A DNA stretch of 64,000 nt from Octopus vulgaris. Its lineage: Eukaryota. Under the pieces are notes generated by a model that was not told the origin of the DNA, made no database searches, and saw nothing but the letters and a program-made list of their open reading frames with translations. A program made the position numbers and the translations under genes. The stretch spans positions 15,872,001-15,936,000 of the forward strand of contig OX597840.1 of the NCBI GenBank assembly GCA_951406725.2, written 5' to 3'. This document shows, in pieces, positions 1 through 64,000 of this stretch. Every line of letters starts with the position of its first letter. Within the stretch, counting starts at the first letter, position 1.

Positions 1-810
1 GGATGGAGTTAGCTATTTGCTGGATGCTCTCCATAGTATTAGTTTCTATTACTATATCAACAGTACTCTCTTGTGGGGGTACCTTTACCACTATGTTGAT
101 ATCGTCAACATAGCGAGAGTACATGTTTACGAGTATGGAGTTCTGTGTTAGGCGTTCTTTAAGCCTTCTGTCCCACCATACCATGAAAAGGTTGGCCACA
201 TCACCAGCGATACTAACGCTGATGGACATTTGCGGGGCTCCGTATGGCTCTGGTCCATCCGCGCCATCTTTCTATATGAGTCTTCCTAGCCATAGAAGTA
301 ATTGTGGGTGGTCTACCCCTTAAACATCTACTGGGGCAGAAACTACTAAGATTATGTTTATCTAGGTATTCATTGTCACATGTCAGTCTAAGTAGGAGGC
401 CCAGTTCCTCTGTGTTGACATTACGGAACTCCACCTGGCTCTCGTTGATCATCTCCACGCACTTCTCCACTGCAAAATCTACGTCGATCGATGGGTATAG
501 GGATACCACATCCATGCTACCCACCATACATCCTGTCAGGTCACAAGTGTTCTTACAGTCATTGATCCTGCTGAGGAGATCTTCTGTGCTGTCACAAACA
601 TCAGGTGACATCCGGATTATAGGGCGTATGATCATTGAGAGGAAGTAGGAGATTCTGTAATTGCTAGCGATATTCGCTCCACAGACTGGTCTTGTTGGTA
701 GTCCTGCTATAGGGTCAGTGGTTACTTTATGGTCCTTGTGAAGTCCATACAGTGCCGGGATATCGTTGTTCCAGGCTTGGGAATTGTTTGCTGTGCGTTT
801 CTGGGATCAT
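1..810 (-). mobile_element. Penelope-like retroelement (PLE) RT fragment, internally deleted
   Basis: Minus strand encodes SMDVVSLYPSID (ORF 213..635). A separate segment at 97-220 reads SIAGDVANLFMVWWD...MYSRYVDDIN (RT catalytic motif). Ends in (TA)n at about 812. Confidence 0.8.
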
Positions 811-1214
811 GTATATATATATATATATATATATATGAGTTTACATCTCACTCAATCATTACACCAACCCCTAAGGGCTTAAATCCTGGGTTTTGTACCT
901 TTGACCTTTACATTGCCAAAGCAAAAGGATTAAATCCAATAGTACCAAAACCAGTAAACATACTGTCACACCTTGTGCCCAACTAACAAAAGAGAAACAC
1001 CTACTGGCTTGTTTATAAAGTTCTGCATGCATAAATAAATTCTAAACAATAGCATAACCTCAGATTTAATCAATTAAAAATTTTCCAAAATACCTTTCCA
1101 TAACAATCAACCATAAAAAAAACTTAATCACCACCCCACTCAAACCCACACACCCAAAGTTGATTTTTAACTCAACAGAGACTGTATAAAGGCAAGACTA
1201 ACTCTAATGCATCG

Positions 1215-1257
1215 CAGTCTAATGATGGCTTAGCTGGCCAAAACTTTGAAGTCACTG
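1215..1257 (+). ncRNA. Degenerate minimal type-I hammerhead motif
   Basis: cagt-CTAATGA-tggc ttagctg gcc-AAA-ACTTTGAAGT-C-actg. Helix I cagt/actg, helix II ggc/gcc, near-palindromic helix III. G5 and G12 are mutated to A. Confidence 0.55.
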
Positions 1258-1402
1258 TCAACAACATTCTTGTATAAAAATTATAAATTTGTACAAGAGT
1301 ATAGAGTAACTCATCAGATTAATTAAAATTTGTTTTATTGTTATTTTTTATTATTTTATAATTTATTATTATAACTGAACATAAAAAACAAACATTAATA
1401 TG

Positions 1403-1404
<2 letters not shown>

Positions 1405-1478
<74 letters not shown>
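1405..1478. repeat. (CA)n microsatellite
   Basis: About 37 perfect AC units. Confidence 0.99.
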
Positions 1479-1489
1479 CATACATATAT

Positions 1490-1921
1490 TCTTTTATTCT
1501 TTTATTTGTCTCAGTCATTTGGCTGTGGTCATGCAGGATTACCACTTTTAGTTAAACAAATCGACTCCGGGACTTATCCTTTGTAAGCCTAGCACTTACT
1601 CTATCGGTCTCTTTTGCTGAATCGCTAAGTTACGGGGAGATGAATACACCAACATCGGTTTTCAAGCAATGGTGGGGAGACAAACACAGACACAGAAACA
1701 TACATACATACATACATAAATACACACACACACACACACACACACATATATGTATATACGATGGGCTACTTTCAGTTTCCTTTCTACCAAATCCACTCAC
1801 AAGGCTTTGGTTGACCTGAGGCTATAGCAGAAGACACTTGCCCAAGGTGCCACACAGTGGGACTGAGCCCAAAAGAACCATGTGGTTGGTAATCAAGCTA
1901 TTTACCACGCATCACCTGCAC
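1490..1921 (-). mobile_element. tRNA-derived SINE, family A
   Basis: Reverse complement of the family seen at 55811-56218, with head, central microsatellite and ...GACTGAAACAAGTAAAAGAATA tail. Confidence 0.85.
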
Positions 1922-1966
<45 letters not shown>

Positions 1967-1997
1967 CATGTAGGAAGGTAGACAAATCACAAACGCC

Positions 1998-2032
<35 letters not shown>

Positions 2033-2038
<6 letters not shown>

Positions 2039-2546
2039 TAGTAATGCAATACAAAGTATCGCCTTCCAGTAAAGAATAGCCCGTGAGTTGTGCCATTTAT
2101 TTACTACTTTGTGTATTTTGTGTATTTTTCCCTCACGGGCTATTCTTTACTGGAAGGCGATACTTTGTATTGCATTACTAATTTATTGAAGCTTCTTCAC
2201 CGTTTTTCGTACTGTTGGCGTTCCGCGTTTCAGTCGAGTGTAATAGTATTAATGTGGTAACATGGTAGATTTCGTCATGGTATATGCTTGGCTGATGAAG
2301 ATAGAATAAGATATGGGTGGCAGTCATATCTTGTAAAATCTGAAACCTGCAGGTCCCACATTATCCTTTTCCGGGTATTTCATCTTTCAGATGTTCTCCC
2401 TGGAGGTAAGACGTTTTTCTCTAGTTTGTTGCACACACGCATTTTTACTAATACATACGCGGTGAAGCTATACATTAGCGTCGTATTTTTGCATTCGCTA
2501 TTTCCAGTAAATACCGGTACTTAGTTGTGCCATTTATTTACTACTT

Positions 2547-2553
<7 letters not shown>
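2033..2553 (+). mobile_element. PLE pLTR / retrozyme-like unit with 5' inverted segment
   Basis: Inverted repeat 2035-2087 / 2132-2184. Direct repeat agttgtgccatttatttactactttgtgtat at 2086 and 2523 (437-bp period). Contains a hammerhead. Flanked by (TA)n on both sides. Confidence 0.7.
2284..2361 (+). ncRNA. Type-I hammerhead ribozyme, canonical core
   Basis: tgg-CTGATGA-agat..aagatatg/catatctt..atct-GAA-ACCTGCAGGT-C-cca. Helix III is a 10-nt palindrome. Predicted cleavage after GTC at 2355. Confidence 0.8.
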
Positions 2554-2644
<91 letters not shown>

Positions 2645-2654
2645 GATGATGTGG

Positions 2655-3997
2655 ACAATTGTTCTGGGATCCCAGAAACGCACAGCAAACAATTTCCAAG
2701 CCTGGAACAACGAAGCCTGCTCGATCTGTAGAAAAGGCGTAGGTAGAAAATCTATAAGATGCACCAAGTGTAAGCTATGGACACATAAGAGGTGCAGCAA
2801 TGTCAAAGGAAGGCTAACTAGGAAGATAGTTTTTGTATGTGGAAGATGCTCAGGAGCAATAAACACTGAAAATGCGCAGAGACCAACTTCCGCCACATTC
2901 CCGGGAGAAAAACTAGAAATAGCTGATAGCTTCCGTTACCTAGGTGACCAAGTCAGTAGCAGGGGTGGGTGTGCTGAAAGTGTAATTGCTAGAGTAAGAA
3001 TAGCAGACTGTATAACGCATGTGTACGAACAGCCATGCTACATGGCAGTGAAACATGGGCCGTGACTGCTGAGAATATGCATAAGCTCGCAAGAAATGAA
3101 GCCAGTATGCTCCGATGGATGTGTAATGTCAGTGTTCATACTAGACAGAGTGTAAGTACCTTGAGAGAAAAGTTGGACCTAAGAAGCATCAGTTGTGATG
3201 CAAGAGAGACGTTTGCGCTAGTATGGTCATGTGGCGAGAATGGATGAAGATAGTTCTGTGAAAAAGTACCACACCCTAGCGGTTGAGGGAACCTGTGGAA
3301 GAGGCAGACCCAGGAAAACCTGGGACGAAGTGGTTAAGCACGACCTTCGAACTTTAGGTCTCACCGAGGAAATGACTAGAGACCGAGACCTTTGGAAGTA
3401 TGCTGTGCGTGAGAAGACCCGGCAGGACAAGTGAGACCATAACCCGTGGCCTCTACCTGGGATGTAGCCAGTCCACTTATGCATACCTTTCCTTCTTGGG
3501 ACACAAAACTCTACTTGTGAAGACCTGTTGAGGCAAGTGAAAATCGAAATCAAAATCAAAATCGAAATCGATCAACATCAATGGAAATTGTAGCTGTGAT
3601 ACCAGTGCTGGTGGTACGTAAGAGAACCATCCAAACGTGGCCGTTGCCAGAGCCGCCCCGACTGGCCTCCGTGCCGGTGGCACGTAAAAAGCACCATCCG
3701 ATCGTGGCCGTTGCCAGCCTCACCTGGCTCCCGTGCTGGTGGCACGTAAAAAGCACCATCCGATCGTGGCCGTTTGCCAGCCTCGTCTGGCACCTGTGCC
3801 AGTGGAACGTAGAAAGCACCCACTACACTCACGGAGTGGTTGGCGTTAGGAAGGGCATCCAGCCGTAGAAACATTACCAGATCAGACTGGGCCTGGTGCA
3901 GCCTTCTGGCTTCCCAGACCCCAGTTGAACCGTCCAACCATGGAAAGCGGACGCTAAACGATGATGATGATGAGGATGATGATGATGATGATGATGA
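2655..3997 (+). mobile_element. 5'-truncated RTE-clade LINE (PHD insert, thumb, C-terminus, 3'UTR, (GAT)n tail)
   Basis: ORF pieces CSICRKG..CTKCKLWTHKRC..CGRC, FRYLGD, LHGSETW, GRGRPRKTW, homologous to the ORF at 44928..48203. Has an internal deletion and frameshifts. Confidence 0.92.
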
Positions 3998-4011
3998 TAT
4001 ATATTAATATT

Positions 4012-4283
4012 AAGGCGGTGAGATGGCAGAATCGTTAGCACGCCGGCCGAAATGCTTAGAGGCAGACCCAGGAAAACCTGGGACAAAGTGGTGAAGCACG
4101 ACCTTCACATCGTCTGCCGTTACATTCTGAGTTCAATTCCGCCGAGGTTGACTTTACCTTTCATCCTTTCGGGGTTGAGAAATTAAGTACCAGTGAAACA
4201 CTGGGGTCGATCTAATCAACTTAATCCCTTTGTCTGTCCTTGTTTGTCTCCTCTATGTTTAGCCCCTTGTGGGCAGTAAACAA
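4012..4283 (+). mobile_element. tRNA-derived SINE family B with a 48-nt LINE-derived insert
   Basis: Head ggcggtgagatggcagaatcgttagc and body gactttacctttcatcctttcgggg match other copies. 4059-4106 is RTE sequence. Confidence 0.8.
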
Positions 4284-4285
4284 AT

Positions 4286-4324
<39 letters not shown>

Positions 4325-4629
4325 TATATACCAAAGTAAGCACATAAATGTGAAATAGGGTAGGGAAAAATAGTACTCGACTACTGGAGGTAGAGTAATG
4401 TGCTTTATTATTATTAAAGCTCAAAAATATCACAAAAAGACTATTAGTCAAAAGGACTAATGAAAAGAAGCCAATTTCAAATGTGTATCTGTCGATATAA
4501 ATTGTAAATTTTATACATACAAACTTTATTTTGTCCCATTCTCAATCTAAACAATCTAACGAAAGGAAACATGAGTAGCAGTTTTGTGGGGGGATATTTT
4601 TGTGATGTTTTCGCAGCTTTAATAATCCT

Positions 4630-4842
4630 TTCTATTATAGGCACAAGACCTGAAATTTTGGGGGAGAGGACTAGTCAATCACATCGACTCCAGTGTTTCA
4701 CTGGTACTTAATTTCTCAACCCCGAAAGGATGAAAGGCAAAGTTGACCGCGGCTAAATTTGAACTTACAACATAGCAAGAGGCAAAATACCGGTAAGCAT
4801 TTCATCTGGCACGCTAACGATTTTGCCAGCTCACCGCCTTCT
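4630..4842 (-). mobile_element. SINE family B
   Basis: Reverse complement of the family-B head (gctaacgattttgccagctcaccgcc) and body. Confidence 0.8.
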
Positions 4843-4908
4843 TTGCAGCTTCAATAATAATAAGGTATACAGGCACAGGCGTGGCTGTGTGGAAAGAAGC
4901 TTGCTTCC

Positions 4909-6900
4909 GGTTGAACAGTGAGGCCGTGAGCTTTGAGCTCCGTCCTAAAAAGAAAAAAGAACGAAGAACGAAAACAGAGAAGGTTGTCGAGGTAGGTGTT
5001 TGTTGTGAGCTGGGCATAATTTATTGCGTGTGAATTATTTTTTAAGTAAATTGTGCTCAGCTCTGGGACAATTTCGCCTGCTCTCGGCGGCTGCAGTTTT
5101 TGTATATCGAGAATTCATTGAATTCATTTTTGGTGGTGCGTATCCTCGCCCGAATAGAACCTTTTGCTGTTGCAGTTACCGTTGGTTGTAGCCAGCATAG
5201 TGTTTGAATTTCTGGAGTAATTTACCAATTACCGGACAAAAAAAAAAGATTTATGGCAAGGACCCTATCCACATTAGGCCGGGATTACCTGTTGGCCAGG
5301 AGATTGGATTTTTGCCGTGTGAACCGTTTTTCTATTTTCCGTTTATCCTTCCTGATTTTTTCTTTCCTTTTGAACTATTAATTAACTTTTGGACTTACTT
5401 TGTTTTATTATTTTTTTATATTTATTTTATTTTTTTGTGTACCTTTTTTACATTCCCTTTGAACTTTGAACTTTTTTGGGGGAACTTTTAAGACTTTCTT
5501 TTTTGCACATGGCAAAAACAAACGGAGCCGCTGTTTTGGAGTGGGAGGTGGTCCTACCCAAACAGTGGATTAAAGATCTTGAGAAGAGGACGGTGGTACT
5601 ACGGGCCTATTCTAAGTCGTGTGGTGCCATCGCCCTCTTCGACAAGAGTGTAGTAGAGAGAGAGTTGGCAGACTACCTGTCAACTATAAAATTTATTTCA
5701 CGGGGGACCAAATTTGCAACGGTCTGGTTGCTGTTTGGTACCCCTGAGGAAGCTGGCAGATTTGCCAGCGAGCCCCTTGAGAGAGAAGAAATTTTGTTCC
5801 TCCCTACTTATTGTGGGAGGAAGATAAGAAGAGACTGGGTGTGCGGGGTGCCCCCGGGCACGGAGGCGGAATGGATCGAGAAGACCATCCGGTGAGGCCT
5901 GAGGGATAGCAGGCCCAGGCTATTGAGTGTGAAGATTGCTCCCGCGGTCGACTGGGTGGACCCCGGTGGCCGTAGGAGACATGATGTTCCCGGACTTCCT
6001 AAAAATGGCCGGGTACAGGTACCCGGTGATACTTGAGGGACGCCCCTCCAAGTGTCACCTGTGCCTGGAGCCTGGCCATATCAAAAGGAACTGTCCAGGG
6101 GGCCGTGGTGGGACCCTGGAGCATGAGAAAGAGAAGGTGCCCGCCGCCCCCTCATTGGAAGGGGAGACGGTGGAAGTTGTGGAGGAAGTTGCCTCCACGA
6201 AAAGAAAAAGAAAGGTGAGCAACAATGGTTGCTCACCAAAGAATGTTCAGGCGGCGGAGGAGGGTAGTGAGCCCCCGCGTCTGTCGACGCAGCCCCCTGC
6301 TCCCGCAGCCTCAAAAAGAAAGAGGAAAAAGAAGAGCAGAGGACGGTCGGCGGATGTTCCTGGGCCGCCGACGGAGCCGCAGGTGGGATGTGTTCCACCT
6401 GTGGATAGGGCTCTGTCAGTGGGAAGTGTGCCACTGACGGAGCAGTGTGAGGTCCCTTCCTGTGAAGAGGAGGTGTTTGTCCTCCTTTATCACGAGGGAG
6501 GGACGGTGAGTAAATTTTTGGACGGCTTGGGTGACCGAGACCGTGTGCACTCGGTCTGCTCAAGTAGTCCGATATGGCCTCCGCAGGTGGCTGCGGAGGC
6601 AGTTACTGAAAAATTTTTGTCAAAGGTCACAGCGACCTTTGACAAGGAAGAATTTGCTTTCCTCTTTGCTGGCCCCGACTTGTCGATGCAGAGTTGTCTG
6701 CAGACGGCAAGTCACTTAGCTTGGGGACCTGACAAAGAGAATTGTTGTAAGAAACTTTGTTTTCGAGCGTTTGTTGGTCGGTGGGCGCCGACATCCCTCT
6801 CATCCGTATCATTTTGTTTCATTTCATCCCATCTTGTCTGGGTCCAGCCCACAAGCTTCTCTTTGTAAGGCCTATATGGCCAATTTAATGGAATAAAGAG
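4909..6900 (+). mobile_element. Non-autonomous Tx1/L1-like element encoding only a disrupted ORF1 (gag-like zinc knuckle)
   Basis: 10-bp TSD gcttgcttcc at 4899-4908 and 6901-6910. ORF1 from ATG 5509 with stop and frameshift near 5893-5940. CHLCLEPGHIKRNC knuckle (CX2CX4HX4C) at 6053-6094. AATAAA just before the 3' end. No endonuclease or RT motifs. Confidence 0.75.
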
Positions 6901-7131
6901 GCTTGCTTCCTAACCACATAATTCTAGGTTCAGTCCCACTGTATGGCACCTAGGGTAAGTGTCTTCTACTATAGCCTCGGGTTGACCAAAGCCTTGTGTG
7001 TGGATTTGGTAAACAGAAACTGAAAGAAGCCCATCGTATATATATACACACATTACAGTATAAGCATAAGGGTAAAAATTAAAAGAGGTTTGCCTGTTTT
7101 TATTAAAAACATAAAACATAACACATTTTTA

Positions 7132-7310
7132 TATATAAGAGTGTATAAAGATTTATACATGGAGAGAAGATCCTTGACAGAACTTCTTATATGCTTAAAA
7201 GGGCAGTTGAACCCTTTATTTATGGTTTGGGTTAACTGCCCTTTTTAGAATATAAGAAGTCCTGTCAAGGGTTTTCTCTCCATGTATAAATCTTTATAGA
7301 CTCTTATATA
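7132..7310. repeat. Imperfect palindrome, arms about 80 bp
   Basis: tatataagagtgtataaagatttatacatggagag...gggcagttgaaccc mirrored by gggttaactgccc...ctctccatgtataaatctttatagactcttatata. Confidence 0.9.
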
Positions 7311-7563
7311 ATATGTGTATGTGTGTGTGTATTTGTGATTGTATGTCCAACCCCGCCCCACCATTAGTTGACAACCGATGTTGGTGTGTTTACAACCCTG
7401 TAACTTAGTGGTTCGGCAAAAGAGACTGATAGAGACTGATAGAGACTGATAGAGACTGATAGGCTTACGAAGAATATGTCCTGGGGTCGATTTGTTCGAC
7501 TAAAGGCGGTGCTTCAGCATGGCCACAGTCAAATGACTGAAACAAATAAAAGAAAAATATATG

Positions 7564-7626
<63 letters not shown>

Positions 7627-7708
7627 GACTAAAGCCATCTGAATATGGCTAGGGACAGGGCAGGGTGGTGGAGGTGTTACTGTTGCATTTAGCCCCAGGC
7701 GAACATCA

Positions 7709-7805
7709 ACGAAGCCAGAGGAAACTCTGGTGGAAGTCCGAAGCGCCTCTGACGTGCAAATCGATCGTCGGAACCGGGTGTAGGGGCGAAAGACCAATCG
7801 AGCCG

Positions 7806-7848
<43 letters not shown>

Positions 7849-8683
7849 CGCCAGCGGGAGAACGACACGCAATTCCGTCCGGTAAAGCGAACGACTGGAG
7901 GCCCCGGGGACGTTGACGGCCTCGATCTACTCTCGAACTCGGAACGGGCGAAACGGGCCGCTCCTCTCTCGATCGGAGGCGGCCGCCGTTATGCGACGAC
8001 GAATGCACGGTGCCAAGTGGGCCACTTTTGGTAAGCAGAACTGGTGATGTGGGATGAACCGAACGTCCGGCTAAGGTGCCCTACGCTTCGCCCATTAGAT
8101 CCCCGAAAGGGTGTCGGTCGATATAGACAGCAGGACGGTGGCCACGGAAGTCGGAATCCGCTCAGGAGTGTGTAACAACTTACCTGCCGAATCGACCGGC
8201 CCCGAAAATGGATGGCGCTGGAGCGAGCGACCGATGCCGGACCGGCCGGGCGACAGGTTGCGCGATCGCCGGCGAGGCGACTTTCCGATGCCCGGTCGAG
8301 TAGGAGGGCGCCGCGGCGTGCATGGAAGCCGCGGGCGCGAGCCCGGGTGAAGCCGACCGCGGGTGCAGATCTCGGTGGTAGTAGCAAATATTCGAACGAG
8401 ACCTTCGAAGACCGAAGTGGAGAAGGGTTCCGTGCCAACGGCGGTCGAGCACGGGTCAGTCGGTCCTAAGAAGCGGGCGAAAGCTTCCACGAAAGGCGCC
8501 GGATCCGTCGTTAGAAGAAGAACTCCCGTAGTTCGAATCAGTTACGCGGCCGGCCTCGCATCGAAAGGGAATCGGGTTAATATTCCCGAACCCGAACTCG
8601 GAGAGTGCCCGTCCGTCGGCGGGAACGCGGCGTGCTCTTCCTAGCAGCGCGTCCGTCGTCGAAGCCGGCGGCCGGGCGAAGAG
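7709..8683 (+). rRNA. 28S rRNA internal fragment (ectopic copy, probably a pseudogene)
   Basis: Conserved LSU blocks GAAGCCAGAGGAAACTCTGGTGGA, TAGTAGCTGGTTCCCTCCGAAGTTTCCCTCAGGATAGC, GCAGATCTCGGTGGTAGTAGCAAATATTC, GAAAGGGAATCGGGTTAATATTCC. The 5' part of 28S, 5.8S and 18S are absent. Confidence 0.97.
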
Positions 8684-10440
8684 GGGGGCTTGATGGTTAT
8701 GACCCACGAACCTTGCAATGGTGTGTGTTCCCACAGCTCTTCCACTTGGGGTGAACCTGACAGCACTCGATTGGGTTGATTTGTCCCTTCCCCGAGAAAC
8801 CCGAGTTTCGTTTGGGGCAGAAAGGCTTTAGTCGGAGGGGCACCTGCGGTGTCCTATAGGAACACCGGTGTGGATGGTGTACAGGGGGATACACACCTGC
8901 AGTGTTGGCAGCGAGGCGAGAGGGTGGATGCACCATCAAGTTTGTCTGGTATGTTATGATCTGCCGGGTCTTACCCGGGAGATGGATGCACTGCCAGGCT
9001 TCACCCTTAGGGACACTACCTTGTCGTGGTTTAAGAGCTTACGTCTGCGGGCGGGACGCAAGCCGTTATTGGACTTGCGGGCGCCAACCCGTCAGCGGAC
9101 TAACTAAATGTGTCCTTTCCCCATAGCGGTTCCAATTATTTGGTGGGGACCAAGCAGTGTGGAGGATTATCGTGTGCAGAGTGGGATGATACCCTGCTGT
9201 TGGTCATGGTTGCGCTTGTCGGCCTCCTGCTCATCCGAGTCGGCCACTACCTGGCTTCGGTATGGTGTGAAGGCCCCCTATTTCTTTATAGAATTTCACG
9301 GGGCGGCGCCCACGGACGGCTAAGGTTAGAACGGCCGGGTTCGCTCTCCGGATTGGGCTGCTGACGGGGCGAGGTGGGGATGGGGTGTTTCCACCCTGCC
9401 TCTTATCTCGCCCATAAGTTAGCGCCTCGAGAAGGTTGCTGTTCCTGCTGTCCCTGCTGTCTTTGGGTGGCTCACGACGTTGTCTCCTGACGCCGATTGT
9501 TGTGGCTCACACAATTTATTGCTGGAGCGGACTCACTTTCGGCCTCATTACGGGAGCCAGTCAACTGACGGGTAAACCGTCAATATTGACTTTGTCTCCT
9601 GACGCCAGATTGTTGTGACTCACGCAATTTATTGCGTGAGTGGACTCACTTTCGGCCTCACTACGGGAGACAGTCGAATGACGGGTAAACCGTCAGTATT
9701 GAGCCCTTCGCGGACTGTTGCGGGGTATTTGGCTTAGTATGAGGATTTCGGTTGGCTAGGAAGGATGTTGGCTTACGGTCTGCAGGGTCTGACTCCTTAC
9801 TCTTGTACTCTTGATTTTCTTCCTTTTACTCTTTGGAAAATGCCGCGAAGTCCAATTCTTCAACTAAAAGTTAAGAAACACACGGTTGCCAGGGGCCGTA
9901 TAAGATGGTGGCTTGAGGGCAAAAGAGCGGGGCTCCAAGCCAGGCCGAGCGTGTTGCCCAACCACGTTGGGCCGCTATCTACGCTTCCTGCAGTTGTATA
10001 GAGCCATTTACACTGCAGGTAATACTAATGGCTCGCTTACCAAACTCGACCCTGAGAGCTTATATCGGATCCTGCACATAAAACCCCCTCGATGAAGTCC
10101 TCAAATTTTTTTTTTTTTTTTAGAGGACCGAGAGGCTGGTGTGTAGGATGCCCCTCAAGTTTTTTTTTTTTTTTTTTTTTTGTTGAGGAGGTGGCATGGT
10201 TTGGGGGCCGTGCCTCGATATGAGCTTCAAATAAATATAAGAAAAATCAAAATAACAACCTGAATTGGACTTAAAGCTTCTTCTGCCCATCGAAGAAGCA
10301 CCCGCTTCTGTTAGTTTTAGATCCCCTTTTGTTTTCTGTTTTTTTTAGTTTTAAGATTAATGAAGTTGGGACCTGGCTGTGACAGTGTGGGGCCACCCAC
10401 GTTAATAAAAGGGAAAGAGACACTATTTGTCTCACTTAGA
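8684..10440 (+). mobile_element. Insert at the canonical R2 site of 28S, without recognisable RT or endonuclease (candidate non-autonomous or decayed R2-type element)
   Basis: 28S resumes precisely at TAGCCAAATGCCTCGTCATCTAATTAG (10441). The upstream 28S segment is missing. Longest ORF in the insert is under 90 aa. Confidence 0.75.
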
Positions 10441-10480
<40 letters not shown>

Positions 10481-11132
10481 CGGATCAACGAGATTCCCAC
10501 TGTCCCTATCTACTGTCTAGCGAAACCACAGCCAAGACCCTGTTGAGCTTGACTCTAGTCCGGTTTTGTGAGGGCACACGGTAGGCGTAGCATAGGCGGT
10601 AGCATTCGCGTTGCCCCGCGCCGGGCGCTGCCGTCACCGGCGGCGCGCTGGCGTGCTGTTCGTTGTCCGCCGTCGCGCCTCGCGTGCGGCGGTCGGTTTC
10701 GTCGGTGCGCCGTGGGCGCCGTCGGCTAAGCGCGTTCGACGTCGGGGTGTCGCGCGCGTTTGCGACGATGAAAAACCGCCACTTCCGTAGTTTCCTCGCT
10801 CACTCGATGGAGAAGGGATCGGGCCGTCGCCGAGCGGTGGTTCATTATCTGGTGCGAAGCGCGCGGTGCATGTCGAGCGCCTTTGCGGGCGCCGGCGCAG
10901 CCGATGCGCGACCCTTAGTCGAGAACAGTGTCGGTCGGGGAGTTTGACTGGGGCGGTACGTCTGTCAAACGGTAACGCAGGTGTCCCAAGGCGAGCTCAG
11001 CGTGGACGGAAACCACACGTCGAGCAAAAGGGCAAAAGCTCGCTCGATCTCGATTTTCAGTACGAATACGGACCGCAAAAGCGTGGCCCATCGATCCTTT
11101 CCGAATTACAGCGGCGAGCTATGCGTCCGCCG

Positions 11133-11175
<43 letters not shown>

Positions 11176-11198
11176 GGCCAAGCGTTCGCAGCGACGTC

Positions 11199-11235
<37 letters not shown>

Positions 11236-11277
11236 CGAAGCAGAATTCGCAAAGCGTTGGATTGTTCACCCACTAAC

Positions 11278-11324
<47 letters not shown>

Positions 11325-11912
11325 TCCTACCGATGCATCGCGCGTACGCGGCGCCCCGAGTCGCGTCGGGGTACTCGGCGTGCGGTCGAGGCGGCGGCGC
11401 GCTCGCGCGTCCGTCCGTCCTGGCCGTGCCGCCGGCGTTTCTCCGGCCGACCTTAGGCGGGCGTCGGCAACGTCAACTCGGCTACGGCTATCCCGTCCAG
11501 TACGAGAGGAACCGCGGGATCAGAGCAACGGTTTGCGCGCTCGCTCGATAGAGCGGTGGTGCCAGGCTGCCTCTGAGCGATAACGGCTGAACGCCTCTAA
11601 GCCGGAACCGTAGCCGGACCCGAGTTGTTTTCCAAAAGCGTCTCAACCTCAAGGCGCATGCCTTAGCTCGGCGTTCGCCGTTCGCGCGGCGAGCAGCAGC
11701 GTCGCCGGCGGAATTGCCATTCGGGGACGCGACGGCGGCTGCGGCGTTCGCGCCATGGTCGTCTGCTCGTCGTCCCGCCCCGACTAGTTCGAAGAGATCG
11801 AGACGAAAGGGATCGCTTGCATACGACCCGACTTGCCGTTCGGAGTGACGTGCTTAGTAGAGCAGCTACCACACTGCGATCTATTGAGTCTCTTCTCGCG
11901 AACGACACGATC
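10441..11912 (+). rRNA. 28S rRNA 3' part (ectopic copy with an internal deletion of about 34 nt)
   Basis: TAGCCAAATGCCTCGTC, GGGGAGTTTGACTGGGGCGGTAC, AAAAGTTACCACAGGGATAACTGGCTTGTGGC, sarcin-ricin loop AGTACGAGAGGAACC (about 11499), terminal CTGCGATCTATTGA. GC-rich expansion segments. 3' end approximate. Confidence 0.97.
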
Positions 11913-12390
11913 CGCCCCTTCGAGGCGGAGAAGCGGGAGGAGGTGAGGAAAGATGTCGAAATTGTTGCGGCTTGGAGTCGGAGTCGGAGTTACGAAGTGT
12001 TGCGTTGCGTCTCGTCTCGTCACGTCTTGTCCGCGTCGAACGACTCGGCGCGCGGTAATAGTCGTCGTTGCCGTAACCGCCTTCGTCTCGGCCGCCGAAT
12101 CGAGCGCGCGTCGGCTTAGCAGCGCGCGCTCCGTTGCGGGTTCGTTTAGGTGAGAAGTGGGAGAAACGGAACCTCCTGCTTAGTGCGCGAGTAGACGGGG
12201 TTGCTGCGCCAACGTGCAGCACCGTGACCGATCGTAACTTTCTGTACCGCCGACGAGTCGTCGCCCGTCGGCGTCCGGCTCGGGCCCCGGTCTCGCGGAG
12301 CGACGGACAAACTCTGAGTAGAACACGGCGACTGCGTGTTGTCGAAGCGGCGACTTCTCGGCATCGTCGTCCGATTGGCGAGGCGCCGCG

Positions 12391-12565
12391 TGAACGGATC
12401 GAAGGCGAGGAGCGTGTCCCTATCTACTGTCTAGCGAATGCAGAGCCGAGGGTACGGGCTTGAAGAAGTTCTCGGTATCGAGCGCGGGTAAACGGCGGGA
12501 GTAAGGTGAACGGATCGAAGGCGACGAGGATATTGCCGTTGTCCCTACCTACTACTGTCTAGCGA
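12391..12565 (+). repeat. Two diverged copies (116-bp period) of the 28S R1/R2 target region inside the IGS
   Basis: tgtccctatctactgtctagcgaa (12415-12438) is identical to 10501-10524. agcgcgggtaaacggcgggagtaa (12481-12504) is conserved 28S sequence normally just upstream of the R2 site. Confidence 0.88.
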
Positions 12566-12574
12566 TAAGCAGAG

Positions 12575-13037
12575 CTGAGTTACGACGAAGACCACGAGTG
12601 TGTGTGTCCGTGTGTTATCGAAGCGGCGATTTCACTTGAGAGAGTTCTCGGTCGAGTGTACGAGTCGAAAGAGTTATGCGGCCGGTTGATTGCCGGGGAG
12701 TAAGTCTGAGTTACGACGAAGACCACGAGTGTGTGTGTCCGTGTGTTATCGACGCGCATCGAAGCGGCGATTTCACTTGAGAGAGTTCTCGGTCGAGTGT
12801 ACGAGTCGAAAGAGTTATGCGGCCGGTTGATTGCCGGGGAGTAAGTCTGAGTTACGACGAAGACCACGAGTGTGTGTGTCCGTGTGTTATCGACGCGCAT
12901 CGAAGCGGCGATTTCACTTGAGAGAGTTCTCGGTCGAGTGCACGAGTCGAAAGAGTTATGCGGCCGGTTGATTGCCGGGGAGTAAGTCTGAGTTACGACG
13001 AAGACCACGAGTGTGTGTGTCCGTGTGTTATCGACGC
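12575..13037 (+). repeat. 141-bp IGS tandem subrepeat, about 3.3 units
   Basis: ctgagttacgacgaagaccacgag recurs at 12575, 12706, 12847, 12988. Confidence 0.97.
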
Positions 13038-13092
13038 GAGCGACGCGGTCCGACCCGTAAGTCGAAGGAATCAGACCCGTATGCTTGCGGGT

Positions 13093-15310
13093 CGGCCCCG
13101 GCTGGATAGTCACGCCTCTAGGTGACCGTCGCACCCCAAGGGGGGTCAGGACTATATTGAGGGCTTGCAGTCGGCAGGTGGATGTCTCCGGGACCGTTCG
13201 GAAGGATGCCAGAGACGTCAGCCTACGACGCCGTCAGCCCGGCGGGCGGCCGCCGCCTTCGCGCCGCCTCGCTTTCTCCCGTTCGTCCACGCCCCGCGGG
13301 GCCGTTTGCGGCAGGCCTGCGCCTGTCGCCCGTTCCTCCGCCGCGCTACCGCGCCCGAAATCGAAAGAACGAACCCAAGCTCGCGGTACGGCCCACGGAC
13401 GCGTGGACGTAGCCGCCACCGATGCCGGAAGGCGTTCACGAGATGCACGCGGTCGATACGGAGACGCGGTCCGTCCCGTAAAATCCCGAAGGATGACAAA
13501 CTGCGGCTAGCAAGAGGTAGCGGCGGAAGGCCTGCGCCGGTCGCCCGTTGCTCCGCCGCCCTACCGTGCCCGAAATCGAAAGAACGAACCCAAGCTCGCG
13601 GTACGGCCCACGGACGCGTGGACGTAGCCGCCAGCGATGCCGGAAGGCGTTCACGAGGGGCACGCGCTCGATACGGCGACGCGGTCCGTCCCGTAAAATC
13701 CCGAAAGATGACAAACTGCGGCTAGCGCGAGGTAGCGGCAGGCCTGCGCAAGGCCTGCGCCTTTCGCCCGCGTCTCCGCAGCCAAACCGTGCGTGAAATC
13801 GAAAGCACGAAACTAAGCGGGGGGTGTCGGCCACGTACGAGTGGACCTAGCCGCGACCGATGTTGCGAGGTACGGGCGTTCGATACGGCGACGTGGTCCG
13901 TCTCGTAAATTCCCGAAAGATGACAAACTGCGGCGGGCCTGCGCCCGCCTTCGCCCGCGCCTTCGCCCGCGCCTTCGCCCTCGCCTCCGACGCGCTACCG
14001 CGAGGCTGAAGTAAGGGCTTAAGCGAAGCTTGCGCTCTCGCCCACGTACACGTGGACGTAGGCGCGATCGATGCCGTCAGTCGCCGGGAGTGCGTGGCGA
14101 CATGCACCGGGTAAAAACAGCGACGTGGTCCGACCCATGAGTTAAGGAGGTGCTCGGACCGTAAGCAAACGGATCGGCCCCGGCTGGATAGTCACGCCTC
14201 TAGGTGACCGTCGCACCCCAAGGGGGTCAAGACTATATTGAGGGCTTGCAGTCGGCAGGTTGATGCCTCGGGGACCGTTCGGCAGGATGCCAGAGACGTC
14301 AGCCTGCGACGCCGTCAGCCCGGCGGGTGGCCGCCGCCTTCGCGCCGCCTCGCTTTCTCCCGTTCGTCCACGAGCCGCGGGGCCGTTAGCGGCAGACCCG
14401 CGCCGGTAACCCGTTCCTCCGCCGCGCTACCGTGCCCGAAACCGAAAGAACGAACCCACGCTCGCGGTACGGCCCACGGACGCGTGGACGTAGCCGCCAC
14501 CGATGCCGGAAGGCGTTCACGAGATGCACGCCGTCGATACGGCGACGTGGTCCGTCCCGTAAAAACCCGAAAGATGGCAAACTGCGGCTAGCACGGTCGC
14601 CCGTTGCTCCGCCGCCCTAGCGTGCCCGAAATCGAAAGAACGAACCTAAGCTCGCGGTGCGACCCCCGTACGCGTGGACGTAGCCGCCACCGGTGCCGGA
14701 AGGCGTTCACGAGATACCGGCGCTCGATAGGAGTACGTGGTCCGTCCCGTAAAATCCCGAAAGATGACAAACTGCGGCTGGCACGAGGTAGCGGCGGAAG
14801 GCGTGCGCCGGTCGCCCGCGTCTCCGCCGCCCTACCGTGCGTGAAATCGAAAGCACGAACTTGAGCGTGCGGTCTCGCCCACGTACGCGTGGACGTAGCC
14901 GCGACCGATGTCGCGAGGTGCGGGCGTCCGATGCGGCGACGCGGTCCGTCCCGTAAATTCCCGAAAGATGACAAAGTTGCGGCCAGTGCAGGCAACGGCC
15001 GATAGCGGCGGGCATGCGCCCGCCTTCTACCGCCTTCGCCCGCAGCTCCGCCGCGCTACCGCGAGGCTCGAGTGGGGCTTAAGCGAAACTTGCGCTCTCG
15101 CCCACGTACACGTGGACGTAGGCGCGATCGATGCCGTCAGTCGCCGGGAGTGCGTGGCGATATGCACCGGGTAAAAACAGCGACGTGGTCCGACCCATGA
15201 GCAAGGAGGTGCTCGGACCGTAAGCAAACGGATCGGCCCCGGCTGGATAGTCACGCCTCTAGGTGACCGTCGCACCCCAAGGGGGTCCAGACTAATATGT
15301 AGGGTTGTGG
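13093..15310 (+). promoter_or_regulatory. Candidate Pol I spacer promoters (13093, 14175) and gene promoter (15234), separated by enhancer-like subrepeats of about 215 bp
   Basis: Block cggccccggctggatagtcacgcctctaggtgaccgtcgcaccccaagggg occurs three times, followed by actatattgaggg (twice) or actaatatgtaggg. These resemble TATA-GGG type rDNA initiation sites. Period about 1.07 kb. Confidence 0.6.
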
Positions 15311-15976
15311 TTGATCGGCATAGGTTAGCGTCTCGGAGGGATGTCCTCGTAGCTCCTTTTCTGACGACGGTTAGCTCCCCGTTTGCCGGTGCAAGATCGA
15401 CTCTACACGGCCGGCGCGTCCTCGAATTTCCGCCGCCGAACCGCCCGCCTTTCAGACGCTGCGTTCGCCCGCCCGTTGACGCCCGCGTTTGCCCGCCTTC
15501 GCCCGCCTTTTGAAGCTCGCCTTCGCCCGCCTCTGGACGTCCGCTTCTTCACGCCCGCCTATTAGACGCTGCGTTCTACCCGCATCTTTCGACGCACGCC
15601 TTCGCCCGCCTTCGCCCGCCTACGTCCGCCTTCGCCCGCCTCCGGACGTCCGACTTTGCCCGCCTTTCAGACGCCGCTGCGTTCGCCCGACCCTTTCGAC
15701 GCACGCGTTTGCCCGCCTTCGCTCGCTCGCCCGCCGGCAACCGCCGCACAAGCGCTCTTTACGTAGGGTCGCGGCCGAACGGCATAGGTGGACCGCCTGG
15801 AAGGGATGTTGTCGGCGCTCCTTTCTGCCAACGGTTAGATCCCTTATTGCCGGTGCAAGGTCGACTCTACACGGCTGGCGCGTCCTCGAATGTCTGCCGC
15901 CGCCGCCACACCGCCCGCCTTTCAGACGCGCTCCCTCGACGCCCGCGTCTGCCCGCCTCTTCACGCTCGCCGGTTC

Positions 15977-16052
15977 GTGCCACACAGTGGGACTGAACCC
16001 GGAACCATGTGGTTGGGAAGCAAACTTCTTACCACCCAGCACGCTTGCACCT
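15977..16052 (-). mobile_element. SINE family A head, truncated at the rDNA junction
   Basis: gtgccacacagtgggactgaacccggaaccatgtggttgggaagc is the reverse complement of the head. Confidence 0.8.
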
Positions 16053-17079
16053 ATATATATATGTGTGTGTGCGTGTGTGTGTGTGTGTTGGTTGGCAGGC
16101 TGGGTGAGTTGGTTGAGTGGATGGAGAAGTGGATTGACAGGAAGGTATCAGGTGCTTGCTTGTGTTTTTTTATGGGTCCAGGAAAGAAAATATTAAAGGG
16201 GTTCAATAAACACTGTATCCCATATCTTTATACATAATACTGTCTGTCTGTCTGTCTGTGGCTGTGTGTCAGTGTAAGTGTGTGTGTGTGTGTGTGTGTA
16301 ATGGGTGATTAACAAGAGGTGGGTAGTGGGTGTGATTATGAAGGAAGAGTTGACTGATAAATCAAGTTAGACTGGAATAGAGTTCTCTGGGTAGGGGTGG
16401 GGGAGGATTCTTTGTTTATGATTTTTTTATTCATTCTTTTTTTTTTGTCTGTTTGTAACCTTTTCCCACCAAGAACTTGGTCGCACCCATCATACCATCG
16501 GCAACAACAACATCAATTACACTCCACCACTACCACCACCTTGTTGCTACTTCTGTCACAAGCATAACTGTTACCACCACAAAAACTTCTACCAACATAT
16601 CTTCCAACGCCACCATCCCCCTCCACTACCACCACCACCACCGACACGGCCGACACCATCATCACAACTATCACCAGAACCATTGCATCATCATTCACCC
16701 ACCACAACCATCCACACCTCCTTCACCACCATCAACATCAAAACCACCGCCGCCGCCGCCATCATCATCATCATCACTGCTAACAACAACCACTGACTAC
16801 TACCGCCTCAACTTTACCATTTTAACTGCCCTCCCATAACTAGGACTCCCTCCCACATACACAACCATCACCACCACTTCCACCGTCACCACCATATACC
16901 AACATAACTTTTCTATTACCCAAAACAATCAGTACGTGAGAGTGTGTATGTATACAGGATTGAATGTGTCTGTGTGTATGTGTGTGTGTATGTGTGTGTG
17001 GGGGTGCGTGTCCAAGAGTGCCCATATGTGTGTGTGTGTGTGTGTGTGGTGTGTAAGTAGTTCTATGTATATGTGAAAC

Positions 17080-17424
17080 TGTGTCCTGTCACAGTTCTAC
17101 AGCCGGGCACTTCAGCAGATGTTCCAGTTGTTGTTGTTTTTGTGCGTGTGTGTCGCGTTATTGTTGCTTCTGTTGTTGTTGTCGTCGTCGTTCGTTTCGA
17201 CCGAGAGAGAGAGAGAGAGAGAGGGAGAAAGAAAAAGAAGAAGAAGAATTTGGTTGTGTCACGCCTTTCCTTTTTCTTCTTTCTCTTTTAAATGAAATAA
17301 CGAACACATACACGCACGCGTCCACGCGCACACACATACACAGGCTCGTACACAGATACACAGACACGCACACACCCGTGATTATTCTAACTCGAACGGG
17401 GATCTACCGAACAACACGGTGAGT
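17080..17424 (+). other. Candidate non-coding first exon of a host gene
   Basis: Unique CpG-retaining stretch with GA/GAA runs, ending in consensus donor ACG|GTGAGT (GT at 17419). Confidence 0.35.
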
Positions 17425-17439
17425 TTTTCTCTGTGTGTG

Positions 17440-17473
<34 letters not shown>

Positions 17474-19724
17474 TATGTATGTGTGTGTGTGTGTGTGTAT
17501 ATATATATGTACACATTTAATTTAGTTTAAACATATACATATGCACGTGTTTTTTTATGTCTGTGTGTAAGATATGTGCATGTATAATATACATACATGT
17601 GTATATATATTCATACACAATACATCGTTTATTGTTATTCTTATTCCTATCATTGAGTCAATTGCTGTTGTATACCCGGTAAAGCGCTGCACAAAATATT
17701 TCTTAGCAGTTATCCAGTTACAGCTCTTTACCCTTATCGTTGCGAGTTCCAATCCCGCCTTGACTGACTTAACTTTCATTCCAATCGTACATCAGGTTCC
17801 ATAAGTACCTGCTCCTCTCCATGGTCCCAGGAATAGGTACTAGATCTGATTTAATGTACAAGTTCTGGTTGTAAGTATGGCCTATGTAATTTAAGATATC
17901 CACTTCGCAAATTTAAGAGTTTCCAGTTCAGTCGCATTTCGCGGCACTTTAGAAACGTGTCTTCTACTAGATTAACTAAAATCTTTTGAGTAAATTTTCG
18001 TCGACGGAATCTCTGACGAAGCCCATATAAAAGAGTACAGTATCTGTTTTATGGCTTGTTGTCTTTGAGTACCTTTGCTGGAGTCTACTCTGGGAAAGAC
18101 TTCCGTCCGGACACGGGTAGTTTTATCCATTCTACGAAGCAGGCCGATCGCCAGACTTTGGTGCCTGGCGGGTACTTCAGAATATTCTGGATGGGGAATA
18201 ATTTATATTACGACAAAACTTTCGTAAACTATATTTTCTATATTTGAGGGTGCGTCGTTGAACAGTGAGGGGGCAGTGCCATTCAGTTCCCCACCTTAAC
18301 GACAGGTTGTTGTTGTTGTCTGGCCATAAAACACGATCATGTTGATATTTAGCAAGATAAACAAGGTTTTATCCATAAATCCGTGGTTTTGCTTATATAA
18401 TGCTTCATAGATGAATGCCATTAATTTTTTTCTGTGGTTGCAGTTGTTGGTGTTGCTAATCCCTAGATTATCCTTCATTTAGCAGGGCTATCATTTAAAC
18501 ATATTCCACCCGTGATCATCCTACCTTTTGTCAGTTACACTATGATGAAGACCAGATGTTATAGGGGTGGTGGTCATCGGGTAAATCGGTCCCGAAATCG
18601 GAGACTCGAGGGAGGGCCCGGCAGTATTTTGATAGAATTCTCTTGTGGACCTCAAAAATGAGATGACGCCTCAAAAAATGCTTAAAATAGAATCTTCGGA
18701 AACCCCTTTAATTTCGAGACCTCCATCTCCTTGCCCCCACACCGTCAGGGCTCGAAGGTAGTCTTGTTCCGCTTTATGGGATTTTTCCCAGAGACCCTCT
18801 ACGATCACATTATCCAGCATGTCCTTCCATTGTTGTTGTTCAGACGGAGACTTGGCTGTTATCTTTAGCAAATCGAACGACCACATAGAAGCACATTCGT
18901 TGAATCTATACGTTGTTGTTGATCTGCTCATTGTCATCTTTTAGCGAGTAAGTCTATGATCAGACATTCCAACAGCGACTACACCAACATTTTAGCGTGA
19001 TTACACTATTCCTATAGTGAAATAGCCTGAGCGTGTGCCGCCCAGCGCACCCCTTCAGCTTCACTCACCGTTCTCTATACAGGCTCATACAGCAGACCCA
19101 AAAGTGCCGCCCAGAAACGACCACCTCCATATCCCCCACCTCACCGCACCCCAGTTATGCTACTGCATTCAAAATGTCCTTTTTTTTTCTAAAGCTGTAA
19201 GGTATAGTTTTAAGGAAATTTAACTGCTATTTTTAGCAGATAGAATGCTCACTTTGAAGCTCCCACTTGTGCCAGTGTTAAATTGGATGTAATGCCCAGC
19301 TGCAGCTTGGCCTGGTTGTCCTCTTTCCAGTGTCCACTCTGTTGGAAAGTGGTGACAAATATTACTCCTCAGTATAGTTACTACTTTCATCTCTTATTGA
19401 GATTTTTCTAATTACTCTGCTTGTTGTAAGATCAGTGACCGATGGTCACTTATTTTTCTACATATTGCAAGCTGAAGCTAATCCCTACTATTTCTAACAG
19501 TCGGGTGTTTATGACTGAAGATGGGCACAAATAATCTGAAACCATTCGGTCTTGTGATCCTGTCATTTGGTGGAAGATAGTAGGGTTTTGGTCCCCTGCT
19601 TGCAATATATACAGGGTGCAGGTTGCACCAGTAACCAGCAGGTAGAGGCTCTGCTTGGGGTTAAACAATAGTAACATCAAACGACCATATTGACATGGCA
19701 ACAAACATCACTCCTCAGTATACG

Positions 19725-20246
19725 CTTTTACTTGTTTCAGTCATTTGACTGTGGCCAAGCTGGAGCACCACCTTTAGTCAAGCAGATCGACCCCAGGACT
19801 TATTCTTTGTAAGCCTAGTACTTATTCTATAAGTCTCTTTTGCCAAACAGCTAAGTTACGGGGATGTAAACACACCACCATCAGTTGTCAAGCGATGCTG
19901 GGGGGACAAACACACACACACATACATACATATCACGTGATCACGTGACCGACCAGACCATCAGATGTTATTACACATCGCTGGTCACAATGCGTCCGCA
20001 TTGTTTTAACCTTCGAATGACGCCACCCCGCTGGCTAAGCAAGCAGGCCAACAGAAGAAAGGGTGGGAGAAAGAGTGGTGAAAGAGTACAGCAGGGATCA
20101 CCACCCCCTGCCGGAGCGTCTTGGAGCTTTTAGGTGTTTTCGCTCATTAAACACTCACAACGGCCGGTCTGGGAATCGAAACCGCGATCCTGCGACCGCG
20201 AGTCTGCTGCCATAACCACTGGGCCATTGCGCCTCCACACACACAT

Positions 20247-20333
<87 letters not shown>

Positions 20334-20486
20334 GCTTCTTTCAGTTTCCGTCTACCAAATCCACTCACAAGGCTTGGTCGACCCAGGGCTATGGTAGAAG
20401 ACACTTGCCCAAGGTGCCACGTAGTGGGAATGAACCCGGCACCATGTGGTTGGTAAGCAAGCTACTTACCACACAGCCACTCCTGC
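19725..20486 (-). mobile_element. SINE family A with nested family-C SINE (19935-20237)
   Basis: A-type tail 19725-19915 and head 20325-20486. Nested C head ggaggcgcaatggcccagtggtta on the minus strand. Confidence 0.85.
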
Positions 20487-21035
20487 AGCTGTATAGTTAC
20501 TATTTTCATTTTTTATAGAGATTTTTCTAACTAGCTACTTCACTTGTTGGATTATAAAAGCTTTTAACAGTGAAATAATTAAAAAATTAATAGACAGACG
20601 TAAAATTTATTTTATAGATTGCAGGTTAATGACTTCTCTGTGCCTGATGGGATCTAGCTAAGTTTTCTATGTCAGGCTGAGCAACTATGGAGGTTCTACA
20701 CAGTTGCTTGGTCTGCTAGAAATAGCAGCACACTTCTCTCTAATTTTATTTTAATCACTATTACTAGTTATATCATGTATGATATAGGTACTAGAGGTAA
20801 AATTTAGTATGTTAATTATGTTATCTCACTCCTACCCCTCACTGCCCTTAAAGCCTAATGCCCCCTTCAACATGCACAGCAACCTCCTTTGGGGCAGTAC
20901 CACCCATGATGAGAACCTCTGATGTAGGGTATAGTAAAGTGGGGTGGTTTATATAGGGGTACAATGATGTAGGAAGTAACAGAGTTATAACATGAGATTA
21001 TATTGAAGATATGTAAGTGTGGATCAACAACAGTA

Positions 21036-21350
21036 AAAAAACGATAAACATCACCCTTTTCAAGCCTAGCCAGGCACATGGGCCCAGTTTCTGTGGCGTA
21101 TGTGTTCCCCCCCAGCTTGACGGGACAGCAGTCCATTGCAGCGTTACTCAAGAACAGGAAGAAAGAGTGAGAGAAAGTTGTGGCGAAAGAGTACAACAGG
21201 GGTCGCCACCACCCCCTGCCAGAGCCTCATGGAGCTTTAGGTGTTTTCACTCAATAAACACACACAACGCCTGGTCTGGGAATCGAAAGCTCGATCCTCC
21301 AACTGCAAGTCCGCTGCCCTAATCACTACACTAGGCCATTGTGTCTCCAC
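21036..21350 (-). mobile_element. SINE family C (second tail type) with 13-bp TSD
   Basis: atcaacaacagta flanks both sides (about 21023 and 21351). Confidence 0.8.
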
Positions 21351-21803
21351 ATCAACAACAGTATTGTCCCAAATGTCTGTGTAAGAGCATCACTGTCCCA
21401 GATTTGTTTGTGTACCAGCAGCACATCTGGGACACTGTTTTTACACTGGTCCCATTTGTTTGTGGTTATAATGTAGTGCTGAAAGCTCAGAAAAATAGCA
21501 GTTGCGGGTGAAAGTCTCCCAGCATTGTTATCTTCATTAGCAGCAAAAGTAACAGAGTTACAACATGGGATTACATTGGAGATGTGTAAGTGTGTATCGG
21601 TAGCAGCATTGTCCCTGATGTCTTTCTGTCACAACAGCACTCTTCCGAATGTCTTTGTAACAGCAACATTGTCCCTGATTTGTTTGTATAACAGCAGTAC
21701 AGTTGGGTCACCACTGCTGTTTACACACACAGATATTCACTCTCTCTGATGGCTGTAGTTATAATATTATAGTGTTAAAAGCACTGAGAAACAACAGCAG
21801 AAG

Positions 21804-22295
21804 TGGAGGTGCAATGGCCCAGTGGTTAGGACAGCAGACTCGCGGTCATAAGAACGCAGTTTCAATTCCCAGAGAGGGCATTGTGAGTGTTTATTGAGCA
21901 AAAACACCTAAGCTCCACGAGGTTCCAGCAGGGGGTAGTGGTGAACCCCGCTGTACTCTTTCACCACAACTTTCTCTCACTCTTTCTTCCTACTTCTGCC
22001 ACAAAGCAGAGGGACCATAGTGTAACCCACTATGGGTTGGTAAACTTTCAGACCCTAGTCTAGATTACGAATCCTCTGTACCCAAGGATGGTTCAGCTCT
22101 CCACCCGTTAAAAGCCACCGTTTACAGAATGAGGATAACAACGTAGCTTTCGTGCCCATGCAACCGCCAGTCTATCGCGTGTGGTGGGTGAATCTTCAAG
22201 TTGCCACACGCATTCTTAGTAGCTGGGAGTAGGCTCGAATTAGAGATTATTCTTTGTGGCTAATGGCGTGAGTCCTGATTGGAAGAAGAAGAAGA
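21804..22295 (+). mobile_element. SINE family C, long form with (GAA)n tail
   Basis: tRNA-like head with TGGCCCAGTGG and GTTTCAATTCC boxes. Closely matches the inverted copy at 27043-27610. Confidence 0.88.
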
Positions 22296-22951
22296 CAGCA
22301 GCAGGTGAAGGTCTCCCAGCATTGGGAGACCTAGATTTCTGCTGTTAGCTTCATCAGCAACAAAAGTAACTGAGAGAGATTACATTGGAAATATGTGTGT
22401 ATCAACTGCAGCGTTGTCCCTGATGTCTTTGTGTTGCAGCAGCACTGTCCCAGATTTGTTTGTGTAACAACAGCACATCTGGGACAGTTCTGCTCTTTAC
22501 TCACACAGACTCTGAGTCTGTGGTTATAAAATTAGCACAGTCCGTGGGTGTGCAACTGTAGCCTCATCGTAGCTTTAGGAGTGGCACTCGATTATGGACC
22601 CCCACCTGAACTTTATAAAAGATTGTTAGTTGGGCATGTTGGGGAGCTGAAGTATTTCTTAGCCCAGAAAAGAAAGACCAGTGTCTTTGATGTAGTTTTT
22701 ACAATGTCAAAGATGTGTGCTGACCAAAAGAGGGATCCTCAATGACAACAAGGTCAGACATTTAAAGTAATCAAGAGGTCTCAAAGTTAAGTGCTGTTCA
22801 TGTTTAAGGGTGCAATGTACAGTAATGTTTTCTACATATGAGTAGTTTGGTATTGTCATAGCTAGAACATTGATAATTGCATGTCTGTCTGGATAATAGG
22901 CGACCTAGGGCTAAACAGAGACAAAAACCACTCATCAAAGACAAGTGCACA

Positions 22952-23159
22952 CTACTCTTTTACTCTTTTATTTGTTTCAGTCATTTGAGCATAGCCATGC
23001 TGGAGCACCGCCTTTAGTCGAGCAAATCGACCCCAAGATTTGTTACTTTTAAGTAAGCCTAGTACTTATTCTATTGGTCTCTTTTGCTGAACCAGCATCG
23101 GTTGTCAAGCGATGTTGGGGGGACAAACACAGACACACAAACATATACACACGCACACA

Positions 23160-23160
<1 letters not shown>
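22952..23160 (-). mobile_element. SINE family A 3' half
   Basis: tttgtttcagtcatttgagcatagccatgctggagcaccgcc. Confidence 0.8.
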
Positions 23161-23229
<69 letters not shown>

Positions 23230-23234
<5 letters not shown>

Positions 23235-23414
23235 AGAGTTTACGAAAAAAAACAAAGGACGAAGACAGGTGGTGTACAAAACAAACAGATATATTAGTAT
23301 AACGCTCAGGAATAGAAAAAAGTCTTTTACGTTTTGAGCCTATGCTCTTCTACAGAAAGGGACACAGAATAAACAAGGAGAGAAAAAATGTGTGTAGTGG
23401 CTAACGATCTATCA

Positions 23415-23415
<1 letters not shown>
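23230..23415 (-). mobile_element. Short (TA)n-embedded element with hammerhead-like motif at 23322-23363
   Basis: Minus strand cttt-CTGTAGA-a-gagc atag gctc-AAA-ACGT-A-aaag. Same family as 40085-40290. Confidence 0.6.
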
Positions 23416-23446
<31 letters not shown>

Positions 23447-23456
<10 letters not shown>

Positions 23457-24110
23457 GCAAGATTTTTTTATGTGAAATTGTGTGTTGAAACAGATATTGT
23501 TATATTTCGGAATGGTCATTTTGCCAGTTTTGCCAAAAAAAGCACATGCACGATATATTTGGTGTTACTTTGCTTCAGTGCTATTTATTTTTTTTTTTAC
23601 ATTAATCTTAATCTTATTTCGGCCAGAGTTCTTTCGTCACACTCCTGTGACCGCATCAGTGGTCCTTTGCTTTCTTCTTTCTTATTTGTGTGTCTCTCCT
23701 TACTAACCGTCAGCCATTTTGTATTTCTATTGTATGTGTCTTCATTTGCACATGTGTACGTCTCTATGTGTGTCTATGTTTAGTTAGTGTGTGTGTGTGT
23801 GTGTGTGTGACGAAAGGACTCTGGCCGAAATTAGACTAAGACCAATGCAAAAAACAAACAACACCGAAGCAAAGCAACACCAAATATACAGTGCATGTGC
23901 TTTCACTGGCCAAACCGGCAAAATGACCAAAATGACCAAAATGACCAAAATGACCAAAATGACCATCCCCAAATACACCAATATCTGTTTCAACACACGA
24001 TTTCACATAAAAAATCTTGCACAACAAATATATATATATATTTGGGAATGGTCATTTTGCCGGTTTGGCCAGTGAAAGCACACACACTGTATATTTGGTG
24101 TTGCTTTGCT
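23447..24110. mobile_element. Fold-back element with hammerhead-like motif at 23621-23665 (-)
   Basis: 23447-23642 is mirrored by 23805-24035. Minus strand cca-CTGATGC-g-gtcac aggagt gtgac-GAA-AGAACT-C-tgg. Right arm has (aaatgacca)x5. Confidence 0.65.
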
Positions 24111-24188
24111 TACATACATACATGCATGTATGTATGTACACCAGCATCTGTTGTCAAGCGATGGTGGGGGGACAAACACAGAACGCAA

Positions 24189-24225
<37 letters not shown>

Positions 24226-24284
24226 TAAAAACATATATATAAATCAATAAATGGTGTTGTTGTGTTGACTGCATGTGAAAAAAT

Positions 24285-24766
24285 GATAGGAGAAGAAAAA
24301 TTATAATAAGGCAGAATGCTAAATTGAAAGTAAATTTTAATAAAAATGGGTGTATGGAAAATTAAAAAAGAAAAAAATAATAAATCAAACCAGTTTTCAT
24401 CACAAAGCAAATTATCAAGATTTGGAAGGGGAAAAGAAATTTTTTTTTTTTATCTTAATCCTCTAAAGAAATTTTTCCAAGGACTATTATTGAACTCTAA
24501 AAGCATAAAGACTCTACTGTGTATGGGTATACTTATTTATTAATGTTTGTATGTATTTATTATTCGTTTTTTGAAAAAAAACATTGTAAATTTCTTTTTT
24601 CTCCTTCCTCAATTTTAAAAAAAAAATTTCTTTTCCCCTTCCAAATCTTGATAATTTGCTTTGCAATGAAAACCGGTTTGATTTATTATTTTTTCGTTTT
24701 TAATTTTCCATACACACATTTTTATTAAAATTTACATTCTGCCTTGTTATAATTTTTCCTCTCCTA
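24285..24766. mobile_element. Fold-back element with U3-A8 hammerheads at 24382-24423 (-) and 24643-24684 (+)
   Basis: aaatc-TTGATAA-tttgc ttt gcaat-GAA-AACCGGTT-T-gattt. Arms about 165 bp around a spacer. Confidence 0.75.
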
Positions 24767-25329
24767 TATATAAATATATATATATATATATATAGTTTGT
24801 ATATGTATTTGGTTTGCAGGATTCTTGATGTGAATTCATGTGTTGAAAGAAATACTATTGAATCTTGGGAGGAGCATCATGCCGGTAATAATAAATTGCT
24901 TAACTGAGTAATTAACCCATTAATTAACAATAACAATAAAGGACGAAACTAGTGCATGTGTTTATTATTACCGGCATAGTGACCCTCCCAAGGATCAATA
25001 GTATATATATATATATACACACAATGGGCTTCTTTCAGTTTCCATCTACCAAATCCACTTATAAAGCTTTGGTCAGCCTGAGGCCATTGTAGAAGACACT
25101 TGCCCAAGGTGCCATGCAGTGGGACTGAACCCAGAACCATGTGATTGGGAAGCAAGCTAATTACTATACAGCCACACATGTGCCTATAAATCATCATCAT
25201 CAACATCCTTTCAGTGTCCATTTTTATTTTTTCTATGGCCTTATTACAAGCTTCTTTCAGTTTTCTTCTATCAAATCCACTCATACTCACCAGACTTTGG
25301 TTCAAAGTGGATTAAACCGCTCATATCCC

Positions 25330-25800
25330 ACCAAGGAGATAACAACATCAACATGGGTGAAGATCTTCTTTAGCCTGGGACTGATGTTTCTCCTGTCCTT
25401 ACCCACTGTCTTCAGTGCTTGACATTTTTATAGAGAACCCAGTCACTATTCAGTCCAAAATGGTTCATCCGTGAGATGTGACAGCAAAGAAGAACACACC
25501 TTTATTCTCTGCATGCAATTAGACTTGGAAAGTTTTTGAGAAACCCACTGACCCAATTTGCTGACTTTTCCGATGACACAGGTATCGATGAGTGGTTGAA
25601 TGACCAAATCCAAGCTTCTCTGCTAGTTCCTCAACAGTTACAAAGGTATTTTTTTCCACCAGGGTTCGCAAGACATCCTCATCAAATTCTAGAGACCTTC
25701 CAGGATGAGACTTGTCTTCTAAGTTGTAGTTTCCAGCTCAGAATTTCTGGATCTACGGTTGACACTGGCTTACACTTATTATCCGATCCCCATTTACTGC
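25330..25800 (-). pseudogene. Degenerate mariner transposase N-terminal fragment
   Basis: Minus strand reads FRAGNYNLEDKSHPGRSLEFDEDVLRTLVEKN..VEELAEKLGFGHST..LGQWV (second HTH and WVPHEL-like region). Confidence 0.7.
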
Positions 25801-25827
25801 ATTAATATTCTTTGCACTTTTGTATTT

Positions 25828-26236
25828 CTTTATTGCCCACAAGGGGCTAAACATAGAGGGGACTAACAAGGACAGACAAATGGATTAAGTTGATTACACC
25901 AACCCCAGTGCACAACTGGTACTTAATTTATCGACCCCGAAAGGATGAAAGGCTAAGTCAACCTTGGCAGAATTTGAACTCAGAATGTAAAGACAGACGA
26001 AATACCTATTTCTTTACTACCCACAAGGGGCTAAACACAAAAAGGACATACAAGGACAGGCAAATGGATTAAGTCGATTATATCGACCCCAGTGCATAAC
26101 TGGTACTTTATTTATTGACCCCGTAAGAATGAGAGGCAAAGTCGACCTCAGCGGAATTTGAACTCAGAACGTAGTGGCAGACGAAATACCATTAAGCATT
26201 TTGCCCGGTGTGCTAATGTTTCTGCCAGCTTGCCTT
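25828..26236 (-). mobile_element. SINE family B with duplicated 3' part
   Basis: cccacaaggggctaaaca...gaatttgaactcagaa occurs twice in tandem. Confidence 0.8.
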
Positions 26237-26489
26237 GCATTTTTTGTTATGTTGTTGCTCTTTTTGAACTTATAAAGCAAAATACGCTGAATAGCTCCTT
26301 TGTCACTTCCATTATAGCTGTGAAAAAATATGTTAAAATTGAGCTGCGCTCATTAAAGCTTGCTCTAAGAATAAGGACAAGGTAAAAATTACTACCTGCC
26401 TCTGTAACAAGTTGATGCAGGTAGTTTATCCCATTCCAGCTTTTAGTTCATGCAATTAAAAAAAAACACATTAATCATGGGCTGACCCA

Positions 26490-26539
<50 letters not shown>

Positions 26540-27042
26540 TTGTCTCCCACCACCACTTGGCAACCAGTGTTGGTGTGTTTACATCCTTGTAGCTTAGCAG
26601 TTCAGCAAAAGAAACCAATCGAATAAATTCCAGGCTTTAAAAGGAAAAAGTACTGGTATTGATTCCTTCGACTAAAAATTCTTCAAGGTGTACCCCAGCA
26701 GGGTTGCAGTCTAATGACTGAAACAAGTAAAAGATTAAAAAAATATGTGTGTGTGAATCAAATTGTAGTCTTCAATTGTAAAGACTTGCGTAGTAAATGT
26801 ATGTATGCAGGTACATGTGCGTGTGAATGTCTTTGTGTTAGGGAAAAGTTAAAGCACAATAGTATGCCTGTTATAAGTACAACCATTTGACCAAGCTATA
26901 AAAACACAGACACACTGACACACACACTAACAACAAGATTCCTCCACACAACTTTTATCTATCAAATATTCCATTCACAAAACTTTGGTCATAAATCCAG
27001 TAGAACTCCACCAAAAAAGGGTACTGCTCTTGCAGCTGCTGT

Positions 27043-27610
27043 CTTCTTCTTCTTCTTCTTTTTCTTCTTCTTCTTCTTCTTCTTCTTCTTCTTCTTCTTC
27101 TTCTTCTTCTTCTTCTTCTTCTTCTTCTTCTTCTAATCAGGATTCACGCCATTAGCCACAAAGAATAATCTCTAATTCGAGCCTACTCTAAGCTACTAAG
27201 AATGCATGTGGCAACATGAAGATCCACCCACCACACGCAATAGACTGGTGGTTGCATGGGCACGAAAGCTATGTTGTTATTCTCATTCTGTAAACGGTGG
27301 CTTTTAACGGGTGGAGAGCTGAACCATCCTTGGGTACAGAGGATTCGTAATCTAGACTAGGGTCTGAAAGTTTACCACCCCATAGTGGGTTACACCAAGG
27401 TTCCTCTGCTTTGTGGCAGAAGTAGGAAGAAAGAGTGAGAGAAAGTTGTGGTGAAAGAGTACAGCGGAGTTCACCACTCCCCCTGCCGGAGCCTCGTGGA
27501 GCTTAGGTGTTTTTGCTCAATAAATACTCACAATGCCCTCTCTGGGAATTGAAACTGCGTTCTTACGACCGCGAGTCCGCTGCCCTTACCACTGGGCCAT
27601 TGTGCCTCCT
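27043..27610 (-). mobile_element. SINE family C long form with expanded (GAA)n tail and TSD
   Basis: About 30 TTC units on the plus strand. tgcagctgctgt flanks both ends. Confidence 0.88.
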
Positions 27611-28883
27611 CTGCAGCTGCTGTTGCTACTGCTACTGCTGCTGCTGCTGTTAGCTGCCGTATAGTTGAATCTGACACAGAACCACATGGTTGTGGGGTCA
27701 GACTGCTTAGTCACATGTAGCTGCACCTGCAAACCTCAAATTACATTATCCAAATATGAAGAATTGAATGCTGTGTGTATTCATATGTTTAGTGTCTATA
27801 TGTGTGCATGTGTGTGTGAGTGAGTGTGGTTAACCAAAAGAATTATTACAATTTTGTTTTTTCAAAGTAAAATATGCATCATAACTCACCCCCCCCCTCC
27901 CCCATCATAACACACCCATAATCTAAAATAACACTTTAAAGTAAAATGAAAGGAAAAATAAACAAGTCATATGAAAATACTCAATGAAGACAAAAACTTC
28001 AAAACAGGCTACTTATAATTATAGTAACTTCATTCAGGTCACCCCCTCACCATTCTTTTCCTTCCTCCTCTCTCCTCCTATATTAAACATTTTGTGGAAC
28101 ATTCTAGAATACAATCAGCATTGTAGACTTTTTCTGTTTCAATATATTCATTTTCTTTCTCTGCTTATGTTCTCTAATTTTAGAACTTTTGTTGTCTGTG
28201 TAATGGCTGGTGGAGAGGTTAGTTTTTTTTTGATGTAACAACTGTTAATCACTCAATTATTTGAGTTTAGTTTTTCACTTCTATCAAGACATTAAATATG
28301 TCAGCACTTAACCAGTTTTGGAGTTTGGATTTTGTTTTGCTTTTTTCATATTTTCTTTTACTAGTGACTGATGTCTTATTTAAACTGAGACATGGACAAC
28401 CATTTTTTGGGAAACAAGTCACATGAGACAAGGCATATAGTCAGGTGGGCTGCTCTACTTAAAAAATTCAGGGTAATTTGTCTTTGGGTGTGCCATTCAG
28501 AAAGTTTTGTGCATCAGTTTTCCCATGGCTGGTTTAATCTCTGTTTATTGTGTAAACATCCTTTGGCAAAAAATGATGTGAGTTCAAATCCTGTTAAGAT
28601 CAACTTTTTATCTTTGTGTTTCAGTCATTGGAATTTGGCCATGCTGGGGCCATACTTTGAACAAATTGATCTCAGTACTTATTTCTTTTAAGCTTGATTC
28701 TTATTCTACCAGTCTCTTATACTGAACTGCTAAGTACAGGGATGTACACCAACACCAGCTGTCTAGCAGTGGTGGGAGATGAACACAGACACACAGATGT
28801 GTGTGTGTGTGTATAAATATATATGCATCATCAGGTTGGATCAAATTAACTTGTAAATACCACCTTTAGTTGGTCCTGAAGTA

Positions 28884-30164
28884 CGAGTGGTGTTCAATAA
28901 GTAATGCCCCTGACCCACTTCCCATAGCAGTAGAGCAACGAAACTTGGCACAGTTATTAGTCTTTTTCTACATAGGAACCACCCAGAGTTACACATTTCT
29001 CCCATTGTTTGATGCAGCTCTGGAGACCGTTTTTGTAGAAGACCCCAGCTTGGTCCTCCAACCTGAACGTGACTTCAGAAATCAAGGCTGCATCATCTGG
29101 GAAACGCTTTCCTTTCAAAAACAACTTCATGACTGGGAAGAGGTAAAAATCAAGGTCAGGAAAGTACGGGGATGGGGGAGGAGTTCATAGCCATACACCT
29201 GTGCTTCTGATCTGGCGACAAGCAAGTTGTGGACCGGAGTGTTGTCCTGCAGGAGGAGGATGCCTTTGCTGATCTTGACCTGCCTCTTGATTTTGATAAC
29301 TTCTCTTAATTTCCCCAAAAGTGAAGCATAATAAGCTCCTGCAATTGTGGTACTCTTTGCCAGGAAATCTGTCATCACTACTCCGTCCTGGTCCCAGAAG
29401 ACTGTGAGCATGACCTTGCCAGCGGAGGGCTGCACCCTTGCCTTCTTTGGAGGGGGTGAGTCACGGTGCTTCCACTGCATTGACTGGGCTTTGGTCTCTG
29501 GATCATCGTGATGGACCCAGGTTTCATCCTGTGTAATCAATCTTTTGAAAAATTTTGATTCATCTTCTTGGCACATCTCCAAATTCACCCTCGAGCACTC
29601 GACGCGTTCTTGCTTCTGGAAAGGCGTGAGCAACCTGGGAATCCATCTGGCAGACACCTTTTGCATATGCAAATGGTCATGAATGATAGTTTCCACAGAC
29701 CCGGTACTAATCTTGACCTCATGGGCTATTTGGCGAATAATTATGCATCGATCTTCCAAAATGGCAGCCTCAACTTGACAGACAGATGCCTCATCAATGG
29801 CAGAAGGGGCGACCAGATCTGGGAGCTGTTTCCACAGAGTTCCGACCATGTTTGAATTCATGATGCCAGCGTTTTACAAGGTCATATGATGGGGCATCAT
29901 CACCATAAGTTACTTTCATTTCATCAAAAGTCTCCCGTGGTGTGCATCCTTTCAAATACAAAAACCGGATCACTGCTCGACACTCAACAGGCTCCATTTC
30001 ACACTTGACTCGGTTCAAACACCTGTAAATCAGAAACCACAATTAATTCAGAGCTGTAATTTGCCACTTACTCTATAGAGATATAAATGATTGCACATGC
30101 AAAATTTCAGCTAGATCAAACAACTGCAAGTGGGTCAGAGGCATTACTTATTGAACGTCCCTCG
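28884..30164 (-). mobile_element. Mariner DNA transposon, 1281 bp, frameshifted transposase
   Basis: TIRs cgagtggtgttcaataagtaatgcccctgacccactt / aagtgggtcagaggcattacttattgaacgtccctcg, with TA on both sides. ORFs 29794..30042 and 29127..29861 carry WIPRLL, TQDETWVH, LLQDNTPVH. Confidence 0.95.
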
Positions 30165-30347
30165 TACATCTGGTGAAATATTCAGGTTATGTGTACAGAT
30201 AATTGAACCCTTACAAGTATTTAGTGCCTAGGGACTGGCCCAAAGCATACATTGTATTGGTCACACAGTGTTTGGTATGCCCCAGGATGTCCGACAGGTC
30301 AAGAATCCCTTTTGGTGTATTATAAGCTAATAAATAGATAACAAACG

Positions 30348-30437
30348 ATGTTCATTACAGCTGTTTCTAACACATTTTTAATAGATCAATGAGAATGTTA
30401 CATCATAGTAAAAAACTGTTTTCATCAGATGATACAT
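30348..30437 (-). ncRNA. Type-I hammerhead motif with long helix II
   Basis: tcat-CTGATGA-aaacagttttt...aaaaatgtgtta-GAA-ACAGCTGT-A-atga. Partly mirrored at 30488-30570. Confidence 0.7.
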
Positions 30438-30595
30438 AGAATTTCAAACAATAGCAGAACAATCCATAAACACAGTAGGAACATGGCTATGATGTAATGT
30501 AGTCATTCATCTATTAAAAAATGTGTTAGAAACAGCTGTAATAAACTAACATTCATCCATCATTTGTTATTTGTTTGTTTGTGTGTGTGTGTGTG

Positions 30596-30647
<52 letters not shown>

Positions 30648-30652
30648 GTGTT

Positions 30653-30943
30653 CAAGAGTTCAAGGTCAATCTATGTCAAGCAGCTTTACTCCACATGCTT
30701 TAGCTTCGTTACAATGGCAACAGTCCGGATACTTATTGATCAGACGTCGCATATACATATAAAACAAGTGGTAAAAGGGATTAATAAATCCAGGCAGTTA
30801 AAACTTCAAATTTCCGCACTAAGGCACGGTTTTTATGCCCCATGGTCGTAACTTCAACCGTGCTTTTTCTGTTGTGATTTTTGCTACCCAGGTATCGGTT
30901 ATCATTTGAATTATCCGTAATAAGATAATTCATTTATCTACTT

Positions 30944-31021
<78 letters not shown>

Positions 31022-31449
31022 CATATATATACATGGTCTGATAAATAAGTATCCGGACTGTTACCATAGAAACAAAGCTAAAGCATGCAGAATAAAAGAT
31101 GCTTGGCACAGATTGACTTTGAACTCTACTGTGCATGTGCACTAAGTTTTGACGTTCTAGCTCACTTCCACCGTTTACACCATTGCTTAGAAGGAAGGTA
31201 TGTAGCATGTGATTGTTGCATTGACCATGCTACACACCATCCTTCCAAGCACTGCTGTAAAAAGCAGAAGTGAGCTAGAATGTTAAAACTTAGGGCACAT
31301 ACACAGCAGAGTTCAAGGTCAATCTATGTCAAGCAGCTTTACTCCACATACTTTAGCTTCGTTACAATGGCAACAGTCCGGATACTTATTGATCAGACGT
31401 CACATATACATATAAAACAAGTGGTAAACGGGATTAATAAATCCAGGCA
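30653..31449. repeat. Unclassified repeat in three copies forming a fold-back at about 31037-31400
   Basis: agagttcaaggtcaatctatgtcaagcagc...agtccggatacttattgatcagac at 30655 (+), about 31037-31127 (-) and 31307 (+). Confidence 0.8.
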
Positions 31450-32745
31450 GATATCTCAAAAGCATTTAGTGTTAAGAAAACTTGGTTATATTCATCAAAC
31501 AATCAGATACCAATAAATTTAAATAGAAGTAATATCCAAGGTAATTCCTCATGTATGACAAGCAGATCAAAATATTGCTTCAAAGAATTTCAAGAAATGT
31601 GGAGCATATGACAATCTGAACAATTGATGATTGCACCATACATTTCCAATGATTGCTTTTATTGTTTCTATTTATAAATAGAAAAAAATATACTAAACAC
31701 CAGTCAAACGAACATATCTGAAAACTTATGCCAACACAATGTTATCGAGGTAATACAAAACAGATTAAATTCAAAGTGAAATGAGATGATATCTCTAATA
31801 CATGAACACGTACAAAAAGGACATTTACAAGAAATATAATAGTCTAAGAAAAGCCAGTTTAGTATTTAAAATTATGATGATGTTGGTAAATAATGAAAAA
31901 ATAAAAAGTAAACATAGACATGCTACATCACGACCTTTAGTTATGCAGTTCTTAACATATGCTGAAAACATTTAGAAAGATTATGCTTATTAGATTTTAA
32001 GAAAACAACTATAGTTATTTAGTATTGAAATACTTAAATGTTCTTCTATATTTATTGGAACATTTCAATGTAAGATTGTTTCTGCTATTTAATAATTTTA
32101 ATTTAGAAGTAATTATATACTACATTTCCTCTAGGCATAGAGCACATTTAAAATTACTAGTATTGTATGATGGAGTATTACTAATAATGGACCACTTTTT
32201 ATTATAGTTAATATTCCTCATATTCAAATTTCAAATGCATTTACTACGATTCGTAAAATTACATTTTCTTCTAAACTTAAGTGAAGAATAAAGAATGGTT
32301 ATGTAATCTAGATTTCCAAATTGTAGCAGAAGAACCTATGTGATAGTATGTACGGTCCCCAGCAATTATCTAAGATTGATATACTTTATTCATCCTTAAA
32401 CACTGATTTTCTAAAGGACACATAATCTTGTTTATGACATTATATCAGTATTTATTCACTCATATGTAGCACTCATGGTTAAAGGAACTAGTACCAATTC
32501 TACTCACAGAATTAGGTGTTAAACCAGATTTATTAGCAGTATTATAATCAATATTATTTTTAGGTGTTATCATAAAGGATCTATCAATTTCACAGTTGAA
32601 GGCACCTTCACCTAAAGTATCAAAAACTAGTTCAAGAAAATTATTATAAGAGTTTATATCACAACTGAATAAATTTAGTACATTTTTTTATCCAATGAAC
32701 CAAAAAATTACTTTCAAGGAATTAAGCCATAAACATAAATTAACA

Positions 32746-32988
32746 CAACCACTAATGTTCCTCAGAAATTCTTTGCTGCACTATCAGTTCTGACCATCAT
32801 TACTAATTTTCAGTTGAGAAACTGCCTAATTTTACTTTTGTTACGTTCTGCTCTAATTTCAGCCAAAATTCTGGTGGTTGGATAGGAAAATTTTACTCTA
32901 TGGTGATTAGATAATTTCCTGTACTTACTTGAAGGTGGGAAATATTTATCCAGTGCAGCAAAGAATTTCTAAGGAATATTGGTTGTTA
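32746..32988. mobile_element. MITE-like element with TIRs of about 37 bp
   Basis: caaccactaatgttcctcagaaattctttgctgcact / agtgcagcaaagaatttctaaggaatattggttg. Confidence 0.6.
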
Positions 32989-33203
32989 GGTAAGATGAAA
33001 ATGGTGCATTATACCAGATAATGTTCCTTTTGATTTAGCTTTCTATTAATTACATATACTTTTTTTGTAATATTAACATAATCTGCATGTTTATAATTCT
33101 TAATTTCAAAATTAGATGATCTGGCATAATTCTTATGTTTAAAGTTATTCATATCTATAGATTCTTTTTTGTCATTATTATTGTTGTTGTTGTTATTATT
33201 ATT

Positions 33204-34218
33204 AAGGCAGTGAGCTGGCAGAATCATTATCATGCAGGATGAAATTCTGAGTGGTATTTCACCCATCACTATGTTCTGAGTTCAAATTCCGCCAAGGTGA
33301 ACTTTGCCTTTCATCCTTTCAGTGTTGAAAAATTAAGTACCAATGGAGCACTGGGGTTGATATAATCCACTCACCCCCCCCCCTAAAATTGTTGCTCTTG
33401 TGGTCAAATTTGAAACCATTATTATTGTTATTTGTTATTATAAAGGTGGCGAGGGAGCAGAACTATTAGCAGACCAGGCAAAATGCTTAGTAGCATTTTG
33501 TCTGTCTTTATATACTGAGTTCAAATTCTGCCAAGTTGAACTTTGTCTTTCATCCTTTCCGGGTTGATAAATTAAGCACCAATTGAACCCTGGGGTCAAT
33601 GTAATTGACTCATCCCCTCCCCTAAAATTGCTGCCCTTGTGGCAAACTATTATTATTATTATTATTATTATCATTGCTGTTGTTGTTGTTGTTATTGTTA
33701 TTATTAAGGTGATGAACTGGCAGAATTGTTAGCACCGAGTTCAAATTCTGCTAAGGTTAAATTTGCCTTTCATCCTTTCAGGGTCCATAAATTAAGTACC
33801 AGTGGTATAAGTACAAGTTTTATAGAAGTACCAGTTATATAAGTGTATAAGTACCAGTTGTATACTAGGGTTGATATAATCGACTTGCCCCTCCCCCAGA
33901 AATTTCAGGCCTTTTGCCTTTAGTAGAAAGGATTATTATTATTATTAAACTGTAACCCAACCATACTTTTAGTTTCTTCAGAGTTACGTCTATGTTTATG
34001 TTTATAATAAGGTGGCAAAATGGCAGAATCATTAGCACACTGGGAAAATGCTAAGTGGTATTTCGTCCATTTTCTCATTTTGTGTTCAAATTCTGCCAAA
34101 GTTGTCTTTCATCCGATAAAATAAGTACCAGTTGAACATTTGGATACAAATATGTAATCAATGTAATCAACTTACCCTCTTCCTCTGAAATTGCTGGCCT
34201 TGTGCCAAAATTTGAAAT
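33204..34218 (+). mobile_element. Cluster of four head-to-tail family-B SINEs in (ATT)n/(GTT)n tracts
   Basis: Heads at about 33205, 33443, 33707 and 34009, each with gttcaaattc and ctttcatcc. Confidence 0.85.
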
Positions 34219-34329
34219 AAATATCAACATGTTTATTTCCAGTCTTATTTGCATCATTATTCTTGCTATTATTCAGTTTACTTAAATAAATTTGCTTGAT
34301 GTATTTATCTTTATGGCATTCTCAATCAA

Positions 34330-35030
34330 GGATCATCATATTTTATTTCCTATCATTGCCAGGAATTTTATGAGCATTTTGATTCTGAATATAGTAAATT
34401 TTGTCATACACAGCTTCAGATAATGCATGGTTATAGTACTTTTCATTTTATACAAATACATCCTCATTAGCAGGAAACCTCGAAATACAAGTTGGTAGAC
34501 TTTTAATGATAGAATTTCTGATGTATCTAGGATGATTAGAATTTTTATTTTTAAGCATCCATTTGGTTTATGACACAGTTGGTATAGTCCTGTACTTAAA
34601 TCCAGAGTAACGTCAAGGAAGTTAACCTTAATATATTCATTTTCTTTGGAAATAGACAGACCAAGACACTTAAAGAATTTAAAAAGATTTTTCCAACACC
34701 TTTCAAAATTAACCTTACTAGATCTACGGATAATGAAAAGAGTGCTGTCCCTAAACAATCCACCCCATAATTCAGGAAATTCAATATGTATACAGTTCAT
34801 ACAGAAAAACATTTAAGCAGTAACTAACACCTTAATTATATTCACATACTTTAAGCACTCATTCAGTTTATGACATAGTTGGTATAATCCTGTACTTTTG
34901 TGATTTTGAATTGTTATTGAGATGTTCAAAATGTTTTATTCACCTGATGGAAATGTTTTTTTTGTTGCATGATGTAATACTTCTATTCATCAATAAAAAA
35001 ACACATCTGAAACAGCCTTAGTGAATCACA
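34330..35030 (-). mobile_element. Degenerate PLE RT fragment, plus an adjacent plus-strand hammerhead-like motif at 34938-35026
   Basis: GGLFRDS (YRDD-like) and VNFLDVTLDLSTGLYQLCHKPN. Motif attcac-CTGATGG-..-GAA-ACAGCCTT-A-gtgaat. Confidence 0.65.
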
Positions 35031-35315
35031 ATCCATCTGTTGTTATTTGTTTATCATTCACCTCACCCAAAACCTGCAATTCACAAGGATCTGGAGTCTA
35101 TTCAGTGCAGTGTAACAAGTGCAGTATTTGTACCCATGTGTGACCTTGAGGAGTTGTATATTCAGTCAGTGATTTATGACTGTATGAATAACTGGAGTAT
35201 ACTCACATTTACTTTAGTAAGTACGTATTTGTCTTCAAATATTGTTTGTACTCAATATCATCAACCCGACCATGGTGCTTTACTAGTTAAGGACTTGATT
35301 TACTTGAACTCTTAA

Positions 35316-35475
35316 GGCTGTGTGGTAAGTAGCTTGCTTACCAACCACATGGTTCCGGGTTCAGTTCCACTGCATGGCACCTAGGGCAAGTGTCTTCTAC
35401 TATAGCCTCGGGTTGACCAAAGCCTTGTGAGTGGATTTGGTAGACAGAAACTGAAAGAAGACCGTCTTATATATT

Positions 35476-35522
<47 letters not shown>

Positions 35523-35745
35523 TCGTGTGTATATCTGTGTGTGTCTGTGTTTATCCCCCAACATCGCTTGACAACCGATGCTGGTGTGTTTACATCCCTG
35601 TAACTTAGCGGTTCAGCAAAAGAGACCCATAGAATAAGTACTAGGATCACAAATAATAAGTCCTGGGGTCAATTTGCTCGACTAAAGCTGGTGGTCCAGC
35701 ATGGCCACAGTCAAATTACTGAAACAAGTAAAAGAGTAAAAGAAT
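35316..35745 (+). mobile_element. SINE family A
   Basis: Full head, microsatellite and tail. Confidence 0.9.
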
Positions 35746-35792
35746 ATGTATGCATGCATGTATATATATGTGTGTGTGTGTGTATTTATGAA

Positions 35793-35835
<43 letters not shown>

Positions 35836-35861
35836 AAGGGTGGAAAGGAACACACGAGTTG

Positions 35862-36323
35862 ATATATATGAAAAAACAAGTCAAAAATAGAAAATGCTAA
35901 GATGATTTTATAGTGAATCTTTCAGTACCGGTTTCGGTCATTTTGAGACCTTTTCAACTGTAACAATTAAATAATTAAATTTAGAAAAATTAGAAGAAAA
36001 GTTTTTTTAAAAGAATATTTCTGTAGTAGTGTTCAGATATAAGTAGCATTCTGCCTTTCTCTGACTCCCTTGTTTGCACTTGTGTGTTCGAGGTCAAAAA
36101 TGACCTCGAACGCACAAGTGCAAACAAGGGAGTCAGAGAAAGGCAGAATGCTACTTATATCTGAACACTACTACAGAAATATTCTTTTAAAAAAACTTTT
36201 CTTCTAATTTTTCTAAATTTAATTATTTAATCGTTACAGTTGAAAAGGTCTCAAAATGACCGAAACCGGTACTGAAAGTTTCACTATAAAATCATCTTAG
36301 CATTTTCTATTTTTGACTTGTTT

Positions 36324-36335
<12 letters not shown>
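35862..36335. mobile_element. Near-perfect 470-bp palindrome with U3-A8 hammerheads at 35923-35960 (-) and 36237-36274 (+)
   Basis: Arms about 235 bp, 4-nt loop at 36097-36100. cag-TTGAAAA-ggtc tcaaaat gacc-GAA-ACCGGT-A-ctg. Confidence 0.85.
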
Positions 36336-36367
<32 letters not shown>

Positions 36368-36368
<1 letters not shown>

Positions 36369-36790
36369 TATCATCATCATCATCCTGATCGTTTAATGTT
36401 CGCTTTCCTTACTGGCATTGGCTGGATGTTTTGACTGAGGACAGGCAAGCAGGAAGGCTGCACCAGGTTCCAATCTGATTTGGCAATGTTTCTACAGCTG
36501 AATGCCTTTCCTAATGCCGACCACTCCTAGAGTGTAGTGGGTGCTTTTTATGTGCCACTAGCGTGGGAGCCAGTCAGGCAGCACTGGCATCAGCCATGCT
36601 CAAATTGTGTATTTTATGTGCCACTGGCATGGGTGCCAATCAGGTGCCATTGGCATCAGTCACGACTATGATTTCACTTGGTTCAACAAGTCTTCAGAAG
36701 CATACCATATTGCCTGATGATTGAAATATGCTTTTAAGTGGGCCAGTTCCGTGACACTGGCATTGGCCACAACTACGATCTCGCTTGTCT
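36368..36790 (-). mobile_element. RTE LINE 3'UTR fragment
   Basis: (CAT)n followed by the reverse complement of the RTE 3' end. Confidence 0.8.
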
Positions 36791-36803
36791 TGCTGAGTAT
36801 GTA

Positions 36804-36868
<65 letters not shown>

Positions 36869-37114
36869 TCTTTTTATTAAAGCTGCAAGAACATCACAAA
36901 AAGAAACAAAAAAAACTGCTACTTAGAATCCAGTTCATTGGATAATTGTGATCAAGATTCTTGATCACAACTGCCCAACGAACAGGAACATGAAACTTTG
37001 AATAGCAGTCATTTTGTGATGTTCTTATGGGTTTAATAAAAAAAAAAGCATATTACTCTACCTTTGGTATTTGAGTACTATTTCTTACACCTTGTTTTGC
37101 ATTTATGTGCTTAC

Positions 37115-37158
37115 GTGTATGTATATGTATGTGTGTGTGTATATACATACATACATAC

Positions 37159-37207
<49 letters not shown>

Positions 37208-37250
37208 CATATACATATACATATATATATATATATATGTGTACATATAC

Positions 37251-37331
<81 letters not shown>

Positions 37332-37354
37332 TATATATACATATATATATATAC

Positions 37355-37413
<59 letters not shown>

Positions 37414-37659
37414 TAAATTAGAGATAAAAAAACTACCATTAGGCAAATCAAACAGTGAAAAACATAAGCCAATACATAAAATTAATTTAAAAATATAAAA
37501 GTTAAAATTTAAAAAATTATTTAAATAATTTAATCTTATAAATTTTAAATATATATATATATACAAATATATATATATATGTATGTATATTTTTATATTT
37601 ATATATTATTTTATTTATTAATTTATTTATTAATTAAAAAATTTTTTTAATATATATAC

Positions 37660-37692
<33 letters not shown>

Positions 37693-37780
37693 CATATACA
37701 TATACATATATACATATATATATATATATACATACATACATATATACACACATGTGTATGTATATATATATATATATATA
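37115..37780. repeat. Compound (TA)n/(CA)n/(TACA)n microsatellite field
   Basis: Direct inspection. Confidence 0.95.
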
Positions 37781-38843
37781 AGTAAAAGGCAGACTGTATG
37801 ATGCATGTGTACGAACAGCTATGCTACATGGCAGTGAAACATGGGCCGTGACTGCTGAGGACATGCGTAAGCTCATGAGGAACGAAGCCAGTATGCTCCG
37901 ATGGATGTGTAATGTCAGTGTACTTACTCGACAGAGCGTTAGTACCTTGAGAGAAATGTTGTACCTAAGAAGCATCAGTTGTGGTGTGCAAGAGAGACGA
38001 TTGCGCTCGTATGGTCATGTGGCGAGAATGGATGAAGATAGGTGTGTGAGAAAGTGCCAATCCCTAGCAGTTGAGGGAACCCGTGGAAGAGGTAGACCCA
38101 GGAAAACCTGGGACGAGGTGGTGAAGCATGACCTTCGGACGTTAGGTCTCACCATGGAAATGACTAGAGACTGAGACCTATGGAAGTATGCTGTGCGTGA
38201 GAAGACCCGGCAAGACTAGTGAAACCATAACCCGTGGCCCCTACCTGGGACGTAGTCAGTCCACCTGTGCATACCTTCCTTCTTGTGACTTTTGTGAAGA
38301 CCTGTTGAGGCAAGTGAGAATCGAATCAAATCAAATCAAATCGAACCAAATCAAAATAGATGAACATCAATGGAATTTGTATCCTTGTGGTACCAGTGCC
38401 GGTGGCACATAAGAAAACCATCCGAACGTGACCGTAGCCAGTACCGCAATGACTGGCCTCCGTGCTGAGGGCATGTAACAAACACCATCCGAGCGTGGCC
38501 GTCCGCCAGCCTCGTCTGGCACCTGTGTCGGTGACACATAAGAAAACACCATCCGAGCGTGGCCGTCAGCCAGCCTCGTCTGGCACCTGTGTCGGTGGCA
38601 CATAAAAAACACCATCCGAGCGTGGCCGTCTGCCAGCCTCGTCTGGCACCTGTGTCGGTGGCACATAAAATCACCCACTACACTCTCGGAGTGGTTGGCG
38701 TTAGGAAGGGCATCCAGCTGTAGAAACACTGCCAGATCTGACTGGCCTGGTGCAGCCTTCAGGCTTGCCAGACCCCAGTTGAACCGTCCAACCCATGCTA
38801 GCATGGAAAGCGGACGTTAAACGATGATGATGATGATGATGAT
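37781..38843 (+). mobile_element. 5'-truncated RTE LINE
   Basis: ORF 37821..38174 (LHGSETW...GRGRPRKTW), 3'UTR with tandem units of about 62 bp, (GAT)n tail. Confidence 0.93.
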
Positions 38844-38867
38844 ATACATACATACATATATACACAC

Positions 38868-38976
<109 letters not shown>

Positions 38977-38977
38977 T

Positions 38978-39375
38978 GTGTGGCTGTGTGGTATGTAGCT
39001 TGTTTTCCAACCACATAGTTCCAGGTTCAGTCCCACTGCGTGGCACCTTGGGCAAGTGTCTTCTACAATAGCCTCGGGCTGACCAAAACCTTGTGAGTGG
39101 ATTTGGTAGACGGAAACTGAAAGAAGCCCGTCGTATATATGTATATATATGTATGTGCGTGTATGTTTGTGTGTCTGTGTTTGTCCCCCTAGCATTGCTT
39201 GACAACCGATGCTGGTGTGTTTATGTCTCTGTCACCTAGTGGTTCGTCAAAAGAGACCGATAGAATAAGTGCTGGGCTTACAAAGAATAAGTCCCAGGGT
39301 CGAGTTGCTCGATTAAAGGCGGTGCACCAGCATGGCTGCAGTCAAAATGACTGAAACAAGTAAAAAAAAGAGAAA
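38978..39375 (+). mobile_element. SINE family A
   Basis: Full head and tail. Confidence 0.9.
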
Positions 39376-39421
39376 AAAATATACATATATAAATATGTAT
39401 GTATGTGTGTGCATATATATG

Positions 39422-39953
39422 CAGTAGTGCCTTGATATACAAGTTAAGTTGTTCTTCTTGGACACATCTCATAAAGTAGAGCAATAATTTCCCATAATAG
39501 CAATGTTATAAACTGTAATTCATTCCTAGAAATATATTTCATCTATAAAATTTATAATACTCGTAAATAAATAGCAATAAAACAACAGTAGAATGTAAAA
39601 GATATTTTATGTAAAGTAAAAAGAATGTCAAGATCATTTATGACAAAAAATATTATTATTATTATCGTTTTCTGAATCACTTTCACTCACACTAGACTCA
39701 CATACCCATTCACTTGTAGATGCGATTGCTAAATCACAAGCATTCGTAGACGGACTTGTAGATTTCTTTTTAAAAAACATGTCTACAGTTGTGTGCTTAG
39801 AAGGAGCTTTTTATTTTGCTCTCTATAAATTTCTCAGTAACACACAGAAGCATTTGCTATGATAATAGAAACTTCTGCACTTCATTCAAGATTTGGTCCT
39901 TGTGCTTGAAAAATAAATTTGTAAAGCGGTTCCTTGTAAAGTGAGGTGTTACT
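39422..39953. mobile_element. Possible pogo/Tigger-like non-autonomous DNA element
   Basis: Degenerate termini cagtagtgccttgatatacaag / cttgtaaagtgaggtgttactc in a TA context. Confidence 0.4.
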
Positions 39954-39973
39954 CTATATATATATGTATATAA

Positions 39974-40004
<31 letters not shown>

Positions 40005-40084
40005 TGTATGTATGTATGTATGTATGTATGTGTGTGTGTGTGTCTGTGTGTATATTTATATACACCATGATAGAATAAAGCCAT

Positions 40085-40290
40085 GATAGATCGTTAGCTC
40101 CTACATGCATTTTTTTCTCTCCTTGTTTCTCTCCTTGTTTTTTTTCTGTGTATCTTTTTGTCGAAGAGCGTAGGCTCGAAACGTAAAAGACTTGTTCTAT
40201 TTCTATTCCTGAGCGCCATACTAATACATTTGTTTGTTTGTACTCCACCTGCCTTTGTCTTTTGTTTATTTTCATAAACCTTCCCGTTAT
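40085..40290 (+). mobile_element. Short element with hammerhead-like motif at 40153-40190
   Basis: tcttt-TTGTCGA-a-gagc gtag gctc-GAA-ACGT-A-aaaga. Homologous to 23230-23415. Confidence 0.6.
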
Positions 40291-40333
40291 ATATATATGT
40301 AGCAAATAAATAACAATGATATCAAGGTATTAG

Positions 40334-40420
40334 TGCATTACAGCTGTTTCAGGCAGCTCCATTTAATCAATCAATGCAAGCATTACATCAATTTGAAATG
40401 CACCTCCTTCCTCAAACGCA
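40334..40420 (-). ncRNA. Hammerhead motif with long helix II
   Basis: tgcgt-TTGAGGA-agg...cct-GAA-ACAGCTGT-A-atgca. Confidence 0.6.
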
Positions 40421-40737
40421 TAAGACCATAAAGGTTTTCAACATACAGGATACCCCATTCTAATTTTTTAGCAAATTTTTCATCACAACTAGAGAATAAA
40501 AGAATTATATGCCTGTTGCTATTATTGCAGCAGAATGAACTTAGGGAGAAGATACCCCGACTTTAATTTGGAGTGGCAGGAAAGAATAACAATGGGGGTC
40601 ATGAGCTGCTAATATAGCTACGTTTATCAATCTCATTATCACCATCAAAAGATCCAATGCAGCTAGCATTCTACTTACACTAAGAATTAAAAACATTGGG
40701 AATTCATAGTTAAGTTCTAGCTACCAATAAATTAATT

Positions 40738-41085
40738 CATCATCATCATCATCGTCATCATTTAACGTCCGTTTTCCAAGCTGGTATGGGTTGGACGGTT
40801 TGACTGGGGTCTGGCAAGCCAGGAGGCTGCACCAGGCTCCAATCTGATCTGGCAGTGTTTCTACTGCTGGATGTCAATGACAACCACTCTGAGAGTCTGG
40901 GTGCTTTTTATCTGTCACTGGCACACTTTTTACATGCCACCAGCATGGGAGCCAGTCAAGCGGTGCTGGCATTGACCATGTTCAGATGGTGCTTTTTATG
41001 TGCCACCAGTACAGGTACCAGTTGGGATGAGGGGGCTGGCATTGACCACGTTTGGATGGTGCTTTTTATGTGCCACCGGCATGTA
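40738..41085 (-). mobile_element. RTE LINE 3'UTR fragment
   Basis: (CAT)n + ttaacgtccgttttcca...gcaccaggctccaatctg. Confidence 0.85.
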
Positions 41086-41200
41086 AAAATTGAATAAATT
41101 TATTTTTAATTCATAATTTTTAATCTTTAATTCTTTAATGCTTAATTGTATTGCTTATTTTTAAAGGGATGTAAAATTATATATATAATATTTTGAAATA

Positions 41201-41324
41201 GAACCTGAAGATGTGTTGGAATCTGACGATTGCATATATGTGTTTATATATGTATATATATGGGTATAAAGTCATGTATATGTATATATATTGTAATCTT
41301 CCAATACTAAAGCACGTGTAGTTC
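41201..41324 (+). ncRNA. Degenerate hammerhead motif with a microsatellite-like loop II
   Basis: gaac-CTGAAGA-t-gtgttggaa...ttccaatac-t-AAA-GCACGTGT-A-gttc. Confidence 0.5.
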
Positions 41325-41876
41325 CTTCATCATCATCATCATTTAACGTCCGTTCTCCATGCTAGCATGGGTTAGAATGTGTGTCTGTCTGTGTGAATCC
41401 CTAAAACTTGAGAACTACACAACCAATTTCATTCAAATTTTACACATGCCTTACTTAGTGTCATGGACAAAAAAATTTTAACTTCTTGCCTAGGGCGAAC
41501 CCACAGCAATATCATATCTTCTCCACTATTTCAGTATTACGTGTTAAAAGTGAAACAAAAACATCTCTCTATTGTAATGTCAGATACTTTCACTTTAATA
41601 CTGAAACTATTAAAGTCAATTATATAAAAGGGATGAACCATTAACAGTGGACATCCATTTTGCTAGAAGATCCGCTATGGTCTTATATGCTACACCACTG
41701 GTTTTCAATTCATATTAATCAAATTAATATTCAATTTTTCACCCTTATTATTTTAAATTTAAATTTACATGTGTATATATATATTAGAAGAAATAGCTAT
41801 AACTCTTTGACTGCTATTTCTAAATTCGGTATGTGGTAAGGCAATTCGTTGCTAAACCCTTTATTGCTTAGTATTA

Positions 41877-41914
<38 letters not shown>

Positions 41915-42957
41915 TGTATAAATCCTTAAATCCTTAAAAATGTTTTAGCCCGAAGGCTAAATGTATATATATATAGATGTATATATATGGATGTATATAT
42001 ATCTGCATATATATAAGGCAAGATGTGTGTGTGTGTGTGTGTACGTGATTGTAGTTTATGCACATCCACAAATTAGCACAAATGTCGCTCAAATTTCAGG
42101 AGTACATTCGCCCACACCCTATCTGGGTTTTGTCAACTTATTTTTTTACCAAGGCACACGTGGATAGTAGCAAAAATCTATTTTCAGCCATAGCTTTTAG
42201 CAGTAAAATCTATTTTCAGGCGTAGCTTTTTGACGGCGTCTAACAAAAAAAAACAAGATAAAGAAAAGTGAAAGAGGGGCAGAGAGTTTCAAGGGAAAGA
42301 CAAAGTGAAACAGGGAGAGAGAAAGAGTAAGTGACGATGTTCATAAAAAATAATATGTAAAATGTTTTGTTTTTTCTTAAACACGAGATATAGTGTTCAG
42401 GATGTTTTTGAAAGACACTATACTTTATAATCATAGTATATATACTTTCTCACACAACAATTACAATATATTTATTTTAAATCATTTATTTATTTTAAAT
42501 CGTTCACCTTTCTCCCCTCTCTCTCTCTCTTTGGGTGCGAAAGAGTTTTGTTTTTATTTTACACCAAGTAAAAAAGTGTTTTGTTGAGCATCCATTTATT
42601 TAACAGCAAAGAAACAAAGAGGTGAGTAACAAATTGTAAGTGAATGGGTACAATTTCTGAGGCTTCCACCACACCCCACTCCATTTCACAGACCACAAAA
42701 AGGGTTTTGTAGCATATTAGGAGGCCAGAGTAGTTGATTCCACGCAAAAAAAAAACGATTTGTTTTTTGTGAAAATCGTGCGAGTGTTAATCTACAAATT
42801 TAACAACATTTTTCCATTCATTTCTGTTTATGAACATGTATGCATGCACAAAACATGCAATAGGTGTACGTACGTACATGTGTGTTCGTGTCTGTTGCCC
42901 ATATATATTTATATTATATTATATTATATATAATATATATTATATATATATATATAA

Positions 42958-44415
42958 TAAGAAGAAGAAGAGGAGGAAAGACCGCCAATGGCGGAAAGAT
43001 GGGAAAAGATGGGGTTACGGCTTGAGGTAGCCTAAGGTTAAATTTTGTAGAGAGAGAGATAGGAAAGATAAATCAAGTTATGGCGAAGGCTTGAAAGTAG
43101 CCTAAAAGGTTAAATTTTCGTAAATTTTCGATGGGTAAGACGAATCAAGTTATCAATGTATGAATAAACGTAGTAACAACGAATAAAAATAGTAAGATAA
43201 ATTTTTAAGAACTTGCTGCGTGCATCGACCGGGAGTTGAATTGAAGAAGAAAGTAAGTTGAATTGGGAATTTAAATTGCAGAATCGTAATGGTAATGGCG
43301 ATTTTCAAGTTTTAGCATAAGAAGAAGAAGAGGAGGAAAGACCGCCAATGGCGGAAAGATGGGAAAAGATGGGATTACGGCTTGAGGTAGCCTAAGGTTA
43401 AATTTTGTAGAGAGAGAGATAGGAAAGATAAATCAAGTTATGGCGAAGGCTTGAAAGTAGCCTAAAAGGTTAAATTTTCGTAAATTTTCGATGGGTAAGA
43501 CGAATCAAGTTATCAATGTATGAATAAACGTAGTAACAACGAATAAAAATAGTAAGATAAATTTTTAAGAACTTGCTGCGTGCATCGATCGTAATGGTAA
43601 TGGCGATTTTCAAGTTTTAGCATAAGAAGAAGAAGAGGAGGAAAGACCGCCAATGGCGGAAAGATGGGAAAAGATGGGATTACGGCTTGAGGTAGCCTAA
43701 GGTTAAATTTTGTAGAGAGAGAGATAGGAAAGATAAATCAATACCATTACGATTCTGCAATTTAAATTCCCAATTCAACTTACTTTCTTCTTCAATTCAA
43801 CTCCCGGTCGATGCACGCAGCAAGTTCTTAAAAATTTATCTTACTATTTTTATTCGTTGTTACTACGTTTATTCATACATTGATAACTTGATTCGTCTTA
43901 CCCATCGAAAATTTACGAAAATTTAACCTTTTAGGCTACTTTCAAGCCTTCGCCATAACTTGATTTATCTTTCCTATCTCTCTCTCTACAAAATTTAACC
44001 TTAGGCTACCTCAAGCCGTAATCCCATCTTTTCCCATCTTTCCGCCATTGGCGGTCTTTCCTCCTCTTCTTCTTCTTATGCTAAAACTTGAAAATCGCCA
44101 TTACCATTACGATTCTGCAATTTAAATTCCCAATTCAACTTACTTTCTTCTTCAATTCAACTCCCGGTCGATGCACGCAGCAAGTTCTTAAAAATTTATC
44201 TTACTATTTTTATTCGTTGTTACTACGTTTATTCATACATTGATAACTTGATTCGTCTTACCCATCGAAAATTTACGAAAATTTAACCTTTTAGGCTACT
44301 TTCAAGCCTTCGCCATAACTTGATTTATCTTTCCTATCTCTCTCTCTACAAAATTTAACCTTAGGCTACCTCAAGCCGTAATCCCATCTTTTCCCATCTT
44401 TCCGCCATTGGCGGT
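42958..44415. repeat. 360-bp tandem monomers arranged as a fold-back (switch at 43741/43742)
   Basis: Unit starts at 42958, 43318 and 43623 (second unit has a 55-bp deletion at atcg microhomology). Reverse-complement units occupy 43742-44415. Units are almost identical. Confidence 0.97.
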
Positions 44416-47400
44416 GCGCCCCCCCCCCACCCCCACCACCAATACCGATGAACACTGTTCTCACCCCCACCACCAATACCGGTGAACACTGTTCTCACCC
44501 CCACCACCAATACCAGTATACCCTGTTCTCACCATCTACACCGGATACGCCCTACTCATCTACACCGGGTACGCCCTACTCCCTCCTCCTCCCCCCACTT
44601 CCCCTTCTCCTCATATGCTTTCACTGTGAAAAGACAAGCTGCTAGCGCCATAGCTCATCAACTGCCCACCGATCTTACGCTTTCCTCCTGACACTGCCTC
44701 AATCCGACCATCCCCTTTTAGTACCCTCCCGACTCGTAATATCCTACGCTTTTATTTCTTAGGAACCTACACCAACCCTTCCTGCCATCGTTCCTCCTTA
44801 CCCCAACCTTCCCCACTGGTTGCTCCCCTATATTACCCGCCTCAACTGGACCCCCCTCCCCAACTCAACTCTAGAATATCTGTATTTCTTTCCTCTACCT
44901 AATTACGTTACTCAGTGACGATAACGAATGTCCACTGCTAACACCAGCTCCTGCCCACGGCGTGGTCAGGCTGGAAGAGAGATCAAAAGAAAAATACCAC
45001 GAAAACTATCACCACCACTACAACCCTCCTCTTCTCAGGCGCCGAATCCCCCCCGTCCCCCCCACATCTCCTTCCCAGTTTTCAGAGTTGGCACTATCAA
45101 TGTTGGTACATTGACAGGCAAGTCTAGTGAGGTTGTAGAGATGCTAGAGAGAAGACAGGTTGATGTATGCTGCATACAAGAGGTAAGATGGAGAGATGCT
45201 TCGGCTAGGGTCCTCACGGGCAAGGCACTTAGATACAAACTCTACTGGCAAGGTAACGCGGAAGGTGTAGGGGGTGTAGGCATTCTCCTTGCGGAGGAAT
45301 GGGTGGATAAGGTCATAGAGGTTGTCAGGGTTTGTGATAGAGTGCTTAAGCTCAGGTTGGTCCTACAGAGTGGCACAGCTATGATTATCTCAGCCTATGC
45401 CCCACAAGCGGGACTACCAAATGATCAGAAGGACAACTTTTATGATACCCTTCTGCAGGCTACTTCAAAGACTAGTAACAAGGACCTCATCTTTGTAGGT
45501 GGAGATTTTAATGGGCATGTTGGGCGGGAATCGGGTATCTTCACTGGGGTACATGGTGGCTATGGTATTGGCACCAGAAATGATGAGGGAACTAGACTGC
45601 TGGAATTCTGTGATGCATGTAACCTTTCAATCTGCAACACTAACTTCAAGAAGCCAATCTGCCACCTTATAACTTATCAGTCAGGAGACTCCGCTAGCCA
45701 AATAGATTTCATCCTCACCAGACAACGGGATGCAGGGTTGCTCTTGAATACAAAGACCCTCCCGGGTGAAGAATGTATCCCTCAGCATAGACTAATCATC
45801 AGTGACTTTAAGCTTGAGGCCAGAAGGACTCCAAGAAACAAACCAATCCAGAAAAGAAGGATTTGGAGGCTAAAGAACCCTTCGCATGGTCAGAAATTTA
45901 GGGACATACTCATCAAGAAATTTGATGAGAGGGAAGAGGAGCTTCAGACGTCAGACATAGAAGGTAGCTGGGAATTCCTACGGGACAGCTTGTTGAGTGC
46001 CACAGACCAAGTTTGTGGATGGTGCAAAGTCCCTTCCAGACCTAGAATTACGTGGTGGTGGAATAGTGCAGTAGATAAAGCCATCTGTGAAAAGAGACAG
46101 GCCTGGAAAGCCTGGAAGGATGGGGGCAGCATGGAACTGTACCAGATAGCAAAAAGGGAGGCTGGGCGGCAGGTATACATTGCCAAAGATGTAGCAGAAA
46201 AGAAGAAGTTTGCCAATGTCCAGCGTCGCGAGGATCAAAGAGCTGAAGTATTTCGGATTGCCAGACAGTGTGTCAGAGAAAATAGCGATGTTATAGGAGA
46301 GAAATGTGTCCGCATGGATGATGGGGCACTTGCTTTTACTACTAGTGAAAAGAAAGAGGCTTGGAGAAGCCATTATGAAAGACTGCTGAATGAGGAGAAT
46401 GAATGGGAGGAGGAGAGCCTGCCAAATGTTGACCCAGTAGAGGGACCAGCTACCCGAATAGACAGCTCCCTTGTAGATAAGGCAATTAAGGATATGAAAC
46501 CAGGCAAAGCCCCTGGCCTATCAGGAATCACTGCTGAGATGCTTAAAACAGCTGGCTATGTGGGCCATGCCATAGTCACCCGCATTGTAAACCAGGTAGT
46601 TCACAATGGAGCCATACCCAATGACTGGTGCAGCAGCACCATAGTCAACAGCTACAAGGGTAAGGGTGATGCTCTAGATAGAAATAACTACAGAGGTATC
46701 AAACTGTTGGACCAGGTGATGAAGGTCTCAGAGAAGGTCATAACCAATCTCATTAGGGAGAGAATTTGTTTAGATGAAATGCAGTTCGGTTTTGTACCAG
46801 GTAGAAGCACCACTGATGCTATATTCCTGGTCCGACAACTGCAGGAGAAGTACCTAGCTAAAGATAAACCCCTCTACATAGCTTTTGTAGACTTGGAGAA
46901 AGCCTTTGACAGGGTTCCCCGTTCCCTTATCTGGTGGTCGATGCGGAAACTGGAGATTGAAGAATGGCTAATAAGGGCTGTACAGGCTCTATACAGAGAG
47001 GCTGTCAGCAAGGTTAGGATTGGCAACGAATATAGTGAAGAATTCCGAGTAGAAGTAGGTGTGCACCAGGGCTCAGCCCTCAGTCCCCTTTTATTCATCA
47101 TAGTCCTTCAGGCAATAACAGAGGAATTCAAAACGGGATGCCCCTGGGAGCTCCTCTATGCCGATGACCTAGCTCTCATAGCAGAATCACTACCGGAACT
47201 AGAAGAGAAATTTCGGGTGTGGAAGCAAGGGTTGGAATCAAAGGGCCTTAGAATAAATGTAGCAAAGACCAAAGTATTAGTAAGCAGCAAGAGGTACTCA
47301 GCACACATCCCCTCGGGTAGGTGGCCCTGCTCAACCTGTAGGAAAGGTACAGGTAGAAACTCCATAAGATGCACCCAATGTAAGTTATGGACACATAAGA

Positions 47401-48440
47401 GGTGCAGCAACATTAAAGGGAAATTAACAGATAAGATAGCTTTCATGTGCGGCAGATGCACAGGGACAATAGACACAACAGACACTCAGAAAACAGATTC
47501 CATCACACTCCAGGGAAAGAAACTAGAAGTAGTTGATAGTTTCCGCTACCTGGGAGACCAAGTTAGTAGCGGAGGTGGATGCACAGAGAGTATCACCACT
47601 AGAATACGAATAGCCTGGGCAAAGTTCAGAAAGCTCCTACCCCTACTGGCAACAAAAGGTCTCTCCCTCAGAGCAAAAGGTAGATTGTATGATGCATGTG
47701 TGCGAACTGCCATGCTTCACGGTAATGAAACATGGGCTGTGACTGCAGAAGACATGCGTAGACTTGAAAGAAATGAAGCTAGCATGATCCGCTGGATGTG
47801 TAGTGTCAGTGTGCACGCAAAACAGAGTGTAAGTATTCTGAGAGAAATGCTGGATATAAGAAGCATCAGATGTGGTGTGCAAGAGCGACGCTTGCGATGG
47901 TATGGTCATGTGCTGCGGATGGATGAAGAGAGATGTGTGAAGAAGTGCCACTCCCAAACAGTTGAAGGTATCAGGGGGAGAGGTAGACCCAGGAAGACAT
48001 GGGATGAGGTGGTCAAGCATGACCTCAGAGCATTGGGCCTCACTGAGGCAATGGCGAAGGAGCGAGATCTCTGGAGATATGCTGTGACTACAAAGACCCG
48101 GGCTGCTTTCTGCAGCAATTCCACATACCCCCTACCCATTCTAAGTACCCCGGATCCCCAAAGTACCCCGGACCTCGTTGCCCCCGTGCCGCTGACACGT
48201 TAAAATGCTCGAACCGATCGTGACGATGCCGGACCCTCCGGCCCCTGTGCAGGTGGCACGTAAAAAGCACCCAATCCACTCACGGAGTGGTTGGCGTTAG
48301 GAAGGGCATCCAGCCGTAGAAACTCTGCCAGATTCAGACTGGAGCCTGGTGCGGCCCCTGGCTTCCCAGACCCGGTCAAACCGTCCAACCCGTGCTAGCG
48401 CGGAAAGCGGACGTTAAACGATGATGATGATGATGATGAT
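44416..48440 (+). mobile_element. Apparently full-length RTE-clade LINE
   Basis: C-rich 5'UTR with 35-bp and 24-bp minisatellites, single long ORF, short 3'UTR, (GAT)n tail at 48420-48440. Confidence 0.95.
44928..48203 (+). CDS. RTE LINE polyprotein: APE endonuclease and reverse transcriptase with inserted PHD finger
   Basis: Uninterrupted 1091 aa. APE motifs TINVGTL, CIQEVRW, SAYAPQ, GDFNGHVG, QIDFIL, PQH. RT motifs QFGF, FVDLEKAFD, GVHQGSALSPLLF, YADD. RTE C-terminal GRGRPRKTW. Confidence 0.97.
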   Translation: MSTANTSSCPRRGQAGREIKRKIPRKLSPPLQPSSSQAPNPPRPPHISFPVFRVGTINVGTLTGKSSEVVEMLERRQVDVCCIQEVRWRDASARVLTGKALRYKLYWQGNAEGVGGVGILLAEEWVDKVIEVVRVCDRVLKLRLVLQSGTAMIISAYAPQAGLPNDQKDNFYDTLLQATSKTSNKDLIFVGGDFNGHVGRESGIFTGVHGGYGIGTRNDEGTRLLEFCDACNLSICNTNFKKPICHLITYQSGDSASQIDFILTRQRDAGLLLNTKTLPGEECIPQHRLIISDFKLEARRTPRNKPIQKRRIWRLKNPSHGQKFRDILIKKFDEREEELQTSDIEGSWEFLRDSLLSATDQVCGWCKVPSRPRITWWWNSAVDKAICEKRQAWKAWKDGGSMELYQIAKREAGRQVYIAKDVAEKKKFANVQRREDQRAEVFRIARQCVRENSDVIGEKCVRMDDGALAFTTSEKKEAWRSHYERLLNEENEWEEESLPNVDPVEGPATRIDSSLVDKAIKDMKPGKAPGLSGITAEMLKTAGYVGHAIVTRIVNQVVHNGAIPNDWCSSTIVNSYKGKGDALDRNNYRGIKLLDQVMKVSEKVITNLIRERICLDEMQFGFVPGRSTTDAIFLVRQLQEKYLAKDKPLYIAFVDLEKAFDRVPRSLIWWSMRKLEIEEWLIRAVQALYREAVSKVRIGNEYSEEFRVEVGVHQGSALSPLLFIIVLQAITEEFKTGCPWELLYADDLALIAESLPELEEKFRVWKQGLESKGLRINVAKTKVLVSSKRYSAHIPSGRWPCSTCRKGTGRNSIRCTQCKLWTHKRCSNIKGKLTDKIAFMCGRCTGTIDTTDTQKTDSITLQGKKLEVVDSFRYLGDQVSSGGGCTESITTRIRIAWAKFRKLLPLLATKGLSLRAKGRLYDACVRTAMLHGNETWAVTAEDMRRLERNEASMIRWMCSVSVHAKQSVSILREMLDIRSIRCGVQERRLRWYGHVLRMDEERCVKKCHSQTVEGIRGRGRPRKTWDEVVKHDLRALGLTEAMAKERDLWRYAVTTKTRAAFCSNSTYPLPILSTPDPQSTPDLVAPVPLTR

Positions 48441-48609
48441 ATATAATATATATGTAATATAACCAATTTCAATGGATTTCACCCAAATTTGACGTTTGGT
48501 TTGAAATAAAGAACTTGATTAGCTTAATAATCGTAACTTAATCCCGGGCAAGGCTAGGTTATACTGCTAGTATATATATATATATATGTCTATATATATA
48601 TATATATTA

Positions 48610-48948
48610 TAGAGATGTACTTGCATAGCGAGTGACTTGATCTGAGATTGTGTGCTGAAACGAAAACAATTGCAGCGTGGAAGGTGTTTATAAGCCATTT
48701 AAGAAACACACAAAACTCGTTAGATTCACTTCAACATTTAAATTTAATTTGTCAAAATATTTTCGTCCCTTTTGAGACAGCGATCTGTTCACTGACAAAA
48801 CTTTGTGCAGCACGAAGTTTTGTCAGTGAACAGGTCGCCATCTCAAAGTGCCGAAAATATTTTGACAAATTAAATTTAAATATTGAAGTGAATCTAACGG
48901 GTTTTGTGTGTGTTTCTTAAATGGCTTATAAACATCTTCCATGCTGCA

Positions 48949-48951
<3 letters not shown>
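48610..48951. mobile_element. Fold-back element with G3-C8 hammerheads at 48748-48799 (-) and 48819-48869 (+)
   Basis: tttgtca-GTGAACA-g-gtcgc..gtgcc-GAA-AATATT-T-tgacaaa. Arms 48668-48808 / 48811-48951. Flanked by (TA)n. Confidence 0.8.
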
Positions 48952-48990
<39 letters not shown>

Positions 48991-49743
48991 ATATATGGAT
49001 GTGTATATATATATATATTTATATATTTGTTGTGTAAGATTTTTACAGGCATCCCCCCCACACACACACACTAAATAAATGTAGACGCACATAGAGATAT
49101 AAGCATGCGCAAATGAAGACATACAATAGAAATTCAAAATGGCTGACGGTTTGGTGGAAGATTTTAATTCAGAACTTTTGTAAACAAGACATTTGTACTC
49201 AGAGCCAGAGCTAGTTTCTGCCGGGTTGGTATCAAAAGGGTTAATGCAGAAATCAAATATATTCCCTCAAAATTTCATTACCCTTAATTGTGGTTAGCAG
49301 TTTAAATACCAATTTATTTTTTGCTGAGGTATGTCATGTTTGAAACTATTTCCTGTTCAGATATGTCAAGTTCGTTGAGGCAACATGGCCTACAAGGAAT
49401 ACTAGTTCTATTTTTTGAAAAACATTATTGCATGGAAGTAATTATAATATCTGGTAATTGTTGTAGAATTAGTAATAGGGGTCGTGATGTGTGTGTGTGT
49501 CAGTGGTGCATTGTGTTCTTGAGCAAGACACTTCATTTCACATCACTCCAATCCACTCAGCTGGCAAAAATGAGCTGTACCAGTAATTCAAAAGGGCCAG
49601 TCTTGTCACATTCTCTGTCTTGCTGAATCTAGAACTACATAAAGGGCACGCATGTCTGTGGAGCGCACAGCCACTTGCACATTAGTTTCAAGAGCAAGCT
49701 GTTCCATTGGTTGGAACCCTTGTCAGCTTAAACAATGGAGTGC

Positions 49744-49777
<34 letters not shown>

Positions 49778-50358
49778 ATTTTGATCTTGGGATTGTGTGT
49801 TAATTGTAAGCAAATGTCACCATCATACAAATAGTGTCGTTTGTTTGCAATAGAGTCTGGACTAGAGGGAAATATAACCTTGCTTAGAAACAGATGAAAG
49901 TTGGTGACAGGAAGAGCATCTTGCTGCAGAAAATCTCTCTCAGTGGATTTCATCTGACTCATGAAAGCATGGAAAATTAGTAAAATGACAATGATGATAA
50001 TATATATATATATATAATGTACTGTTCCGTGACGGTAAGATCAACAAAAAAGTACTCCATCTAGTGAGAGATAACTATCATTTAATAGACACAGTTCATG
50101 TTTTTATGTGTTAGTAATAGTTCATATGTTGAGAAATACCTCAAACATATTATCAGGCACAAACCACATATCCTTTCAGGGTCAATAAAATAAGTACCAG
50201 TTGAGCACTGGGGTTGGGGGGTGGAGGGGGATCACAAACTTGCTGAATGAAGTATGTGTTATGAAAGGTGGTTTGTGCCTGATGAATATGTTTGAGGAGG
50301 TATTTCTCAGTATATAAAACTATTAGTAGCATATAAAAACATGTTTTGTGTCTATTAA

Positions 50359-50580
50359 TCTTTTTGTTACCGTATTTATTTTGAGATGCTCTGTGTGTCT
50401 TTCAATTAATTTTAAATATAACAAAGAATTTAGTAAAATAACTTAGTTATCATTCAGCTAGTTTTAGGAACATAAATTGTGACTAAGGTTTGGAGGAAGA
50501 TTTTAATTCAATACTTATGAAAACAAGACACTTGTACTACAGAGCCAAAGGCGATTTCAGACAGTTTGTTATCAAAAGGG
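50359..50580. mobile_element. piggyBac-like MITE
   Basis: TTAA on both sides, right end AAAAGGG. Homologous to 51234-51449 and to a partial copy at about 49148-49240. Confidence 0.7.
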
Positions 50581-50589
50581 TTAAGAATT

Positions 50590-51190
50590 CATCATCATCA
50601 TCATCATCGTTTAATGTCTGCTTTCCATGCTAGCATGAGTTGGACAATTTTGACTGAGGGCTGGTGAACCCGATGGCTGCACCAGGCTCCAATCTTGATT
50701 TGGCAGAGTTTCTACAGCTGGATGCCCTTCCTAACGCCAACCACTCCGAGAGTGTAGTGGATGCTTTTTACGTGCCACCGGGAAGGGGGCCAGTCAGGCG
50801 GTATTGGCAACGACCTCGCTCGAATCTTTTTACACATGCCACCAGCACAGGTGCCAGTAAGGCAACTTTTGTAACGTGCCACTGGCATGGAAGCCAGTTG
50901 GCTACTCTGGCAACGATCACGCTCAGATGGTGCTCTTGGCACCCTACTAGCACGGGCACAAGTGCCAGTAAGGCGACGCTGGTAACGATCACGCTCGAAT
51001 GGTGCCCTTTAAGTGCCACTGGCACGGGAGCTGGTTAGCCGCTCTGTCAATGATCACGCTCGTATGGTGCTCTTTGCACCCTGCTAGCACGGACGCCAGT
51101 CATTGAATTTGATTTTGATTTTGCTTTTGATTGATTTCACTTGCCTCAACAAGTCTTCGCAAGCAGAGTTTTAGTGTCCAAAGAAGGAAA
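50590..51190 (-). mobile_element. RTE LINE 3'UTR fragment
   Basis: (CAT)n, ccatgctagcatg, ggatgcccttcctaacgccaaccactcc. Confidence 0.88.
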
Positions 51191-51233
51191 AAAGGAAAAA
51201 GGAAAAGAATTGTTTCCCTATTATATATTTTAA

Positions 51234-51449
51234 CCCTTTTGTTACCATATTTCTGTTGAAATGCTCTGTGTTTCTTTTAATTAACTTTAAATATACCAAA
51301 GAATTTAGTAAAATAACTTAGTTATCATTCAGCTAGTGTTAGGAGCATAAATTGTGACTAAGGTTTGGTGGAAGATTTTAATTCAGAACCTTTGAAAACA
51401 AGACATTTGTACTACAGAGCCAGTTTCAGCTGGGTTGGTATTGAAAGGG
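51234..51449. mobile_element. piggyBac-like MITE
   Basis: TTAA-CCCTTTTGTTACC ... GGTATTGAAAGGG-TTAA. Confidence 0.78.
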
Positions 51450-52244
51450 TTAAATAATGTATGTGTGTGTGTGTGTTTTAATGTGTTGAACAGGCAGAAT
51501 TGTTAACATGCCAGGTGAAATGCTTACCAGTATTTTGTCCATCTTTGTTCTGAAATCAAATTCTGCCTAGGTTGACTTTGCCTTTGATCCTTTCTGGGTC
51601 AATAAAATAAGTACCAGTTGAGCACTGGGGGTTAATGTTATTAGGTTACATGAATTATTTATATACAGTCTCACAGGGGAGATTTTATGTAACATATTTT
51701 GAGAAATAGCAAACGAATCTCCCTCAAACAATCCCCTACAGTCTGTGATGAAAGAAGAGAAAGATCATAAAAATATTGAAAAGTAGTAATAGTGGGTGAA
51801 GAGGAATTATGGGAAGTTGAACGAGAACAGTAGGGGTGGTGGGAATTAAACAGCTTTCTAAATTGTGTTGTCCTAACTTAAACCCTCCATTTTCTATTCT
51901 CCCACCTTCAGTGATTCTTTTAATATCGGTTTCAAATTTTGGCACAAGGTCAACAAATTCAGGGGTGAGGGGGAAGGCATTCTTTAATATTGCTTCGTCT
52001 TTCTCTCTTTTGCCGTTTTCCTGTCTTTTACTGTCATTGGCAGCAGTCTGTTCGCAGTTTTATTGCAGTGTGAGATTTTTTATTCACATACGCAATCCTA
52101 CTGTCTGATGTATGTTACAAGCCAACAATGGAGACCTGTTCAAGGTAGATGTACCTAATAGAAACAGCAGCCAAAAACTCCCCTTAATCATATCTACTAT
52201 CTTTTGTATGTATGGAGATTTCTGTATTGCATGATGTGGTAGAT

Positions 52245-52569
52245 CAGGGGTTTCAACCATTTTTTACCGATGGACCCCTTTGATTACTCTTTTATTCTAG
52301 CAGATCCTTTTGGCCATTTGATGCTTAAAAACTAATTTCTATTTCGTTTTTCATCCATTAATTTGTGTTGGTTGAACTATGTAAAATGTTACAGAAAGGA
52401 ACCTAATTGTCCCTTGTAATACATAACCAATACATACATCTAAAGCAAAATTATTTCAGGGACCCTTGAAATACTATTGTGGACAAGTTGCTAATTCATT
52501 GCATGGATCCCACCACCAAATCCTATATGGACCCTCAGGAGCCATATGGAACCTGCTTGAGAACCACTG
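52245..52569. mobile_element. hAT (Charlie/Buster-type) MITE
   Basis: Termini CAGGGGTTTCAAC / TTGAGAACCACTG. 8-bp flanks tggtagat / tactagat. Confidence 0.7.
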
Positions 52570-52707
52570 TACTAGATGAAGTAGCCAAATAATCATTTCA
52601 TGTGCTATGTTCGTGTGTATATATGAACTAGTTAGTGAGTCTCTACATATCTTGGCCTGTTAGAAATAGTAGGCAAATCTCCCTCAAATTATACCCTACT
52701 AGCATAT

Positions 52708-53150
52708 GTCATCATCATCATTATTGTTCGACCATGGTCGAGACAATGGAATTTACCATGCTACGCCAGACTTCACGGTCCATCATGGCATTACGGAGGT
52801 CCTGTTACTGGATGCCTGTATCCCTGGAGATTACATCAGGGTAAGAGAGTGTGCGCCGTCTGGCATTGCGAGTAGATGGCTTCCAGAGGAGGAGAGTAGA
52901 AATTACCTCTTTTTCAGCTCTACAACAATGTCCAGCAAACAGGACTCTCCTACCTTTCACAAGAGATGACACAGGTGGTAGTTTCCCATATATTTGCATT
53001 TATTTGGATGGCGCTTCCACAAGAGATTTTGAGCTCTCATAAGGAGGCGAGTGTAGGTTCCATCCAACCGCCTCTCAAGGTTCTTTGATAATATCCAGGT
53101 TTCTGAGCCATATAGTAGAATTGGTTCGACTGTGGCTTTGAAGACTGTGG
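52708..53150 (-). mobile_element. 3' fragment of a second RTE-like LINE family
   Basis: VFKATVEPILLYGSETW...RRLDGTYTRLL and RRVLFAGHCCR...LLLWKP. (TGA)n-like tail at about 52710. Confidence 0.85.
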
Positions 53151-53701
53151 CATATGAACTAATGAGAGAGCCTTCTACATGATAGTTAGACCTGACAGAA
53201 ATAACAGCCAAATCTTTCTAAAACAGACACCCTTCCATGTATGTATGTGTGTGTGTGTGTCTGTGTATGTCTGTCAGTCAGTCAGTCAGCCAGACAGAAG
53301 TGTGCTGCATAGGTGGGCAAGGTAGGCAGTGCCTACCTCGAATAAAATAGATCAATAGCATCATTTTCCTTTTATGGCAAAATATGGACCTAATTCAATA
53401 AAATTATGAAGGTTACTCTTGATACAATGCATAAAATACAAAATATTTTATTTTTTGCAGATTAGGTAGGCATAATTCACCCTTGCCTTTCAATCTCAGT
53501 ATTTAAACCACGCATAATACTGCTGTGGAACACGTGCTGTGTACACTTCTACAGCTCCGTTTTCGTTACGTGCTATAAAGGCAGGAATAGATCTGCCATC
53601 AATTCAGTCGCTTGCCTGTGTTTTGTTTATTTTTTTTGTGTGTTTTACTGCATAAAGATCCCCAACTACCTATCCTGAGTAATTATTGATGGCATGTGCC
53701 T

Positions 53702-53736
<35 letters not shown>

Positions 53737-53962
53737 GGAGGGACGTATGTTTGTATATATATGTGTGTACATGTATATCTATTTATATATGTATATGTAG
53801 GATATGTGTAAAGGATCTGAGTGCATAGTAAAAATAATAACAATACAAATTGCTATTATTTTGTGAAATAATTGAGGAGACAGATCCAGACAGGTGAACA
53901 AAAGTCAGTGGAGCAAACTTGGAACAGAAGGATTTGCTGGAATATAACTAGGCCTGAAGATA

Positions 53963-53964
<2 letters not shown>

Positions 53965-53995
<31 letters not shown>

Positions 53996-54099
53996 GCACA
54001 CATCCATATGCACATACATACATCCATAAACACATACATACATTCATACATACATTCATATATACATTCATAAATTCAAATATAGTTCACTGTATATAG

Positions 54100-54136
<37 letters not shown>

Positions 54137-54294
54137 GCATACATATATATTTACATCCACTCAAACATACATGTACATGCATATATATGCATACATACAT
54201 GCATAAATGCATGCATACATGCATACATACATACACACACACACATACATACATGCATATATACATGCAAACCTATATACATACATATACATAC

Positions 54295-54327
<33 letters not shown>

Positions 54328-54592
54328 CATACATACATATATACATACATATATATACATGCTTACATACATGCATGCTTGCATACATGCACACACGTAC
54401 ATACATACACGCACACATACATACACACATACACACATACATATATACACATACATACATATGTACATACATTCATACATACATACATACATACACACAT
54501 ATGTACATACATACACACATACATGCGTACATACATACACACATACCTACATAACTACATGCTTAAATACATACACACATACATACATACAT
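53965..54592. repeat. Degenerate (TACA)n/(CA)n satellite
   Basis: Direct inspection. Confidence 0.95.
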
Positions 54593-54977
54593 AAATAAGT
54601 AAATAAATAAAAGATAAAGACCCCCTTCTGTCATAAATAACCATGGGATTGCACCTGGAGAGTTTCCCTCAAAGACACAAGTCTGGACAAGGTTGTTTAT
54701 GGGAGACCAGCAGTTGCCCAGGCATACCATACACCCAAGAGAAAGGCAAAGGGGCCGATACAGCTTGGCACCTGTGACATCGCAACTCATTTCTACAGAT
54801 GAGTGAACTAGAGCAACATGAAATAAAGTGTCTTGCTCAAGAACACAACGCACAACCCGGTCCAGAAATTGAACTCACAACCTCACAATTGTAAACCCGA
54901 TGTTCTACCCACTGAGCCATGAGCCTTCACATACATAGTATTAAGTACTTCTGGCATTTGTCTATCTAAGTATGCAC

Positions 54978-55014
<37 letters not shown>

Positions 55015-55015
55015 C

Positions 55016-55746
55016 GTGAAAAAGTGCCAATCCCTAGCAGTTGAGGGAACCCGTGGAAGAGGTAGACCCAGGAAAACCTGGGACGAGGTGGTGAAGCACA
55101 ACCTTCGAACTTTAGGCCTCACTGAGGAAATGACCAGCAACCGATACCTTTGAAAATATGCTGTACGTGAGAAGACCAGGCAGGACAAGTGAGTCCAGCC
55201 AACTTATGCATGCCTTTCCTCCCTTGGACACACAAAGACCTGTTGAGGCAAGCGAAGTCGATATCGAACCTTATCCAACGACAGGCACCCTGTTGGGGCA
55301 AGTGGAATCGAAATCGAAATTGAATCAATCTGGCACCCGGCAGATGCCAGGACCCCTGAACTGGTGGTACGTAAAAAGCACTATTCGAATCGTGGCCGAT
55401 GCCAGCGCCGCCTCGACTGGCTTCCATGCCGGTGGCACGTAAAAAGCACCATCCGAATCGAAGCCAAAGCCAGTGCCGCCTTGACTGGCTTCCGTGCCGG
55501 TGGCACGTAAAATGCATCAATCCGACCGTGGCCGTTGCCAGCCTCGCCTGGCACCTGTGCAGGTGGCACGTAAAAAGCACCCACTACACTCACGGAGTGG
55601 TTGGCGTTAGGAAGGGCATCCAGCTGTAGAAACTTTGCCAGATAAGACTGGAGCCTGGTGCAGCCTTCTGGCTTCCCAGATCCCCGGTCGAACCGTCCAA
55701 CCCATGCTAGCATGGAGAACGGACGTTAAACGATGATGATGATGAT

Positions 55747-55748
<2 letters not shown>
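55016..55748 (+). mobile_element. 5'-truncated RTE LINE
   Basis: aagtgccaatccctagcagttgagggaacccgtggaagaggtagacccagg..., 3'UTR repeats, (GAT)n tail. Confidence 0.92.
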
Positions 55749-55796
<48 letters not shown>

Positions 55797-55810
55797 TATA
55801 CATATATATA

Positions 55811-56218
55811 GGCATAGGAGTGGCTGTGTGGTAAGTAGCTTGCTTACCAACCACATGGTTCCGGGTTCAGTCTCACTGCGTGGAACCTTGGTCAAGTGTC
55901 TTCTACTATAGCCTTAGGCTGACCAAAGCCTTGTGAGTGGATTTGGTAGACGGAAACTGAAAGAAGCCTGTCGTATATATGTATATATATATATGTGTGT
56001 GGGTCTGTATGCTTGTGTGTCTGTGTTTGTCCCCCCCAAAATCACTTAGCAACCGATGCTGGTGTGTTTACGTCCCTGTAACTTAGTGGTTTGGCAAAAG
56101 AGACCGATAGAATAAGTACTAGGCTTACAAAGAATAAATCATGGGGTCGATCTGCTCGACTAAAGGCAGTACTCCAGTATGGCCCCAGTCAAATGACTGA
56201 AACAAGTAAAAGATAAAG
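55811..56218 (+). mobile_element. SINE family A (reference copy)
   Basis: A-box-like TGGCTGTGTGG and B-box-like GGTTCAGTCTC, internal microsatellite, conserved tail. Confidence 0.92.
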
Positions 56219-57107
56219 AGAGAGTATATACACACACACACACGTGCACATATATATATATTCTTTGTTTTGCACACATGCTCTCTCACACACACACACA
56301 AACACTTCCATAAGGATTACATTCCTTTTCACACTTCCCTCCCGGTTTCTCACATAGGAGTGACCCTCGACACAAATAACACAAACCCTTCCTGGTTATG
56401 TAAACAATGAGCCTGATATGGTTCAATAGAAACAGTTCAGCTTGTTTCCCAAACATAAAGGGTCTGGTCAGACCTTATAACAATATACATTTCTGCAAAT
56501 ATACACTGTATGGTGCCACTGTGTCTAATCATCAAACAAAGAAAAACTAGCAGAAAGAGCTAAAAAGCTTGGTTCTTAAAGCCTGTTGATCTCAAACATG
56601 GTAACCTAATGTACATACATTCTTTTATTCTTTTACTTGTTTCAGTCATTTGACTGTGGCCATGCTGGAGCACCACATGCCTTTACACATACATGTATAC
56701 ATAAGTATATACATATACATACATACATATATATGTGTGTGTGTACACACATATACATGTTCTCGGTTCTGTTAATGGCTAGGCATTCAGGTGAGTATAC
56801 TGGTAATGATGTAGCAACATTTGAAATATTGTCCAGGTAAATCTAGCTGGAGGAGACTAATCAAATTTATGATAGCAAACGTATTTGAAGAGTCCAAAAC
56901 CCAGGTACAAGATTATCCGATTCTAGGTTGTCCATTTATTTAATATTCTTTCTAGAGGTAAGATGAAATTTGTTTTGTTTGCTGCCGCATTTATCTTTGC
57001 CAGAATATATACAGTGAAACTTTACTATAGCATCATAAAATTATCGACTGCTATTTCCAGTAAACATTGGTGCCTTGTTGTACCACTATTCTATATATAT
57101 ATATATT

Positions 57108-57429
57108 ACAGAGATGTACTTGCATAGCAAGTGATTTGATCTGAGATCGTGTGTTGAAACGAAAACAATTGCAGAGTGGAAGGTGTTTGTAAGCCATTTA
57201 AGAAACGCACAAAAGCAGTTCGATTCACTTCAACATTTAAGTTTAATTTGTCAAAATATTTTCGTTGCTTTAAGACCGGGACCAGTTCACTGACAAAAAT
57301 CCGTCAGTGAACAGGTTGCGGTCTTAAAGCGATGAAAATATTTTGACAAATTAAACTTAAATGTTGAAGTGAATCGAACGGCTTTTGTGTGTTTCTTAAA
57401 TGGCTTACAAACACCTTCCACGCTGCAAT

Positions 57430-57432
<3 letters not shown>
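57108..57432. mobile_element. Second copy of the G3-C8 hammerhead fold-back family (57247-57297 on -, 57303-57347 on +)
   Basis: gtca-GTGAACA-g-gttgc ggtcttaaa gcgat-GAA-AATATT-T-tgac. Homologous to 48610-48951. Confidence 0.8.
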
Positions 57433-57488
<56 letters not shown>

Positions 57489-57499
57489 GGGGGGATAAG

Positions 57500-57617
57500 A
57501 AATGGAGCAATAATTAACAGTGAGAAGTGGGTCATTGGTGTTTTAAAGTCATTGTTTAATTAAGATGACTTTAAAACACCAATGACCCACTTCTCACTGT
57601 TAATTATTGCTCCATTT
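57500..57617. repeat. Perfect inverted repeat, arms about 53 bp
   Basis: aaatggagcaataattaacagtgagaagtgggtcattggtgttttaaagtcat mirrored after a 12-nt spacer. Confidence 0.95.
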
Positions 57618-57777
57618 TTTTATCATCTCTAATATATTAAACCACAGTTTTACTTTTAAATTACCTACTACCGTATACCTTATAATGAGGACCATACATA
57701 CTGAGGTAATACACCAGGAGTGCCTACAAATATATCTATTCCTTAGAAGGTTACATTACCTCTAACTTATATCTTAC

Positions 57778-57820
<43 letters not shown>

Positions 57821-57824
<4 letters not shown>

Positions 57825-60800
57825 AATAGTAAAAAGTGAAAAAACTACAGAAGGCTTGTTTTAAAAGGTTAAAAAATATATATTTGAGTCATTATGTCTG
57901 AAGAATGTTATAGATTTTTTCATAAAATGGCATAGTTTTTGAAGAAATGACCGGTTTCACGTTCAGCTTTTCAAATTTCTTACATCGTTATGTTTACGTT
58001 GAGAAGTGTGGAGAAGAGTTCCAGATAAGGGGAGGTAATAAGTGATTTCTTCCATTGTAAGGGAGATAATCGCTTAATATTTCTTGCCTTTTTTTGGAGT
58101 GAGTTTCTCTGTATAAGAATGTTGGAATGGTTAAGTTTGGGCTTATATTTTTCAATGAAGAATGTTTCCTTGTTTAGTCTAATTTGTGTTGGTGTTCCAA
58201 TAGCACATTGGTAAAATGGAAAGATTAAAAATTGTGGTAGTAGTTGCTTTCCGCATTTCTCAATGTGCTCACTAAAGGGTATCATTCTGTATTCTGGGAA
58301 TGCAATCTGTTGTCGATGCAGTGTGCATCTACGTCTGAGTGATAGTCCCGTGGACCCCACGTAGTTTTGGTGGCAGCCCAAGCATTTTATGACATAAATT
58401 ATGTTTTCAGAGGCACAAGTAAAATTAGATTTGATTTTGAATTTCTGTCCCTCTTTGAAGAGGAATTCTGATCCTTCTAGCAGGTTTGGACATGTTGCAC
58501 AGTTCGGTCTACCACATTTTTTTACTTTTGCATCCGTAATTTCAGAAAACAATTTTGTCTTTGTGAGAATCTTTTTAAGTGAATTAGGTTGTTTGTAGCT
58601 TTTAATGATTTGGTGTATGTTTAGAATTTCCTTTAATTTGGGGTCCTTATGAAGTATTGGTAAATTCTGGGTGATGATGGTGAAGGCTTCTTTGTTTCTG
58701 GGGTTGTATGTGGATATGTAAGGTAGTATTTTCGGGGAAGGTGTGTTGTTGTGTTGAACTTTTCTCAAAGTTTCTATGTTGATTTCTGTTGCACGTCTGA
58801 TCCCATCCTCTATGAGTTGAGCTGGGTAATGTCTGTCAATTAGGGTGTTTTTGAGTTCTTGCAGTCTAAAGTTCCTGGTATTTTGTTCTGACACTATTGT
58901 GCATATCCTTCTTGCAAGGTTGAAGGGATGTTTGTTTTAGTGTGTCTTGGGTGGCATGAATCAAAAAGTAGGTATTGTTTGGCGTCTGTGGCTTTGTAAA
59001 AAATGTCTGTTTCTATTTTAAGGTTAATTTTTTTAATTAGTATATCAAAGAATGGGAGCTCCTTTTTGTTGTATTCCATTGTGAACTGTATATTTGGGTT
59101 TATGCTGTTCAATAGGTTTTTGAATTTTAGGAGTTTATCTGTGTTTTCATTCCAGAGTATAAAACAATCGTCCAGGAATCGTTTCCAATTCTCTTTTATG
59201 TATTGAGAGAGGGGTTTCCAAAGATTGATAAAGATTCCTGGTAAATGATTATTTCCAGGTAGCCCATTGTTAGGTTCGCAATGACTGGTGCTGCCCTTGT
59301 ACCCATAGCAATTCCGAATTTTTTACGGTAAAATGTATTGTCAAACATGAAGTGGTTATTATGTAGGATGAATTCAATTGATTTAGTAATGAATTCTTTA
59401 CTGATCCTTTTTGGTATTTCTTCCGGAAATTGGTCCAGCCAGAACTGTATTGCCTCTAGTCCATAATTATGAGGTATACTGGTATATAAGTTAACTACAT
59501 CAAATGAAACCATGATTGTTTCTTCCTTGGCTTTTTTGGAAGGTGGTTTAACATATCTAAGTCATCTCTGATATGGCTATCGATATGTTTAAGGAAGGGT
59601 TTCAGGAGGATGTCCATAAATAGACTTAGTCTGTGTGTTTCACAGGTTGGGCCAGCTACAATGGGTCGTAGTTTTAGGTCCCCCGGGTTAGGTGTGTGTA
59701 TGTATGTCTTTGGTGATTTTTTAATAGTTTCATTTATAATTTGGCTTTTATGAATTTTTGGCAGACCATAGAAGAGGCTAGGTTTGCATTTAAAGTTTGT
59801 TAGAAAGTCAATCTCTTTGGTTGTTAGTTCCTTTTCATGGGTTTTAATTAGTGAAGATAGAGTTTTCATTATTTTTTGTGGGGTGTAGTTGGTGATTTTT
59901 TCATAATGTTGGTTGTCATCAAGCAAGGAAATTACAAGATTTCTATAGTATGATGTATCCATTATTACAACTGCACTTCCCTTGTCTGCTTCCTTAATGG
60001 TTATATCTTCATCATTTTGAAGTTCTATCAGTTCCTTCCATTGTGTAGTGTTAAAATTTGAGTTAACTGTCTGTTTATGTATAGTATGGTAGGGAAAGTT
60101 CTCAATGTGGTTGCAGAATTCGTCAAGATCTTTATTTCTTCCTCTGTGGGGGATGTGTTCACTTTTGTTCTTGACTAGTGATTCATCTTCAGTATTGAAA
60201 CTGGTTGATGCTTCTGCTAGTCTTAATTTTCTGCAAAATTCTGTTATATTATCCTTGATTTCATTTAGGTTGGCTCTGCATGGAGTTGGTGTAAATTTGA
60301 GCCCTTTTGAGAGGATGTCAATTTTTATGCTAGAGAGAGGTTTGGTTGAAAGGTTGATTATCTTCGGTTTTTCCTTATTACTAGGTTCCAGCCTGTGTCC
60401 TGGTGTCTCTGGTCCCTGGCTAAAAAATGTTGGGTGTAATTTTGTTTGTATGAGTTATCTGTGAGGTTGTGTGATATTGGGTCGGGGGAATGGTGGTATT
60501 GTTGCCTCCGATTGTTGTGTGTGTGTGGGAATCTATGGTTGTTTTTGTTTGTGGTGTGTGTAAAATTTCTGTATGTGAAATATTTTTGTTTCGAACTGCT
60601 TGTATGTGGGATGTTGCTTGACATAGTGTTTTTTTGCGTTTGTCTTGTGTTCGGTGGGGACCAGTAATTTTGGTTCATGGGGTAGTAGCGACTTGTGTGT
60701 GGTGTATTTCTTATTCTAGTGTCGTTTTGTGCTGTATGGTGGTTGGGTCTGGTATTAGGATATTGTTGGTGTGTTCTGTTTTTGGTGTAATCTATTTCAT

Positions 60801-60990
60801 AGATGCGTTGTCTGTCAGCTTTTTCCCTGTCTTGCGTGGTTTGGAAATGTTGGTTGTGGGTGATTTCTGTTTCTAGTGTATGGAGGATAGTTGGGGGTTG
60901 TTCGTGGGTTGTTTGGTTTTTCTTTTTTATTTTTTGTAATTTTCTTAAGGAAGGGGTTATCTGTACCCAATTCATTTTTGAAAGTTGAAG
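57821..60990 (-). mobile_element. Near full-length Penelope-like element (Neptune-type), frameshifted RT and GIY-YIG endonuclease
   Basis: LSKGLKFTPTP, IKEADKGSAVVIMD, FYGLPKIHK, SFDVVNLYTSIP, GIAMGT, WKRFLDDCF, LPFFDI, CGRPNCATC zinc motif, NIIYVIKC..NYVGST. 3' end sits in (TA)n. 5' boundary approximate. Confidence 0.93.
57942..57981 (-). ncRNA. Minimal U3-A8 hammerhead at the PLE 3' end
   Basis: aagaaat-TTGAAAA-gc tgaac gt-GAA-ACCGGT-C-atttctt. Perfect 7-bp helix I, weak helix II. Confidence 0.75.
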
Positions 60991-61089
60991 TATATCTTTG
61001 GAAGAAATCGTTGCTTTTTTTCCCAGCGCAGGAGAGAATTTCTCTCTTCTTTTTCACAGGTATCTTTCCAATGATTTAATGTATTTTCA

Positions 61090-61465
61090 AGGGGTTGTCC
61101 CTCGGTATGTTTTTGCCCATGCATACCAGCCTCCCCTCTCCAAGCCACTGGGAAATCAAAGCCCGATACAGCTTGGCACCAGTGATGTCGCAGCTCATTC
61201 ATTAGCGTGCAAGTGGCTGAGCACTCCACAGACACGTGTACCTTTAACGTAGTTCTCGGGGAGATTCAGCATGACACAGAGTGTGACAAGGCTGATCCTT
61301 TGAAATACAGGTACAACGGAAACAGGAAGAAAGAGTGAGGGAAAGTTGTGGTGAAAGAGTACAGGAGGGATCACCACCACCCCCTGCCGGAACCTCGTGG
61401 AGCTTTAGGTGTTTTAGCTAAATAAACACTCACAATGCTTGGTCTGGGAATCGAAACTGTGATCA
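61090..61465 (-). mobile_element. SINE family C with mosaic body
   Basis: Truncated C head. Body segments are shared with 49590-49690 and 54750-54790. Confidence 0.7.
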
Positions 61466-61635
61466 TACATATTATAAAAATAAAGATATTACTTGTGACG
61501 TATATTTGCCATTTAAATATGGCTAACCCCTAAGGGTGGATGCTACTGTAGTTTGTAGCCCCAGGAGGACACCTCCTCCAGCTGGCTATAGACACACTTT
61601 CTGTACCCTATCAGTATTTGCAAAAGGAAGCCATC

Positions 61636-62243
61636 TGTAGGGAAATGTGAATATCTTCTCCGGACCTTGGGGGTGCGAGAAGCAATCACTTTCCGTTGCT
61701 TTTATATCCAGACTCTACCAGTCAAAGAAACACAAAACGCAGACGTAAAAAATAGATATACTTTATTGTTTTATGGTGAGAGATCAGTGGTATATCTGAT
61801 GTCCTTGGTTCTGGGCGCGCAAGGCTGAAAGTTGATCGATTGTAATATTTACAATGTTCAGCCGCTAAAAACAGAACGGGTCAAAAATGGCGTCCGGAGG
61901 AAGAAGATGATGTTGTCTGCAACAATTCAGGTTAAAAGTCTTCGGCCAAAAGACTGCTGCTATCAAAACCGGAGAGAGAGCGAATTAAACGTCTGCTTCT
62001 ATGAAAAGCCTGCCGCTGTCTCCCGGACGCTAATGGTCAACGCTTTACGCTCCCTTGCCTCTTTGTTAAGGCTCGCGCTCCCTTGCCTCTTTGTTAAGGC
62101 TCGCGCTCCCTTGCCTCTTTGTTAAGGCTCGCGCTCCCTTCGCCTAAATAAGCTAAGGCCACGTCAGCAAAATTCCCTCTTCCGGACTTCGTGTATTCGC
62201 GAGAGGGCGTTGTGCGCGCGCGCTGTTGTATAGGATCACTACA
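61636..62243 (-). repeat. Gypsy 3' LTR (608 bp)
   Basis: Minus strand TGTAG...CTACA. Preceded by purine tract GGAGGGGAG (about 62247-62255). AATAAA near 61762. Internal 28-bp repeat x3 at 62048-62140. Confidence 0.85.
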
Positions 62244-62453
62244 AAGCTCCCCTCCAGTGCCTAAGCACGAACAACAATTCCTTGTAGTGACCATAAAACT
62301 CAAGGTGGACACCAGATAACCAAAAATAGCACACAATATAATACATTAAACAGCAAAAAAAAAAATTCACCTTAAAGGTAAAAAGAGTATAATACTCAAA
62401 ATGAGCAAAGTTCAATGAGTATTGAACTGTCACTGGGAAGTCAATTGAAAATG

Positions 62454-64000
62454 TCAAATATAAATAGTTTTGGAAAGTTTTTTCGGCCAGTGAACAGTTC
62501 TGCCTGACCTCGTAACATAAGGTCTGTTCGAGGCAGGCTGCGACGACGAAGGTGGTGTTGTCGATGTTGGTGTTGATAATGGTGCATGTGTAAATAGTGG
62601 TGTTGTCAAAGGTGCATGTGAAGGTTCAACGATGGTTGTGGCAGTGGGGTCATTAAAAGATGTGGACACCTCAAAATATGCTCTTTTAAGATGATCTATG
62701 GAGACGGTCTCCGAACGACCGTTAATTTCAAGTTTGAATACCTTCGGCGTGCGAGAAATCACACGAAAAGGTCCTTTATAAGGCGAAACAAGAGGTCCTT
62801 TGACAGAATCATCACGAATAAAAACATGCGTCCAAGAATTAAGGTCTGATGGCACACTAGAAGGAGGATTTTGGTGTCGAGGGTCCATAGGAGGAAGGGC
62901 AGAAAAATATCTGCGTAATCGAGCAACATAAGACTCTAAATTAAGAGACTGTGACTTGTCTGGCACCAACATCGTATCAGGCAATGCCAGTGTGGTACCA
63001 TACAAGAGCTCGGCAGACGAAAAACCAAGGTCTGCTTTAATCGCAGTCCGACATCCAAGCAGGACGATCGGTAGAAATTCAGTCCATGACTGTGGATTCG
63101 GCGAGGCACGCAAAGCGGCCTTAAGTTGCCTATGGAAACGCTCCACCATCCCATTAGAAGCGGGGTGGTAACTTGTGGTGCGTATATGATGCATCCCCAG
63201 GATTCGTGATAACTCACGAAACAATGCAGACTCGAATTGTCGACCACGATCTGTGGTTAAACTGTACGGTACACCATACCTCGAAATCCAATTAGATACG
63301 AAAGCCCTCGCAACAGTTTCAGCTGACATGTCTGCTATAGGAATAGCTTCCGGCCAGCGTGAAAAACGATCAATACAAGTTAAAATGTATGAGAACCCGC
63401 GACTCACAGGCCATGGTCCAACCAAATCAAGGTGGATATGACGAAAACGGGCTTCAGGAGAGGAAAATTGTCCAAGTGGAGCACGAACGTGTCTATGGAC
63501 TTTAGCACTCTGGCACCTCAAACAAGAGCGTGCCCAAGAGGTAATTGATCGTCGCATATTGGGCCAGAAAAACCGAGCAGTAACAAGCTTTACTGTGGCA
63601 GAGATACCTGGATGTGACAGTGAATGAAGAGCATCAAACACAGAACGTTGATGTTTCTCAGGTACTAATGGTCTAGGTGAACCGGTAGAAACGTCACAAA
63701 GAATAGAGCCTTCCGCTGTAGGGAGTGGAAGGTAGACAAACTTACAGTTAATAAACTTAGGCGAAGTTAAATCCAACTCCTCTAAAGGTGGTTGATCCTG
63801 CGAAATAGCAGTTAAATCAATTGCTGCAGGAGAGGAAATGGAATTGACAGGGAGTCTAGAGAGAGCATCTGCAGGGATGTTCTCACTGCCTGGCACATGC
63901 CTAATGTCACTTGTAAATTGGGAAATATAGTCCAGGTGACGGAAAGCACGAGGAGAGAGTTTATCCGTTTTAGAAGATAGTGCAAAAGTAAGGGGCTTGT
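62454..64000 (-). CDS. Ty3/Gypsy pol C-terminus (end of RNase H, integrase, GPY/F motif), partial
   Basis: Frame is open to the window edge: [66 protein letters not shown]. Confidence 0.95.

Follow-up and report, generated by a model that had tools for sequence, protein, structure and literature searches.

R2 SIDEs are known as rare elements of Drosophila. The closest described system is the D. willistoni element R2Dwi_SIDE (Eickbush and Eickbush 2012), the one R2 SIDE reported in a 39-species survey, which shares 64% identity with its own R2 at the 5' end and 81% at the 3' end (PMC3414825). A CR1-derived SIDE has been reported in Lepidoptera. Outside Drosophila, we found no R2 SIDE in the literature searched (subscription papers and repeat databases aside), and the passages considered from PMC13188248, PMC13580325 and PMC5035012 contain no non-autonomous R2. 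Concerning the RNA parts of such elements, R2 ribozymes are reported with J1/2 linkers of 23 to over 700 nt (PMC3774820), and active ribozymes exist with one Watson-Crick pair plus a pyrimidine pair in P1.1 (PMC13635239, PMC4836649). A-clade R2 proteins bind a pseudoknot-hinge-stem of the 3' UTR (PMC12180492).

Here, we study a 1.76-kb insert (8683-10440) at the R2 site of 28S within a 64,000-nt stretch of the Octopus vulgaris genome, in the following called the window. The insert is very probably a protein-free, internally deleted R2 derivative with at least 11 copies that spreads, as seems likely, by co-transcription with rRNA, release by a predicted ribozyme and a borrowed R2 protein. The observations directly behind this reading are the common deletion, the colinearity with R2, precise 3' junctions, a single clade and a covarying P1. 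Respective coordinates are provided in Table 1.

Table 1. Features of the insert and its surroundings in the window (ribozyme parts are predicted).
Feature	Position	Strand	Detail
28S upstream of insert	7709..8681	+	Rfam LSU; 99.8% and 98.3% to array unit
Element 5' end: last leader base A, then head motif common to R2 lineage A	8682..8710	+	
Predicted J1/2 linker, about 330 nt	8683..9010	+	leader-heptamer distance 355 nt in intact copies
Predicted HDV-like ribozyme core	9011..9115	+	local score 137 vs. R2-A, shuffle maximum 34
P2	9011-9016/9110-9115		
P3	9018-9020/9028-9030		
L3	9021-9027		
P1'	9031-9037		
P1.1	C9038-T9039		
P4	9043 to 9100		
Predicted catalytic C	C9104		
113-bp tandem duplication	9476..9702	+	2 units in window copy
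Decayed, frameshifted R2 ORF start	9840..10030	+	score 49 vs. shuffle maximum 31
R2 3' UTR-derived segment	10050..10440	+	79% over 110 nt, fold z -3.9
Terminal module of all R2 lineages here	10387..10440	+	GTGGG/CCCAC stem, A-rich linker, GGGAA, end hairpin 10417-10433
Downstream 28S from R2 nick	10441..11913	+	34-bp deletion after 10536
Spacer copy of R2 target	12410..12570	+	28S -40..-1 joined to +37 onward

The insert and its derivation from R2

The rDNA of the window is a dispersed fragment from 7709 to about 15960, i.e., 28S up to 11913 followed by spacer. As the first-pass annotation had stated, the 3' junction is base-precise (...CACTTAGA^TAGCCAAATG at 10440/10441). The loss of upstream 28S, which it put at several hundred bases, is real but larger: 1,131 bp are missing between 8681 and the R2 nick when compared to the array unit, and the same gap appears against a second copy (L003). 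This loss may have occurred at insertion or later; the fragment has other deletions too. The downstream 28S shows 7 substitutions in 1,446 columns relative to the array unit, and its further 34-bp deletion (Table 1) indicates that the window rDNA is decaying. The element head starts at 8683; A8682 is the final base of a lost leader. Elsewhere in the window (43742-44415), we observe a 360-bp tandem duplication with 100% identical units.

The insert has no ORF of the autonomous R2 type, i.e., one that encodes zinc fingers, Myb, an RT with YADD, CCHC and a restriction-like endonuclease. The longest stop-free frame overlapping its interior spans 113 aa, and a tblastn search of 16 coding R2 peptides against the 11 copies gave no match to the RT, while it did recover a decayed N-terminus (best E 5e-4). 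The earlier statements that the insert lacks a long ORF, an RT, an endonuclease and a poly(A) stand. Matches of 19 residues to the CCHC region (E 0.03-0.09) are considered chance hits, as they lie near the 5' end and do not follow the R2 order. Likewise, we do not take a 53-codon frame (9840-10001) as a gene, since it is open in 4/11 copies only and is out of frame with R2. The AATAAA noted near the end is present here, but it is not a conserved poly(A) signal since two of the four youngest copies show AATAAC. A weak 'GGLG' trace (9100-9170), formerly likened to the post-RT region, turned out to be non-coding: it overlaps the J4/2-P2' strand of the predicted ribozyme, and its counterpart in R2 alignments is the non-coding 5' UTR. 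The genuine GGL(S) motif is located near residue 980 of the R2 protein.

The insert was compared with a 5.3-kb R2 of the same genome (lineage A, R2-A), which has a 1.24-kb 5' UTR and is known from frameshifted copies. It encodes three zinc fingers, Myb, an RT with YADD, CCHC and an endonuclease, where CCHC and PD..D..K were read by eye in the R2 proteins (regular expressions gave no match). The C-terminus matches solved R2 proteins and is closest to vertebrate R2 structures (E 6e-37, compared to 1e-13 for the entry of silkmoth length). Over the 5' UTR, the decayed ORF start and the 3' UTR, we find colinearity of the insert with full-length R2-A. Respective blocks are found at 8985-9149 (score 137, null maximum 34), 9837-9915 (49 vs. 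31), 10076-10117 (50 vs. 27) and 10240-10277 (33 vs. 28), while 8/12 segments of the insert did not exceed their shuffle nulls (30 shuffles each). When older sequences are used, a SIDE copy shows 67% identity to an older R2 over 220 nt of the ORF start, and the 3' UTR shows 79% over 110 nt (E 1e-19). Given the colinear 5' and 3' blocks, about 3.5 kb of ORF were deleted near 10030-10060.

All 11 SIDEs form a single clade among the A-type copies (support 98/97) in a 35-row tree of the ribozyme region, which includes 7 heptamer columns and whose root is unsure, with long branches near it (lineage B). Lineage B is 57-60% identical to A over the C-terminal 290 residues. Intact R2 ORFs were found in this lineage only (1,276 and 1,311 aa); no intact lineage-A ORF was found among the 135 of 3,074 candidates scored, the longest having 728 aa.

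Other R2 loci show further rearrangements. At L048:2138-4000 (C9:113.36 Mb), modern lineage A has given rise to another internally deleted derivative, which arose independently and lacks about 1.9 kb; this derivative ends in a spacer-type target, and one copy was seen. Two tandem older R2 copies with different deletions and with 28S and spacer pieces between them are located at L215:3340-8115 (C7:30.40 Mb), and the last R2 copy there has the 3' end most similar to the SIDE. At C29:25.64-25.70 Mb (L031-L037), tandem lineage-A copies are each preceded by a short 28S piece and intermixed with another LINE; one 5' truncation just upstream of the ATG is common to four of these copies.

Predicted ribozyme, leader pairing and 3' module

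The HDV-like ribozyme suggested for the 5' end is found as a predicted core, although about 330 nt inside the element and not at the 5' end itself. An Rfam search of the insert at E up to 10 reported 5 weak matches far under the thresholds and no ribozyme. By anchored extraction, 39 cores were obtained, among which a few represent one place fetched twice. Their order is P2a, P3a, L3 TTG(T/G)CG(T/C), P3b, heptamer, CT, P4, C(T/G)AA and P2b, which corresponds to that of HDV-like ribozymes, with the topology taken in part from PMC3774820. P2, P3 and P4 pair in SIDE, R2-A and R2-B, with a different P2 sequence in B, where the core lies directly at the junction. P1.1 is predicted to consist of one G-C pair plus U.U. 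Among the SIDE copies the core hardly varies, such that little covariation is seen in most helices.

In P1, the heptamer pairs with a leader of 7 nt that resembles rRNA and is located about 350 nt upstream. The leader is readable before the head in 24 copies, while it is absent or unrecognizable for 15/39 cores. Pairing is perfect (7/7) in 14/24 copies; the other 10 leaders pair incompletely and belong to damaged or truncated junctions, the window copy included. Among the perfect cases we find four leader types (CTCTTAA, CTCTTAC, CTCTTTC, CTCTCTT), each of which pairs best with its own heptamer (off-diagonal combinations reach 4-6 of 7). In total, 145/168 leader pairs are observed vs. a permutation mean of 112, and 0 of 20,000 permutations reached a value as high. 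As the copies are related, we regard the four covarying types, not the permutation statistic, as the evidence.

Along the SIDE branch, the heptamers form a series (GAAAGAG, GTAAGAG, TTAAGAG) with respective leaders CTCTTTC, CTCTTAC and CTCTTAA. The latter equals 28S -9..-3, while R2-A and R2-B use -11..-5. Given the pairing of the SIDE heptamer with -9..-3, the cut is predicted 5' of C(-9). At three duplicated or non-rDNA 5' ends (C14, C15, C20:9.86 Mb), 28S identity begins at -9 or -10. The window copy retains only the last leader A, i.e., the 5' strand of P1 is missing, and it is thus predicted to be inactive. With its leader gone together with the 1,131 bp of 28S, it is likely a dead end.

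At the 3' end, none of 100 shuffles folds as well as the final 381 nt (z -3.9). The terminal module (Table 1) was compared among 37 retrieved ends. Its end hairpin is variable in sequence between SIDE, A, B and older R2s, and the window copy has a G at 10392, where 36/37 ends show an A. As the 3'-end search pattern tolerated one mismatch, the conservation of the module is partly built in, with no shuffle control.

Copies, target sites and proposed mode of spread

The genome search (2.8 Gb, 56 matches, 40 of 47 candidates scored) identified at least 11 full-length copies plus fragments. The full-length copies are located on C27, C9, C1 (2), C29, C14, C18 (2, in tandem), C20, C15 and C16. With E values from 0 to 1e-168, the element is not a chance finding. 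Pairwise identities range from 80 to 98.5%, the tree is ladder-like, the internal deletion is common to all copies, and none of the 11 contains a frame >180 aa. The 113-bp duplication marks the younger branch, i.e., we count 3 units in the C29 copy and 1 in older copies.

The junctions vary among the 11 copies, as would be expected for separate insertions. Five 3' ends are found at TAGCC (the window copy and 4 more terminate precisely at ^TAGCCAAATG), 3 in the spacer target discussed below, 1 before another SIDE, 1 at 28S +185 and 1 in non-rDNA. The 5' flanks comprise 4 cases of intact 28S, 2 of deleted 28S (window, C16) and 2 duplicated heads, while the other three are non-rDNA, an R2 3' end and a SIDE. 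The copy at C1:41.39 Mb resides in 28S that shows 0 substitutions along 1,450 nt when compared to the array; older copies tend to be found in older-looking rDNA (93-97% to array). We count 27 exact downstream half-sites, of which 6 are empty, while 5 are preceded by a SIDE, 5 by an R2-B, 2 by an R2-A, 5 by older R2s and 4 by other sequences. The assembled array, which is likely collapsed in the assembly, has no SIDE in its 7 units (6 empty, 1 R2-B).

Contigs from four public runs (four organism codes) cover 22 to 29 of 30 element bins; 10116-10174, where repeats were skipped, is without such coverage. Two of the runs are guessed to be RNA (22 and 24/30 bins), but contigs of this kind do not show transcription. 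Two individual loci are of note. At L097 (C9:109.88 Mb), a SIDE of 98.5% identity lies inside non-rDNA and is accompanied by 28S over only 138 bp on the upstream and 35 bp on the downstream side. At C1:148628022-148629396 (L005), a SIDE fragment (element 286-1641) is inverted within the spacer target, with AACGGATC at both junctions.

The rDNA spacer holds a second copy of the R2 target about 700 nt beyond the 28S end. It is present in 7/7 array units (C20:23.95-24.07 Mb) and in the window, where it carries a 15-nt deletion at the nick-equivalent; small deletions at this position are also seen in the spacer targets of several dispersed fragments. Three SIDE copies end in the spacer target and R2-A copies start in it. 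On C14, both sites of one unit are occupied, 28S by an R2-B and the spacer by a SIDE. An array unit at L228-L229 (C20:24.04-24.06 Mb) shows an apparent tandem duplication of about 575 bp inside 28S, either real or an assembly error.

From R2 biology (PMC3414825, PMC3774820), the SIDE likely spreads as follows. It would be co-transcribed with rRNA, and the predicted HDV-like ribozyme would cleave 5' of C(-9), so that the SIDE RNA would start with the 7-nt rRNA-like leader. An R2 protein supplied in trans would bind the 3' module and reverse transcribe the SIDE RNA from the 28S nick, and the leader may then base-pair with the target and serve as the second-strand primer. Possible donors of the protein are lineage B and a lineage-A copy that is concealed in rDNA missing from the assembly. 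A more specific version is conceivable but rather doubtful, namely that the SIDE is an orphaned parasite whose parent has no intact copy left, that it rides on the lineage-B protein via the 55-nt module, that the fixed spacer target serves as a harmless, transcribed second landing site, and that release is by the leader-primed ribozyme.

The first-pass annotation had left two readings side by side, an R2 parasite (SIDE) and a 5'-truncated R2 whose 3' UTR is unusually long. A precise 3' junction combined with loss of upstream 28S, as in the window, is typical of truncated insertions (PMC3414825), but the insert keeps the R2 5' terminus, the predicted ribozyme core and the ORF start, only about 390 nt correspond to 3' UTR, and one 5' end is common to 11 copies, which leaves truncation with next to no probability. 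The parasite reading is in turn supported by the colinearity with the co-resident R2 and by the multi-copy, protein-free clade. That is, the sequence of the insert identifies it as a SIDE, with an R2 that was deleted internally and not truncated at the 5' end. An internally deleted R2 could also be dead, with one or several such insertions copied passively along with scattered rDNA fragments and no movement of their own. None of the copies seen is part of the assembled array; most are found in rDNA fragments that are decaying, and the older ones tend toward the older-looking rDNA, as passive copying would have it. Against it, the targets differ (the 28S nick, the spacer target, a position following an R2-A 3' end, non-rDNA), the 5' duplications differ between copies and a young copy resides in 28S identical to the present array. 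Furthermore, leader and heptamer change together along the tree, for which selection on the RNA is needed. We thus consider passive copying improbable and favor an element that moves.

For such a moving SIDE, a different ribozyme register would alter the predicted cut, with P1 starting either from G(-13) with G.U or from an internal GGCTT at about 8998 and with the following TA as P1.1. A cut at -13 is demonstrated for another R2 (PMC3774820), and the internal segment, which is conserved in SIDE and R2-A, could form 5 pairs. Yet, the SIDE heptamer pairs with -9..-3 and not in the -13 register, an internal candidate is missing from R2-B, cleavage at the internal site would strip the 330-nt head that every full copy keeps, and the four leader types covary in the 7-nt register only. 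An alternative register is therefore very improbable, even more so than passive copying, and we retain the cut at C(-9) as the prediction.

Comparison with known systems

As a long-lived SIDE family in a mollusc, the octopus element suggests that site-specific retrotransposons can harbor parasites in a stable manner also in a different phylum and R2 clade. It can be seen as a natural experiment on the RNA parts needed by an A-type R2 template, which bears on R2-based gene insertion. The spacer target makes it directly testable whether a second site in rDNA acts as a decoy or as a refuge.

For O. vulgaris, the displayed start of R2-1_OVu (PMC13188248, Table S2) matches by eye the 1,276-aa ORF of lineage B (L081), and three other octopod R2 rows of this table share the AAGAGAG-CT heptamer and the L3 type. 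Lineage A and the SIDE are absent from its six cephalopod rows. The last 55 nt resemble the pseudoknot-hinge-stem of A-clade R2 3' UTRs (PMC12180492) in having a stem, a purine-rich hinge-like stretch and a terminal hairpin. In contrast to the A-clade pseudoknot, the second stem would here be only 2 bp long and invariant and thus does not demonstrate a pseudoknot.

Like R2Dwi_SIDE (PMC3414825), the octopus SIDE is located at the R2 site of 28S, keeps the R2 5' ribozyme (here predicted) and 3' end while the ORF is lost, has diverged from its R2 and shares the genome with an autonomous R2. The two differ in size (1.76 kb vs. 529 bp) and in copy divergence (up to 20% vs. under 3%). The predicted octopus cut falls into an rRNA-like leader at -9, whereas R2Dwi_SIDE is cut at its own 5' end. 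Unlike R2Dwi_SIDE, the octopus element has its core about 330 nt inside, no poly(A) and a remnant of the ORF start; it is also found in a spacer target, stems from a three-zinc-finger parent and is hosted by a mollusc (PMC3414825).

The predicted ribozyme is closest to R2 ribozymes with a cleavage site in upstream 28S, as described by Eickbush, Burke and Eickbush (2013, PMC3774820), where the 5' strand of P1 is taken from 28S, 9 to 36 nt upstream. Both have a long J1/2, P1' changes that shift the cut site (the predicted one in the octopus SIDE) and junction variants that are propagated. Compared to these, the octopus SIDE has L3 TTGTCG, a predicted P1.1 of G-C plus U.U, no protein of its own and a leader/heptamer series that changes stepwise along the tree. 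This series provides a genomic record of the cut-site shifts proposed by the 2013 model (PMC3774820).

Follow-up and report, generated by a model that had tools for sequence, protein, structure and literature searches.

The intergenic spacer (IGS) of octopus ribosomal DNA (rDNA) holds a piece of the 28S rRNA gene that covers the insertion sites of the R2 and R1 retrotransposons, which raises the questions of how this piece arose, whether it still presents a target to R2, and whether selection maintains it. We addressed these questions in a window of 64,000 nt from Octopus vulgaris (contig OX597840.1; "the window" is the whole stretch analyzed) and in sequencing runs from four organisms, A to D. 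Offsets are counted from the R2 nick, GG/T, with T as +1.

A broken rDNA unit with an insert at its R2 nick

Two features frame the locus:

7697 to 11913, forward strand: truncated, interrupted 28S of an rDNA orphon (Rfam large-subunit pieces, model positions 821 to 3399).
8683 to 10440, forward strand: 1.76-kb insert whose 3′ junction lies exactly at the R2 nick; the 28S restarts at 10441 with TAGCCAAATG.

An Rfam search recovered eukaryotic large-subunit (LSU) rRNA in pieces at 7697 to 11913 and neither 18S nor 5.8S rRNA at gathering score, and microsatellite-rich DNA lies on both sides of the unit. The window contains a single broken octopus rDNA unit, an orphon, whose 28S is both the context and the source of the spacer copy described below. 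From 10441 on, expansion segment included, the orphon 28S agrees by eye with the published downstream 28S of O. vulgaris and O. sinensis (PMC13188248, Table S2); the same table gives full R2 elements for O. vulgaris, O. sinensis, and O. rubescens. The orphon lacks 34 nt of the published O. vulgaris and O. sinensis 28S at 10536-10537, between two AAG. Just 5′ of the orphon, at 5470 to 6868, gag-like frames occur in broken form, and Pfam gives a weak zinc-knuckle match there (zf-CCHC, E 0.003, below cut-off).

The 28S upstream of the insert is deleted. The insert has no long open reading frame in six-frame translation and no second copy elsewhere in the window, and two short motifs of the listed octopus R2 (R2-1_OVu) are absent from it, as they are from the whole window at up to 3 mismatches. 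A 113-bp tandem pair occupies 9476 to 9702, and the 3′ end of the insert faintly resembles 28S −32 to −3 (82/2000 shuffles). This layout recalls fish R2 families, which have a 28S-like 3′ untranslated region and a 5′ junction shifted upstream (PMC5035012), and the insert is possibly a non-autonomous or second R2-type family.

A duplicated copy of the R2/R1 region in the spacer

About 450 nt past the 28S end lies a colinear copy of about 165 nt of 28S, spanning −57 to +108 around the R2 nick, that is diverged, tandemly duplicated, and grades into 141-bp repeats. Its parts are as follows:

12361 to 12462, forward strand: first copy of the downstream half, +10 to +108; 68 of 92 columns identical to the orphon's own 28S where comparable.
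12415 to 12438, forward strand: perfect 24-mer, +61 to +84, identical to the window's 28S at 10501 to 10524; it starts at the Drosophila R1 site.
12461 to 12504, forward strand: copy of the upstream half, −57 to −18; 0/2000 shuffles reach its match.
12488 to 12500, forward strand: intact 13-bp R2 upstream motif (RUM, −34 to −22), an exact match.
12507 to 12579, forward strand: second, more broken copy of the downstream half, +37 to +96; 53 of 73 columns identical to the orphon's own 28S.

The copy lies between the 28S end (11913) and three putative promoter duplicates (13062, 14144, and 15203). A tile scan, which peaks here, confines 28S homology to 12354 to 12593 of the 4.1-kb spacer, and an nhmmer profile of 11 LSU pieces searched against 11914 to 16000 returned two matches, both of them these 28S-like pieces (E 1.9e-9 for 12415 to 12463). 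The first copy by itself matches Rfam LSU positions 2272 to 2388 weakly (E = 3), and its 18 substitutions relative to the orphon's own 28S include 10 AT>GC and 2 GC>AT changes. The Drosophila R1 insertion position that opens the perfect 24-mer is +60 (PMC2718515). Upstream of the nick, 12481 to 12504 corresponds to 28S −41 to −18; compared with LSU references from a scan of genome contigs (at least 17 loci with eukaryote LSU pieces), it is identical at 24/24 positions in 14 of the 17 loci retrieved; of the other three, L012 matches at 23/24 and L017 at 21/21 positions, and L007 aligns over a longer, gapped stretch. Local alignment scores are 73 and 61, against shuffle maxima of 33 and 30 (500 shuffles). 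The original prediction had singled out these two perfect 24-nt blocks; both are real, at 12415 to 12438 and 12481 to 12504, and they prove to be parts of one longer colinear copy and not to be invariant.

The upstream-half copy overlaps the first copy by 2 nt (TG), a head-to-tail tandem joint. The second copy of the downstream half matches the first at 77% (E 2e-8) and shares derived changes with it, which suggests duplication of a spacer copy that had already diverged; a 3-nt duplication lies within its R1-side block. In organism B (introduced below), joints 12491>12390 and 12626>12349 on contigs of single-copy depth in run X3 jump back within the 28S-like region, pointing to further tandem duplications of this region in other orphons or rare units.

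Repeats around the copy

Downstream of 11913 the spacer runs from the 28S-like region through 141-bp, 215-bp, and 190-bp repeats together with three 105-nt duplicates. Two features adjoin the 28S-like copy:

12314 to 12359, forward strand: module shared with the 141-bp repeat, 20/22 nt; 0/2000 shuffles against 12575 to 12634.
12617 to 13038, forward strand: 141-bp tandem repeat, 3 copies in the window, expanded in the arrays.

A 28S origin of the module at 12314 to 12359 is not demonstrable (416/2000 shuffles against 28S and 307/2000 against the spacer's upstream copy). We considered it as a decayed upstream half, which would have made it an independent deletion of the R2 site, and found no support for this reading in the same shuffles; we therefore discarded the figure of 0.085 for three deletions all spanning the nick. 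An R2 core alignment given by Rfam at 12340 to 12360 was also rejected as chance level (919/2000 shuffles).

In the 141-bp repeat the upstream copy is still faintly recognizable, more so against the spacer's own upstream copy (13/2000 shuffles) than against 28S (35/2000). Earlier inspection had proposed that these repeats retain traces of the unit, which holds to this faint degree, and had counted gacgcgcat among them; we did not count that word as a trace, its expected occurrence being about 0.09 and its sequence being variable in the arrays. Repeat depth is 5.5, 5.6, 7.4, and 53 times that of the 28S-like block in the four runs described below, marking the 141-bp unit as an expanded, number-variable subrepeat. 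The idea that the spacer has amplified the region targeted by R1 and R2 thus needs dividing: a copy of the target region is present, and the amplified 141-bp part is the one with the least 28S likeness.

The 105-nt duplicates (13062 to 13166, 14144 to 14248, and 15203 to 15307) are about 1.07 kb apart, each behind a 190- to 215-bp repeat block, and look like duplicated Pol I promoters; the last is followed by a C-rich stretch resembling a 5′ external transcribed spacer, cut at about 15970. A 28S derivation of the 215- and 190-bp repeats was rejected (no Rfam LSU or nhmmer match; best tile 30.5 among about 100 tiles). At 14514 to 14633 these repeats share a 12- to 13-nt word with LSU model positions of about 813 to 825, which is not significant after about 100 tiles.

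The copy belongs to the main rDNA arrays

Part of 11930 to 12760 occurs in 20 of the 24 runs listed (12 studies, 7 organism labels), and half or more of its words in none. Four of the 24 (X1, X3, X6, and X8, from organisms A, B, C, and D, respectively) were compared over the region 11330 to 12760 only; no run containing the region is listed as RNA, and organisms E, F, and G, with small shares in what we guess to be RNA runs, were left aside. Depth over the block, relative to the median over the 28S end, is 1.27, 1.10, 1.11, and 0.42 in the four runs, and block depth is 600 to 5700 times that of single-copy-like contigs (both from summed contig depth, which is rough and not a copy number). Block depth of this order in all four runs places the spacer copy in the main array, and it is no orphon artifact. 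One contig (X6 contig 19, 297 nt, depth 4130) spans 12269 to 12547. The blocks thus occur in bona fide rDNA units of all four organisms, and the objection that they might be confined to the orphon fails. There is roughly one set of the clear 28S copy to each rDNA unit, and this clear part amounts to two partial copies only.

Two losses at the junction

12503 to 12507, forward strand: junction; the window lacks 15 nt (−18 to −4), AGGT represents −3 to +1, and +2 to +37 (or +1 to +36) are absent.

The joint reads gggagtaa-ggt-gaacggatc at 12497 to 12516, exactly as first described. The accompanying statement that the TTAAGG/TAGCC core is gone is correct for the window and does not extend to the arrays of C and D, where 15 additional bases follow 12503 at undiminished depth (4129.6/4129.6 and 2922.5/2922.5, one contig each); the same 15 bases occur in organism B as a loose end on 2 contigs. 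Twelve of the 15 match 28S −18 to −4 (against the Rfam consensus and octopus upstream 28S), so that the C/D copy is unbroken to TTCAGG/T and then jumps to +38. The 36 nt downstream, from the nick onward, are missing both in the window and in the X6 contig that spans the junction. The 15 nt carried by C and D imply two separate losses: the 36 nt from the nick onward went first, and the window additionally shows the loss of 15 nt. In organism A the 15-nt insertion is absent from the rows listed (depth 75,836 at the site; 24 of 537 loose ends listed), and its array may share the 15-nt loss or its contigs may end there.

A 36-nt deletion within a 176-nt unit would start at the nick by chance with a P of about 0.07, and the joint (12506-12507) has 1 to 2 nt of microhomology, T or GT.

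R2 target rules applied to the copies

Nicking by the silkmoth element R2Bm requires the RUM at −34 to −22, an unshortened spacing, and the consensus T−6 T N A N N T+1, and +6 to +37 are dispensable (PMC10499050). Read by hand in one contig per run against these silkmoth rules, the C/D array copy has the RUM, the 15-nt spacing, and the nick consensus. It differs from 28S at −4, −14, and −15, and four bases at +2 to +5 are changed together. The window copy keeps the RUM and fails in spacing and at T−6, its last 7 nt being GTAAGGT; the spaced pattern has no match in the window. The exact RUM occurs once in the whole window, and the amplified repeat lacks it. The RUM at 12488 to 12500 is unchanged across the four runs among the 40 of 67 variants listed.

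We predict that R2 could nick the array copy in C, D, and probably B, such a site having arisen as a by-product, and that the window copy is dead. Removal of the cut site had been taken as the defining trait of this region, a view that the C/D arrays overturn, since their upstream half survives to the nick and agrees with the published R2Bm consensus. The N-termini of lineage A R2 elements bind the upstream half only, with a second footprint centered on −15 (PMC11204384), and the −15 and −14 substitutions of the C/D copy fall inside this second footprint. By eye, the octopus R2 open reading frame has three finger-like motifs (PMC13188248, Table S2).

Among the loose ends (24 of 537) and joints (15 of 33) listed, from contigs that drop rare variants, none marks an R2 insertion at the spacer nick. 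No R2 sequence follows the upstream 28S bases in the spacer, where 28S from +37 onward is found instead.

Rate of change

If the 24-mers were constrained, they should be more conserved than adjacent spacer. Among the 40 of 67 variants listed, one change separates organisms A and C within the 24-mers (48 sites) and five separate them in the remaining 28S-like sequence (167 sites; p = 1), a comparison of low power. On the same variants, the 28S-like region as a whole (6/215) does not differ from the upstream neighboring spacer (3/91, p = 0.73) and does differ from mature 28S (2/584, p = 0.006). The X6 contig carries 3 further differences beyond those placed, at positions absent from the variants listed. 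Provisionally, then, the copy evolves like spacer and faster than 28S, with little power to detect modest constraint; decay of the blocks at the spacer rate, which had been named as evidence against a function, is what we find at this low power. Variants within the blocks include 12483 C>T in B and C and a T inserted behind 12424 in about one-quarter of B depth. Against neutrality, a perfect run of 24 columns among 92 with 68 identities has a P of 0.004 under random placement; to explain it takes constraint, patchy mutation, or a recent conversion by 28S of the same array.

Origin of the spacer copy

We favor, at a probability of roughly 0.55, the reading that the spacer copy is a neutral relic and that R2 nicking probably triggered both its capture and its trimming, which makes a scar of cleavage and repair the best fitting of the three mechanisms put forward at the outset (a decoy and a terminator or fork barrier being the others). 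From the observed homology, joints, array presence, and rates we infer the following order of events, and with it a part for R2. One 28S piece (−57 to +108) would have been copied to about 450 nt past the 28S end, and the spacer copy would then have drifted GC-ward. A head-to-tail duplication of the drifted copy would have left the 2-nt overlap at the joint and the derived changes in common, after which the second copy would have lost 36 nt from the nick onward and later copies would have decayed into the 141-bp repeat. Concerted evolution would have carried the arrangement through the array before the split of the four lineages, and the lineage of the window copy would later have lost 15 more bases. 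R2 is implicated because the genus has R2, the orphon has an insert at its nick, R2 duplicates 28S sequence at its junctions, and a breakpoint falls on the nick; the link itself is that one breakpoint, with its P of about 0.07 and its microhomology of 1 to 2 nt. The continued breakage of the copies (the 3-nt duplication in the second R1-side block, the 15-nt loss, and 12483 C>T) favors a relic, whereas the clumping of the perfect run (P = 0.004) and the lack of any match in the spacer to the two short R2 motifs count against this reading.

The alternative that survives best is slippage or unequal recombination within the rDNA unit without R2, the overlap with the R2/R1 region being a matter of chance. 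Short microhomology is present at both joints (TG at 12461-12462 and T or GT at 12506-12507). The orphon 28S has lost 34 nt between two AAG where there is no element, the coincidence of nick and breakpoint reaches a P of only about 0.07, and transfer from spacer to spacer has a precedent in Anopheles, in which ITS2 carries a paralogue of an ITS1 subrepeat (PMC9935728). Against this, the sole clear 28S piece in the 4.1-kb spacer centers on the insertion hotspot, and the genus has R2. We regard this alternative as rather unlikely.

A second alternative is that the copy is maintained as a decoy or sink, a second site in each unit that takes R2 binding, nicking, or insertion and so spares the 28S. 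Several properties of the C/D copy would suit this role: it retains the 13-bp RUM, the 15-nt spacing, and T−6 T N A N N T+1, with losses only downstream of +1, where +6 to +37 are dispensable for R2Bm nicking (PMC10499050); lineage A N-termini bind the upstream half alone (PMC11204384), and the octopus R2 has its three finger-like motifs by eye. All four runs carry roughly one set of the copy per unit, and its perfect run is clumped (P = 0.004). However, the 3 to 4 substitutions would spare the R2-critical bases by chance at P 0.11 to 0.52, two of them (−15 and −14) lie inside the second of the lineage A footprints (PMC11204384), and the spacing is gone in the window copy. No excess conservation shows at the low power available (1/48 versus 5/167, with few sites and 40 of 67 variants listed), the repeat that was amplified is one without a RUM, and there are no loose ends at the spacer nick among the 24 of 537 listed. 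A maintained decoy is in our judgment improbable. Quite improbable, too, is the bolder proposal that selection keeps a second nickable R2 site in every unit, drawing R2 off the 28S or driving array turnover without breaks in rRNA genes, and that the spacers of other animals have independently done likewise.

Termination and fork-barrier signals in other eukaryotes are located at such a distance behind the 28S as the roughly 450 to 650 nt at which this copy lies. It is nonetheless very improbable that the copy serves as a terminator, a fork barrier, or a site for some other protein, or that it mimics 28S helices as RNA once the 3′ spacer is transcribed, since we know of no terminator derived from the R2/R1 stretch of 28S, a terminator or barrier finds no support here, the copies fold no better than shuffles (z −0.25, +1.21, and +0.03) unlike the 28S hairpin (z −2.91), and the two AU>GC double changes seen by eye in the hairpin region of the first copy are expected from AT>GC drift (10/18).

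Relation to known systems

A close comparison is the canonical R2 target in 28S (RUM −34 to −22, RASIN −6 to +1; PMC10499050), with which the C/D copy has RUM, spacing, and nick consensus in common. The octopus copy differs in lying in the spacer, in its changes at −4, −14, and −15, and in the absence of +2 to +37; the window copy lacks a further 15 nt and fails the consensus. R2 duplicates 7 to 113 nt of 28S at its junctions (PMC3774820), and these 5′ junction duplications, like the 28S-like 3′ untranslated regions of fish R2 (PMC5035012), involve the same upstream target bases with drift by few substitutions. Those copies stay joined to R2 inside 28S, whereas the octopus copy showed no R2 sequence and includes both sides of the nick.

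Subrepeats of internal origin are known from ITS1 and ITS2 of Anopheles punctulatus (PMC9935728), from IGS satellites of Lepidoptera (PMC10257491), and from a model of IGS formed of transposon scars (10.1101/2023.02.20.529178); in these, as in octopus, part of the rDNA unit was transferred into a spacer, where it became tandem, number variable, and homogenized. The octopus donor, in contrast, is the conserved core of an rRNA gene and a retrotransposon target, a case not described in the parts of these sources available to us. SINE28, named in PMC10946416, is likewise a 28S fragment outside the gene; it is dispersed, whereas the octopus copy sits at a constant position in the rDNA unit, and we saw neither an A-tail nor a target duplication. 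A copy of the R2 site in a spacer is undescribed in the available parts of reviews, of the transposon-scar preprint, and of papers on honey bee rDNA and Lepidoptera, and a literature search, outside which most subscription papers lay, yielded neither an account of an octopus IGS nor one of a spacer copy of the 28S R2 site. A review table that enters R2 in the spacer of Inachis io was set aside, the available part of its source paper placing IiR2 in rRNA genes. The break reported in octopus 28S by PMC13321053 is elsewhere in the gene and has no bearing on the spacer copy.

Metagenome scans returned 0 matches to the junction and 0 to the spaced octopus-type pattern, and viral contigs also 0. Some reference loci showed features of their own near the nick. 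At 505 to 545 of L017, a 642-bp contig in a bacterial assembly, 28S −39 to +2 stands with no LSU around it, an upstream half-site ending at the nick; an apparent second copy on this contig adjoins an N and may be a scaffolding artifact. In L015 (48 to 118 and 4135 to 4173), eukaryote 28S is split by about 4 kb with +26 to +39 on both sides and TTCTGG for TTAAGG, and its +39 is near the far end of the spacer deletion (+36/+37). The position of this interruption presumably fits an R4-type element. Of the 17 LSU loci, six (L002, L004, L005, L007, L013, and L014) stop no more than about 20 nt from the R2 nick and L006 diverges at the nick itself, a pattern to be expected if a mixture of inserted and uninserted units interrupts assembly.

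Implications

A practical caution is that 28S probes and searches for R2 sites will also match spacer in these species. Even as a relic, the copy means that the R2 hotspot seeds spacer repeats. Further, some octopus lineages have a predicted second R2 site throughout the array and another has a broken one, a natural comparison that bears on whether R2 benefits or harms its hosts and on whether copies of its target outside 28S absorb insertions.
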